The translations under genes were made by a program, and so were the position numbers. Source: Macrostomum lignano (Eukaryota). Taken from it: DNA of 64,000 bases. This document shows positions 1-64,000 of this stretch, in pieces (the stretch's first letter is position 1; every line of letters begins with the position of its first letter). The notes beneath the pieces are model-generated. The model did not search any database. It saw only the letters and a program-made list of their open reading frames with translations, and was not told where the DNA came from. Where the stretch lies: contig NIVC01001497.1 in NCBI GenBank assembly GCA_002269645.1, forward strand, positions 1 through 64,000, read 5' to 3'.

Positions 1-231
1 ATAAAGACAGGTGAGTGCGGTCACTAAAAAAATAACAAGCCTGACTGACGCAGGTACTCCGGTAGGGGAAGGGGGACTGGGCGGCATCTCAAAACAAGAG
101 TGACGAGCTAACCATTTTTTACACAACAGCGAAGGCACGACAAGTCGAAATTAGTAGACAAGTCGAGATGCCTGCGTTGAACAAGTTTGTCTGCAGAGCG
201 GCAGCAGAGGTAGAGAAGTGTGCATCAGCGG

Positions 232-3200
232 TCACTTGCTGCCGATCTTGCCCAGCTGCTGGCTGTCCGACTCTTCCTGGTCGGAGTCGTCTAGGTCAAT
301 CGAACGGGTCGCCGCCGCTGCTACCACAGCGGCTGGCACCGCGGCGGCGGCGGCGGCTACGCTTGAGACGGCTGGACCAGCTGATGAAGCTACGGAGGCT
401 GCGCCGCCGACGACCTCCCCGCTATCCTGATCAACAACCTCGCTGAGGTTCAGGCGGCCGGCCTCGATGGCTTGGTAGGTGGCCTCGGCCATCTTGCCGG
501 CCGTCAGCAGGCCCTTGGCGTGCTGCTTGGACCGGAAGTGCTTTGCCAGGTGGCCCGGCACCCGGAAGTTGCGCGGGCACACCAGGCAGGCGAACGGGCG
601 CGGATTGTCGCTGATGTCGCCGATGCCGGGCGCGGCCGAGTCGGCGACCGAAGCGGTGGCCACCTCGGCTGCCAGAGCGCCAGTATCGCTGGCGAACTGG
701 TGCGTCTTCAGGTGCAGCGACAGCTGGCTGGGCTGGTCGAAGGTGCACTTGCACACCGGGCACTGCGGCCGGCCGCCCGTGGACGTCACGGCTGTGGCTG
801 CCGCGGTGGCCGCTGCTACTGCGGCGGCTGCGGCGGTGGCGGCGGCGTCGCCGGCAACACTGCTGATACCGACGGCGGCCGAGGTGGCGGCCTGGCTGCT
901 GCTGGCGTGCGCGGGCCGGTCATTCTGCAGGCTGGCCATCGGGTCCGAGGCGGCATCTCCGGCCGCTTCCTCGTTATCGTCCTCGTCGGCGTCTTCGACG
1001 GATTGACGCGATGACGAACCGGCGGTGGCGGATTCGTTGGCGGCGTCAGCAGCCGCGTTGGCACCGTCCCGAGCTGGCGAAGCTCTGCGACCGTCGGGTC
1101 CGCCCGCCCCGTTGGCTCCGTTGGCATCGTCGAAGCGGATCTTCCTCAGCTTGTCCGGGATGGCCGACGCAGTGGAGGCGGCCGCTTTGTCCGCCAGCTG
1201 CAGCTGCGTCTTGCCTGCGGATGATGGCGAATGCTGGCTAGTGAACTTCTTGGTGGGATGAATCTACTTTTTACCTAGTTAATTTTCAATGGGAAATCGC
1301 AGCAAAAATTGAAACGTGCTGAGCTATTCTCAGTCCTGCGACATGACCCATGCTGGGGATCCGGGATCAAGGCCCTCGAGGTGTCAAGGGGGATCAACTG
1401 ACCTCCCCCCCACAAACGGACCCGCCGCTTGCATCTGACTCTCCGCAGCCTGACCTGAGCTGAGGTTGAGCGGCCGATCCTGCACCAGCAGCGACACGTT
1501 GACGTTGGGCGGCACCAGGCCGGAGGAGGTCGCTGAAGATTCGATGGAGGTGGCGGCAGAGGCGGCGGCATCGGTTGTAGCCGAAGACGTGGAGTCCAGC
1601 AGCTTCTTGACATCCTGGGAGGACTTGTTCAAATGCGACAGCAGAGCGGCGGCGTCGCTGCCGGGGTTGCCGGCGGTCGATTTCTCCTCTTGTCGGCGGC
1701 GCTCGGCAGCGGTGATCTGGTTGAGGTTGTGTTGCACCTTGTCCTTCAGCGACTTGTTGTACGTAGACACCATCTGCTTGGCGGACGTCTCCACGCTGTC
1801 GTCCACTGCGACTTCGGCGGCAGCTGAGGCCGAGTCATCCTCGTCGCCGGAATCGTCCCCGTCTGGCACGCCCTCGTCATCGTTCAAGTCCTCCTCGTTC
1901 AGCTGGCCCTCCTTGATAAGCTTCTGCTGCGCTTTCAGGGCCGCCTGGTCCACCTGGCTGTTCTCCTCGATCTCGGTGGGCACGGAGTCCTTGCTCATGC
2001 CGAGGTTCAGGCAGCGAATCTGTCGGTGGGTTTTGGGGTTTTGCCGCTGAAATGAACTCAGGATCTAGTTCTAACACAAGGTTTGTCTGGAAGGGATCTG
2101 CATCCCATCCTAACATCTCTGATCCCATCCTGATCCGGGATCTGAATCCCATCCTAACAGAACATCTCTGATCCCCATCCTGATCCGGGATCTGCATCTC
2201 ATCCTAACATCTCTGATCCCCATCCTGATCCGGGATCTGCATTCTATCCCAACATCTCCGATCCCCATCCTGATCTGTGATCCAAAAATACCGGATGTTA
2301 TTTTTGCGCACAATTAATTCTATCACCAAATAAAAGTACTAATCAAAGAACTGCTAAAGGCAGACAGGCAGCAAACAGTGCAATTCTATGCACACAGCGT
2401 GGGCGTGACATCAGAATTTCAGATCCTTGATTTTAGGCCGGTCGGGCGATAAGCAAGATGGGCAACGTTTGCTAAATTAATTTTTTTATCCTGGTGCAGG
2501 TGAGAAAATGTCGATGAGCTTCATAACTTCTCTCAACTCAAGCCTGGCCGCATCCGTGATTTACCTCCATCTAGTCTGCTAGTCATCGAATCGAGTTCAT
2601 GCAGCGCAAACTTTGTATTTTAGCCAGATTGGAATCGCTGCTCTTTTCGGCACGTCTGCCAGCTTCTTTTATTAATAATTCAGGTAGACAGGCGCACTTT
2701 ATTTCGAAGGCTGTTGGAGAAATCCGTGATATTCACTAATTAAAAGGCATCTCGTGCGGAGACGGACTTAAAGGAAAATAAAGGGCACTGTGATCTTTTT
2801 GTGCAACTTGTAACTTCCTATCATAAGACCAAAAAGGCGGCAAATTTCTTTGGGATTTCAGCGTTCAATCAAATCGAGCCTCTCTGGGGTACCAAAATCC
2901 TATTGACTAATGGGAAACAATAGGATACAATAAAAAAAGAAGCTTAGCGCGCACCATATGCTGCTTGGACTTCATATGCTTGGTCAGATTCCCTTTGGTT
3001 TTAAAGGAGAACTTGCAGTGCCGGCACAGGAACGGGCGAATCTCGGCGTGCGTCCTGATGTGCTTTCTCAGCATGCTGGGCTTCGTGCAGCGGATGCCGC
3101 ACATCTCGCACTTGTACTTGCCCCGGCCGCGGCCTCTCACGTACACCTCGCCTTCGTTCGGCGACAGCAGGCCGCCTTTGAAGATTCGAACCTCGGCGTG

Positions 3201-5599
3201 CGGCTTCGAGGCTGTGGTTGAAGTGGTACTGACAACAGCGCCGGCTGACGCGGAACTGGACGTCGGCAAGGTGGCGATGAGGCTGTGGGCGGCCGACTGC
3301 GGCTGCTGCACCTGGCTCGACATGTTAACCAGGCCGACAACGCTGACGCCGCTACTTGGTACAACAGCCGGCGAGGACAGGCTGGCGGTAGTGCAGCAGT
3401 AGGTTTCATCGGTGGTGAAGCGCAACCTGGCTTGCTGCTCCTGCTGCTGCTGCTGCTGCTCGCCAAAGTCTGTACGCTGCTTCTTCACCGTACCGTTGCC
3501 GATGCCATTCTCCTCCTCGGCCTGTTTGTCCGAGCTGAGCGACCGTTTGAGTATGTGACTCTTGAGAATAGCTTTCACGCCTCCGCTAGGCGGCCTGTCG
3601 CAGTCCAGGCTGAGCGCCTGCCTGAACTGACCGTGCGGCGGCGGTGACTCCAAATCAACTGAGCTGCTCTTGCCCAGCAGTTCCAGCTTTGGCGGCTTCC
3701 GCTTCTGCTGGCTGCCGGCACCGCCGCCGCCGCCCGATGCACCGCCTAAATCGAGGGACTTGGACAGAAGCAGCGGCTTGCCAACAGTCGACCGCGGCGC
3801 TATGAAGGTCGGCTCGCCTGTTAGAGAGAGAAATCAAGGCGATCTGAAAACTTTCGATTTTAACGTCTTAATCACTAATATTGCTCTTACCAGCGGGCGC
3901 GGCCGGCTGGCTGGCTATAGTCTGCACCAGCTGCTGCTGCCCCAACTCGTCGGGCAGCGTCAGGCTTTGAATGCGCAAACTCTTCGAGTCTAACGGCACT
4001 GACTGCATAGGCAGCTTCTGCTCAGCTGATTGCTGCATTATTTGAATAGTGCGCTGCTGTTGCTGCTGCTGAGTTTGCTGTTGCAGCTGTTGTTGCAGTT
4101 GCTGCTGCAGCTGCTCGCTCAACACCTGGCTCTGGTTAGCCTGCACCTGCTCGCTCGGCATCAACAGCTGAAGGCCCGCGCCGCTACCGGTTGAAGCGGC
4201 CGCCTGCTGCCGGCTGGCCATCTCCAGTATGGTCTGCGCCGCCTGCATCTCCTGGCTGCTGCGCGCGCTGCCACTGCCGCCGCCACCGCTGCCGACTTCG
4301 GCCCGAGAGGTGCCGCTGAATTGAGGAAATTATGGAAAAGCCGAATCATTAATTGAGAACTGATCTCTACTGACCCTTCAGTCAGTCAGTGGGAACTGAT
4401 CCCTACTGATCCTTCAGTCAGTCAGTGGGAACTGATCCCTACTGATCCTTCAGTCAGTCAGTGGGAGCTGATCCCTACTGATCCTTCAGGGAACTGTTTT
4501 TTTAAACATCAAAAATCGAAAATCTGAGGACTCAACTCACAATCAGCTGGCTGCACCGGAAGACCCATGCCAACTATTCCGGCCTGCTGCTGCTGCTGCT
4601 GCTGTTGAATACTCACTGGCAGAGCCGAGGACAAGGTGAGTCCCTGCGCCTGCAGCTGACCCGAACCGGACACCTGCAGCTGCTGTAGAATTGAGCTGTC
4701 AATCTTTACTGGCACCTGGACTGGATTGCCGCCGGCCTGGTTTAAGGTCAGCACACCGACTGTCATTGACTGCTGCTGCTGTTGCGGCTGCTGTTGTTGC
4801 TGCTGCTGCTGTTGCTGGGGCTGCTGAAAGCCAAGCGACGAGAGAACCAGATTCGATTGTTGTTGTTGTTGTTGTTGTTGCTGTTGCTGCTGCTGCTGTT
4901 GTTGATGTTGCTGGCGTCCCATAAGGTTAAGCGTAGAACTAATACTCTGAGACATAGCCGCAGAAAATGGTTCCTGCTTGAATCCTGCCAATCCTTGAAG
5001 CAGCTGCAGGTTGATGTCGTGGTTTTGAAGCTGCAAGCTGTCGAACATGCTGGCCGATGTTACAGGCTTAGCTGCGCTGGTAAGGCTAATAGAGCTGGAC
5101 TGCTGCTGGAAGCCAGAGAAGCTGCTCAAGGACTTCCTGCCTGCATCGACGTCGAACTGAGGCACGGCAGAGCCGGCAGCAGAGCCGACAGGCAAGCTGA
5201 AGCTTGGGTTCAAGGTCAGATTAATGCTGGGCGGAGGCTCCGACTCTAGTTTTACACCAGTCTGAGAACTAGAAATCCCGTCGGCGCCGCCTCCCTGATC
5301 GCTGCCCGAGGTGCCGCATGCGTTTGTGAGCAGTTTCAGAATCTCAGCTAGCTGATTCAGCTGCTCTCTAGAGAGATTCAAGCCTGTTGTTTGCTGCTGC
5401 TGCTGTTGTTGTTGTTGCTGTTGTTGTTGTTGTTGCTGCTGTTGCTGCTGTTGTTGCTCAAGTTGTTGCTGCTGTTGCTGCTGAGCCTGCAACTGTAACT
5501 GCTGTTGATAGAGCTGATGATTGCGCAAATTAAATTGGAAACCGGCTGTGGACACCTCGGAGGCTAACGAGCCGGATGTGAGCCCAGCGCCATCGAGGA

Positions 5600-5630
<31 letters not shown>

Positions 5631-6551
5631 AAGATCGAAGCTGTGCTGCCGGGTGACGCCGCTCTCAAAGGACGCCATCCGAGACCCAGCCGATTCAAAG
5701 CCGGACTCAAAGGACGCCTGCTGATTCGCCCGGCCCAATCTGGCTAGCTCGCTGGCGGCCTGCTGGCGCTCAGCCTCGGCCATCATCTCCTCTTCCTCTT
5801 CGTCTTCCTCTCTCATGCTGGTGACGTCAATATTGTGCCCCGACTCGTCCATGGTCTGGTCGTCGCTGTCTTCCCCATCCTCCAGGCTGGAGTTGAATTG
5901 ACCAGGCGCCAGCTCGGCGCCTATTGTACCGTCGGGATTGCGAGTGCGGTGCATCTTGGACTTCAGGTGCTTGTACAGGTTGCTCTTGGTCTTAAAGGAC
6001 AGGTTGCACGTCTCGCACGGATAGGGTCGTTCATTCGTATGTGTCCTAATATGCTTCTCTAGTACGCTCGGCTTGGAGCATTTCACGCCGCACATTTTGC
6101 ATTTGTACTTGCCGTCCTTGTATGGATATTTCCTCGGCCGACCTTTGGTCGACGGCGGACTGTAGGGATAACCGGCCGGCTTGCCAACGCCCCGTTCATC
6201 TTCGGCAGTTTCAGCGAGAGAGCCTTGAGCTGCGTCAGCGTCTGCATCTGCAGAACCGATTGCTCGCAGAGCCGCGGGATTGGGCTGCGCAAGAGCTTTG
6301 CTAGAATCTTTGCTGGCTACTGTTAGTAGTGCATCCACGATTTGAGTATTATAATTTCCGCTGGGGTCCACAGGAACGTCAGTTCTATTTAAAGAACTAG
6401 CGCTAGCAGCATCGGAGCTACGCCCGTACCTTGAATCTTGAATTAGAGATGGCCGCGAGGACGAACACCGGAGTACTTGCTCGCTTCCATCTTCATTTAT
6501 TTCTATTCTCACTGTCTTCTTTAGAGGCCTTGGTGCAGTAGTCGAAGACAT
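232..6551 (-). CDS. shn: Schnurri/HIVEP-family multi-zinc-finger transcription factor (BMP/Smad cofactor), 5 coding exons, polyQ-rich
   Basis: Inferred exons: 6551-4541, ~4295-3891 (acceptor uncertain), 3817-2955, 2019-1455, 1214-232. First ZF pair [53 protein letters not shown]. Second pair [62 protein letters not shown] (HIVEP hallmark). C-terminal fingers [21 protein letters not shown] and [34 protein letters not shown] junctions are phase-compatible except the first. Confidence 0.92.
2095..2280. repeat. Degenerate ~41-46 bp tandem repeat in a schnurri intron
   Basis: About 4 copies of atcccatcctaacatctctgatcc(c)catcctgatccgggatctg. Confidence 0.85.
4362..4490. repeat. 36-bp tandem repeat (~3.5 copies) in schnurri intron 1
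   Basis: Unit cttcagtcagtcagtgggaactgatccctactgatc. Confidence 0.9.
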
Positions 6552-8586
6552 TGTTAACTTCGATACAGGTAGCGCCGATAAACTTTGAAAGGTCTAGTTG
6601 AGCATACGGCAGGAAAAACCCTGTCAAACGTAGCAAAGAGAATCACCGCATGCATGACATGACACTGACAGAAAATTGAAAAAACTAATTTACACTCCAT
6701 GAGGCTTGATTACCTAGGCTAAACCTTGAATTGAATGGGAAGATCAAAATATATCTTTTCTCAGAATCTCAAAATCATAGAAAAATATGGATTATAAGCT
6801 AGCTAGTTTAGTTTTTCCACTAATTGAAGATAGGTTGGTTAGGATATTGGCTATATAATAATTTAGCTGATCGGCAGGATATGAGCTTGAAAAGAAAAGT
6901 AGAAAATCTTTGTAATTGTTGACATTGAGATTTGCAATGTTATTCGTTTAGTTTACTTACCTTTTTGACGATGTAGATCTTGCTGTTCTGGCTCTGGTCG
7001 TCGTATTTTTGGGTGATAAGGTGCACAAATCTACCTATGAAATATCCAAGAGAGAAGTGAGAACAGGCGAACACAACTGGCGGGGTGGCTGACTGCTGAG
7101 CGACTTAGACAATTTAAGCGCCCAGCGAACTACTATTGTGCGGAGAACCCTTTTTTACCCAGTCAGCAGTCAGAGAGATTCGCGGGGCGGCTAGTTCAGT
7201 TTGGCCTGTACACTGGGGGTAGAGAGGAGAGGACAGTGGAAAACCCTGTATTTAGCTCTCAGGGCCTGCCAGACTGCGTTACTAAGCAACGGGCGCTAGA
7301 TAGCCCCCTAGCCTGCCTTCCCTCCCCCCAGTCTACCCCAAGAGTATTGATTTATGCGACAAAAGGAAATTAAAAGCCTGTAGAGGGCAGGGCGGCGGGG
7401 CTGCCCCAATGTGGACTCCCGGGGAAGGATTCACCCCCCGCGCCAGAGAAAACCTCTGGCCCTGCCTTCCACCCCTCTAAGTCGATAAGATACGTACATT
7501 AAACCCCATGCGCTTGTTCTCTCCTCTTTCCCGCTGGAACGCTAGTTTACAGACATATCACACTGTACATTAAGTTCTGCAGATTTGATGTGCAATCGTG
7601 AAGGGCCAGCCAAGGGTGTTTTCTCTTGCAAGTCCGAGTGAAGTTCTGTTTTGCCCACTGGACCGATAGGGCCAAAGGAAAGCCCGAGAACCTCCGTTGT
7701 CGTGGTTAATATTTTTGTATTGCAACGAAAGTACCACACCCCAACTCCGTTCGGGCATGCGCAAAGCCAAACTACCAAGCAATCCTAGCTAGAACCTAGA
7801 AATGCTAAATGCAATGCAGTTTAGCCTTTAGGTGAAGCCATGAAAGGCAACATATGCGAGACACCTTCTTGGCAATATCTAATTCTGTACAGCGAAAGAC
7901 GAAAGTGTATTATGGTTATGGCCAATTAGCTGCCTGCCTGTCTGCCTTCGTTATTTAAATTCAGGGAGTTGTTGTTTCACCATTTTCTATGCTACATCTA
8001 CATGTAACGTACGCAAAATATCTCCACTGTACAACTGAACTAACTCCTTCTATAGTAACTTCGTACAAGGAGGTTTGCACTGTGCAGTGTGCACATGTAC
8101 AGCAGCCTATTCTAAAAAGAGAATCAACCGTTGTCTTAGTCTGTATCCTTGCATGAATAACGAATAAAAATAGCTGGTTTCGTAGAATGCTATCTAGATT
8201 TCAGTTTTCATGCTAAAATTATACGAAGTGTTTTGTTTCAGTTCAAAAGCGACAAAAAGCGCAAGAAACTTACGCAACCCAAATGTAGCTAGCCGCTATT
8301 TAGCCTGGTTTGTTTTACTTGCACAACCCATCCTCCGATCAAATATTGAGGGCTGTTAAAGAGCCTTCTTATGAAAGTTGGTATAAATAGTTGATTTTCA
8401 TTAAGCTAACTTCCCGAGAATATCCATATCTTTTGTGAGATGTTGCCAAAACGCTTCTTAAAACTCTCTGGCTGCGGAAATTCGTGTTAATGATGTGAGC
8501 TGGATTTTTGCCACGGACTATCAATGTTTGAATTGTCTTGAATTAGCAAGCTTTGAGATGTGAGAACTGCACTAAATATAGCTTTT

Positions 8587-9335
8587 GCAGCCCAATTGGA
8601 CCTACGCAAATTGAATTTTATCCAAGATACGTTAGCCAATGTAATGGACTTTTGTCTATGGTAGCAAGGCTGGCACAGCGGCATTTAATTTGGTCCTACA
8701 AGCATCAATTTGGTCGTGAGCCATTCGAGAAACTTTTGCCTTCTCGCAACTGTCTGGAGGTTGTTGCATACCGCTGGAATGTCAGCGGTTCTAGCTCGTA
8801 CCAACAATTTTCAGTCGCTTTTCCAGCTAGAGCTCTGCTGATAATCAAAATCTGATAACTGACTGGAACTGTTCCTTCAACTTCTGCTGCATTTTCTGCA
8901 ACGTCAACAGAGGGTTCGTCTCAACTGCATCGAGTAGCAGTTGGATCTGAGGCTCTCAAGCAACTTGCCTTGGCGATTGCCACCCTTTCGCAGGCATTCT
9001 CTGCCGGCAGAGTTTCAACGCGCTGATGGATGCTGTAAACCATATTTTTTATATTCAGCAATCTTGCAACCTTGCAATGTCCTTTGGGTGTTCACCTCTG
9101 TCGAGTGCTTCGATCACAAGCCAATGGCATTCGTTCAACAGCCTAGCATATGATCCACAATTCTGGGGCTGGTCTTGCGCCTCCGCAACAGTTGCAAATG
9201 AAGCTATGGACCAAATAGATGCTTGTTGGACCAAATTAAATGCCGCTGTGCCAGCCTTGCTACCATAGACAAAAGCTCCATTACTTTGACAAACGTATCT
9301 TGAATTAAATTTAATGCGCGTTATGGGTAGGCTGC
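8587..9335 (-). mobile_element. Internally deleted Tc1/IS630-like DNA transposon with ~130-bp terminal inverted repeats
   Basis: 8587-8715 is the reverse complement of 9209-9335, with a near-perfect core gatgcttg.ggaccaaattaaatgccgctgtgccagccttgctaccatagacaaaag. Between the arms, a frameshifted minus-strand remnant reads LVIEALDRGEHPKDIAR..VYSIHQR..LRKGGNRQGKL..QIQLLLDAVETNPLLTLQKMQQKLKEQF..ISRALAGK..PAVCNNLQTVARRQKFLEWL, typical of the N-terminal HTH region of Tc1/IS630 transposases. No DDE domain; target-site duplication not resolved. Confidence 0.7.
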
Positions 9336-10887
9336 CTGGGTTGAAACGCGATTAAAACGCTCTACATTTGTCCGCCGTCACTGTCTATGGTCAAAGCAAT
9401 CTGCTCACGACTGATTTAAGCATGGGTAAAATTGGATAAATTTTCGTCTCAGTATATTTAACTGCGAGAGCAAACACAACATGAATGAAACACGAAATAA
9501 ACGAAAGAATCCAGTAAATAACGTGGTTAACGTGGTTGGATAGTTCATCAATAGTTACCTCAAATACATGGTCGTAGTTAGAAACTGCAATCCACGACAC
9601 ATCTGTCTAGCGTGGTGTAATGTTGAATGTGCTTGGATTGGACAATTCTGCGTCAATCAACTGCTGCTGTCTTTCGCTCAGACCAGTCCATTGACTAACT
9701 TCTTCACCAGGATCACGATGTCCAAGTTGCTGCAGAAACGCAATCTCATTCATTTCTAAACCGCTAATATCTTCCTCTAGTATTGATTCCCAGTGAAAAA
9801 TGGCTAATTCCGAACCTTTAAAGCTGTTTAAATCTTATTTTCTCTCCCACCCACCAGGAGAAGAATGCTTCAAACTCTATTTGGGTTTCAACCATAGACA
9901 GTCTCCGCGGACTGCGAAACCGCCACTAAGCATATAGCTAAAGCTTTTTCAACCATAGACAGTTTCTGTGGACGTGAAACCGCGTTGTGCGTCCGCGCTT
10001 CAGCCTACCGATAACACTAATATGGACTGGCTGTTGAGGACTGAAATGAAGCTATATTATATTATACGAGTATAATGCTAATGAGGAAACTGTGTAACGA
10101 AGACTTACGGTAATACTTATTGAAAGGGTTATCAATTCCAAAAGGAGGTACAATAATGCAACTATACATGTCGTCCTCCCCGATGGGGGAAAGTTCAGTA
10201 GGTTTACTGCATCTGCGAATGAAACCGACGAATTGAACAAGCCCAAATTATTCCTTTTTAGCAATGCCAGTCGTACTCCTGTACTGCTTAACCCCTGTTA
10301 CTGTCAATAGCATGCGATCTATTTATTTCTTTCTAACCTCACCAAATTAAATTCTTCAAACTGTTTATAGCACTGAGCTACACGTGAACATGCGCTTTTT
10401 TTAAATTAGATAGCTGGCTACATATGCATGTTGCTAAAATAATGTCCATTCGGCCAGTACGCGAGAGCGTACATGTACATCCACAGTTTTCATGTAGCCG
10501 ATAACATTAGCAAGTGTGGCAAGCTATTAATTACCGCTGTTAGCGAATGCGAAACTAAGTGTGCTGTGTACAGTAAATGGCGTGTTATCTTGTAAGCTGT
10601 TGCTGTACTACAGTAAACGGTACCATGCATGCGACCATGTACACGAAACTCATTTGCAGTTAACTATCTGATTGCTGTTCTTGAAAATGCAGTGCGGCTT
10701 ATGGAACTGCAAACCAGTTACAGCAGAGCATATTATAACAGTTTATTTATAGACATTTGTTTCAACTGTCAAGACTAGCAAATAAATGCTGTGCTAAATC
10801 TTTTTCCTGAAACAATCACGACAACGAGCGCTTTGCTTTGCACGGAATGCATCGATATAGATGCACCTATATGAGCACACTCATTGG

Positions 10888-11497
10888 ACTAATGGGGACT
10901 GGGCACACTCGCTAGACTGATGGGGACTTGAGCACAATCACAGGACTGGTAGGGACTGAGCACACTCGCAGGACTGGTGGGGACTGAGCACACTCTCAGG
11001 ACTGGTAGGGACTGAGCACACTCGCAGGACTGGTGGGGACTGAGCACACTCTCAGGACTGGTAGGGACTGAGCACACTCGCAGGACTGGTAGGGACTGAG
11101 CACACTCTCAGGACTGGCAGGGACTGAGCACACTCGCAGGACTGGTAGGGACTGAGCACACTCGCAGGACTGGCAGGGACTGAGCACACTCGCAGGACTG
11201 GTGGGGACTGAGCACACTCTCAGGACTGGCAGGGACTGAGCACACTCGCAGGACTGGTGGGGACTGAGCACACTCTCAGGACTGGTAGGGACTGAGCACA
11301 CTCGCTAGACTGATGGGGACTTGACTCACTTGAGCACACTCACAGGACTGGTAGGGACTGAGCACACTCGTAGACTGATGGGGACTTGACTCACTTGAGC
11401 ACACTCTCAGGACTGGTAGGGACTGAGCACACTCGCTAGACTGATGGGGACTTGACTCACTTGAGCACACTCACAGGACTGGTAGAGACTGAGCACC
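10888..11497. repeat. 28-bp minisatellite
   Basis: Unit gggactgagcacactc(g/t/a)caggactgg(ta/tg/ca), about 20 copies with some longer variants. Confidence 0.95.
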
Positions 11498-12419
11498 AGA
11501 ACGCTGGATCTGCAATAATTGATGCAAAGCTCAAATCTCATGTTGCAATTGTACAAGCGCTTCTGCTATGTCCTAAGAACAGCAGAAGATAATTTTATCG
11601 CGCAAATAAAACATTGAAGAAGCTTCTAAAGTGTGTCACGCCTATTCAACATTAAGCCTGGGTGCAAATACGAGTATCATCAGGTATTCGTAAGGATTTT
11701 CTATAAGCAAAACGAATGGCGCGATTGATTTTTCATCTCGTACTTATCACCTGCAGAGGCGGGGCCGATTTGAAAATCTATTTTTACACTGCGCACTCAG
11801 GTTAATGGGTCTGTAGAGTAAGATAGGGCGAAAAAATTTAGCGACTCAAATGAATGAAAAAAGGATGCACAGCACAGCATCAGAAAAATTGACACTGGCT
11901 AATCTGATTTTGCTTCGCTCTGTAAGAGCAAGAGTAAGAACACGTGCAAGAGCACTTTTGTGAGGGTTTTGCGTCACCGCTCTACCGGTAGATATACGGC
12001 GTATTTCAGTCGGATGGAACAAAGGCAATTTTTAGCGTCAGCGGAAGAGCTCAATGATAGTGATAGCCGTTGGGAAAATTTAAGCAGCGAGGAGGTAGCA
12101 CAATGGAAGCTTTTGAGGCATGGAAATTTGTCTCAACCTCCTTCATAACCGAATGGAACGGGAAGAAATGCTTTTGCTATAGCAATAATTACAGGGGACA
12201 GAAAGGTACGATTGACAATGGCATATACGGCTTAAAATCTGGGATTTTAACTGCAGCCCGCGATGAATAAGTGCGTCAGATCGGGCTGCCTGACGTCACG
12301 GAATTCGTTACAGGTTACAGTTCCCCCTGTACTCCATTTAGCCGATTGCTAGCTAGGTTGGAAAGCTTGCCGCAGCCAGCGGTAATAGGTATTTTAACAG
12401 CTCAGGCAGAAGACAGAGA

Positions 12420-12592
12420 GAGCTATCAGGGGACAGGGGCTATCAGGGGACAGGGGCTATCAGGGGACAGGGGCTATCAGGGGACAGGGGCTATCAGGGG
12501 CTATCATGGGCTATCAGGGGACAGGGGCTACCAGGGGACAGGGGCTATCAGGGGACAGGGGCTATCAGGGGACAGGGGCTATCAGGGGACAG
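12420..12592. repeat. 17-bp minisatellite
   Basis: Unit gctatcaggggacaggg, about 10 copies. Confidence 0.95.
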
Positions 12593-13900
12593 GTTAGCCC
12601 ACTCTACTACAATATGAATGCAACCTACTGGGGTTGCGTCAGAGTTTCGCAGACCAAACTACCAGTACGCCAGTGATACATGTATAAGAGCGTAAATACC
12701 ATAGAGTCATTCAACTCGTTTAGGCAAAGTTACCAAAATTAAAAGAAAAACATTCACGCTCTTTAATTGGTCGTTCTTCTTATATTTGAAACGTCACAGA
12801 TTCGTCGCAGTGATAAAAGAGAGAAGTTATACTATTAAAAGACGACAGTATGGTCGAATGTAATAAAAAAGGCCGTGACTAGAAAGTAGAGTGAATCGTT
12901 GAATTTAAAAGACAACCAGGACAATAAAAAGTTTCTATTAAAAATTATCATTAGAAGTAACTAAAGGTGAAGTAGGCAATGTTGATAAAAACGTGGAGTA
13001 ACTTATTGGCAAGCGTTTTGAATTGTCAGAGAATAAAATCAGGGAACAAATAAACAACTTCAAGTTAAACTTCTTTAGGTTGCTCTTATTGCAAAAAACA
13101 CAAACCAAGAAAACAAAGAATATTTTGATTAGAATATCATAGATTTTGTATCATTACAGGTGAAGAGATTCAGACCTCAAACTCATCCAGAAGGTATTAA
13201 GAAGCTCACACAGAAATATGTTGTAACTCTGGCTTGAAAAATTCCAACATGCCAAATAGGTACGGCAAAGGCAGGTAGATTCCCCCCAATTCCGCCACCA
13301 ACTAACTCGCTTTCCGCATCGCTGGCTGCGGAAGAGTGAGCACCATGAGCTTTGACTCCCTTGCCTCTAGAAAAGCACGCTAAAGCACTCCTCCACTGTA
13401 CACTGCTGTGGGATGCTATTTTTAGCTTCGCATTTTCGATTGACCCAATGGACAGCTTGGCTGCTGCTGCCGCTGCTGCCGCCGTGGCTGCTTCTCCCAG
13501 TTTATAGCCAGAGAAAAACGAGTTGAACATAGAAATGAACAGTGCAGTAGAATGTAGTTTGTCTCTTTCTTGTCTGCCGTACCCTCCTCTCTCAACTGCC
13601 CCCGCCCAACCTCCTCCAGGCTTCCTCTCTCTGTCTCTCTCTCACTCACTCACGTGATGCCGACTGCAGAAGCCGAGAGCGGGGTAGCTTGAGTGCAGTA
13701 CAATGCACCCTCGGCCTTACATGCCAGAGGCTATTTGCGCTAATTTCCAGCAATACCGACAGCAGCAGCGTACAATCAAATACAGAGTTTGAAAATTATT
13801 ATTCAAGGGCACACGGCACAGACGGATTGAGTGAGAGAAAAAGAGAGGAGAGAGAGAGATAGAAGTAGTAAGGGGGTTTACCGCTCAAGCGCGCACAATG

Positions 13901-16900
13901 TCAGCCGGGTGTGTGATAAGCCTCGAACCACAGGCTGCCTGATCGTTGCAGAGACCTAATAATGTCCCGCATCGCGGTTGCCAGCGGCTTCTCCGTGTAC
14001 GCCAAGCTGTACTTGGAGCACAGCGACTTCACGTACGGCTGTGCCAGCGAGAACGAGTGCCGGGGCATTGTTGGAAACAGGCTGGAAAAGAGAGAGAGGA
14101 GGCATGGATTGAGAGAGTGCGGCAGCGGAGATGCACGGGTTAGACAGGGAGGGCCCCAAGTCGGAAATATGACGCGGCAACAGAGAAAAATGGTTTCTCT
14201 GCGGCTACGATGCGTGACATTTTTAGCTCATATCGTATCTAGCTTAGATAGAAGGCGCAAAAGTTTTGCCAAGCCAGCAAGCAGTACCTACTCCCCTCCC
14301 CGTGTAGACCAGAGCGATGGCCAGTGCAGCGGGGGAGCGAATTCCCTCCGAGGGAGGGGAAATTTGGACGGATTTCCCTGCCCCTGTTAAGGTCAGCCGG
14401 ATGGGACGGACCCGGCCAGGCGGATTTCTGTCTAAAAAATTATCCCTATTCTAGGCTCGCACAGTGCAAGCCCTATATGGTATAGGCGCTTTCCTAGGGT
14501 TTCCTAGTGGTGTCGTATTTCTGCATTGCTAAATCGCGATATTCAGATACATACTCAGCAACATTGAAACGTCGCCGCTCTTTGCCCCAGTGAGCAGTGT
14601 CTTTCGACCAGCGTCTATCACCTGGCCAACCATTTTGATATAAAAAAATGCTTGGAGAAACAAGCTCTGCGTCGCGTAGCGCAACTTGCGTCACTCAAAA
14701 GTCAATACTGAGCTGGAATTTACTGCGCACTACCAAAGGTGGCGACTTTTTAATTTTGTTGAGTATACTGTTGAGTAAATTGAAATTTATGGCCCTGTCT
14801 AGTTCCCAAAATGGCACTGCTCAGAGCTCATATGGCCCTGTCTAGTTCCCAAAATGGCACTGCTCAGAGCTCATATGGCCCTGTCTAGTTCCCAAAATAG
14901 CACTGCTCAGAGCTCATATGGCGCTGTCTAGTTCCCAAAATGGCACTGCTCAGAGCTCATATGGCGCTGTCTAGTTCCCAAAATGGCACTGCTCAGAGCT
15001 CATATGGCCCTGTCTAGTTCCCAAAATTGCACTGCTCAGAGCTCATATGGCCCTGTCTAGTTCCCAAAACAGCTCAAGCACTTCTCACAAACAAGAACGG
15101 GGCTTCCAACAGGCGAATTTGAAAGATCTCAAGGCATAGAAAAAAGTGGTAGCAAAATACGCCACCGCTCACTGGTGCTCAATCTGATAGTTGAGATGAC
15201 CGGTGAACCAATCGTTGAACCAGCCAGGCTCCGCGTTCAAAGTTGACCGCAACTGCTGGGTGAACCAGTCCCTGCGCTGATCGTGGTCAATGTCCATCGG
15301 CAGGTGGCTCATCTGGGTGCAGGCCACAAACCAGTGTGATTCCAGGTACCTGAGTCGGATGGGGCAATCTGAGCTTAGATTGGCTTATATTAATCCTAAA
15401 TCTCAAAATGATTGCTGCGATTCGTAAGGCTTACTGTGAAATTATACACACTCCAGAATCTGACGCTAGATTAGAGAATATTCGCGCTACTCTACTACTG
15501 TCAGCAGCACAAGAGTTTGCAGCAATTTAAAAAATATATTTTCCTAGAATGTTTACTTCACTGAAAACCTTGAACTTGAAAAGGTTATTAGGGGGAGGGC
15601 AGCTCAAAGGTAAACGCGTCCAACTCCCATGGCACGACCCCTGGTTCGATTCTCCAGATCGGGAGGCAAAAGCAGACCACCCACAACGCGACGCTCACCT
15701 GATTAGCATATAGAATCCAAAAGTGATCCACCAACTTGAGAAGAAGTGATTAAACAGGTACAGAAATTTGACAAAGAACGACAAAGACCAGATCAAATCG
15801 CGCCAATCTCGCCGTTTCAGCACGAAGTACAAATTCTCGTAGTGAAAGTACACCGGCAGCAGCATAGGCGGCCCCAGCAACCAGAAATAGCCGTGCTGCC
15901 AGTTGTACGGCATAAAGCCGCGGCGTTTCCGGCCCCATTCAACCGGAAGCTTGTCTCCGAGCAGGAAAATGTAGGGCAAACTGATGTCCGGATCCGTGCC
16001 GGCCACGTTTGGCTTCGAGTGATGGAGAAAATGCCTGCGGGGAATCACGGGAGCACGGGTGGGAGAGACACAAGGACTGGGAGACACAAGGACTGGGAGA
16101 CACAAGGACTGGGGGACACAAGGACTGGGAGACACAAGAACTGGGAGAGACACAAGGACTGGGAGACACAAGAACTGGGAGAGACACAAGGACTGGGAGA
16201 GACACAAGGACTGGGAGAGACACAAGGACTGGGAGACACAAGGACTGGGAGACACAAGAACTGGGAGAGACACAAGGACTGGGAGAGACACAAGGACTGG
16301 GGGACACAAGGACTGGGAGAGACACAAGGACTGGGAGAGACACAAGGACTGGGGGACACAAGGACTGGGAGACACAAGAACTGGGAGAGACACAATAACT
16401 GGGAGACACAAGAACTGCGAGAGACACAACACACAAGGACTGGGATACACAAGGACTAGGAGAATGACAAGGACTCAGAAGGACACGAGAGCTGAATATG
16501 ATGTAAGACACAAGGATAGAAATGGTGGCAGAGCCAATAGATGCTTACCGGAAGTTCCACCAGTGCGAGCTGGCACCCTTCAGGTGGCCTACAATGAACT
16601 CGTGCGCAACGTGGTTGAGGCGGCGGCTGTTAAACACGCACAGGTGGCCATAATCGTGCTGAGCCCAGCCCACCTGGGCCTGCGAGACGCACATGAGGGC
16701 AGCTGCGAGCAGAAAGCTCACAGGATTGACTCCGCAGAACCACAGGGTGAGCAGGGCGGACAGCTCGAGCAAGTAGCACTGGGCCAGGTACTTGAAGAAG
16801 AAAAATGGATCGGCCCGAAACCAACCGGAATCCTCTGCAAACTGGCGCAGTTTGCGAAAGTCCCTCACGATCGGCGGCTGCGGGGCGGCATGGTTTTGAT

Positions 16901-17985
16901 GAGACTAACCGGTTAGAATGCTGTGGAGACTGACTAGATCCACCCCTATGTACAGTGTTGGAGGATGGACCCGCCACTGTGTACAGAGATGGAGGCTTAA
17001 ACGCCCCTGTGCATCATGATGGAGCCTGAAACTCCTCTGTGCACCATGATTGAGGCTAGATCCGCCTCTGTCCACCATGATAAATTTATTAAAAATTAAA
17101 TGTATGGATAACAATTAAAGGCAAACTAATAGTTGAACTTACAATATTTTCTTCATAGTCTTCAACAAATCCACATAGCAATGGTTTCATATATTTTTCA
17201 ACAATCAACTTGTCATTGTGCATTGCTGTCCACACATCCTGAAAATGCAAAAAAGAGAAATTTGAAATTTACAAGCTTGTATCAATATGTACATAAACAA
17301 GATAATAGCATTGCATAAAATATATCATGTATTTTTGTTTGTGACAATAATTGACTTTTAAAAAGGTTTAATTAATAGAGTTAAAATTAAATGTCTTCTG
17401 CAACAGATTTTACGTCTGCTAATTAATGTTGTTTTAACGACTTACTCAAGTTATTTGTTGTTTTACATTATTTATATATTTGATATATCTCAAATGAAAA
17501 TAACAGATGTTATTTTGTCTTTGTCTTTGAAATAATCAAAATTATTGATTGATTTTTTGGTTGACAGGTTTAATCTTTGGCTTGTGAATAATCTTAGCTT
17601 AATTTATCCAGTAATTATTGATTACAAATTAAACTGACTAGATTATTAAAATTCCTAGGAATAAAAATAATAGTATATTAAGGAGAAGAACTTGCAAAGA
17701 GTAAAATGCAACGAATGTGGGGCCTAGCTATCAATATTTCATTTATCAATTACTGTGTAGGAAGTTTTATTCTAATAATTTTTTACTTCTTTCTCTTACC
17801 GTTGCATCTTCACCAGAATATGATGCAATCACTTTTGCACCACCTGGATGCCTGTGAATGAACTCTGTAACATCGTACACTTTTCCATGGATAACAATTA
17901 GCTTTCTTTTTGAAGTTCGTCGTCTGTACTCTTGAAGTGATTCCATTGTAAAAGACGCCATTCGGTTATTATTCTCTGAACCCAT
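13901..17985 (-). CDS. fads2: Front-end fatty acyl desaturase (FADS1/FADS2-like, cytochrome b5 fusion), 6 exons, 443 aa
   Basis: Exons 17985-17800, 17238-17143, 16904-16549, 16034-15699, 15349-15173, 14081-13901 sum to 1332 nt with all GT/AG junctions in phase. Heme motif HPGG plus DVWTAMH; histidine boxes HDYGH, HWWNFRHFLHH and QIEHH; C-terminus [18 protein letters not shown]. Delta-5 versus delta-6 specificity cannot be read from sequence. Confidence 0.93.
14551..14767. mobile_element. MITE copy A (family shared with 31303-31579)
   Basis: Ends atactcagcaacattgaaacgtcgcc ... ggcgactttttaattttgttgagtata are inverted. Internal blocks (gctctttgc.ccagtgagc; cgtagc..a.ttgcgtcactc; gcact..caaa.gtggcgac) match copy B. 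Confidence 0.65.
14789..15070. repeat. 43-bp minisatellite in desaturase intron 5
   Basis: Unit atggccctgtctagttcccaaaatggcactgctcagagctcat, about 6.5 copies. Confidence 0.95.
15591..15670 (+). mobile_element. tRNA-derived SINE-like head in desaturase intron 4
   Basis: A-box-like gcagctcaaaggtaaacgcg and B-box ggttcgattc (15643-15652) at tRNA spacing; no complete cloverleaf. Confidence 0.45.
16055..16445. repeat. 16/18-bp minisatellite in desaturase intron 3
   Basis: Units actggga(ga)gacacaagg; this array produces the spurious repeat ORFs. Confidence 0.95.
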
Positions 17986-19744
17986 GTTCAAACATAAAAC
18001 TGACATAGGCCTAAGCTCAGACTTCAGGATAATTTACTAGCCTGACTGGCAGGAGTGTTCTAATCAAGCCAACCGACTACAATTTAAGTTAACGATTTAC
18101 CTTGACAACCGAAAAAGTCAAATTATCGTAAGTACCCGGACAAACAAATTCACCATAGCCAATGCGCTACAGTACTTCAAATGACTATATACTTACATAT
18201 ACTTACATCAATTAACACTACAATACCAATACCAATACCTGGATTCGAAACTAACAGCCTCATCCTTATCTTAGCTCCAACTTTCATTTTCATATTGTTT
18301 TCACTTTATTTCATAAGCATTTTTCACTTTACTTAAGCAATATGAAAATGAAAACTTCATTACACAGCTATATGAAAATATAATAGAGTAACATGTTGTG
18401 CATGTTAAATTAAAAGAATGTAGTCTTCACTGCCCCAGATCAAATACAATCACTGATTTTGTGACGAAAAACTGATTTTTTCCTATGTTCGCAGTGTATT
18501 TTTTCCAGGAAATCGTGGCCTCCAAAAAATTGCACGATCTTTGAGTTTTACGTCCTTTTAGTCTAGAAGTCTTTGCATTTCACTATTCAGCGAGATCATT
18601 GTGTTATTTTTATGTTCTCGAGAAAAATAGACGTTGAAAATTAAATGCATGGTTACATAAAATGTTCACACATTGTGATAAGGATATCACATTACAGTGT
18701 CCATCGTACAAAACATTTCTCTGTACTGTACTGTGTACTTGTACAAATGCGACTAGGAGATTTTAATAATATTAGTTCTTAGTTATTAATTTACTACGAG
18801 TATGACTAATTATTTTTAATTAAAGACAGTTATACTGGAAACGCCCGCACAATTGTCGCCACTCACGCCAACACCAATGCGGGCCGCGTCTGAGGGAGGC
18901 CCGCGAGTTTAAAATTCCTGCTTTTTTAATATACCCCCTCCTCCAAATCTTAGGATAAGTCTGAGTATTAGTCGATCATTATCGGCCTTTTTCTGTTTAT
19001 TTTATAATTTTATAATAATTTTAATTAATTCCTTTTAGCTGCGTCAACTTTAGTGTTACGCATTGGATGCTTCTGTTTGTTGCCAGCCCTTGCTTGATTG
19101 CGTGATCTTTTTTCATTATTATTAGTCCTATAATTAGAGCATAAATTATTATTTGATTGATTGACTGGCCGCCACATATACACCCGAATGGTTTATTCTG
19201 GGATTGGGAATTTCCAAGTTGCATCGCACGATAATTTCGCCTAGGGAGGGAGAGGGAGAGGGACAAATGGACAGATACGAGCGTAGATGGAAAATGATGG
19301 GTGCAGAGTGAAAGTCAGCTTCGAACTGCATAAGCTGCTCAATTTTATAGTCTTGGGAGTGTGATCCGAGCAATATAGACTGCTCTAGATACCCCCCCCC
19401 CCCGGGGGAGTGGAAGACAATTTAGGAAAATTAATTAAACCAGGACGCTCTGCCGGCTTTGCTAGTCACGTGCCCTGCGGCCCACTGCAGCAGCCTGGGG
19501 GCTGCAGCAAACTGCAGGGGAGCGAGCTGAGTCTCGGTGCTGTCAGTATGGAAACTATATACCAAAATAAGGTAGAATTTGCTAATTAAATTGTCCAGAT
19601 TAGCGGATTTGAGGAAGTTAACTGATAAATTGTTGGCTTTCCATGCCTTGCAGTACTGCACTTGTACGTCATGAGAGCTATCTCTTTGAAACTTCAAAAA
19701 TCATAACAAGATCGCTCTCTGTCCTCTCTGTCCACTTCATGTCC

Positions 19745-20230
19745 TCTATTTGTCCGTTCCCTGTGCTTTCTTTGTCGGTTCCTTGTGCTCTCTTTGTCGG
19801 TTCCCTGTGCTCTCTTTGTCGGTTCCCTGTCCTCTCTTTGTCGGTTCCCTGTCCTCTCTTTGTCGGTTCCCTGTCCTCTCTTTGTCGGTTCCCTGTCCTC
19901 TCTTTGTCAGTTCCCTGTCCTCTCTTTGTCGGTTCCCTGTCCTCTCTTTGTCGGTTCCTTGTGCTCTCTTTGTCGGTTCCCTGTCCTCTCTTTGTCGGTT
20001 CCCTGTCCTCTCTTTGTCGGTTCCCTGTCCTCTCTTTGTCGGTTCCCTGTCCTCTCTCTGTCTACTCCCTGTCCTCTCTTTGTCGGTTCCCTGTCCTCTC
20101 TTTGTCGGTTCCCTGTCCTCTCTTTGTCGGTTCCCTGTCCTCTCTCTGTCTACTCCCTGTCCTCTCTTTTTCCGCTCCATGTCCTCTTCTTTTTCCGCTC
20201 CCTGTCCTCTTCTTTTTCCGCTCCCTGGCC
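19745..20230. repeat. 22-bp minisatellite
   Basis: Unit ttgtcggttccctgtcctctct, about 20 copies. Confidence 0.95.
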
Positions 20231-21184
20231 TCTCTTTTTCCGTTTCCGTTTTTTCCGGGAGAGAGAAAGAGAGAGAGAAAGAGAAAGTTTATAGATAACT
20301 AGGAGGAGATACGCGTTAAACCCGGCCGGCCCACTCAGCTTTAGATATAAGAAAGATAATTCGTTCGAAAAAGCATTAGCCTTTGATGTAGCTTTTACAT
20401 CGGAAGTTACGCACTCGTATGTCGAGATATTCAACGATTCCAGCAGCGAGTTTGTCTTTGTCAGAAAACTAAACCCGGGAAAGTTGAGAAACGATGGCCT
20501 TCGTTAGCTTTGTTGAATAGGGGATCTTACTCGCTCTATGGCTCCCCATTCCGTGGTGGTTTGTACGAGCTACATCGTTTTTGTAGTTGTAATAAATATT
20601 TAACTGAATAAGTATGTAACATCTTAACTGTGGTGCCTTAGCTCGTAAGCCTTTCGAGCTGTTCTGATGGTCAAAGCTTCTAACAATCACAGCATTCTGA
20701 ATCCAACCCAGAACTTACTATTCTACCTTGGGTTATCGCGTCCGAGCCTAAACAAATATTACAAATTTGCACTCGATTTTCTGCCATACGAGCTAGATTT
20801 GCTAACACCATCCGCTTGTTGATTTAATAGGCTTTCTGGAAGATTAAAACAGATAACAAGGATTGAGAAAAAAATAGAAGAGCTAAAAGCATAAAATTAA
20901 AAAGACATGATTGCGCTGCAGGCCATAAAAGGCAAGAGCAGCGGAGATGCATTGGCGAAGTATAGGCTGCAAGCTAAACATTGGCCACGGCTCTTGGTGG
21001 GCCAATCGCTGATGGCGCTTAACCAGCGAGTCGCGCGCACACTATATTTGGTGCCTCAGCGGGCCGGGCCGCCTGTCTCGCTTCACCCGTCAACAGCCGC
21101 CTCCGCTAGCCGTCTTGACCTTTTCGCCGGACTCGCTTTCACTTCCTAGACAACCCCTGACTGACACCGGTTAAGCTCCAAAGT

Positions 21185-22640
21185 ATGCAGCCAGGTAGCA
21201 GCTACCGACTATCGCTGGTCCTGACAGTCCTGTTGCTGCTGACCGTCGCGGCCTCACCACTGTTCGACTACGAAGACCAGCCTCTCAGACAGAGCCTGGC
21301 AGAGGATTTCGATGAACAGCCGGATGTGGCAGCCGCGGCAGCTTTCAAGCGGCAGTTCCAGTTGGCGCTGAAGACGCCCAGGTTCAACTCCGCTAAGCAG
21401 CTGCACGCCTACATCAGGCAGCTCGAGGTCTACATGAAACTGCTCGGCCGTCAGAGGTTGTTTGCTTTCACTATTGTTTCCCACCTATTCATAATTGAGA
21501 GGTCTCAGAAAAATTTCAATGCCCTTGCCAAGTGGAATGACTCCATCGTCAATGACTGCTCCCGTGTGCTCAATCTAAAATTGAGAACGCCCGTGCTATT
21601 TATTGTATTACGAAACGCTATTGTATTATGGCCTTTTAATCGCTTTCACGTCAGTAAGCAAGGCAGCTCGATCCTAGCATTAAAAAATTAACTGCTCGCA
21701 TGCAAGCCTTTGAACGAGAAGACAAAGAGACCAATAATGCCACCCATCCACCCACCTGCATAATTCATTTGTGAAAAGCATTTCATTCATGCAGCTCGCG
21801 TCATCGCCCCCGAACCCAGAATTCAATTCCGCAACTCATATTTGCATATAGAAAGGCACCCTTCTCGAAGCAATTTTTAGATGAGAGCAAAATATTTTTG
21901 GTTTGAAGGTGCAGGATGGTCTTGTGACCTCGTGCGACCTGCTGCTACTAACCTTTGCAGTCCGAATCGCTGATTCCTGGTTGCACGCAGCCACTCCTGC
22001 ATCATCCTGTCTCTAAGCCAGCAGCTGAATCCGCTGATTCCTGGTTGCACGCAGCCACCCCTGCATCATCCTGTCTCTAAGCCAGCAGTTGAATCCGCTG
22101 ATTCCTGGTTGCACGCAGCCACCCCTGCATCATCCTGTCTCTAAGCCAGCAGTTGAATCCGCTGATTCCTGGTTGCACGCAGCCACCCCTGCATCATCCT
22201 GTCTCTAAGCCAGCAGTTGAATCCGCTGATTCCATGCTTGCACGCAGCCACCCCTGCATCATCCTGTCTCTAAGACAGCAGCTGAATCCGCTGATTCCAT
22301 GGTTGCACGCAGCCACCCCTGCATCATCCAATGCTATCCTGTCCTGTCCTATCCTGTCTCTAAGCCAGCAGTTGAATCCGCTGATTCCTGGTTGCATGCA
22401 GCCACCCCTGCATCATCCTGTCTCTAAGCCAGCAGTTGAATCCGCTGATTCCTGGTTGCACGCAGCCACCCCTGCATCATCCTGTCTCTAAGCCAGCCCC
22501 CCTTTCTCCGTAGGTTCGGCAAGCGCTTCGCCGTCAAGAGCCGCAGAGTCGAAGAGAAGAAGCGATCTTCGTCAACCTCGAATTCCATTGATCGCCGGCT
22601 GAAGGGCATCGACGAAAAGCTCAGCCTACTGTTGAGCTGA
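21185..22640 (+). CDS. npf: Neuropeptide Y/F-family precursor, 2 exons, 132 aa
   Basis: Exons 21185-21456 and 22514-22640. Signal peptide (LSLVLTVLLLLTVAA), acidic propeptide ending in KR, then a 36-aa peptide QFQLALKTPRFNSAKQLHAYIRQLEVYMKLLGRQRF followed by GKR (amidation and cleavage). The intron splits the penultimate Arg codon (AG|G), the conserved NPY/NPF intron position. Confidence 0.9.
21955..22495. repeat. 64-bp minisatellite in the NPF intron
   Basis: Unit gaatccgctgattcctggttgcacgcagccacccctgcatcatcctgtctctaagccagcagtt; ends about 15 nt before the acceptor. Confidence 0.95.
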
Positions 22641-23053
22641 GCAGCGAGCGACAGGTGCTCACCTGCCGACTCCCTTATTTACGGTTCGTCCAAGCAACAC
22701 TGCACTGATTTACAGAACTGACATTTGCAGTTTATACCCAAGATACGAGGGTATAATTCGGAAATTTACATCCTACTTGGCTGTTGATTAATAGAGCAGC
22801 ACTTGAGCATTACCAGACTGCAGATCATTCCCGTTCCAGCTTTGTGATCACCCCTCAGACAAAAATCAAGTTTCGTGCTGCTGGGTAATAAATTAAACTC
22901 TATCAGCTAAATAAACCCAATGATCCACGAACGCACTGTCAAGTAAATCAAGGTGTGCACGTGACTCTTAAAGGTAGCACAATAGCAGATCAAAATAATC
23001 GTTTTACTACTTTGAATGCATTTATGCAACAGACGATTATAAGTAGTAGGCAT

Positions 23054-23345
23054 GAGGAAACCCACATGTAATTAGTTGCCTGCCTGTGACTGCTGTACAA
23101 GAGGAAACCCACATGTAATTAGTTGCCTGCCTGTGACTGCTGTACAAGAGGAAAGCTACATGCAGTTAGTGGTCTGCATGCGGCTGCTGTGAGGAAAGCT
23201 ACATGCAGTTAGTGGTCTGCATACGGCTGCCGTGAGGAAAGCTACATGCAGTTAGTGGTCTGCATACGGCTGCCGTGAGGAAAGCTACATGCAGTTAGTA
23301 ATCTGCATGCGGCTGCCGTGAGGAAAGCTACATGCAGTTAGTGAT
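23054..23345. repeat. Compound 47-bp and 43-bp tandem repeat
   Basis: Two copies of gaggaaacccacatgtaattagttgcc..., then about 4-5 copies of gaggaaagctacatgcagttagtggtctgcat(g/a)cggctgc(t/c)gt. Confidence 0.9.
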
Positions 23346-24444
23346 CTGCATTCGGTTGTCCAAGTCTCTTCAAGCTATCAAGTTTTTAATAGTCATTGGC
23401 GCAACACTCGCATTGATGACGTCAGAGGCAATGAGCAATTTCAAATGGAAGATAAGCAGTTTTTTATCCATTAACCCGCAACCCCACAAGCAGCAAAAGG
23501 AAGGCAAAGGCGGTGGGTCTGAGCAAATCTGAGCACTTGCACACAGACGGTCAAGCCAGAAAATACTGGGTTTAAGAACCCCCGTCACGCGGCGGAGGGA
23601 GGGGGCGGAGGAGAGGTGGGCGAAGGGGGTGGGTGGGGTTAACACACTTTACACTGAGGCCCACGAAGCAGGCCTAGTGTAAAGTAGACATTATTTGTTT
23701 CTCGAATGCATGCTTATAATCGCAGATACTCGTACGTTCGTAGTCCAACTGCAAGTTCAATGAAAACTGGTGCACTTGATTCGACTTTCAGTTTCCAGCA
23801 TCAAATGTACGCCATCAGCCAAGACAACCGTGGACCAATTAGAATGAACATTAGGCCAAAGAGTGCACTTGCTGCATGACTTAAAAATAGCGCTCAATAA
23901 ATTCTAATCAGTAAATTATTCTCCTATCAATCGCAGAAATTGAGTGGTTCTTCAGAGGCTAAGAGTGAGGCAGTGCAATTAGGAAATCATGCGATTGCGT
24001 GCATATGGGAATCTCTGCCAGCACTCTCTTCGTTGGCTAAGCTTTAGATCAGCTGGGTCAGAGTCAATCATTTTCACTTTTATCCACAAATTAGCTTTGG
24101 TACTAATCAGGTTTGTTTGTTGGTTTCTATGCAGCGTTACTGGACGAGGAGTCTGATTTAGCACTTGCACTTTTATGCGCTTCAGCTCTGAAAGAAAACA
24201 ATTGTTGACGGTGATTGCAGATTCATGGAGACTCTAGAACCCGGAGGCCAATCAAGTTGGCTAGCCACTCACCCCTAACCGAGTGTTGTGTTTCGTAGGT
24301 AAATGGACGCCACAGAAGAAAAATCAATCGCATTTCTTAGCTGAAGCTGCAGTCTAACTTTACTTGCTAAAGTGTCTGGGAAATTCATTGAATTATCTGT
24401 GATGCAGTGAATTGAGGAGCTACCTGAGCTGTTTTAGTTAGCAT

Positions 24445-25200
24445 GTTGACTCTGAGTTGGCTGAGTTGTCAGAGTTGTCGCACTTTGTCTCTGAGTTGAC
24501 CGAGTTGTCGCACTTTGTCTCTGAGTTGACTGAGTTGTCGCACTTTGTCTCTGAGTTGACTGAGTTGTCGCACTTTGTCTCTGAGTTGACCAAGTTGTCG
24601 CACTTTGTCTCTGAGTTGACTGAGTTGTCGCACTTTGTCTCTGAGTTGACCAAGTTGTCGCACTTTGTCTCTGAGTTGACTGAGTTGTCGCACTTTGTCT
24701 CTGAGTTGACCAAGTTGTCGCACTTTGTCTCTGAGTTGACTGAGTTGTCGCACTTTGTCTCTGAGTTGACTGAGTTGTCGCACTTTGTCTCTGAGTTGAC
24801 CGAGTTGTCGCACTTTGTCTCTGAGTTGACTGAGTTGTCGCACTTTGTCTCTGAGTTGACTGAGTTGTCGCACTTTGTCTCTGAGTTGACCAAGTTGTCG
24901 CACTTTGTCTCTGAGTTGACTGAGTTGTCGCACTTTGTCTCTGAGTTGACCAAGTTGTCGCACTTTGTCTCTGAGTTGACTGAGTTGTCGCACTTTGTCT
25001 CTGAGTTGACTGAGTTGTCGCACTTTGTCTCTGAGTTGACTGAGTTGTCGCACTTTGTCTCTGAGTTGACTGAGTTGTCGCACTTTGTCTCTGAGTTGAC
25101 TGAGTTGTCGCACTTTGTCTCTGAGTTGACCAAGTTGTCGCACTTTGTCTCTGAGTTGACCAAGTTGTCGCACTTTGTCTCTGAGTTGACCAAGTTGTCG
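24445..25200. repeat. 30-bp minisatellite (~25 copies)
   Basis: Unit ctgagttgac[cg/tg/ca]agttgtcgcactttgtct, near-perfect. Confidence 0.97.
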
Positions 25201-27129
25201 GCACTTGCCGAATAGAAGCTCGAGAATACGCCCTATCGATCACAGTTGCTCGTGGTCAACATGCCTTTTGTTCTTAAGTGACTGCTCAAAGGGAAACTTC
25301 TCAAACAACGGTGAGAAAGCAATGCCGACGACGGCTGAATGACGACCGAATGCTTGAGAAACTAGTTGAGGATACTCGTACCTAGCAGTTAAAGATTCGC
25401 CCAGTACTGAAGCGTAAAAACAAAAATCTGATATAGTTGCAACAGGATGTCCATAGTCGTCTGGTGTCATCTGCTGAAGGTGCCGACGGCGTCGGGGTGA
25501 CGACTGAATGCTTGAGAGACTAGCTGAGGATGTCCGGCAGTTGTGATTTGCCCACTGTCGAGGTTTGATCCGCGAAACTCGAGAATTTTGCAACAGCGCG
25601 TCCATAGACACCTAGTGCCACTTGTTGAAGGTCCAGAATCTCCGTCTGAGTAAAGGCCAGTGACCAAAGAAGTCAAAGCTGATGCAGACACATTTTTTCG
25701 ACGTGCTGATGAACTTTGGAGGTTTAACAAGGCTGCACTGAGGCGCAGTGCTGATGGCGTACAGGGGTGTACTGAATACACTAGCGCTTCAGAAAAAAAT
25801 CCAGCCTTCTGGCAGAATAGTCGAATATCTCGACGGAGGGTCTGGAGGACTTGGCGGCTTGGTTCTTGTTTGATAAGGTGCGCAACAAAAATTTAGCACC
25901 TTGTGAATCAACATCTTATCACACAAGCCTTTTGCAAGTAGTTTGTTGTGTTGCCTCCAAAACGGGGTAGAGACTTGTTGAGACGCTACGCAGATGTAAC
26001 AAAGCGTTTAGTTATGGCGCACGAGCAGTTTTGTTACTCAATAGCTTACCATCATCAGTTTAAACATTCAAGTCTACTCATCAAGTCAAGTCAAGTCAAC
26101 TATTTAGGATCAACTCATAGAGACTAAAGATTCTGTCGAACTATTTTGAGCTTTACAATCTCAATTTTATTAAAGCCTAAAAACCGTTGCCTCTCTGCTT
26201 ACTCATGCTTATTCAACTCGAACTTTTCAGAAATTTGTGCATAGCCATCATCTATCGCTGTGAATTGGGAGTACGAACGCAAAATCTTAAAACTGGAAGC
26301 GCAATAGGCTGCATAGTTATTATTCTGTCAGTGATGGAGAAAAAATCGATAAATAATCAATAATTCGAATACATTAACACTATAGGTTCCCAGCACCGAC
26401 GCTTGGCATAGAATCATTTTGTATTAGCATTCTGTACAGCTAGTAATAAAATTGCTCACAAAATACAAGCTACAAGTACATTCTGCTTGGAAGAATCTTT
26501 GCAATGAATCAGCCAGAGGAAAATTATGAGCTTGCTGGCGACCTAGCTCTCTGTTCGTTCTGCGAAGGAATCGTAGAAATGAAAATGTGGCCAGCTTAAT
26601 ATTTAAAAATTACATCAAAGGATTAAACGGGTTAATTCTATTCATTTAAACTGACATGGGCAAAATACTCCATTGAATCAACCACTAAGAGACTTTGACC
26701 TCTCATTGCTAGCCACAAGTTGAACTTCCTTTCTAACGAAAGTATGTTTAATCCGTCAAATCTGTCAAGAACGACGGAGCAGTGACAGTAGTAGTTCAGG
26801 TCGAATAGGACAAGAGCCGAAGCGGAGCCACTACAAATCGGGGAGCACCAAAATTGCCCGCCGAGCTTTGCCCACGGCAGGGGGTGGAGTAACAGAGTAA
26901 CAGAGTGTACATGGCCGACGATTAAAAGTCCGGGCCGTTGTACACCCTGTGTGAGTGAAGTACGAGTGGGTGTCTGCGTACAGTATTAGCAAGCTTGGAT
27001 GTGCTCAGAATTCAGCGGATTGGGCAGAATTGCCTCAGCGCTGGCTATGAAAGGATGCCGACAAAGGCGTTGCGCCAGGGTGCCCGCAGCCCTCCTGCAA
27101 TTGTTATCCTTGCTATTATATAATAACCT

Positions 27130-27670
27130 TTGTAGTTTGCGCCTCTGTAGCTAACGCCCTCTGTAGCTGGCGCTCTTTCTGTAGCTGACGCCCTCTCTGT
27201 AGCTGACGCCCTCTGTAGCTGGCGCTCTTTCTGTAGCTGACGCCCTCTCTGTAGCTGACGCCCTTTGTAGCTGGCGCCCTCTGTAGCTGACGGCCTCTCT
27301 GTAGCTGACGCCCTCTCTGTAGCTGACGCCCTCTCTGTAGCTGACGCCCTCTGTAGCTGGCGCCCTCTGTAGCTGGCGCCCTCTCTGCAGCTGGCGCTCT
27401 TTCTGTAGCTGACGCCCTCTCTGTAGCTGACGCCCTCTCTGAAGCTGACGCCCTCTCTGTAGCTGACGCCCTCTCTGTAGCTGACGCCCTCTCTGTAGCT
27501 GACGCCCTCTCTGTAGCTGACGCCCTCTCTGTAGCTGACGCCCTCTCTGTAGCTGGCGCTCTCTCTGTAGCTGACGCCCTCTCTGAAGCTGACGCCCTCT
27601 CTGTAGCTGACGCCCTCTCTGTAGCTGGCGCTCTCTCTGTAGCTGATGCCCTCTCTGTAGCTGGTGCCCC
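27130..27670. repeat. 13-17 bp minisatellite
   Basis: Units ctgtagctg(a/g)cgccctct(ct). Confidence 0.95.
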
Positions 27671-27865
27671 TAAAACTTAGAAGATATTCCGGAAAGGTGG
27701 GAATTCTTCCGTGGATCAAGCTCGGCCGACCATTTTCGTGGAGCCTCAACCCGTCCGCTCTCGCAGATGGGCAAATTTTAATGCGAAATTATTCCAGATG
27801 AAGAATTAAAAACTCGTCAGGAATCTTCCAGAAATACAGAAACCCAGCAACCCGAAACCAAGCAG

Positions 27866-29784
27866 TCATCTCAGCCAGTCATCGTCCAGTGACATCTGAC
27901 ACCTGTCCCGTACCTCCATTAGCTGCAGTTCCACTGTGTTCTTCATCGCCTCGAGCTCCTCAACCAGTTCCGGACTGCGGCCGCGACGACGAATGTCATC
28001 CATCTGCTTGGAGTAGTAGATGAGCAGGCCGAGATCCACCACGGCGAAGGCTGCCGAGCCGACCAGTCCCAGGACGCGAGCGGCAGTGAGCGCGCCGGTT
28101 TTGCCAGCTCCCTGGATGACGCCCTCGGCAACGCTGATTCCGCCGCGTAGCAGCGGCCGCAACGAGTTTCCGACCGCCTCGCTGCTGGGGACGTTGCAGG
28201 CCTCCGCTGAGCCGAACATGCCGATCTTGACCAGTCCGACGGTCAGGTCCAGTGCTGCACGAAGCGTCTCCGCCGATGTTGACAGTCGAGTGGGAGAAAT
28301 TCCGGCCTGTAATGAATCGTTAAACTGGTTGCAAAGCTCAAAGTCATCGAAACTTCTTCGAGTTGGAAAGATGAGACGGTCACCAGACGGCTAGCTGATT
28401 ACTGTCCTGAAGTTCTTAAGCTGCGTCGCAGGATTGCATCATGTTTTTAATCTTGCACGAGCCATTCAGCGTGGTGCAAAAAAACACAATATATATATGT
28501 TATTATGAAAAATTGCTAAATATCATAACTAACAAGCACCACTTTTTGCTGGCCAACCAAGCTAACTGCACAACCAGCTCCACAACCAGCTCCACAACCA
28601 GCTCCACAACCAGCTCCACAATCAGCTCCACAACCAGCTCCACAACCAGCTCTACAACCAGCTCTACAACCAGCTCTACAACCAGCTCTACAACCAGCTC
28701 TACAACCAGCTCCACAACCAGCTCCACAACCAGCTCCACAACCAGCTCCGCAACCAGCTCCACAACCAGCTCCGCAACCAGCTCCGCAACCAGCTCCGCA
28801 ACCAGCTCCCCAACTAGCCTGTCAATGTCGGCAGCAGCTCACCCCAGACGGAGCCGCTTGCAGAGCCCGCTCAGCTGCCAGGTTGTGCAGCTCGTGCAGC
28901 CGCTGAATGAGTAAGCCAATTCGTTTAGTGGCCGGCAGCTGCTGCATTTCCTGTTGCGGGATTTCAAGCGAGGCCAGGACCTCCGCGTGCTTATCGCGGC
29001 AGAAACGAAGCTCGTGCAACGCCGATTTCAGCCGCTGACAGATGCGGTCGGCCATTGCGGGATCCGAGGTGCCGCGGATGGCTGCCTCCGTCTTGCTGGC
29101 AACACCCTCCGCAAGCTGGTCGGTGATCTCATCGAACAGCTTCTTGCTGGACTCAAAGTCCTGCTTCACCTTCTTAGAGATGCTCGACTGGACCACGGCG
29201 TCTCCGATCGCCGCAGCGCCGCCGCTGACGCCGCCGCCAACGGCGGCAACCGTGCCGGCTATGGCCAGTGGCAGTGCGGCGCCAAACGACGGAATCAGCA
29301 GGGCGTAGCCGACCACCGCCGTGATGCCGCCGACAACGCCGAAAACGCTGCCGCCGATCTTCACGCTCGTTGCCCGCCGGTAGCTGTTCTTGATGCCGCT
29401 GATTGCCTGCTCGATTTCGCCAACAAGGACCTCACGACGGTTGCACCACTCGGCGATAAGGCCGCGCTTGGCTTCGTCTACTACCCTCAGGATGGCGTCG
29501 GCAAAGTCGGAATCGCCGGGCGCGACTGAGCAATTCTTTCTGCTAGGGGGGGGGGGGGGAGGGGACGGATGAACTGCCCAGCCCTAAAATTAACAGTTAA
29601 GATCTTTAGGCCACACTTCTCTCACGGCTTGAGCTCCGACCATAGACAGAAGCCCAATCGGCAGTTCTTAGCACAATCCTGAGTGCAATTGAAATGCGCT
29701 GAAAATGAAAATTACATATGAGCCATCAGTCAGCGCTTACCTATCATTGAGTTCTACAGACTCAAAGCCTGGGTCGGCGGCCAT
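27866..29784 (-). CDS. Apolipoprotein L (APOL)-like protein, 3 exons, 393 aa
   Basis: Exons 29784-29741 (MAADPGFESVELND, donor AG|gtaagc), 29539-28843 (donor GGG|gtgagc) and 28306-27866 sum to 1182 nt in phase. APOL-like pattern: EWCNRREVLVGEIEQAISGIKNSYRRATSVKIGGSVFGVVGGITAVVGYALLIPSFGAALPLAIAGTVAAVGGG (Gly-rich hydrophobic hairpin) and C-terminal AARVLGLVGSAAFAVVDLGLLIYYSKQMDDIRRRGRSPELVEELEAM. Confidence 0.8.
28568..28815. repeat. 12-bp minisatellite in APOL-like intron 2
   Basis: Unit accagctc[ca/ta/cg]ca, about 20 copies. Confidence 0.95.
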
Positions 29785-31302
29785 CTGTTGCGAATGTCCT
29801 CAATTAATGAAACTTGACAAAAGCTATTTGGTTTTGATTGAAACTAACCATACCAACATAAAGCTAATAAATTAGTATAGCAATGCTCACATTTTACTAC
29901 CGTGTTAATAGACGCGAGCGGTGTGCAGTTCTGCTGCTTGCATACCATGCACAAGCGCGTACATACGAGCTTATTTAATGGTACAAGTAGAAGGCCCAGC
30001 TGGGTGTACCCAGCGCTTTCTTGGCCAAACATAATAAATTGCTTCACTCCACTGAAAAGGTTTTATTCAATTCCTAATGCACACTGTGCGGAGAGAGAGA
30101 GAGAGAGGGAGAGAGAGAGAGGCAAGACGCAAGGAACTTCGTATGATTAAAACCCTTCAAGGCACAGAAAGCTCACTGCACACTTCAATGGGGGGGGGCA
30201 ATTCAAAGTAAAATCCACAGACCCTGTAGCTGCATGTAATAAAAATCTACTAAGAAACCCAAGAAAGCGTGCACAATTCAATTACCCCCGTCGATAATGC
30301 GATTGAAAGGAGCCAGTATACTTTTCATATTTGCCTATCATGCTAAAATATACTCAGCAACAGCTTGGGGAACTGGAGGGGGGTGGCGCAACGCAAACTG
30401 CATGCTGGTCAAAGTTTCCAAGCATGCATCATTGCTGCCTGATGTAGACTCATGTGGTCGATGTGCTGATGAACAACGGTGTGATGATGCTGAAGACTGG
30501 CGACGTCCGGAGGGCCGGCGACTTGATTCTTGTTTGAGAAGGTGCGCAAGAAAAGTTGACCCGTGTTCTTGAATTTCGTGTGCCTACGTTGCTTCGTTGC
30601 GGCGGTTCCTTCTGTCAACCAATTCAACCGTCACGCTGTCCGAGTTACATGTAAATGAAACATTTGATCCCACGCGTGTTTCTCCAAAACTAAAGTCAGG
30701 TCCCGTTGACGCTCATTCAACAGACGTGGGTGCAGACTCGCTCTTAAACTCAGTATAGAAGCAGGTACGAACCATGTACTCGTACGCTCGTATATTCTGT
30801 GGCACCATCATCAAACATGTCCAAAGACAAAGAAAACTTCGTTGCAGTCAGCACACTCTCGTACACTCTTCGATTCTTGAGTAGACTGTTAGAATTCCAT
30901 CAAATTGCAATTTAACTGATTCAACAGATTGATGGGTAACGAACTCCAATTCATCGGTGTTGCATCCAGCTCTCTCCATCCACGATGATACCACTCACTA
31001 TAACTGATAATGTTTATTGCTTTCTCAGAGCCAAACCGATTGCTGGTTGTGTTCACTCTGTCCCCATTCTTTAATACCCAATTTATACTGTTGCTGCAAC
31101 TAGAAAATGTGTCAATGGTTACAGAATATGAGAACAAAACGCGCCCCCGCAGCCTCATTTTTAACCATTATTTTACTCCTCTCAGATTCAAAGCATGAAT
31201 AATATACTATTCAATGCGAGTAGATCATCGTCTCGTGTGCTCAAAGCTTTCAGCGTTAGTTCCAATGAAAAATGGTGAATTGTATTGGACTCAATTTCAA
31301 GA

Positions 31303-31579
31303 TATACTCAGCAATATTGAAATGTGGCGCTCTTTGCGCCAGTGAGCCATTTCTCTTGGACTATTCTGAAATAAAAGATACGAGAAAGCTGATCGGGGTA
31401 GCTTTAATCCGTCCAACCCTCGCACACCGCTCCCCCATTTTTCATTCCTCAACTCAAGTCTGCCGCGGCGTAGCTAAGTTGCGTCACTCGCAAAGATTGA
31501 GAGACTTTACCTGCACTCTCAAAAGTGGCGACCACAGACAGAATCTTCTGTGATAGCGACTTCGATGTTGCTGAGTATA
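31303..31579. mobile_element. MITE copy B with terminal inverted repeats and TA ends
   Basis: tatactcagcaatattgaaatgtggc ... gcgacttcgatgttgctgagtata; homologous to 14551-14767. Confidence 0.7.
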
Positions 31580-31960
31580 TTAAAAAAATCCTAAAAAAGA
31601 AAATTCAAGGTGAAATTTTGAACAGAAATATGATACTTTTTCCAAGTCATTTTTTCAGAAGCAAACAATTCTAAGAGCGACTAATTTGCTTCAGCGAACA
31701 CTGAATTGCAACCCCGTAGATGCGCTAGCAGAACATTGCCATGGAGTAGAATTTATCGCACCACTGGCTTCTGGCAAAAAGGTTCGGATTTCAATAGACC
31801 CCGCGCTTTCCCTTTAAACGTCGTTGGCAATGGCATTGTTATTGATCAGTCAGCAAACTGAGCCTAAACGTTTTTTTTATTATTTACAGCTTAGCAGATT
31901 CAGGGAGCATTGGAACGCAGCCGCGCGCACTTCCAGTTCTGATACTGCCTCTGCCAGGGC

Positions 31961-32405
<445 letters not shown>

Positions 32406-34299
32406 TAGTTTTAGTACTTAGTAGTTAGTACTTTTCTCAACCGAATACTTAGCTTCTTGCAAGCAAATTTCAGAAACAGAACATATTTAAAAACTGAACA
32501 AGCAAGGCTGTGAGTTCCAAACTGATTATGATACTGAAATAAACAATATGAATAATCTCTTTTTATTATAATTTTAAGGCTTTTCTATTTTGCGTAAATT
32601 TAAGTTTTTGCTTCATCGTGCAATATATTCGTCATCATCATCATGCAATATCATGGCTTCGCAATATCTATGCGCGCAGTTCCATTTCGAATAACAAAAT
32701 AGTCAATTATTTGTTAGAGAAAGTTAGCCTATGCCATGTCTATGTCTATTTTCCAATATTGTATTAGTTTAATCCTTCGTCCCTTAGGCTTAGTATAGTT
32801 TGCCCCCTAAAAATTTTCTGGATCTACAATCAAAATAATAATAAGCATAATTGCTTAGCCCTATTCAAATTCAAATATGCATGTTTCTTAAAAAAAACTT
32901 CTCTTGACTTAAATAACAAGTAAAGTTGTATTTCATTAAATTTTGTAAACTAATTTATAGGGGGGCCTAACCTAACTAGGGCCTATGGCCTAGGCCTTGA
33001 AATGTCAAAAAAAATTTTTTTAATTTAACAATGAAATTATCTATTGACTATATTAGGCCTATATATGATCTACTTTTTGCCATTTGATAGTTAACTTTGC
33101 CTAAGAAAAATTGTTACTTTGCATGATCATCGTCATTAAAAGATTAATTGGGCATTTAGGTAGATTCAAATATATCTAGTTGTAACTTCTCTTCAGACTT
33201 ATATTTTTGTTCTTTCTTTGCATCTTTGGTCATTGACATTGCCACTAACATTAGCAATGAATTTGTCGTTAACTCACAAAATTGTTAATGCAAATTAATT
33301 AATCTGTTAGGCCTAATTCAAAAAAATCTTAATTGCAGTCTGTTAATGTTAATGGAAAATCTTAATGCTTATTAATGCTTATTAATTGATTAATGCTTAT
33401 TAATAGACTGGTGCCCAACATTGCCAAATGACTATTTTACAAAAAGGCTTTTAATAAAAGGTTTTTGATAAAATTGTTATCTATTAAGTACTAGTACTAT
33501 CAATGTATCATATTACCAATTTGTAATAAAGTAGGAATTTTTTAGGTTAAAATTAGACTTAGACCTATAATGTTTAAAAAATGGACAAAGTATTTATTTG
33601 ACAAAATTGCATTTAATAGGCCTAAAATAACCTAGTATATCAATTATATTCCATGTTCCTTCTTTAAATATTAAAATTATTTATTAAGTCTTGATAGCCC
33701 TTTTATAGCCAATGGCCATTATAATAAATAGTGTAGCATAAATTGACCTCCTTATAGTTCAGAAAGCAACATACATATTGGAATTTCCTAATAAAGAATA
33801 CTCATACAAAATTGGCAATTAACAATTGTTGGTGCAAATTTTGGTTTACAAAGCTATTTATATGCTAAAACAGTTGTCTATTAGTATATGATCATTTTTA
33901 ATCTGATTTTAAAGGGCTTTCAATAATAAAATAGAGTAGAATGAATTATTTCGCTAATAAAAAACTAACAATAAGCTTTGAATTAAAGTGTGATATATAG
34001 ACTAGTATATATTAGGCATGTTTTGTTTGTGATGTAACCTAGGAAATGATAGCTTATAGAGCTATGGCTGAAGGTACTAATGCCAGGGTAGAAAGAGATC
34101 AGATCTCACCTTCCCAGGGGCATTAGACCTAGATAAAGAATTGGTAGCTTGTATTATAGTTTGATAACAAGGTCCCACTGTTTGATCATAACTATGGACA
34201 GAGTCTTGAAAGTATAGACTATTTAAAGTATATGTAGTTTTGCCACCACCATAGCACTACTATGCTAGGCATCTAAAAAGTATCTTGACAGTATTTAGA

Positions 34300-36250
34300 A
34301 TGAGGTCCCTTGCATAAGGGGCTTCTGATCTGCGCAAGGTCAAGACTCCCTGATTTAGCTAGGTTTGAAATAAAAGGAGAGTTCAAATAAATAATGATTT
34401 GACTTCCATCTTCTGGCAAGCTATAGTGCTATCATCAGAAACAATAAGGAATTGGCTTCTATTGATTTAGGCTCTGTGCACAGGTTTTAGAATACATTTG
34501 TTTGCAAGTACCATATGCATATAGTTACACATACTTTACTATACCTGAAATCTCTACAATTTGCCAATAGTTTCAGTTTTGTATCCCTGCAGCCCTAGCT
34601 TTCTCACTAGCCTGCATGCTTAAAAGATAAATAAATCAAAGCAGGACAACTGGGTTATGATTTTCACCTAACAAGTAACTTAGCTACATATAATACTTGA
34701 GAATGAATAATTGAATTTTTGCAAACCAGGATTTGGATCCCAATGGTCAATCCTAGGATTTTCAAATCCTAGACAATTTCGATCCTAGGATTTAGAATCC
34801 TAGGATTCTGGCATAATTGAAATCCCAAGATTTAGAATCCTAGGATTTGGGACTAATTCTAGGATTCTGGGATCCTAGGATCCTAGGATTATATGCCCTA
34901 TTTCCCAGCAATACAACAAGGGTACTTGTCATTTTTAATGCATATCAGCATATATCCTAGTATATATAATATAGTGGAAAAATTGTGTCAATGACACATT
35001 TTTTTAGTTCTGGTATACAAACAATTAATTGTATTTTTTTCTTGCATTAGACCTAGTGTATATTAATACATGATCCAAACTTTGGTTGGCCCTTAATGGT
35101 ATAGGCATAGTTTGATATACTAAGTATAATCTGGTGCAGGAAAGGGAGCTACATTGGGCATGGTTTAGAGTCTAGGCCTTATCTGCAATAGGAATTGATA
35201 GTAGGCTACTTATTTACTTTTACTTCTATATCTTTTAAATCTAAAAAAGCGACTATACTGCACTATATAAATAATCCAACACTGCCTAAAATCATTGTAC
35301 TAGTTAGCTAGCATCAGGAAAACTACTGGGTATAATATCTAATTGTCCTGGTTGACTACTAGTGGGATGGATATAAGAATAGACCACTGTCTCAATATGT
35401 TTTTTGACATCTCTCTGTAGATATGACTAGATTCATTCTTAAGAATTGGGTATGATTTAACCTTTTTAGTGTCAAAAACTTGAAACTTGGTTGGTTCTTG
35501 ATGAATATTCAGAAGCTTTTGATTTTAGTCTTCTGAGTTTATAATTGCTATTCTGTATCCTTTGTCATAGTTAAGAATTTTTATGTCAGTGCTCTTGCAA
35601 AGCTTGTTTATCATTTGATAGAGGCTTAAGTTTTTTGTAACAGATAGGTGACTTGGGGCTTTATTGGTAAACTGATAATAAGCAGAGATAATTTCATGGC
35701 AACATTTTGTTGGTACCTCTATGCTGTTCTAGCCTATACAATGTCTAACCTAACTGTTCTACAAATGCTTGAAGGTGAAAATTCTTTATGCTTTTAGGTA
35801 AAACTAGATGATGTATAAACCATAGCTTAAGGCTTCTTGCTAAGCTAGATTAAGTTTGTACTTACTGGTATTGGTGATACAATTCAAACTATTTTGCCAT
35901 TGCTCATGCCAGAGTGTTATTAGCTTTCTTATGGATTTCCTTCACCATTCTCTGGTGTTCCCAGTTCTTTCTTGCTATCAGAGATAGTAAGACCTGGGAT
36001 GTGAGTACACTAACCAGTGACTAAACTGTATGTTTGATTTCCTTGATTCATCTCGAGAGGTCTACTGTTAGTGTTGGTTATTTACACAAATTTGATATTT
36101 GATTAAGCATTGTATTTCACTTGGATTGCAGGCAAAGATGCTTGGGAGTTTAAACTTGGCAAACCTGGGAACAATGCTAAGTTGTTGGTAGGCTTGGAGG
36201 AATTCATTATCTAGCTAGATCATTAGTTCTCACATTTGAAGTGGCCAGCT
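34300..36250 (-). mobile_element. Decayed Penelope-like retroelement (N-terminal/pre-RT region clear; possible GIY-YIG remnant), RT core missing
   Basis: Minus-strand translation with stops and frameshifts: IVPRFAKFKLPS (~36170); ITNTSKYKLNLA*QEALSYGL (~35880-35820); KNLSLYQMINKLCKSTDIKILNYDKGYRIAIINSED*NQKLLNIHQEPTKFQV (~35635-35475); KKHIETVVYSYIHPTSSQPGQL (~35400-35340). These match the Penelope consensus L..DI.I..DKG..V......Y..K and P.GS.PG.L. Weaker QFLI..KSLFI*TL..KPS.N near 34450-34340. Confidence 0.75.
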
Positions 36251-36714
36251 GAACTAAACTCAGGATGTCAAAATTAAAGTATTAAATTTTCATATACTAT
36301 CCTATTTTGAATGTTTTATTTTGTACTACCACAGTACCACTGTTATGTGTGATTTTTCTGCCATTAGCTAAACGTTTTGGTGCTTTTTCTGGTGTCATTA
36401 GACAGTTAGAACAATATTTTTGTAGATTATTTTGTCAATAAAAGAAGCAAATATTTAATTTTAGCCAGTCCTTAATATTTATTCTTTAAAAAGTGCAAAA
36501 TGCCTTGGGGATATGAAACAAATAATGTTTTTAGACATCTTGTAGGCCTTATGCTTGAATTTAAAGTCATGTTAAGAATTGCACATTTAGGTGATTTTTT
36601 AACTTGGACTAAATTTCAATCTTTGAATATTAGTTATAAAGACCATTTTTAGTATATTATAATTTAATAGATGCTAACTAATAATAAGGATCTTTGATCT
36701 GACAACCTATGAGG

Positions 36715-36920
36715 CTAACTAGCTCAGTGGTAAACGCATATTACTCTTGCGTCACAACCCTTGATATGATCTAGATAAATTTGGGGCTTGTGCACAAAAT
36801 TGTTGGCCGATGGGTTGTCGTTGCGATTCACAACCAATATGTGCCAACCTCCAAGGCACAGGAAGTGTACACGCCTGACGATAAGAAAGCCAGGGCTTAT
36901 GTACACGCCAAAATCGATGC
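36715..36920 (+). mobile_element. Degenerate tRNA-derived SINE-like copy
   Basis: A-box tagctcagtggtaaacgc, resembling the head at 15600; eroded B-box; tttggggct...gtacac shared with the element at 40640-40848. Confidence 0.4.
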
Positions 36921-37081
36921 GCGATTGCGCGAAATGGCCCAGTTTGAATGCAAATGTAACAGCTGTCTATGGCCAAGTAGAACAGCTTTGCACTGGCCCT
37001 AATTCAACAAAAAGCGGCTAAAATCTCACACAAAAAAGCTAGATAGCGACATATTTGCCAAAACCTGCCCGCAGCAAAGCT

Positions 37082-40000
37082 ATGTGCACGCTGAAGCCGC
37101 ATCAAGTGGATTTCGATTTGGCCTGGAATAAACTGGTTCGCACCGTAGATCGCGTCCTACAATGCGAAGACGTTGCTAAGGAGACGTGGACCGATACATT
37201 CTTCACCATCTACAGTCTGTGCGTTGCTGCCCCGGAGCCCCACTGCGGCAGCCTGTACACGCATGTTAATAGCTTTCTACAGCAACACTGTCAGGCTGTT
37301 TTGCAGCGCTTAGACCAGGTGCCAGACGTTGAACTGCTGGCAGCTTATCACCGCAGTTGGCGCACCTATTACGACGGTTCCAGCTACCTGCACAGGCTAT
37401 TTCGCTATCTAAACGTGCATCACGTGCAGAAGAAGCAGCCAAGCGACGCCGATCTGTGCTACGGCGGCATGACCCGCAGCGCCGATGCCCACACTCTGGA
37501 GGTATTCGAGCTAGCTATGGACATCTGGTACCGGATGCTGCAGCAATTGGCGCCGCGGCTCTGCCCGCTGGTTCTAGCTCAAATCGAGCTCAGCCGCCGT
37601 GGCGTCAGCATAGACGGCAGCCGGCTTAGCAGCGTTGTCCAGTCATTTGTTGACGTGGTGCACTGGGACAGAAAGCGCTGTCTGACCTTCTACACTGAGC
37701 AGATTGAGCAGCTGCTGTTGGCCCAGACGGCCGAGTTTTACGCTGCCGAAGGGGATGCATTGTTTGCTAGGCAGCCGGTTCACCGCTACATTGAACTCGT
37801 GCTGCAGCTGCTGCGAGAGGACGGCGAACGGATGCAGGCCCTGCTGCACCCGAGCTCTGTGGATAAGGTGCGCCAAGAGGCTGAGCAAAAGTGAGTGAAT
37901 AACTACATGCTGATTTTGGAGACTTTGCTTGATGCCCCGCTGGAAAATAGGGAAGGATTTTGGTTCGGGTTTTTTTAGTTCGGATGGATCCGTTCAGTGG
38001 GAGAATATCCGGTCGTTTCTTCGGATATGTGACGCCAACTTTACATATCCCGACGTTTTGTTCGGATATTATAGTTCTGTATCCGGACGAAACGGCCCGA
38101 TGCGTAGATTGAATCCGGAGGTAAGTCCAGAAATTTTTGTCCGGATAAGTCACATATCCGGGTGGTAATCCGGATATTCGTCCGGAAAAATATCATATCT
38201 GGACATATCCGGCTGTTCATTCGGAAAAGTGCCCCTGTCCGGATCCGGATACGCTATATCCGAACCAAAAAATATCCGTCCCATTTTTTCCGCGGGTGCA
38301 TGCGATGTTCCTATCCTATCTTTCCTTCCTTTCTACTCCTATTCTTGAAATCCCCCTCTTCGCTGTCTCTGTAATCCACCTCTCCGCTCGTTTCAGTTTT
38401 TAATCCTCCACTTTCTCTCTCTTTCTCCCTCTCTCTCTCATCTCCCCTCCCTCTTTGTAATCCGCTCCGCTCCCTCTCCCTATGTTATTGTGCTACACAA
38501 TCGGAAGACATTTGATTTACCAATGTCTTCAATCCTGCAGGCTTGTTGAGAACTTCCTGCCGCAGCTGAATCAGGCCGCTGTCGGGTTTGTTGAGCAGGA
38601 AGAATCGACTAACCTGGCCAACCTGTTCCAACTCACCCGATCGCTGCCAGAGGGTCACAAGGAGCTCCGCAGGCTGTTTGAGGCGCATATCTGTTCAGCT
38701 GGAGAGCAGGCGCTGGCCACCGTTGGCTCGTCGGAGCCCGCCGCCGCTGCCCAGGAGTTTGTTGACGGCCTGAGACAATTGCACGAAAAGTTCAAAGCCT
38801 GGGTTAGGGGCACGTTTAACGACGATGCGCAGTTTGATCGGTCGCTTGATTTGGCACTATCGAAAGTTGTTAATCAGCTGGACGCTGCAGGTGATTTAAT
38901 TGCATTTGGTTATTGCTGTTTTGCTTGGCGGCTTTATGTCAGACTCTTCTGTGCAGCTTGTGTTCATAATGGATCAGCGAGTTAGGGAATGGTGATGCGG
39001 GTGATATATGTTGGTCACCACAATTGGGAGATTTGTTATGATGAAATTTTGCTTCCGTCTAACCAGACACGGAAGTGAAATCTTAATCTTCACTTCAAGT
39101 CTTAATCCGACTTGATAGGGTGAGATTTTGATTCTCTCGGACTATATGGGTGTGATTTTGATTCTCTCGGACTAGATAGAGTGAGATTTTGATTCTATCG
39201 GACTAGATAGGGTGAGATTTTGATTCTCTCGGACTAGATAGAGTGAGATTTTGATTCTATCGGACTAGATAGGGTGAGATTTTGATTCTCTCGGACTAGA
39301 TAGAGTGAGATTTTGATTCTCTCGGACTAGATAGGGTGAGATTTTTATTCTCTCGGACTAGATAGAGTGAGATTTTGATTCTATCCGACTAGATAGGGTG
39401 AGATTTTGATTCTATCCGACTAGATAGGGTGAGATTTTGATTCTATCCGACTAGATAGGGTGAGATTTTGATTCTCTCGGACTAGATGGGGGAGATTTTG
39501 ATTCTCTCGGACCAGATAGAGTGAGATTTTGATTCTATCCGACTAGATAGGGTGAGATTTTGATTCTCGGCCTAGGTGTGTGTGATTTTGATTCTCTCGG
39601 ACTAGATAGAGTGAGATTTTGATTCTATCCGACTAGATAGGGTGAGATTTTGATTATCTCGGACTAGATAGGGGAGATTTTGATTCTCTCGGACTAGATA
39701 GAGTGAGATTTTGATTCTATCCGACTAGATAGGGTGGGATTTTGATTCTCTCGGACTAGATAGGGTGAGATTTTGAGTCTCGGACTAGGCATGGGTGAGA
39801 TTTTGATTCTCTCGGACCAGATGGGTGAGATTTTGATTCTCTCGGACCAGATGGGTGAGATTTTGATTCCATCCACCTACTTACAATGCGCCAGGCAAGA
39901 AGCAGTGCAAGTCGCCCGAGCTGCTCGCCCGATACGTTGACGCAATGCTGCGCAAATCATCCAAAGCCGTTAGCGACAGCGAATTGGAGGAGAAGCTCAG

Positions 40001-43000
40001 CCAGTGCATCGGCATCTTTAAATACGTCGAAGACAAGGACGTATTCCAGCGGCACTATCAGCGCCTGCTATCCAAACGGTTGATCCTGGGCGTGTCGCAC
40101 TCGTCCGAGGCCGAGGAGGGCATGATCTCTAAGCTGAAGTCTGCCTGCGGCTACGAGTTCACTTCCAAATTTCAGCGCATGTTTCACGATGTCCGGCTGT
40201 CCGAGTCGCAGTCGTCCGATTTTGCCGACGCGCACGGACGCGACGCTCTGGGCATCTCTCTGCACGTGTTCGTGCTGACCCAGGGCGCCTGGCCTCTGCA
40301 GGCGTCGAATACGCCGTTTCCCAGGCTGCCCAGCCCGCTGGAGCGCGGGGTGACGCTGTTTCAGCGGTACTATACTAATAAGTTCCAGGTAAGTAAAGCT
40401 TGTTCTGGTGAAGTACAGAATTCCTTAACATTCCAATGTAAAACCGAAAGCCATGAATTTGAACTCGCAAGTCGGGAGTCCCGAACTCACGTTATTATTT
40501 ATTAGAGGCAGAGGGCTGTGTACACCTTGGCGCACTTTAAGCGACATTGTCACACAACCGGCGAGAGGCATTGCCGCCCATTCCGCCGACTCCCCTGAGC
40601 AGGCACACAAGCGCGCGGATACGTACGCAGTCATACGCACAGGCACACACTCACACAGGAGTGTACAGCGGCCCTAACTTTACAGTGCCTTGAGGGTTGG
40701 CCCTCAAAGGCGTTAATTGCACGAGCAGAGCCAAGCCGAGATTCCAATTTAGCCCCAAATAATGCGACTGCACTTGGAATCGAGCCTGGGCCGCTGGCGC
40801 ATCAGAGCGCCGCGCTAGACCATTGGGCTGCAACCCCCCCCCCGTTACTGAACTCGCAGTCAGGAATCCCGAACTTGCAGTCAGGAATCCCGAAGTCGCA
40901 GTCAGGAATCCCGAAGTCACAGTCAGGAATCCCGAACTCACAGTCAGGAATCCCGAACTTGCAGTCAGGAATCCCGAAGTCACAGTCAGGAATTCCGAAG
41001 TCACAGTCAGGAATTCCGAAGTCACAGTCAGGAATTCCGAAGTCACAGTCAGGAATCCCGAAGTCACAGTCAGGAATCCCGAAGTCACAGTCAGGAATCC
41101 CGAACTCGCAGTCAGGAATCCCGAAGTCACAGTCAGGAATTCCGAAGTCACAGTCAGGAATCCCGAAGTCACAGTCAGGAATTCCGAAGTCACAGTCAGG
41201 AATTCCGAAGTCACAGTCAGGAATCCCGAACTCGCAGTCAGGAATCCCGAAGTCACAGTCAGGAATCCCGAAGTCACAGTCAGGAATCCCGAAGTCACAG
41301 TCAGGAATCCCGAAAGCAGTTGCAGTCTATAAACACACAAAAAGCTGTCCTCCCCATTCCACTAGGGCCGGCGCCTCACCTGGCTGCATGCGCACGGCAC
41401 AGCCGACATGAAGCTGAAGTTCAGTCGCACCTATTCGGCTACTGTTGGCGCAGCCCAGGCCATCCTGCTGCTGCAGTTCAACGACCTGCCAGCTAGCCGG
41501 ACCCTGTCGCTAGCCGATCTGGCTAACGCAGTCGGTGTCGGCGAGGCCGAACTGCAGCGCTGCCTGGCCCCCCTCATCGACTGCGGCATCCTGCAGGCCG
41601 ACGCGACTGGCCAGCAGCTGCACGTCAATCAGGAGTTTCACAGCAAGCGGTCGCGACTCCGGGTCCTGCCTGCGCCAGCCAAGGAGGCCGAGAAAGAGCA
41701 GGAGCGTGTCGCCTCCCAGATTCAGGAGGATCGAAAATTCTTCCTGCAGGCGGCGATTGTGCGGATTATGAAGGATCGAAAACGGCTTAACTTTAATAGC
41801 CTTACTCAGCTGGTTAGTCTCATGTTTCGAGCTTAATACTGTAGCATGTTGTTTAACTTGCCCCGTGTCCTTAGCTAATTAGTCTCACCTTTGATGCCCC
41901 CGTGTCCTTAGCTAATTAGTCTCACCTTTGATGCCCCCGTGTCCTTAGCTAATTAGGCTCACCTTTGATACCCTTGTATCCTTAGCTAATTAGGCTTACC
42001 TTTGATGCCCCGTGTCCCTAGATAATAAGGCTCACTTTTGATACCCTTGTATCCTTAGCTAATTAGGCTCACCTTTGATACCCTTGTATCCTTAGCTAAT
42101 TAGTCTCACCTTTGATACCCTTGTATCCTTAGCTAATTAGGCTCACCTTTGATACCCTTGTATCCTTAGCTAATTAGTCTCACCTTTGATACCCTTGTAT
42201 CCTTAGCTAATTAGGCTCACCTTTGATACCTCTGTATCCTTAGCTAATTAGGCTCACCTTTGATACCTCTGTATCCTTAGCTAATTAGGCTCACCTTTGA
42301 TACCTCTGTATCCTTAGCTAATTAGGCTCACCTTTGATACCTCTGTGTCCTTAGCTAATTAAGGCTCACCTTTGATACCTCTGTATCCTTAGCTAATTAG
42401 GCTCACCTTTGATACCCTTGTATCCTTAGCTAATTAGGCTCACCTTTGATACCTCTGTATCCTTAGCTAATTAGGCTCACCTTTGATGCCCCAGTGTCCC
42501 TAGATAATAAGGCTCACCTTTGATACCCTTGTATCCTTAGCTAATTAGTCTCACCTTTGATGCCCCCGTGTCCTTAGCTAATTAGTCTCACCTTTGATGC
42601 CCCCGTGTCCTTAGCTAATTGGTCTCACCTTTGATGCCCCCGTGTCCTTAGCTAATTGGTCTCACCTTTGATGCCCCCGTGTCCTTAGCTAATTAGGCTC
42701 ACCTTTGATGCCCCCGTGTCCTTAGCTAATTAGTCTCACCTTTGATGCCCCCGTGTCCTTAGCTAATTGGTCTCACCTTTGATGCCCCGTGTCCTTAGCT
42801 AATTAGGCTCACCTTTGATGCCCCGTGTCCCTAGATAATAAGGCTTATACTTTCTCTCCTTACTCCTACTTATCAATAACTGCAACCCGCAGGTGCTGGT
42901 GCAGACAACTCCCAGGTTCAAGCCGGAGGTGAAGATGATCAAGACCTGCATAGAGAGTCTCATTGAGAAGGAATACTTGACCAGATCTCAGGCCAAGCTA

Positions 43001-43024
43001 GACGAGATCAGCTACAACGGTTAA
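37082..43024 (+). CDS. cul2: Cullin-2, 5 exons, 743 aa
   Basis: Exons 37082-37890, 38541-38890, 39895-40388, 41366-41812, 42893-43024 sum to 2232 nt in phase. CUL2-type N-terminus LKPHQVDFDLAWNKL..IYSLCVAAPEP; KSPELLARYVD; DKDVFQRHYQRLLSKRLI; neddylation motif QAAIVRIMKDRK; IESLIEKEYL. Confidence 0.95.
37932..38301. mobile_element. CpG-rich palindromic MITE in cul2 intron 1
   Basis: Inverted ends atgccccgctggaaaatagggaaggattttggttcgg / ccgaaccaaaaaatatccgtcccattttttccgcgggtgcat; many internal atccggat palindromes. Confidence 0.65.
39110..39870. repeat. 31-bp minisatellite in cul2 intron 2
   Basis: Unit ggactagatagggtgagattttgattctctc. Confidence 0.95.
40640..40848 (-). mobile_element. tRNA-derived SINE-like element in cul2 intron 3
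   Basis: Minus strand ggggttgcagcccaatggtctagcgcg (A-box) ... ggctcgattcc (B-box), then tttggggct ... gggccgctgtacactcctgtgtgagtg. The last motif also occurs at ~26935-26960. Confidence 0.5.
40848..41312. repeat. 21-bp minisatellite in cul2 intron 3
   Basis: Unit gtcacagtcaggaat(c/t)ccgaa, about 22 copies. Confidence 0.95.
41860..42845. repeat. ~37-bp minisatellite in cul2 intron 4
   Basis: Unit ccttagctaattaggctcacctttgat(a/g)ccc(t/c)(t/c)gt(a/g)t, about 26 copies. Confidence 0.95.
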
Positions 43025-44069
43025 TACACAGAGGCAGATACACTGTACTGCAGTATCTACAATCTAAAAGAAGAACTTAGCAGCTAGCAGTTTGTTGTCA
43101 GGCAGGGCTTACTAAACCTACTGTTTTATTACATGTAGATTGTCGTTTGCGCGTTCGCACCGTGTTTGGGTTATTATGAATAATTAACCGTAACCAATGA
43201 CTATAGAATAATGGGGCTGTAGTTAATAGCTACATAGCAATCAATACTGTTGTTTGGGTATTGTATTAACGCTAACAGTACAATAAACTTTATTTGTATA
43301 GCTAATTGCATAGATACAGGAAATATCTACTGTACCTCTATTATACCGTATAAAGCGCTCTGAGGAACGTGTAACAGCGTTGAGGAAGAGGAGAAAGCGA
43401 TGTTTTTAGTTTTATTCAACGCCATCTATTTAGAATTTCATATTTAACTGATCCGCCGTCTTGCGTATGCCCTCCTGTACTTGGCTGGCTTGATTATTAT
43501 GAATTTGCGAAAAATAATGCTTTGTAATGATTCAATTTATTCCAGCAGACTAATTTATTATCAAATATTTTCTTGTGTTTCTACTTTCTTTTTTTATAAA
43601 AAAGTTTGTACTACTTTGCTAGTCCGTTTCTAGCATACTTTGATGCTACTATCAGTAGCAACTAGCGAATGCATATTTCCTAGCAGGTTTAGTGTATTGA
43701 AGGTTAGGAATAAAAAGAATTTTCCATATTCAACGGATTTCGTTGGGTAAGTTGAACTTTTCCCCTATTAGTACTCGTAGGCAAGTTTCAAAAATCTTTC
43801 TAACTGCCCATCAATTTCTCTCTGTGCGCATGAGTAGGCAGCCTTCCATCTCCTTTAAGATCCCTACGTGTACTAAAAATTTGTGCACGCTTCGCTGCAC
43901 CCGTCCGTCCCTCACGCCATGGGGCGCTTCTAATCAGGACGCTACGATGGATGGAATAATGTTATTAGATCAAAGCCTAGGCGTATGTTAATGCAGAGGG
44001 ACTTTTTTCTAGCACGTCTTGGATAAGCCTTTTAAATCCTTTCTATCAACGCTGTGTGCTACTTAAGTC

Positions 44070-44285
44070 TATGAAGATGGCGGCGCTTATTTCCCGTGAA
44101 GCTCGAGATTAAGATAGCGGGGAGAAATTTGCGTGGGTGTTTCGTGTTCTAGCCAATGAGGGAATGCGTAGAGCTTGTTCAGCAATCTTACATGGCCTAT
44201 ATATATCTGGGCTTTAAGCACTGGTTTAGCATTGTCGGCACTCCTAAGTATTCCTGTTCAATTCAGCCGGAACTTCTCTATGTAA
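44070..44285 (+). promoter_or_regulatory. Candidate TRPM promoter and non-coding first exon
   Basis: YY1-like AAGATGGCGGC at 44074-44084, CCAAT at ~44154, and a donor tat|gtaagt at ~44282. An acceptor ctatttcag lies ~55 nt upstream of the TRPM ATG. Inference only. Confidence 0.3.
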
Positions 44286-45829
44286 GTACTTATATAATTA
44301 GTTTTGCCTGAATAATTTGGGTTTGTATCGCCATTGACGTTTTATATTGGACGCCATAGACATTCAAGCCAGGCCACACAGATCACACCCTAGTCATAGA
44401 CTTGAGCAGTTTAGCTAAGTCAACTGAGGGAGGCTTGGCCATAGACTATAACCTGGACATTCAATATGGGAATCGGACTGAGATTTTATAGCTCTCTGTC
44501 CCTCCATCCCCTGTTTGCTCGTCTTTGGCCTGAAAGCGACCCAATTCAATGGCGCCACGAATTCCTGTAGTAGATCGCCAGCGGCTGATTTGATGCGATT
44601 ATTAAATAAGGGTCATCCATCGCAGCAGCTGCAAGATCTTTCAAATCAAGTAAACAACCGCATTCTGAATCGCTGCCAACTTTCGACTCGATGGCAGAGT
44701 GGAATCCCATCCTCGCGGTGGTCAGAAAGGATTGTGCAAGGCCGATCAGGAAATGAGAGAATTCTTGGTTGAGAAACTCTATAAAATCCTTTCGATGAGA
44801 CGCTCAAGGAAATGTCTGAACTGCTGACCGAGCGCTTTCCCCGTGCAGTTGCATGTTCACTTTTAAATATTCCAGTAGCCCTGAGATATAAAAAATACGT
44901 TAAATAAGGCGAATTCCCGTTTTGAATGGCTTTTTTCCCATTTTGATTGTCCATTCCACATTCCTATGGTTGTGCATTCCCAAGCAGCCGTCAAAAGCGA
45001 TAGCACCCGTTTCAAAGAGCCTGATGGTACCGACTGGACAGAGAAGACTGATAAGGAGGTTTGGATAGATAATTAAACTGGAAAAGCAGTGACGTGATGA
45101 ATTGCGTACTTGGGTGAAAGTCTATATTACAGTGTACAGTAGAATGTACAGCCAAGTCTGCGTATACTCGTAGTAAAGTCTTGGCATAACTGAGTGTTGA
45201 AGTGGCAGCGATAGTCTATGGCCAGCCCTGCTGACCAGGCCGGTAGGAACGAGATCTTTGTTATCAATGATTTTCCGGCTTCGGAGTGAAAAGTTTAACG
45301 GCGCTTCATTGAATTGAGAATAATCATTTTTTGAGACATTTTATTTCAATAATTAACGTTTGAGATTTGAGAAGCTAGTTTGAGCCGCTTCTTGAATATT
45401 TGATTTGCTTGTTTTCGACTAGGCTCTATAGGATTAGTAATACGGATTAGTTGGGAAAATTTCTTCGACTGTTCGCTCTGTGTGATGATGCGTGATTGTT
45501 TTGTTTTTTTAGCCTGCTTTGGGGAATTATTTTTTGTATGAAAAAATCTTTGCTGAATAATTGAACTGAAATTTATTGAAGGCAGGAATATATTTGATGC
45601 ATTCGAGCGCGCAGCCTACTAAGATGCATCATTTTTTCTTTGTACACCTGCTGACACCCACTCTCTCCATCTCTGTCACCTGGTCTCCTGTTTATTTTTC
45701 TTAAAATAGCTCAAAATTTCTTGTTTTTCTTCAGTTTTGTAGATTAATTCCTGTACCAATAAAATTTACCAACTTGCTGAGGACAACCTATTAAGAGACA
45801 GCTACTCCTGCTCCAAAACGTATTACTCT

Positions 45830-46130
45830 ACTCTAAGACGTACTCAAAACTACTCTTAAGCGTACTCAAAACTACCCTAAGACGTACTCAAAACTAGTCT
45901 AAAGAGGTACTCAAAACTAGTCTAAAGAGGTACTCAAAACTAGTCTAAAGAGGTACTCAAAACTAGTCTAAAGAGGTACTCAAAACTAGTCTAAGAGGTA
46001 CTCAAAACTAGTCTGAAGAGGTACTCAAAACTAGTCTAAGAGGTACCATTTTTAGTATATTGGAAGTACTCAAAACTACTTTAAGACGCGCCAAAAACTA
46101 CTCTAAAACGTACTCAAAGATTCCCGAGAA
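45830..46130. repeat. ~23-bp tandem repeat
   Basis: Unit ggtactcaaaactagtctaaaga with degenerate flanking copies. Confidence 0.9.
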
Positions 46131-46295
46131 CTAGTCAGAGCTAATTGCTACTGTAGATTTTCTTATTGCCAGAACAATTGATTATTTTAAAAGTGCAAGC
46201 TTACAAACAAAGTTGATTCTATTTTGATCCTATTTCAGTAATCCCTCGCCCGGTAGCTGACAGCGAGGCTTTTAGCCTCCCCGCAATCACTCAGA

Positions 46296-46855
46296 ATGGA
46301 AGACGCCGAGCTCTACCAGGATTGCCTGTCCGGCGCCCCATCAACTGTGCTTACAGAATCAGTGAGTAGCAGCAGTCGCAGCAGTTCAAATGACAAATGG
46401 ATCGAGCGGAACATCTCTAAACTGGAGTGCGTCCGATTCACCCCCGTCGCGGCCGATCTGGCCAAGTGCCAGTGCGGCAAGCCGCTGTCCGAGCACCCGC
46501 ACGGCCTGCCGAGGTCCACAACAGCTTGGGCTTCGGCCAGCCATACCGAGGCCTCGCCAACCGATGCCTACGGAGTGATCGAGTTTGTTAGCGGGCCGCA
46601 TCCAACCAGGGCGCATTACATTCGGGTGGCCGCCAACACGCAGCCTGAGCAGCTGCTGCACATTCTCACCAGGGTCTGGCGACTCCGCCTGCCTAAGCTG
46701 GTGCTGACAGTGCATGGCGGCATTCAGAACTTTGAACTGCAGCCGAAGCTTAAAAAGGTTGTGCTAAATGGTATATTGAAAGCGGCTAAGACTACGGATG
46801 CTTGGGTGATCTCTACCGGTTTGGACAACGGGATATCCAGGTATGTTCCTTACTC

Positions 46856-46898
<43 letters not shown>

Positions 46899-46933
46899 TA
46901 GTGTCTATCTGTCTGTCTGTCTGTCTGTCTTAG

Positions 46934-46982
<49 letters not shown>

Positions 46983-46985
46983 TAG

Positions 46986-47069
<84 letters not shown>

Positions 47070-47097
47070 GGTCTGTCTGTCTGTCTGTCTGTCTGTC

Positions 47098-47159
<62 letters not shown>

Positions 47160-47160
47160 C

Positions 47161-47218
<58 letters not shown>

Positions 47219-50200
47219 GTGTCTTGTGGATGTGGATCTTCTCGGCAGCTTACAGAGCTCATACCTTGTACTAACCCTGTTTCCCAGATACGTAGGCGAG
47301 TCAATCAGCGAGGAGATTCACATGAAGAAGCACCGGATCGCCGCCATCGGCATCGCACCCTGGGGCGTCATCCGCGACCGGGAACAGCTGATTGGCCGAA
47401 ATCGGACCTGCAAATACTTCGCAATCAGCTCGTCTAGCAAGGCCCTGTCCGTGTTGAACAGGTGTCACAATTATTTCATCCTGGTTGACGACGGCCAGTC
47501 AAATGTCTATGGCACGGAGATCCAGCTGCGCAGGGCCTTCGAGCGGCACCTGTGCTCGATGCGGCTGGACAAGTCCAGATTCGGCGTCGGCCTGGACCGC
47601 GTGCCCGTTGTTGCCACGCTGATCGAAGGCGGAGCCAACGTGTTCCGGCACGTGCTGGATCTGACGCTGGACCGGCGCCCCATTCCCGTGGTTGTGTGCG
47701 ACGGTAGCGGCCGGGCTGCCGACATTCTCGCTTTTATACACAAGAACGGGGAGCAGGTGCGCGCTCGGGGCCATTGTTCGTTGGGCTAGATAGTATTTAA
47801 TTATGCTTGATTTTTATGCTTAGATTAATGCAGAAATTAATTAGTTTATTGATTACTCGACTAATGTACTGATTTATTTATTGATTGCATGACAGCTTGT
47901 CAAATGACTGATTAACCGATCCAGTGATTGATTGATTGATTGATCCAATGATTGATTGCATAATCCAGTGATAGATTTATTGATCAAATGAGTGATTGAT
48001 TTATCCAGTGATTGATTTATTGATCAAATGAGTGATTGATTTATCCAGTGATTGATTGCTTAATCCAGTGATGGATTTATTGATCCAGTGATTGATTGAT
48101 TAATCAAATGAGTGATTAATTGATTGATACAATGATGGACTTATTGATCCAGTGATGGATTTATTGATCCAGTGATTGATTGCTTTATTGATCCTATGAT
48201 TGATTGATTGATCGATTGGTCCTATGATTGATTGATTAATTGATCCAGTGATTGATTGATTTTATCAACAAATAATTGATACAATGATTGTTATATCGAT
48301 TACTCGTAGTTTGTTGACTAATGCGTTTTTATCTTAAGGATAAGTTAATAAAGGATTAAAAAACCTTCTTTACCGTAGGAAAATAAATTGATAAACAGGC
48401 CACATATTTTTCCAGGCTTTCTATATTTGTAGTTAGAGTACAATTAAGTACATTCCGCCCTATCCAGGTGCTGAACTGTACAGCCCTGGCCGATCAGATA
48501 GTCGATCTAATCCGAGACAAGTTCCGCTTGGCCAGAAGCAAGGCTCTAGCCGTATTCAGCGAGATCCGCGTCTGCCTGCAAGGCCCCGGCCGCGACCTGG
48601 TGTCCGTGTTCCGCCTCGGCGAAGGCCGCTTCAAAGACGTAGACGACGCCATCTTGACCTCGCTATTGAGCTCGCATCACCTGTCGCACAGCAGCCAGCT
48701 GAAGTTGACCATGGCCTGGAATAGGGTCGATCTGGCCCGCTCCCACCTGTTCCAGTACGGCCAGGACTGGCGATCAGCTGATCTGGAACGGGCCATGATG
48801 GAAGCCCTGATGAATAACAGAATTGAATTTGTTAAGCTGCTGCTAGAATGGGGCGTCAATGTTGAGAGATTCCTCACCCGCCTGCGGCTGGAGGACCTGT
48901 ACACATTCTGCCTGTTTGGCGATGAGACTAAAGGCTTGGGCAAGTATCTGCGATTCCTATTGAAACAGACGCTGGCTAAGTTTTCTAAGAAACAGCAGCG
49001 AGTGTCGCTATATCTGATTGGCCGCCTGGTCCAGGAGCTGATCGGTGGCGGCTTTGTGCATGAGTACACCCGCCGGTTCTGTCTGGCCAAGGCTGCCGTC
49101 AGATCCGCTAGCGGCGCCCTGCCGCCCGACGCTGCTGCCGGCGCTACAGGGGGTCTGGCCTCCGAGCAGGTGAGCACAAGATGCACGAAAAAGATAATTA
49201 TGGGATTTTGAAAATCTGAGAGAGTCTAGGCCTAGTGTGATTTTGATAAATCTAGACTAAGGGGATATCGGGATTTTGAGATTAGGAAATCTAGGATAAA
49301 ACTAAAGTATGATTTGGGAATCTAGGACGTGATTAAGATCTGTGTGTGGGATTGTGAAATCTAGGATGAGATTAGAACTCTTTAGTGGGATTAATGATAT
49401 CCAGGGATGAGATTAGAGATCTGTGGTGGGATTGGGATATCTAGGATGAGATTAGATTTCTGTAGTGAGATTGCGAAATCTAGGATGAGATTAGAGACCT
49501 GGGGTAGGATTGAAGATGAGATTTAAAGATCCGAAGTGGGATTTGGATACCTTGGATAAGATTAGAGATCTATGGTGGGATATGGATATCTAGAATGAGA
49601 TTAAAGATCTTTACTAAGATTAGAGATCTGTGGTGAGATTAAGAAAAATTAGGATGATATTTGAGATCTGGAGTGAGATTGCAAATTCTAGGATTACCGA
49701 GATTAGAGATCTGTGGTGGGATGGCAATATCTAGGGGTGAGATTAGAGATCTGTGGTGGGATGGGTATACCTAGGATGCATCTCATGAGATAGAGATCTG
49801 TGGTGAGATTAGAGATCTGGGGTGAGATTTCAAATTCTAGGATTGCCGGAGTTAGAGATCTAAGGTATGATTTAGACATCTAGGATGATATTACAGATCT
49901 GTGGTGAGATTGTAAAGGGATGAGATTAGAAATTTGTGGTGGAATTGGGATACCTAGGGATGGGATTAGAGATCTGTGGTGGGATCGGGATATCTGGGGA
50001 TGAGATTAGAGATCTGTAGTGAGATTGAGAAATCTAAGACGAGATTAGAGATCCAGAGAGAGATTTGAAAATCTAAGAGGAGATTCTAAATCTAGGATGT
50101 GATTAGGAAATCTAGTTTTAGAATAATTAATGTAAAATTTGGAACCAATGAGATGAGAGATGAGAGAGTTTAGATTAGAAAATTTTGTACCGGGCATAAG

Positions 50201-53200
50201 ATAGGAGATCTAGGTGTAAAACAGCAAGCACAGGTTGTTTCAGCTTATTGGGTATTTGGTGCGTGCCAGTGCTCAGTAAATGCGGATTCCTCCTGGGCGC
50301 AAAGCGGCATTCCCAATGTTAATTAAGCTACGAGAAATGAGTTTTTGGTTCAGAATATTATACATTATATTCCTCCCGTGGGACATTCGAGAAACAGCCT
50401 ATCTAAGAAAGCAATCAACGTTAATTGAAAAAATTACGTTAAAAGCTCTTGGCTTAAACGATTTACGTAATTTCCTTATACTAATCCAGGCCTGCTTTCA
50501 GTGCGGCAAGCTTTTAGACTTGATTGGCGCGGTTTGAAAGGAAATGATAAATAAAGGAAATTTTAATGCAAGGAATCAAAGGACCTGTAGTGCTTGCATG
50601 ATGAATTGAAATAAACGCATGCTTTGATCAGGGGGGGGGGGAGGGCGGAGGTCTGACTAATTAGGTTCGTCAAAGTGTCCGAGTTCACGATTTTATGCCG
50701 ACTATCGCCTTGATAAATTCGACAGCGGCTCAAGGCCGATCTTGTTGCGAACTAAGTTGAATTTGATTGATTAATTAGCTGTCAGGTTTAGGATTTCCCC
50801 TCCTTTATAACAGATCGTAAGCTGTTAAAGTACGCGCTTATTTCATACGAATTATCCCTGAGGTTGTAGCCTAGTGGTCAGAGTGTCGGACTCACGAATG
50901 AAAGGTCTGGGGTTCGATTCTCGACCCACTCGGAACAATTTGTGTCCTTGAGCAAGACACTCAACTCTGCATTGCTTCAGTTCACCCAGCTGTAAAATGG
51001 GTGCCAGCATTAGCTGGGGTAATTGAGGGTGTGTGGCGACCCCCCAGTCCTTGGACTGAACAGCCGTACGCAGCCTTCAGATGCACCGCGCAATAGCTGC
51101 GGCTGAGCTGTGGTTGCACATCTGGCCACTAGGGCAGCCGGCAGGTGTAATCAATCATTATTATTATTATCACACCTGCCCGAACTCCTGCCAGCCGACC
51201 ATCACCGGCGCGGCGTCCAACACTCTGATGAACAGCATCAAGTCTGTGCGATCCATGCTGCGTCTGGGCGCCGGAGCACCCAGCGGAGGCGCCGGGCCAA
51301 GCGAGATCGCTGGAGGCGGCGGCGGCATGGGCTACAGCAACAGCACCCACGCCCTGCTGCTGAACAACCAGCAGCAGCAGCAGGTTCCGCAGCAGCCGCA
51401 GCACGAGCAGCAGCAGCATCGGGGCCAAAATGACTACGAATTTCGATTCCCTTACACGGATCTCATGACCTGGGCTGTGCTCTGCCGCCGCTACGAACTG
51501 GCCTGGTATTTTATGCAGTGCGGCGAAGATGTCATCGCCAAGGCCCTGTTCTCGGCCGCTCTGTTCCGCGCCATCATGACCCGCATTGATGAGGACGTTC
51601 ATGTGGAGTACTATCAGGTATTTGGAATAACTTATACTTATGATGATACTTTTAAGTGTCTTTCCCTGTCTGCGGTGTCTGGAATGGGATCATTCCTGCA
51701 GCTGATTTCCCCTGTCTGGAATGGGATCATTCCTGCAGCTGATTTCCCCTGTCTGGAATGGGATCATTCCTGCAGCTGATTTCCCTATCTGGAATGGGAT
51801 CATTCCTGCAGCTGATTTCCCCTATCTGGAATGGGATCATTCCTGCAGCTGATTTCCCTATCTGGAATGGGATCATTCCTGCAGCTGATTTCCCCTATCT
51901 GGAATGGGATCATTCCTGCAGCTGATTTCCCCTATCTGGAATGGGATCATTCCTGCAGCTGATTTCCCCTATCTGGAATGGGATCATTCCTGCAGCTGAT
52001 TTCCCCTATCTGGAATGGGATCATTCCTGCAGCTGATTTCCCCTATCTAGAATGGGATCATTCCTGCAGCTGATTTCCCTATCTGGAATGGGATCATTCC
52101 TGCAGCTGATTTCCCCTATCTGGAATGGGATCATTTCTGCAGCTGATTTCCCCTATCTGGAATGGGATCATTCCTGCAGCTGATTTCCCCTATCTGGAAT
52201 GGGATCATTCCTGCAGCTGATTTCCCCAATCTGGAATGGGATAATTCCTACAGCTGATTTCCCTATCTGGAATGGGATCATTCCTGCAGCTGATTTCCCC
52301 TATCTGGAATGGGATCATTCCTAGTATTTATCAAACTTACTCTTACTGATTTATGGGAAATTGGCTATGAACGGTTTATCCGCTTCTCCATAGTAACAAT
52401 AATTATATTCATTAAACCTTCCAACTACTGGTCGTTAGGCTTTCATTTCTTCCCGCGCTGCTAGAGATTGATTATGATTAGGAAGTTGCATTCGAGTCCT
52501 TTCTCGAACTTGCCTGTACTTGCAGGCCGTAAGGCCGTGCGTATTTCGGTGGATATTTCTGAATCATATTGAGAGGCGAACAGCTCTCTGCTCTAGAAAA
52601 TACTTTCTACATTAAGTGGGCTTTGAGTGCTCTCTCATATTCTCGGCTCCCCCTGTACGCAGGAACTGGAGTCCTGGTGCGACAAGTACGAAGCGGAGGC
52701 GCTGTCCATGCTGGAGCACTGCTACAAGTTCGATCCCAGATTAACTAGGAAGCTGGTCACCTATCAGCTAGCCGAGTTCGGCGGGCACACCTGCATGAGC
52801 CTGGCTTACACCTCGCGCAGTATGCTGTTCCTCAACCACGCCTGTCCCCAGATCATTCTCAACGATCTGTGGTACGGCGGAGTCCGCGAGACCGACGATC
52901 TCACCGGCCTCCGCGTGTTCGCCCTCTGCCTGGTGCTGCTGGCTTGCCCGCCGCTATTCTTCGCGCTGCTATTGTTCACCAATTTTGTCGAATTCAAAAG
53001 CCTGCAAGAGCTGCGCGATCAGCCGCAGACGCGCGACGAATTCGGCGATGTTGAATCTTCGTCGTCGTCTTCGTCTTCGTCGGGATCGTCAGTGTCGTCA
53101 AGAGACGCGGAGGCGAAGGCGCATCGAGTTGAACAGCAGGCTGATCAGCATCAAGCTTCGGCTGCTGCAGGCGCCGCCCCGGCCTCCTCGTTGCGTAATT

Positions 53201-56200
53201 TCATGCGTCAGGTTCCGGAGGAATCCCTTAGCGACAAAATCGACCGGCTGGGCTTGCAGAGTGGCGGCAGCGGCCAGGCCAATGCCAAAAAGTCCGGAGG
53301 TCGGGTGAACTTTGTGAACGAGCTGCCAATGACTACTATTGTGGCGCCGCAGGCTCAGCAGCACGCTGGCAAGACTGCCCAGCTGCCCAGAATTGGTGAG
53401 TCAGAGTTGATTTCTGTGCAAGTTCATTTGCTAACTCATTTTGAATGTATGCCGCACATTCTCTAAGCTAAAACATTGAACATTTCTTTGTATTCGGTTT
53501 AGTCATTTTTCTACTACTCAGCTCTTAATAGTATCCTTTTCAACTGCCATTTGGGCTCAAATAAACTCAAATTCAAGTGCTATTGGTGTCATTTTGAGCT
53601 TAAATAAACCGACTGGTGCCATTTTGAGCTCAAATAAACCAACTAGTGCCATTTTGAGCTCAAATAAACCAACTAGTGCCATTTTGAGCTCAAATGTACC
53701 GGTTGGTGCCATTTTGACCCCAAATAAACCGACTAGTGCCATTTGAGCTCAAATAAACCGACTAGTGCCATTTTGACCCCAAATAAACCGACTAGTGCCA
53801 TTTGAGCTCAAATAAACCGACTAGTGCCATTTTGAGCTCAAATAAACCGGTTGGTGCCATTTTGAGCTCAAATAAACCAACTAGTGCCATTTTGAGCTCA
53901 AATAAACCAACTAGTGCCATTTTGAGCTCAAATAAACCAACTAGTGCCATTTTGAGCTCAAATAAACCGGTTGGTGCCATTTTGAGCTCAAATAAACCCC
54001 TAGTGCCATTTTGAGCTCAAATAAACCAACTAGTGCCATTTTGAGCTCAAATAAACCAACTAGTGCCACTTTGAACTCAAATAAACTAACTAGTGCCATT
54101 TTGAGCTCAAATAAACCAACTAGTGCCATTTTGAGCTCAAATAAACCAAGTTGTGCCATTTTGAGCTCAAATAAACCAACTAGTGCCATTTTGAGCTCAA
54201 ATAAACTAACTAGTGCCATTTTCGAGCTCAAATAAACCAACTAGTGCCATTTTGAGCTCAAATAAACCAACTAGTGCCATTTTAAGCTCAAATAAACCGG
54301 TTGGTGTCATTTTGAGCTCAAATAAACCAACTAGTGCCATTTTGACCCCAAATAAACCAACTAGTGCCATTTTGAGCTCAAATAAACCGGTTGGTGCCAT
54401 TTTGACCCCAAATAAACCAACTAGTGCCATTTTGACCCCAAATAAACCAACTAGTCAACTAAACCAACATTTTGAGCTCAAATAAACCAAGTAGTGCCAT
54501 TTTGAACTCAAATAAACTAACTAGTGCCATTTTGAGCTCAAATAGACTAACTAGTACCATTTTGAGCTCAAATAAACCAACTAGTGCCATTTTGAGCTCA
54601 AATAAACTAACTAGTGCCATTTTCGAGCTCAAATAAACCAACTAGTGCCATTTTGAACTCAAATAAACTAACTAGTGCCATTTTGAGCTCAAATAGACTA
54701 ACTAGTACCATTTTGAGCTCAAATAAACCAACTAGTGCCATTTTGAGCTCAAATAAACTAACTAGTGCCATTTTCGAGCTCAAATAAACCAACTAGTGCC
54801 ATTTTGAACTCAAATAAACCAACTAGTGCCATTTTGAGCTCAAATAAACCAACTAGTGCCATTTTCGAGCTCAAATAAACCAACTAGTGCCATTTTGAGC
54901 TCAAATAAACCGGTTGGTGTCATTTTGAGCTCAAATAAACCGGTTGGTGTCATTTTGAGCTCAAATAAACCAACTAGTGCCATTTTGAGATCAAATAAAC
55001 CAACTAGTGCCATTTTGAGCTCAAATAAACCAACTAGTGCCATTTTGAGCTCAAATAAACCAACTAGTGCCATTTTGAGCTCAAATAAACCAACTAGTGC
55101 CATTTTGAGCTTAAATAAACCAACTAGTGCCATTTTGAGCTCAAATAAACCGACTGGTGCCATTTTGAGCTCAAATAAACCAACTAGTGCCATTTTGAGC
55201 TCAAATAAACCAACTAGTGCCATTTTGAGCTCAAATGTACCGGTTGGTGCCATTTTGACCCCAAATAAACCGACTAGTGCCATTTGAGCTCAAATAAACC
55301 GACTAGTGCCATTTTGAGCTCAAATAAACCGGTTGGTGCCATTTTGAGCTCAAATAAACCAACTAGTGCCATTTTGAGCTCAAATAAACCGGTTGGTGCC
55401 ATTTTGAGCTCAAATAAACCAACTAGTGCCATTTTGAGCTCAAATAAACCGACTAGTGCCATTTTGACCCCAAATAAACCAACTAGTGCCATTTTGACCC
55501 CAAATAAACCGACTAGTGCCATTTTGACCCCAAATAAACCGACTAGTGCCATTTTGACCCCAAATAAACCAACTAGTGCCATTTTGACCCCAAATAAACC
55601 GACTAGTGCCATTTTGACCCCAAATAAACCAACTAGTGCCATTTTGACCCCAAATAAACCAACTAGTGCCATTTTGACCCCAAATAAACCGACTAGTACC
55701 ATTTTGAGCTCAAATAAACCAACTAGTGCCATTTTGAGCTCAAGTAAACCCATGACTGAATATAAAGCATTTGTGTTTTTAGTTTATCATCATTCATATT
55801 CACAGAATCCGTTATTACACATTTTTAACCGTAAATTTATTTTAAATCCTATAAAATTTCTCAAGAATTTAGGCGCATGTTATTCATACTGTGCGTGACT
55901 CTAAGCATACAGAATGCGCGCATGTGATTGAGATTCGACAATTGTTGGAATCGGTAAATTGCAATAGCCAAAAACCCACCAGAGTTATTCATCGGACCAA
56001 ATGTTAACACGTTTAATGCTGCATGTTTTCATTAACTAGTATTGTCTAACATTTTTAATCGTATTTTCTATTGAAAGTAATATGATTGCGCATTGTTTTT
56101 AATTTTACCGCTGTTTTAGTCGTCTGATATCTTAAGTTTATCTACTCGTAGCCTTACTGTGTGCTTGTTCCAGCTCGTTAACCCATAATCCATAGACGGT

Positions 56201-57970
56201 TTATTTATTATCGAAAACAAGTTCTCCTCCGACACTACGTGACCGCCCCGTGCATCCCATTGTTCGCTCCAGGCAGCTCAGGCGGCGGCCGCGCCGGCGC
56301 CTCCTCCAGCCTGCACTTCCCTATGAAGGACTCGGAGTACTCCGGCTATCAGAACTACCACACCAGGGGGCCGCAGCCGCAGCACAGCCGCTTGGACCGG
56401 CTGCCATATCGGATGCGAGTGTCCGAGTTCTTTAGCGCTCCCATCACCCGCTATTGGATTCACCTCATCACCTATGCCATCTTTATTGTGTCATTTTTTT
56501 CCTACGTGCTTGTTGTGCTACCCGAGAGTAGGTACGTTCGTTGCCATGGTGATTGCGCTCGAATTTTCCCCTGATTCTCATCCCTGATTCCCTGATCCCT
56601 TTTTCCCCTTATCCCCTGATCCCTTGGTCCCTTATCCCCTTCCCATGATCCTTGATCCCCTGATCCCTTATCCCTTATCCCCTTCCCATGATCCTTGATC
56701 CCCTGATCCCTTATCCCTTATCCCCTTCCCATGATCCTTGATCCCCTGATCCCTTATCCCTTATCCCCTTCCCATGATCCTTGATTCCCTGATCCCTTAT
56801 CCCCTGACCCCTTATCCCCTGATCCCTTGGTCCCTTATCCCCTTTCCATGATCCCTGATCCCCTGATCCCCAAATCCCTGACCACTTATCCCCTGATCCC
56901 TTATCCCTTATCCCCTTCCCATGATCCCATGATCCCTGATCCCCTTATCCCTTGATGCCTTATCCTAATCCCCTCAGTCTCATTTATCCCAGAGCCCTCA
57001 CCCCAATCACTGCATATTCACATGTACTTTCGGTCGTTCCTCGCCGCCAGATTCGTGTGGCAGGAGTACCTGGTATTCGCCTACATCGTGTCCTACGCTC
57101 TAGACAAAGTTCGCGAGATATCCAATTGCAACGGCCTGACACTGCGAGTGAAGTTGCAAGTACACCTGTCCGATCTGTGGAATATCTACGACTTGTGCAT
57201 CTGCGCTTTCTCTCTGGTCGGCATCGCCCTCCGAGTTGCTTCAGTTCACAGCGTGAACGGCGCCGCCGCTGACAACAGCAGCTTTGTCGGTTTCTACACC
57301 AATTATAGCCTGTTGTTGCTAGGCAACGGGTCCGGCCTTGGCGACGCCCACTCGGAATTTGCTCGCCAATTTTACGTGTTCTTTTGTTCGCACAATATCA
57401 TGGTTATCTCTCTGGCACTGTGGCTGCTGCGCATATTCGAAGTGCTAATTAACTGGAAGCACCTGGGCCCCTATTTGTACATGGTGGCAACCATGATCAG
57501 CAAGATGCTGCCTCCCGTGGTGATTATCTTTATTCCCCTGTGCGCGTTCGGCATCGTGCGCCAGGGTATCCAGTATCCGCAGTACAATACCTTCAACATT
57601 ACCGTGCTCAAAGGCGTACTGCTCAAGCCTTATTTTATGCTATACGGCGAGGTCTACGCCGGAGAAATCGATCCGGACGAATGGACCGGCCTGGAGTCTC
57701 TCATGCCACTTAGATGCGTGGTGCCAATAGCCATGGTCATCTTCCTGCTCGTGGCCGTTATCGTGTGCATCAGCATTATCATTGCCGTGTTTAACGACGT
57801 CTACCATGAGGTGCACGAGAAGTCTAAACAGGTGTACAAATATCTCCGATTCTCTATTATTATCGAATACGAATCTATGCCAATGTTTCCGCCGCCATTG
57901 ACGCTGGTGTCTTGGATCTTCTTGACTGTCAGATGGCTCTATCATAAGCGCTGCAGATTCTGGGGCTGCG

Positions 57971-58001
<31 letters not shown>

Positions 58002-60949
58002 CGGTACGAGTATAACAATAATTGGGGGTAGCAGGTCACTGAGGGGTCGAGTTGTAGCAGGTCACTGACTGAGGGGTCGAGTGTAGCAGGTCACTGACTG
58101 AGGGATCGAGTGTAGCAGGTCACTGACTGAGGGGTCGAGTGTAGCAGGTCACTGACTGAGGGATCGAGTGTAGCATGTCACTGACTGAGGGGTCGAGTTG
58201 TAGCAGGTCACTGACTGAGGGATTGGGGATAGCAGGTCACTGACTGAGGGGTCGAGTGTAGCAGGTCACTGACTGAGGGATCGAGTGTAGCATGTCACTG
58301 ACTGAGGGGTCGAGTTGTAGCAGGTCACTGACTGAGGGATTGGGGATAGCAGGTCACTGACTGAGGGTCGAGTGTAGCAGGTCACTGACTGAGGGGTCGA
58401 GTGTAGCAGGTCACTGACTGAGGGGTCGAGTGTAGCAGGTCACTGGATGAGGGGTCGAGTGTAGCAGGTCACTGACTGAGGGGTCGAGTGTAGCAGGTCA
58501 CTGAATGAGGGGTCGAGTGTAGCAGGTCACTGGATGAGGGGTCGAGTGTAGCAGGTCACTGAATGAGGGGTCGAGTGTAGCAGGACACTGACTGAGGGGT
58601 CGAGTGTAGCAGGTCACTGAATGAGGGGTCGAGTGTAGCAGGACACTGACTGAGGGGTCGAGTGTAGCAGGTCACTGAATGAGGGGTCGAGTGTAGCAGG
58701 ACACTGACTGAGGGATCGAGTGTAGCAGGTCACTGGATGAGGGGTCGAGTGTAGCAGGTCACTGAATGAGGGGTCGAGTGTAGCAGGTCACTGAATGAGG
58801 GGTCGAGTGTAGCAGGTCACTGACTGAGGGGTCGAGTGTAGCAGGTCACTGACTGAGGGGTCGAGTGTAGCAGGTCACTGACTGAGGGGTCGAGTGTAGC
58901 AGGTCACTGGATGAGGGGTCGAGTGTAGCAGGTCACTGAATGAGGGGTCGAGTGTAGCAGGACACTGACTGAGGGATCGAGTGTAGCAGGTCACTGAATG
59001 AGGGGTCGAGTGTAGCAGGACACTGACTGAGGGATCGAGTGTAGCAGGTCACTGAATGAGGGGTCGAGTGTAGCAGGTCACTGAATGAGGGGTCGAGTGT
59101 AGCAGGTCACTGAATGAGGGATTGGGGATAGCAGGTCACTGACTGAGGGGTCGAGTGTAGCAGGTCACTGACTGAGGGGTTGGGGTAGCAGGAGGCTTAC
59201 TAACTGATATTTCCAACGAACTTCCTCGCGCTCCAGTCAGCGCCGCTGAATCTACTATCGCCGGCGACGGCGAAGAGAACCGGGTGCACCTGATCACCTC
59301 GCTGAAGCTGTTCCTCAAGCAGGACGAAATCGAGGACCTGCAGGACTTCGAGGAGGAATGCGTCCAGGACTTCCTGCTGAGCCAGACTCGGGCCCAGCGA
59401 GAGAAGCTGGACCACCGGATAGCTGCCACCAACCAGCTGGCGGAGAACACGGCCCTCCGGCTTGAGGACATGATCCAGCGTCAATCCGTCATCAAGCAGA
59501 TGCTTCAGGTGGTGGATCAGCGAATTTGCACCGGCGGCCCAGGCGGCTGCGGCAGCAACGCGACAGCTACGGCGGCAGCAGCGGCAGCCGCAGCAGCTGC
59601 TGTCACGACCGCTAGCCCGCCTGCGGCTGCTGCTGCTGCTGCTGAGCCTGGCGGAGGAGCAAACGGAGTCGCCGAGGCGATGCTGGAGCGTCTGGCTGAA
59701 GCCGACGTGCCGGGCAACGAGTCGGTCAGCGCCGCTGTGGCTGCCGCTGCTGCCGCCGCCGCTACCTCAGCCGCAGCCGCAGTCGCTGGTGCCGGCAATC
59801 CGAATGGCAGCGGCATCAGCAGCCGGCTTGGCGGGTCAGGGCGGCAGAGGTTTAACTCCTCAAGGCACAGGCACCTGTCCAGGCAAAGGTGAGTCACTGA
59901 ATTCACTCATCTTCAGGGGGGTATATTTATAACTTTTTTGTGGAATAATTTTCGGTGCTAGATTGAACTACTCAATAAGTGGTAATCCAAGTATGCCCAC
60001 TGTTTAATATTTCAACCTCTCTAGGTCGCTCTCGCTCACTGAAAGCAAGCATCGCCAACAGCAGCAGGCGTCCCGCCGATCTCCGCACGTCAGCGGCGGC
60101 AGTGCCGGCGGCGGCGCCGCCAGCGTGACACTGTCGGAGGAGGCGGTCGCGGGTGCCACGTCGCTGACTCAGCCCGACACGCCAGACGCGACTATGCCGG
60201 ACCAGACTACACCGCTGCTGGACACTGGCTACGGCATCAGCGGTGGCGGTGGCGGCGGCAGCAGCTCGCAGATGCTTCGTCTGCTATCGGCAACCAACGC
60301 CCCGGAGGAGTACACCAGCATCTGCGATGGCATCGAGGTGCCGCTGCCGATCACTGAGCCACCTAGTCCGCCTTCCCCTGCCAGTGTCGGTGTGCAGCAA
60401 CCCGTCGACACTGCCAACGCCGGGGGAAGCGGAGGAGGAGCAGCAGGCGGAGCTGTCGAAGCGATGGACATCGGCGATCGGTCGAGCCTAGCCGACGTCG
60501 AGCCTCGCGGAAACGGCGTTGGGATCGCGTTTAGCGACGTCGGCGCCGCCGGCCAGACCCTGGAGGCGATGCTGCGCAACGCCGAGGAGGCCGAGCGGCT
60601 GGCCATGGGGCCGGCATTGAAGCGGCGACTCCGCCAGCTCAGCTGCACAGGGGCGGCGGAGTCCGCGCCCGCACCGGACGTCGACGATCTGAGCTTGGCG
60701 GCGGCCACCGCTCCAGTCGGCGGTTTAGACTCCGCCGGGGTGACCGCCTCCGAGTCGTTGATTAACATCGTTGAGGAGGTGATGGAGCATCTCACAGACG
60801 TGGCCAGCGGCGTAGGCGAAGATGTCGAGGAGCTGGAGGAGCGGCACCGCGTCGATGACTCTGAGGACGCCGATTCCTCAGACGGCGGCCCGTTGATGAT
60901 TCGGCCGCCTTCCTCCCTCAAGGACGCGGAGCCGGGCGGATCGCTCTGA
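46296..60949 (+). CDS. trpm: TRPM-family cation channel (TRPM1/3/7-like, no kinase or NUDT9 domain), 9 coding exons, ~1886 aa
   Basis: Exons 46296-46840, 47288-47756, 48468-49169, 51195-51617, 52663-53395, 56273-56531, 57051-58003, 59237-59888, 60025-60949 sum to 5661 nt, all in phase. MHR motifs ([38 protein letters not shown]); S4-S5 HLGPY; pore [15 protein letters not shown]; [12 protein letters not shown]; coiled coil LQDFEEECV; C-terminal EEYTSICD. Confidence 0.93.
46855..47222. repeat. (TCTG)n microsatellite in TRPM intron 1
   Basis: About 90 tctg units with minor interruptions. Confidence 0.98.
47870..48300. repeat. Degenerate tgat/gatccag-rich tandem repeat in TRPM intron 2
   Basis: Recurrent tgattgatt..tgatccagtgat. 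Confidence 0.85.
49215..50110. repeat. Degenerate ~35-40 bp repeat in TRPM intron 3
   Basis: Recurrent atctaggatgagattagagatctgtggtgggat; CpG-poor. Confidence 0.85.
50860..51170 (+). mobile_element. tRNA-derived CORE-type SINE, copy 1
   Basis: A-box tgtagcctagtggtcagagt; B-box ggttcgattc; core tgtgtccttgagcaagacactcaactctgcattgcttcagttcacccagctgtaaaatgggt, which aligns by eye to the MIR CORE; (ATT)n tail. Confidence 0.8.
51675..52322. repeat. 37-bp minisatellite in TRPM intron 4
   Basis: Unit ctggaatgggatcattcctgcagctgatttcccct(a/g)t, about 17 copies. Confidence 0.96.
53580..55750. repeat. 30-bp minisatellite in TRPM intron 5 (~70 copies)
   Basis: Unit ttttgagctcaaataaaccaactagtgcca with a palindromic tttgagctcaaa core. 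Confidence 0.97.
56575..56960. repeat. Pyrimidine-rich degenerate repeat in TRPM intron 6
   Basis: Units tccctgatccc / tcccttatccc. Confidence 0.9.
58030..59190. repeat. 29-bp minisatellite in TRPM intron 7 (~40 copies)
   Basis: Unit gtcactgactgaggggtcgagtgtagcag. Confidence 0.96.
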
Positions 60950-61312
60950 TCCATCTATGTGCTTAGTATATACTCGTATGTGCCTAGTGGCTGCTTGGAT
61001 TGCTAATCTAGCCAATTATATTGTTTCTGCATCCATTTGTTGCTGGGATTAGCAATGCTGCTATAAAGCTTATCGAGCTATATACTAAATATATTACTTT
61101 ATTACCGCATTTTTACCACTTAAAGCAGTTGATAACTACTACTACTAGTAGCAATATAACTTATTACAAATCCGAATGCCATACTACACCAGTGAAATCA
61201 TGCAGGCGAGAAGTGCCTGAAGATTGGATTGGATTGAGTAATGAAACTAAATTTTTTTGAGCTTTCCATACCATGGAATCTGGTCGAAAATACATTGAAT
61301 ACATTGAAAAAG

Positions 61313-61616
61313 ATAATAATAATAATCATTAATAAATACCTGCCCTAATGGCCAGATGTGCAACCGACAGCTCAGCCGCAGCTATCGCGCGGCGCATCTG
61401 AAGGCTGCGTACGGCTGTTCAGTCCAAGGACTGGGGGGTCGCCACACAGCCTCAGTTACCCCAGCTAATGCTGGCACCCATTTTACAGCTGGGTGAACTG
61501 AAGCAATGCAGAGTTGTGTCTTGCTCGAGGACACAAATTGTTCCGAGTGGGTCGAGAATCGAACCCCCAACCTACCAGTCGTGAGTCGAGCACTTACATC
61601 ACTAGGCTACAACCCC
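61313..61616 (-). mobile_element. tRNA-derived CORE-type SINE, copy 2 (inverted relative to copy 1)
   Basis: Reverse complement aligns along its whole length with 50860-51170, including the (ATT)n tail. Confidence 0.8.
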
Positions 61617-62599
61617 TTCTTAATTAAATTATGGAACATAAGAGATTATTACTAAATAAATTTCCACGCGTATTGTTAATCAGTATGATTTCATTGTCTG
61701 CCTCTCTTTATTTAGAGCTGAAAGTTAAACAATTTACATAATGCAATGTCTATTACGCCAGTGACTACTGATAGTAGTAAGCTCAGGATAAGAGCACAAA
61801 AATTTAATTTTTAATTAGTAGAAGTGATTGAATGATTGACTGCAAATTTGCTTTTTTTAATCTTGAAACAATCTGAAAACTTTCTCCCTACACTACTATT
61901 AGTACTCGGGCGTTACTGCTGAGCTGCAAAGCTGCTGAGTTATGTATTCTGGTTTCCAAGATCTCCACTATTATGCATAAATATGTCTATTATTTTCTGA
62001 TTGTCCCGATTTTCAATTACTAAACTCGCATTCAATCGACCTGCTCGTGCGCGTCCACTTTTACCTGCTTTATTAGTTTTCTTTCATCCTTTTTTACTCC
62101 CTGTTTGCCTTTCCTTGGTTGCTCGTTAATTATATACAAACTATTAACATTATTACTGATTTTTAATTTAACATTTAACAGCTCATCAGGAGAACTATAA
62201 TTTGCCAAATAAATATCGCATGCTGTTCAGCCTGATTTGGCGGTACACTTCTCTCACTCTATACACATTATATATAACCCAATTGCAGTGTCTGCGGAAG
62301 CTTATTTTTTCTGATTTTTGACCGACAATCTCTCTTACTAGTTGGTTGGCGCACTTCTTGTGTGTTCCTGTCTATTTGATGAACCTGTTACTGGTGCTGA
62401 TGCTAATCTTGAATGTTTAATTTTTTACTAATAACACGCGCTACTTGCTACTATTTTGTTTTGTCACTTTTTTCTACTGCTTTTCCCGTTTGCATTATAA
62501 GTATTTTTAGCTGGCATTGTTGGATTGTCTGAAGCTGGATTCGTATCTGGTGGCTCTAGCAGCCATTCTTACCTCTGACCTATCTGTCATCTCATCTCT

Positions 62600-63120
62600 T
62601 TTCTCTCCCTGTCTCATCTCTCGATCAGTCTCGTCCCTCCGTGTCTCATCTCTACAACATTCTCATGTCTCCGTGTGTCATCTCTACATCATTCTCATGT
62701 CTCCGTGTGTCATCTCTACATCATTGTCATATCTACGTATCTCATCTCTATATCATTCTCATGTCTCCGTGTGTCATCTCTACATCATTCTCATGTCTCC
62801 GTGTCTCATCTCTATATCATTCTCATGTCTCCGTGTGTCATCTCTACATCATTCTCATGTCTCCGTGTCTCATCTCTATATCATTCTCATGTCTCCGTGT
62901 GTCATCTCTACATCATTTTCATGTCTCCGTGTCTCATCTCTATATCATTCTCATGTCTCCGTGTGTCATCTCTACATCATTTTCATGTCTCCGTGTCTCA
63001 TCTCTATATCATTCTCATGTCTCCGTGTGTCATCTCTACATCATTCTCATGTCTCCGTGTCTCATCTCTATATCATTCTCATGTCTCGGGTATTATCTCT
63101 CCATCATTTTCATCTCTCCC
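62600..63120. repeat. 32-bp minisatellite
   Basis: Unit catctcta(c/t)atcattctcatgtctccgtgt(g/c)t, about 15 copies. Confidence 0.95.
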
Positions 63121-63762
63121 TCATCTCCCTTGCACCGTAGCTCTAATCCCTCGAATTACAATTTGTTCCAGTGCAGCCTATCAAGCAGTGGAGCATTCAT
63201 CACGGTTTCGAAAAATTGCGTCAATTCTGCTTTGATTACTAATTTAGCGAGCTGCACTACCTTTAGCTGACTCAATGAATTAATCACACATTGTTATTTT
63301 TTAACCTAGCATTCTATAGTGGTATTATACTCGTAAAATATACAAGAAACCAAGCTGATTATTAATATTCAATTTGACGCTTTGTATTTACCTAAGTTTT
63401 TCTTGGTTAATACACGCATTATCTTGCTACTTTTTAGCGTAAAATTGTCTTATTGCTACTAGCTATTAGTAGCAAGAACGACATGTTATGAAATTTTATA
63501 TTACACATATCAAGCATAAATATAAACTTTACTTAGGGAATTTTGTAAAACAGTTGTTTCACTTTTGTTAATACGAGTATATACCCAGGCAAATAGACTA
63601 ATGAACAGAACCTAATGCTTTCTTGAGTCGATAGTTATTATTTAAAACCGCCTTGTTTGTTCATGATAAGCTATAAGTTGGTATTTTTTATATATTTACT
63701 AAAAATCAACAAAGACCTGCTATTACCACTTGAAGCAACAAAGACGCTATAGAATCCAAGCC

Positions 63763-64000
63763 ATGTCATCGCCAGCTGCTGATGAAGCTGCTAAGCGGGA
63801 GGCCACTCAGCCAGCCGCCGCTGCCGCCGATACAGTCGGAGCAGCCGCCACACCGAACGGCGGCAACTACAAAGACTCTGTCAACGCTCTCCGATCAACT
63901 TTCCTAAGCGGCCAGACTCGCCCGCTGTCCTGGCGCCGCAAGCAGCTGGAGGCGCTGTACGCGCTGCTCACCGACCAGGAGGACCGCATCGCGGAGGCGC
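63763..64000 (+). CDS. aldh3: Aldehyde dehydrogenase family 3 (fatty aldehyde dehydrogenase-like), N-terminus, runs off the window
   Basis: Not in the ORF track. Translation MSSPAADEAAKREATQPAAAAADTVGAAATPNGGNYKDSVNALRSTFLSGQTRPLSWRRKQLEALYALLTDQEDRIAEA; the segment LR..F.SG.TRPL..R..QLEAL is the ALDH3 N-terminal signature. Confidence 0.8.
   Translation, partial: MSSPAADEAAKREATQPAAAAADTVGAAATPNGGNYKDSVNALRSTFLSGQTRPLSWRRKQLEALYALLTDQEDRIAEA

What the first reader, a model, noticed from the sequence alone, without database searches (positions are those of the whole stretch)
32800..36720. Sharply bounded CpG desert with apparent CG-to-TA conversion over transposon relics (RIP-like signature in an animal)
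Seen: I count only about 8 CpG in 32821-36720 (3.9 kb), against roughly 100 expected from composition. CpG returns at ~36740, and similarly AT-rich DNA at 43-46 kb is CpG-normal. CTAG/CCTAGG is abundant: at least 7 cctagg in atcctaggat-type motifs at 34760-34890, ggcctaggcc at ~32990, and a minus-strand gtagatccag at ~32820. These read as atcccgggat, ggcccgggcc and gcggatccag, common GC-rich MITE words, with CG changed to TA. The Penelope motif P-T-G-S-Q-P-G-R appears as PTSSQPGQ (ACC GGT to ACT AGT; CGA to CAA). Established: 5mCpG deamination gives TG or CA, after which the site is no longer CpG; high-frequency TA needs a second hit at CpA, which is the hallmark of fungal repeat-induced point mutation. 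Inference: a repeat-targeted methylation or deamination system acting on CpG and CpA has erased this block.
Basis: partly seen in the sequence, partly recalled or inferred. Interest (0 to 1): 0.85.

Follow-up and report, generated by a model that had tools for sequence, protein, structure and literature searches.

The report
Sharply bounded CpG-free DNA island
A 4-kb non-coding stretch just upstream of a cullin gene in an unidentified animal genome has lost almost all its CpG while everything around it keeps them. The pattern fits ordinary CpG-only decay in one probably methylated island, not a fungal-style RIP process.

Summary
Between the CpGs at 32778 and 36735 (3,956 bp, 31.6% GC) there are 8 CpG against 98 expected, while comparable AT-rich host DNA has CpG o/e 0.83. 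CTAG, CCTAGG and AGGCCT are enriched.

The RIP-like reading is not supported:
- CpA/TpG is not depleted (rho 1.12 in the block and in host DNA).
- TpA/ApT is 1.01 and (CpA+TpG)/(ApC+GpT) is 1.36, so the composite RIP index is negative.
- The block is not repeated in the window.
- 18 minisatellite arrays and a 718-bp inverted-repeat element keep their CpG.
- No reverse-transcriptase or other protein relic is detectable, so the Penelope claim fails.

One claim holds. 34700-34900 is a relic of a MITE family that carries AATCCCGGGATT repeats in contigs of other organisms; here the repeat centres are TA. A TA-type array also occurs in a foreign, CpG-poor contig.

Once CpG is set aside, the right 1.5 kb of the block is indistinguishable from host DNA. 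The left 2.4 kb is compositionally distinct.

Best reading (0.5): long-standing CpG-specific decay in place, probably from cytosine methylation confined to this island. Main rival (0.2): recently imported or misassembled DNA. Methylation data and the rest of the genome are needed.

The parts
32779..36734 (.). CpG desert: 3,956 bp, GC 0.316, 8 CpG against 98 expected. Non-coding, and unique within the window.
   Evidence: counts and bounds; no ORF over 50 aa; no Pfam hit; no copy in the window, not internally repetitive
32800..35200 (.). Part A: compositionally distinct from host DNA even with CpG set aside. CC/GG, CCTA/TAGG, GGCC, AGGCCT and CCTAGG are enriched, and short perfect palindromes are over-represented.
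   Evidence: quasi-independence distance to host 0.149 against a control maximum of 0.116
35201..36730 (.). Part B: indistinguishable from host AT-rich DNA in every dinucleotide except CpG.
   Evidence: distance 0.057 against a host control mean of 0.060; foreign pieces average 0.120 and only 1 of 89 is as close
34700..34900 (.). Relic of a short inverted-repeat element (MITE) with AATCCTAGGATT-type palindromic repeats. Repeat centres are TA in 7, TG in 1, CA in 1. It includes a 40-nt local duplication (34775-34814 and 34815-34854).
   Evidence: arrays and duplication; transition-blind BLAST scores 57-73 against 42-54 for shuffles; alignment score 130 against 34.8 +/- 6.0, maximum 57
34880..34900 (-). 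Terminal-inverted-repeat-like end, TAGGGCATATAATCCTAGGAT. The family end is TAGGGATTGCAATCCCGGGAT: 15 of 21 identical, 19 of 21 when purine/pyrimidine only is compared.
35343..35366 (-). No support was found for any protein relic here.
32440..32778 (.). Left flank: equally AT-rich (GC about 0.31) but with normal CpG (9 in 340 bp). This shows that the CpG loss is not a side effect of AT-richness.
31962..32430 (.). (AGT)155 microsatellite lying 350 bp to the left of the desert.
36735..37081 (+). Right flank: CpG-normal presumed promoter and 5' region of the cullin gene.
37082..37894 (+). First coding exon of a cullin-family gene, CpG o/e 0.91. The Cullin profile starts at position 1.

Best explanation
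The block is old, non-coding intergenic DNA. Its right part looks like native host sequence. Its left part is transposon-derived and includes a MITE relic.

It has sat for a long time under a mutation regime that removes CpG and nothing else. The most likely cause is germline cytosine methylation confined to this island, which makes 5-methyl-C in CpG deaminate to T, while the surrounding genes, introns and satellites stay unmethylated.

The TA-centred palindromes (CCTAGG) need no RIP-like enzyme. Either they were inherited from a MITE lineage whose repeat already had TA at its centre and were partly copied by local duplication, or they are the ordinary long-term fate of a lost CpG (CG to TG or CA, then a normal transition to TA) in DNA drifting towards 31% GC.

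Shown: the CpG-specific loss, its bounds, the host-like signature of part B, the MITE homology and the negative RIP indices. Inferred: methylation as the cause, and that the loss happened in place.
For: 1. The loss is specific to CpG. CpG rho is 0.08 against 0.83 in host DNA. CpA/TpG is 1.12 against 1.12, TpA 0.97 against 0.87 (host 4-kb subsets range 0.77-0.99), and GpC 1.41 against 1.47.
2. With CpG treated as a structural zero, part B (1.5 kb) lies at distance 0.057 from host DNA. Host controls average 0.060. Foreign pieces average 0.120, and only 1 of 89 is as close. This is what native DNA that lost only its CpG would look like.
3. The loss covers two compositionally different parts (A and B) with common sharp bounds, which fits a regional process.
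4. An equally AT-rich left flank keeps its CpG.
5. There is no ORF, Pfam hit or protein homolog, so the DNA is old and decayed.
6. A transposon relic is present, and transposon-targeted CpG methylation is known in some invertebrates (PMC7343188).
7. In foreign contigs the centre of this repeat tracks the CpG level of the flanking sequence. CG-centred copies have flanks at o/e 0.97. Contigs dominated by TG or CA centres have flanks at about 0.5-0.96. Two TA-centred contigs have 0.43-0.44.
Against: 1. There is no TpG/CpA surplus. Quasi-independence o/e is 0.95-0.99 in the block against 1.08 in host DNA. Recent deamination of host-like DNA should have raised it; only a near-equilibrium, very long exposure fits.
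2. The genes here show no sign of past methylation. Cullin and TRPM exons have CpG o/e 0.81-1.17. Animals with DNA methyltransferases usually methylate such genes (PMC7343188).
3. An o/e of 0.08 is, as far as I recall, lower than is usual even in fully methylated genomes.
4. Other repeats in the window are not depleted.
5. Part A differs from host DNA beyond CpG.
6. No methylation data and no methyltransferase gene can be examined from one 64-kb window.
Confidence: 0.5

Rival explanations
1. Recent arrival. The block evolved in a CpG-depleted (methylating) genome or genome compartment. It reached this site recently, by horizontal transfer, by capture of stray DNA at a break, or as an assembly or contamination artefact.
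For: - The bounds are sharp and the block has no similarity to the rest of the window.
- Part A has its own oligonucleotide signature: CC/GG 1.31 against 0.85, CTAG 2.9x against 1.06x, GGCC 4.9x against 1.27x, plus a palindrome excess.
- If the host does not deplete CpG, 8 CpG allow at most about 2-3.5% divergence since arrival.
- A related TA-type array sits in a foreign contig with CpG o/e 0.49.
- The window has no CG-type copy of the MITE.
Against: - Part B matches the host's own dinucleotide signature; only 1 of 89 foreign pieces is as close.
- The block shares the host's unusually high GpC (1.41 against 1.47).
- No terminal repeats or target-site duplication are found at the edges.
- There are no intact or recognisable genes, as a freshly arrived autonomous element would have.
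- No match in the plasmid or phage collections and no exact ORF on record elsewhere.
- An artefact flanked by host DNA on both sides is unusual (inference).
Confidence: 0.2
2. A RIP-like, repeat-targeted deamination acts on CpG and then on CpA, turning CG into TA across transposon relics.
For: - At the MITE relic, 7 of 9 repeat centres are TA, 1 TG and 1 CA, where the foreign family has CG. If the ancestor was CG-type and the sites are independent, this exceeds the 26% background G/C-to-A/T transition level (P = 0.0017).
- CTAG is enriched throughout the block.
- With CpG set aside, TpA is slightly up (1.00 against 0.88) and CpA/TpG slightly down (0.95 against 1.08) relative to host DNA.
- A host satellite shows a CG, CA, TA series at a single dinucleotide.
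Against: - RIP indices are negative in every 1-kb window of the block: TpA/ApT 0.93-1.14 and (CpA+TpG)/(ApC+GpT) 1.21-1.50. The block total gives a composite index of -0.34, against -0.25 for host DNA.
- 474 CpA+TpG remain per strand, which is not depleted.
- The block is not a repeat in this window.
- Tandem arrays and a young inverted-repeat element are untouched.
- The TA centres are not independent, because a 40-nt unit carrying them was duplicated locally. A TA-type array exists elsewhere as an amplified family with 12 TA to 1 TG.
- The excess of NTAN words does not follow the host's NCGN contexts (r = -0.43).
- The CC/GG excess is unexplained by this model.
Confidence: 0.05
3. Founder effect without methylation. 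The block is built from transposon or satellite lineages whose sequences happen to lack CpG. This is how the window's satellites lack CpG, simply because their repeat unit has none.
For: - The other CpG-poor stretches of the window are exactly this.
- The block holds two small arrays and a MITE relic.
- The host has CTAG-rich satellites of its own, with ATCTAGGAT words at 49.2-50.2 kb.
Against: - Outside the two small arrays the block is no more repetitive than its dinucleotide shuffles: repeated 12-mers 2 against 2.0 +/- 1.8.
- A diverged unique sequence in a CpG-neutral genome would have regained CpG; only about 2-3.5% divergence is allowed.
- Part B is host-like, not repeat-like.
Confidence: 0.1

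Closest known systems
CpG decay under transposon- or heterochromatin-targeted cytosine methylation (vertebrates; some invertebrates such as centipedes and mealybugs, PMC7343188)
   Same: CpG-specific loss. It is confined to a non-coding stretch that bears a transposon relic, with sharp limits against unmethylated DNA. The other C-N and N-G dinucleotides rise only by renormalisation.
   Different: No methylation evidence is available here. The neighbouring genes show no gene-body CpG loss. Depletion to 0.08 is extreme. There is no TpG/CpA surplus over host DNA.
Repeat-induced point mutation of Neurospora and other ascomycetes
   Same: The result is AT-rich, non-coding, stop-riddled DNA.
   Different: RIP depletes CpA/TpG and enriches TpA; here the indices are negative. 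RIP needs duplicated DNA, but the block is unique in the window and real repeats nearby are untouched.
RIP-like hypermutation at TpCpG in Pucciniomycotina fungi (PMC3318451)
   Same: Hypermutation aimed at CpG-containing sites in transposon-like DNA.
   Different: That process is fungal. Here 5 of the 8 surviving CpG are TCG, so TCG is not the preferred target. No repeat family is available for testing.
MITE family with end TAGGGATTGCAATCCCGG and AATCCCGGGATT subterminal repeats, seen in JGI metagenome contigs (L001-L120)
   Same: The layout of palindromic repeats and spacers is shared, the end is TIR-like, and homology is significant when transitions are ignored.
   Different: Those copies are CG-centred and sit in CpG-normal DNA of other organisms. 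Here every centre is TA, TG or CA. No target-site duplication was found. The window has no CG-type copy. Assignment to the hAT superfamily rests only on my recollection of Ac-type ends.
Horizontally transferred transposons that keep the donor's composition
   Same: A sharply bounded segment whose word usage (part A) differs from the host.
   Different: No ends, no target duplication, no coding capacity and no donor were found. Part B carries the host's own signature.

Membership tests
Fungal RIP (Neurospora type) | CpA/TpG depleted and TpA enriched: (CpA+TpG)/(ApC+GpT) below about 1.03, composite index above 0 | tested here: not met
   1.36 and -0.34 in the block; host DNA gives 1.22 and -0.25. 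All four 1-kb windows of the block are negative.
Fungal RIP (Neurospora type) | Acts on duplicated sequences | tested here: inconclusive
   There is no copy in the window, and the repeats that are present in the window are unaffected. Genome-wide copy number is unknown.
Fungal RIP (Neurospora type) | RID/Masc1-type cytosine methyltransferase homolog in the genome | not testable with these tools
   Only one 64-kb window is available, and neither the host nor any close relative is in the protein collection.
Pucciniomycotina TpCpG hypermutation | Preferential loss of TCG/CGA | tested here: not met
   5 of the 8 remaining CpG are in TCG.
5mC-driven CpG decay | Depletion specific to CpG | tested here: met
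   CpG rho is 0.08. With CpG set aside, part B matches host DNA in all other dinucleotides.
5mC-driven CpG decay | Surplus of TpG/CpA | tested here: inconclusive
   Rho is 1.12, equal to host DNA. That is the size expected from renormalisation alone, and no extra surplus is seen.
5mC-driven CpG decay | Cytosine methylation of the region in the germline | not testable with these tools
   No read-level or bisulfite data are available.
AATCCCGGGATT MITE family (metagenome contigs) | Terminal inverted repeat TAGGGATTGCAATCC... | tested here: met
   34880-34900(-) is 15 of 21 identical and 19 of 21 in purine/pyrimidine code. There are 3 such hits in the block against 0-2 in 20 shuffles.
AATCCCGGGATT MITE family (metagenome contigs) | Ordered subterminal palindromic repeats with matching spacers | tested here: met
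   Alignment score 130 against 34.8 +/- 6.0 for shuffles. Transition-blind BLAST to 10 or more family copies.
AATCCCGGGATT MITE family (metagenome contigs) | Target-site duplication flanking a complete element | tested here: not met
   Reading the flanks of the candidate ends in the sequence, I found no matching duplication. The systematic scan covered only the edges of the block.
Penelope-like retroelement | Reverse-transcriptase domain (and GIY-YIG endonuclease) | tested here: not met
   No Pfam family in any of six frames at E<=10. No homolog for the longest open stretches.
Horizontally acquired DNA | Oligonucleotide signature foreign to the host over the whole segment | tested here: not met
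   Part A is distinct (0.149), but part B is host-like (0.057 against a control mean of 0.060).

The most novel reading that the evidence does not exclude
This animal's genes and ordinary repeats show no CpG loss, yet it runs a domain-restricted cytosine-deamination system over transposon islands that carries CpG through TpG/CpA all the way to TpA. That would be a RIP-like genome defence outside fungi. The TA-centred MITE palindromes and the CTAG excess would be its footprint.
Probability: 0.05. Interest if true: 0.85.

Novelty: new member of a known kind. Interest (0 to 1): 0.4.

Why it matters
If the loss happened in place, this genome methylates a discrete transposon-bearing island while leaving housekeeping genes unmethylated. 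That combination is unusual for an animal, and it would make the locus a handy marker for how silencing is aimed and bounded.

If the block was imported, it is a rare visible case of non-coding foreign DNA in an animal germline, or an assembly error worth removing.

Either way, the case shows that CG-to-TA look-alike words at palindromic transposon repeats are not evidence of RIP on their own. The general CpA/TpG pool and the family's history have to be checked first.

Tried and rejected
- Self-similarity. BLASTN of the block against the rest of the window (word 7) gave no hit. Transition-blind BLAST also found nothing in the window.
- Protein relics. Six-frame Pfam gave nothing. A search with the 129-aa least-broken stretch gave nothing. 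An exhaustive HMMER search with the 67-aa open stretch hit only repetitive proteins through summed short stretches, which I judged spurious.
- Alternative genetic codes, to test for mitochondrial or ciliate origin, or for stops made from Gln codons as RIP would do. The 317-codon TGA-free run is matched by 35% of shuffles.
- RNA genes. No tRNA was found, and only sub-threshold Rfam matches.
- Element ends. No inverted repeat with target duplication and no LTR-like direct repeat at the block's edges.
- Origin from recent local expansion. Rejected, because the block is not internally repetitive outside two small arrays.
- Host identification. The cullin exon had no hit. The TRPM exon had only 28-41% identity hits, several of them named as nematode proteins. 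Exact look-ups of two window ORFs found nothing. The host stays unidentified beyond 'bilaterian animal' (cullin, TRPM and NPY/NPF-like genes).
- Vector or phage contamination. No match.
- Literature. ATCCCGGGAT occurs only in cloning primers. The quoted Penelope motif is not found.
Full report
**1. The observation**

The window is 46.7% GC with an overall CpG o/e of 0.79. In 32821-36720 there are 8 CpG, an o/e of 0.083. Dense CpG ends at 32778 and resumes at 36735. Inside are only the sites 33131, 33267, 33952, 34333, 34780, 35250, 36054 and 36373.

For 32779-36734 (3,956 bp, GC 0.316) composition predicts 98.3 CpG. Against the level of comparable host DNA the deficit has P = 2e-25. AT-richness is not the cause. 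The 340 bp to the left have the same GC content and hold 9 CpG. Ten kb of non-tandem AT-rich tiles elsewhere in the window have CpG rho 0.83, and 4-kb subsets range 0.70-0.98.

All other strongly CpG-poor stretches are minisatellite arrays whose repeat unit simply has no CpG. The block is therefore the only large, complex CpG desert in the window.

CTAG occurs 33 times, 2.9x expectation against 1.06x in host DNA, and 25 of these lie outside the 34740-34900 array. CCTAGG occurs 8 times, 6 in the array. GGCCTAGGCC, GTAGATCCAG on the minus strand, and PTSSQPGQ are all present. The supposed ancestral words ATCCCGGGAT, GGCCCGGGCC, GCGGATCCAG and PTGSQPGR occur nowhere in the window.

**2. Context**

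The window comes from a bilaterian animal that I could not identify.
- It carries C2H2 zinc-finger genes, an NPY/NPF-like peptide gene, a multi-exon TRPM channel and a cullin gene whose first coding exon starts at about 37082.
- The best database relatives of a TRPM exon are only 28-41% identical.
- The cullin exon found nothing, and exact look-ups failed.
- 22% of the window is minisatellite.
- The exons show no historical CpG loss, with o/e 0.76-1.17.

The block is intergenic. It lies between an (AGT)155 microsatellite and the cullin promoter.

**3. What the block is made of**

It has no ORF over 50 aa and no Pfam match in any frame at E<=10. No homolog was found for its least-broken stretches. 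There is no tRNA or Rfam family and no sign of a different genetic code. Apart from two tiny arrays it is no more repetitive than its own shuffles. It has no counterpart elsewhere in the window, even when transitions are ignored. Its edges carry no inverted repeats, direct repeats or target duplication. The Penelope reading has no support.

One transposon relic is real. A scan of metagenome contigs with ATCCYRGGATCCYRGGAT returned at least 120 contigs.
- In 85 matches both centres are CG. The match then lies inside a family of short (roughly 100-bp) elements with ends TAGGGATTGCAATCCCGG and ordered AATCCCGGGATT repeats.
- These sit in 40-47% GC contigs whose flanks have a median CpG o/e of 0.97.
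- The contigs belong to other organisms. They match nothing else in the window, and their dinucleotide signature differs.

Block 34680-35000 matches many of these copies once purines and pyrimidines alone are compared: scores 57-73 against 42-54 for shuffles. A transition-tolerant alignment to the family end scores 130 against 34.8 +/- 6.0, maximum 57. A family-like end lies at 34880-34900.

**4. Is CG-to-TA a mutational signature here?**

At the relic, the repeat centres are TA in 7, TG in 1 and CA in 1. Suppose the inserted copy was CG-type and the sites are independent. This then exceeds the 26% G/C-to-A/T transition level at its other sites (P = 0.0017). Three things weaken that argument.
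- The sites are not independent, because a 40-nt unit carrying two repeats was duplicated locally.
- A TA-type array is propagated as such elsewhere. Contig L018 has 12 TA centres to 1 TG and is 75% identical to the block's array. It lies in 600 bp without any CpG, inside a contig whose remainder has CpG o/e 0.49.
- Across the foreign contigs the repeat centre follows the CpG level of the flanks. CG-type flanks have 0.97, contigs dominated by TG or CA centres about 0.5-0.96, and the two eukaryote-like TA-type contigs 0.43-0.44.

TA-centred versions therefore look like what this family becomes in CpG-depleting genomes. Two ordinary transitions restore the palindrome.

**5. RIP test**

RIP removes CpA/TpG and piles up TpA. 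Here CpA/TpG rho is 1.12 in the block and 1.12 in host DNA. TpA is 0.97, within the host range of 0.77-0.99. TpA/ApT is 1.01 against 0.97 in host DNA. (CpA+TpG)/(ApC+GpT) is 1.36 against 1.22, and the composite index is -0.34. Every 1-kb window of the block is negative.

The excess of NTAN words does not follow the host's NCGN contexts (r = -0.43). Reading TAA and TAG as Gln does not restore an ORF beyond chance.

Repeats that a RIP-like system should hit are intact. In 18 tandem arrays, distinct C>T events per site are 0.21 at CpG, 0.26 at CpA, 0.20 at CpC and 0.13 at CpT. A 718-bp element with 115-bp inverted ends is CpG-rich. Five of the eight surviving CpG are TCG, so the basidiomycete TCG-type process (PMC3318451) does not fit either.

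**6. In place or imported?**

The block differs from host DNA beyond CpG: CC/GG is 1.31 against 0.85, and GGCC, CCTA/TAGG and AGGCCT are enriched. Perfect palindromes of 10 bp or more number 21 against 7.1 +/- 2.4 in shuffles. This is concentrated in 32800-35200.

I fitted a quasi-independence model that treats CpG as a structural zero. Under it, part A lies at 0.149 from host DNA, above every control. Part B (35201-36730) lies at 0.057, the same as host control subsets (mean 0.060). Foreign 1.53-kb pieces average 0.120, and only 1 of 89 is as close. The block also shares the host's high GpC, 1.41 against 1.47.

Part B thus looks like native DNA that lacks only CpG, and the desert spans two unlike parts with common bounds. 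That favours a regional, CpG-specific process acting in place.

Against this, there is no TpG/CpA surplus (0.95-0.99 against 1.08 under the same model). This fits only a long-standing, near-equilibrium regime. The neighbouring genes also show no sign that the lineage methylates DNA. If the host does not deplete CpG, the 8 CpG allow only about 2-3.5% divergence since arrival. That keeps a recent import or an assembly artefact alive. No vector or phage match exists.

**7. Verdict**

The RIP-like mechanism and the Penelope relic are not supported. The MITE correspondence is supported.
- Most likely (0.5): ordinary CpG-only decay in a discrete, probably methylated, transposon-bearing island.
- Next (0.2): recently imported or misassembled CpG-poor DNA.
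- Founder effect without methylation: 0.1.
- RIP-like process: 0.05.

The decisive data are methylation calls, junction-spanning reads, orthologous loci, genome-wide deserts and the methyltransferase gene content. None of these is reachable from this window.

Noticed in passing
window 32800-36730 (list): Perfect palindromes of 10 bp or more are about three times more frequent than in dinucleotide shuffles: 21 against 7.1 +/- 2.4, or 14 against 6.8 without the MITE array. Four host AT-rich comparators show no excess.
   Followed up: partly
window 53586-55750: A 30-bp satellite (about 72 copies) holds the variants CCGACTAG, CCAACTAG and CTAACTAG, a CG, CA, TA series at one dinucleotide. It also holds CCGGTTGG copies.
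   Followed up: partly
window 41861-42845: A 37-bp satellite whose edge copies read GATGCCCCCGTGTCC while the central copies read GATACCCTTGTATCC or GATACCTCTGTATCC. CpG is kept only at the array edges.
   Followed up: no
window 8604-9321: A 718-bp element with about 115-bp terminal inverted repeats (67 nt at 97% plus 50 nt at 80% complementarity) and a CpG-rich interior. It looks like a young non-autonomous DNA transposon.
   Followed up: partly
window 49200-50200: A degenerate 40-bp satellite full of ATCTAGGAT and AGATCT words. It is CTAG-rich and CpG-poor (about 8 CpG by eye in about 900 bp), and its motif resembles the MITE repeat in the block. No significant alignment to the block.
   Followed up: partly
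whole window: 28 tandem arrays cover 22% of the 64 kb, with periods of 3-64 bp. Many lie inside introns of the TRPM and cullin genes.
   Followed up: no
window 32800-35300: TTAGGC/GCCTAA hexamers occur 9 times, 7.3x expectation and 2.3 per kb against 0.43 per kb elsewhere. They are mostly part of TAGGCCTA palindromes and are never tandem.
   Followed up: partly
window 21185-21691 (+): An ORF with a signal-peptide-like start and a Pancreatic-hormone (NPY/NPF) Pfam match. The mature-peptide end reads ...YIRQLEVYMKLLGRQR at what looks like an exon end.
   Followed up: no
L001-L120 (JGI metagenome contigs): An abundant MITE family (ends TAGGGATTGCAATCCCGG, AATCCCGGGATT repeats) occurs in many contigs of a few metagenome projects. 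The matches often lie at contig ends. The source organisms are unknown and CpG-normal.
   Followed up: partly
window 17081-17700: A very AT-rich stretch (about 25% GC) has only 2 CpG where about 10 are expected, a much milder and shorter CpG-poor patch.
   Followed up: no
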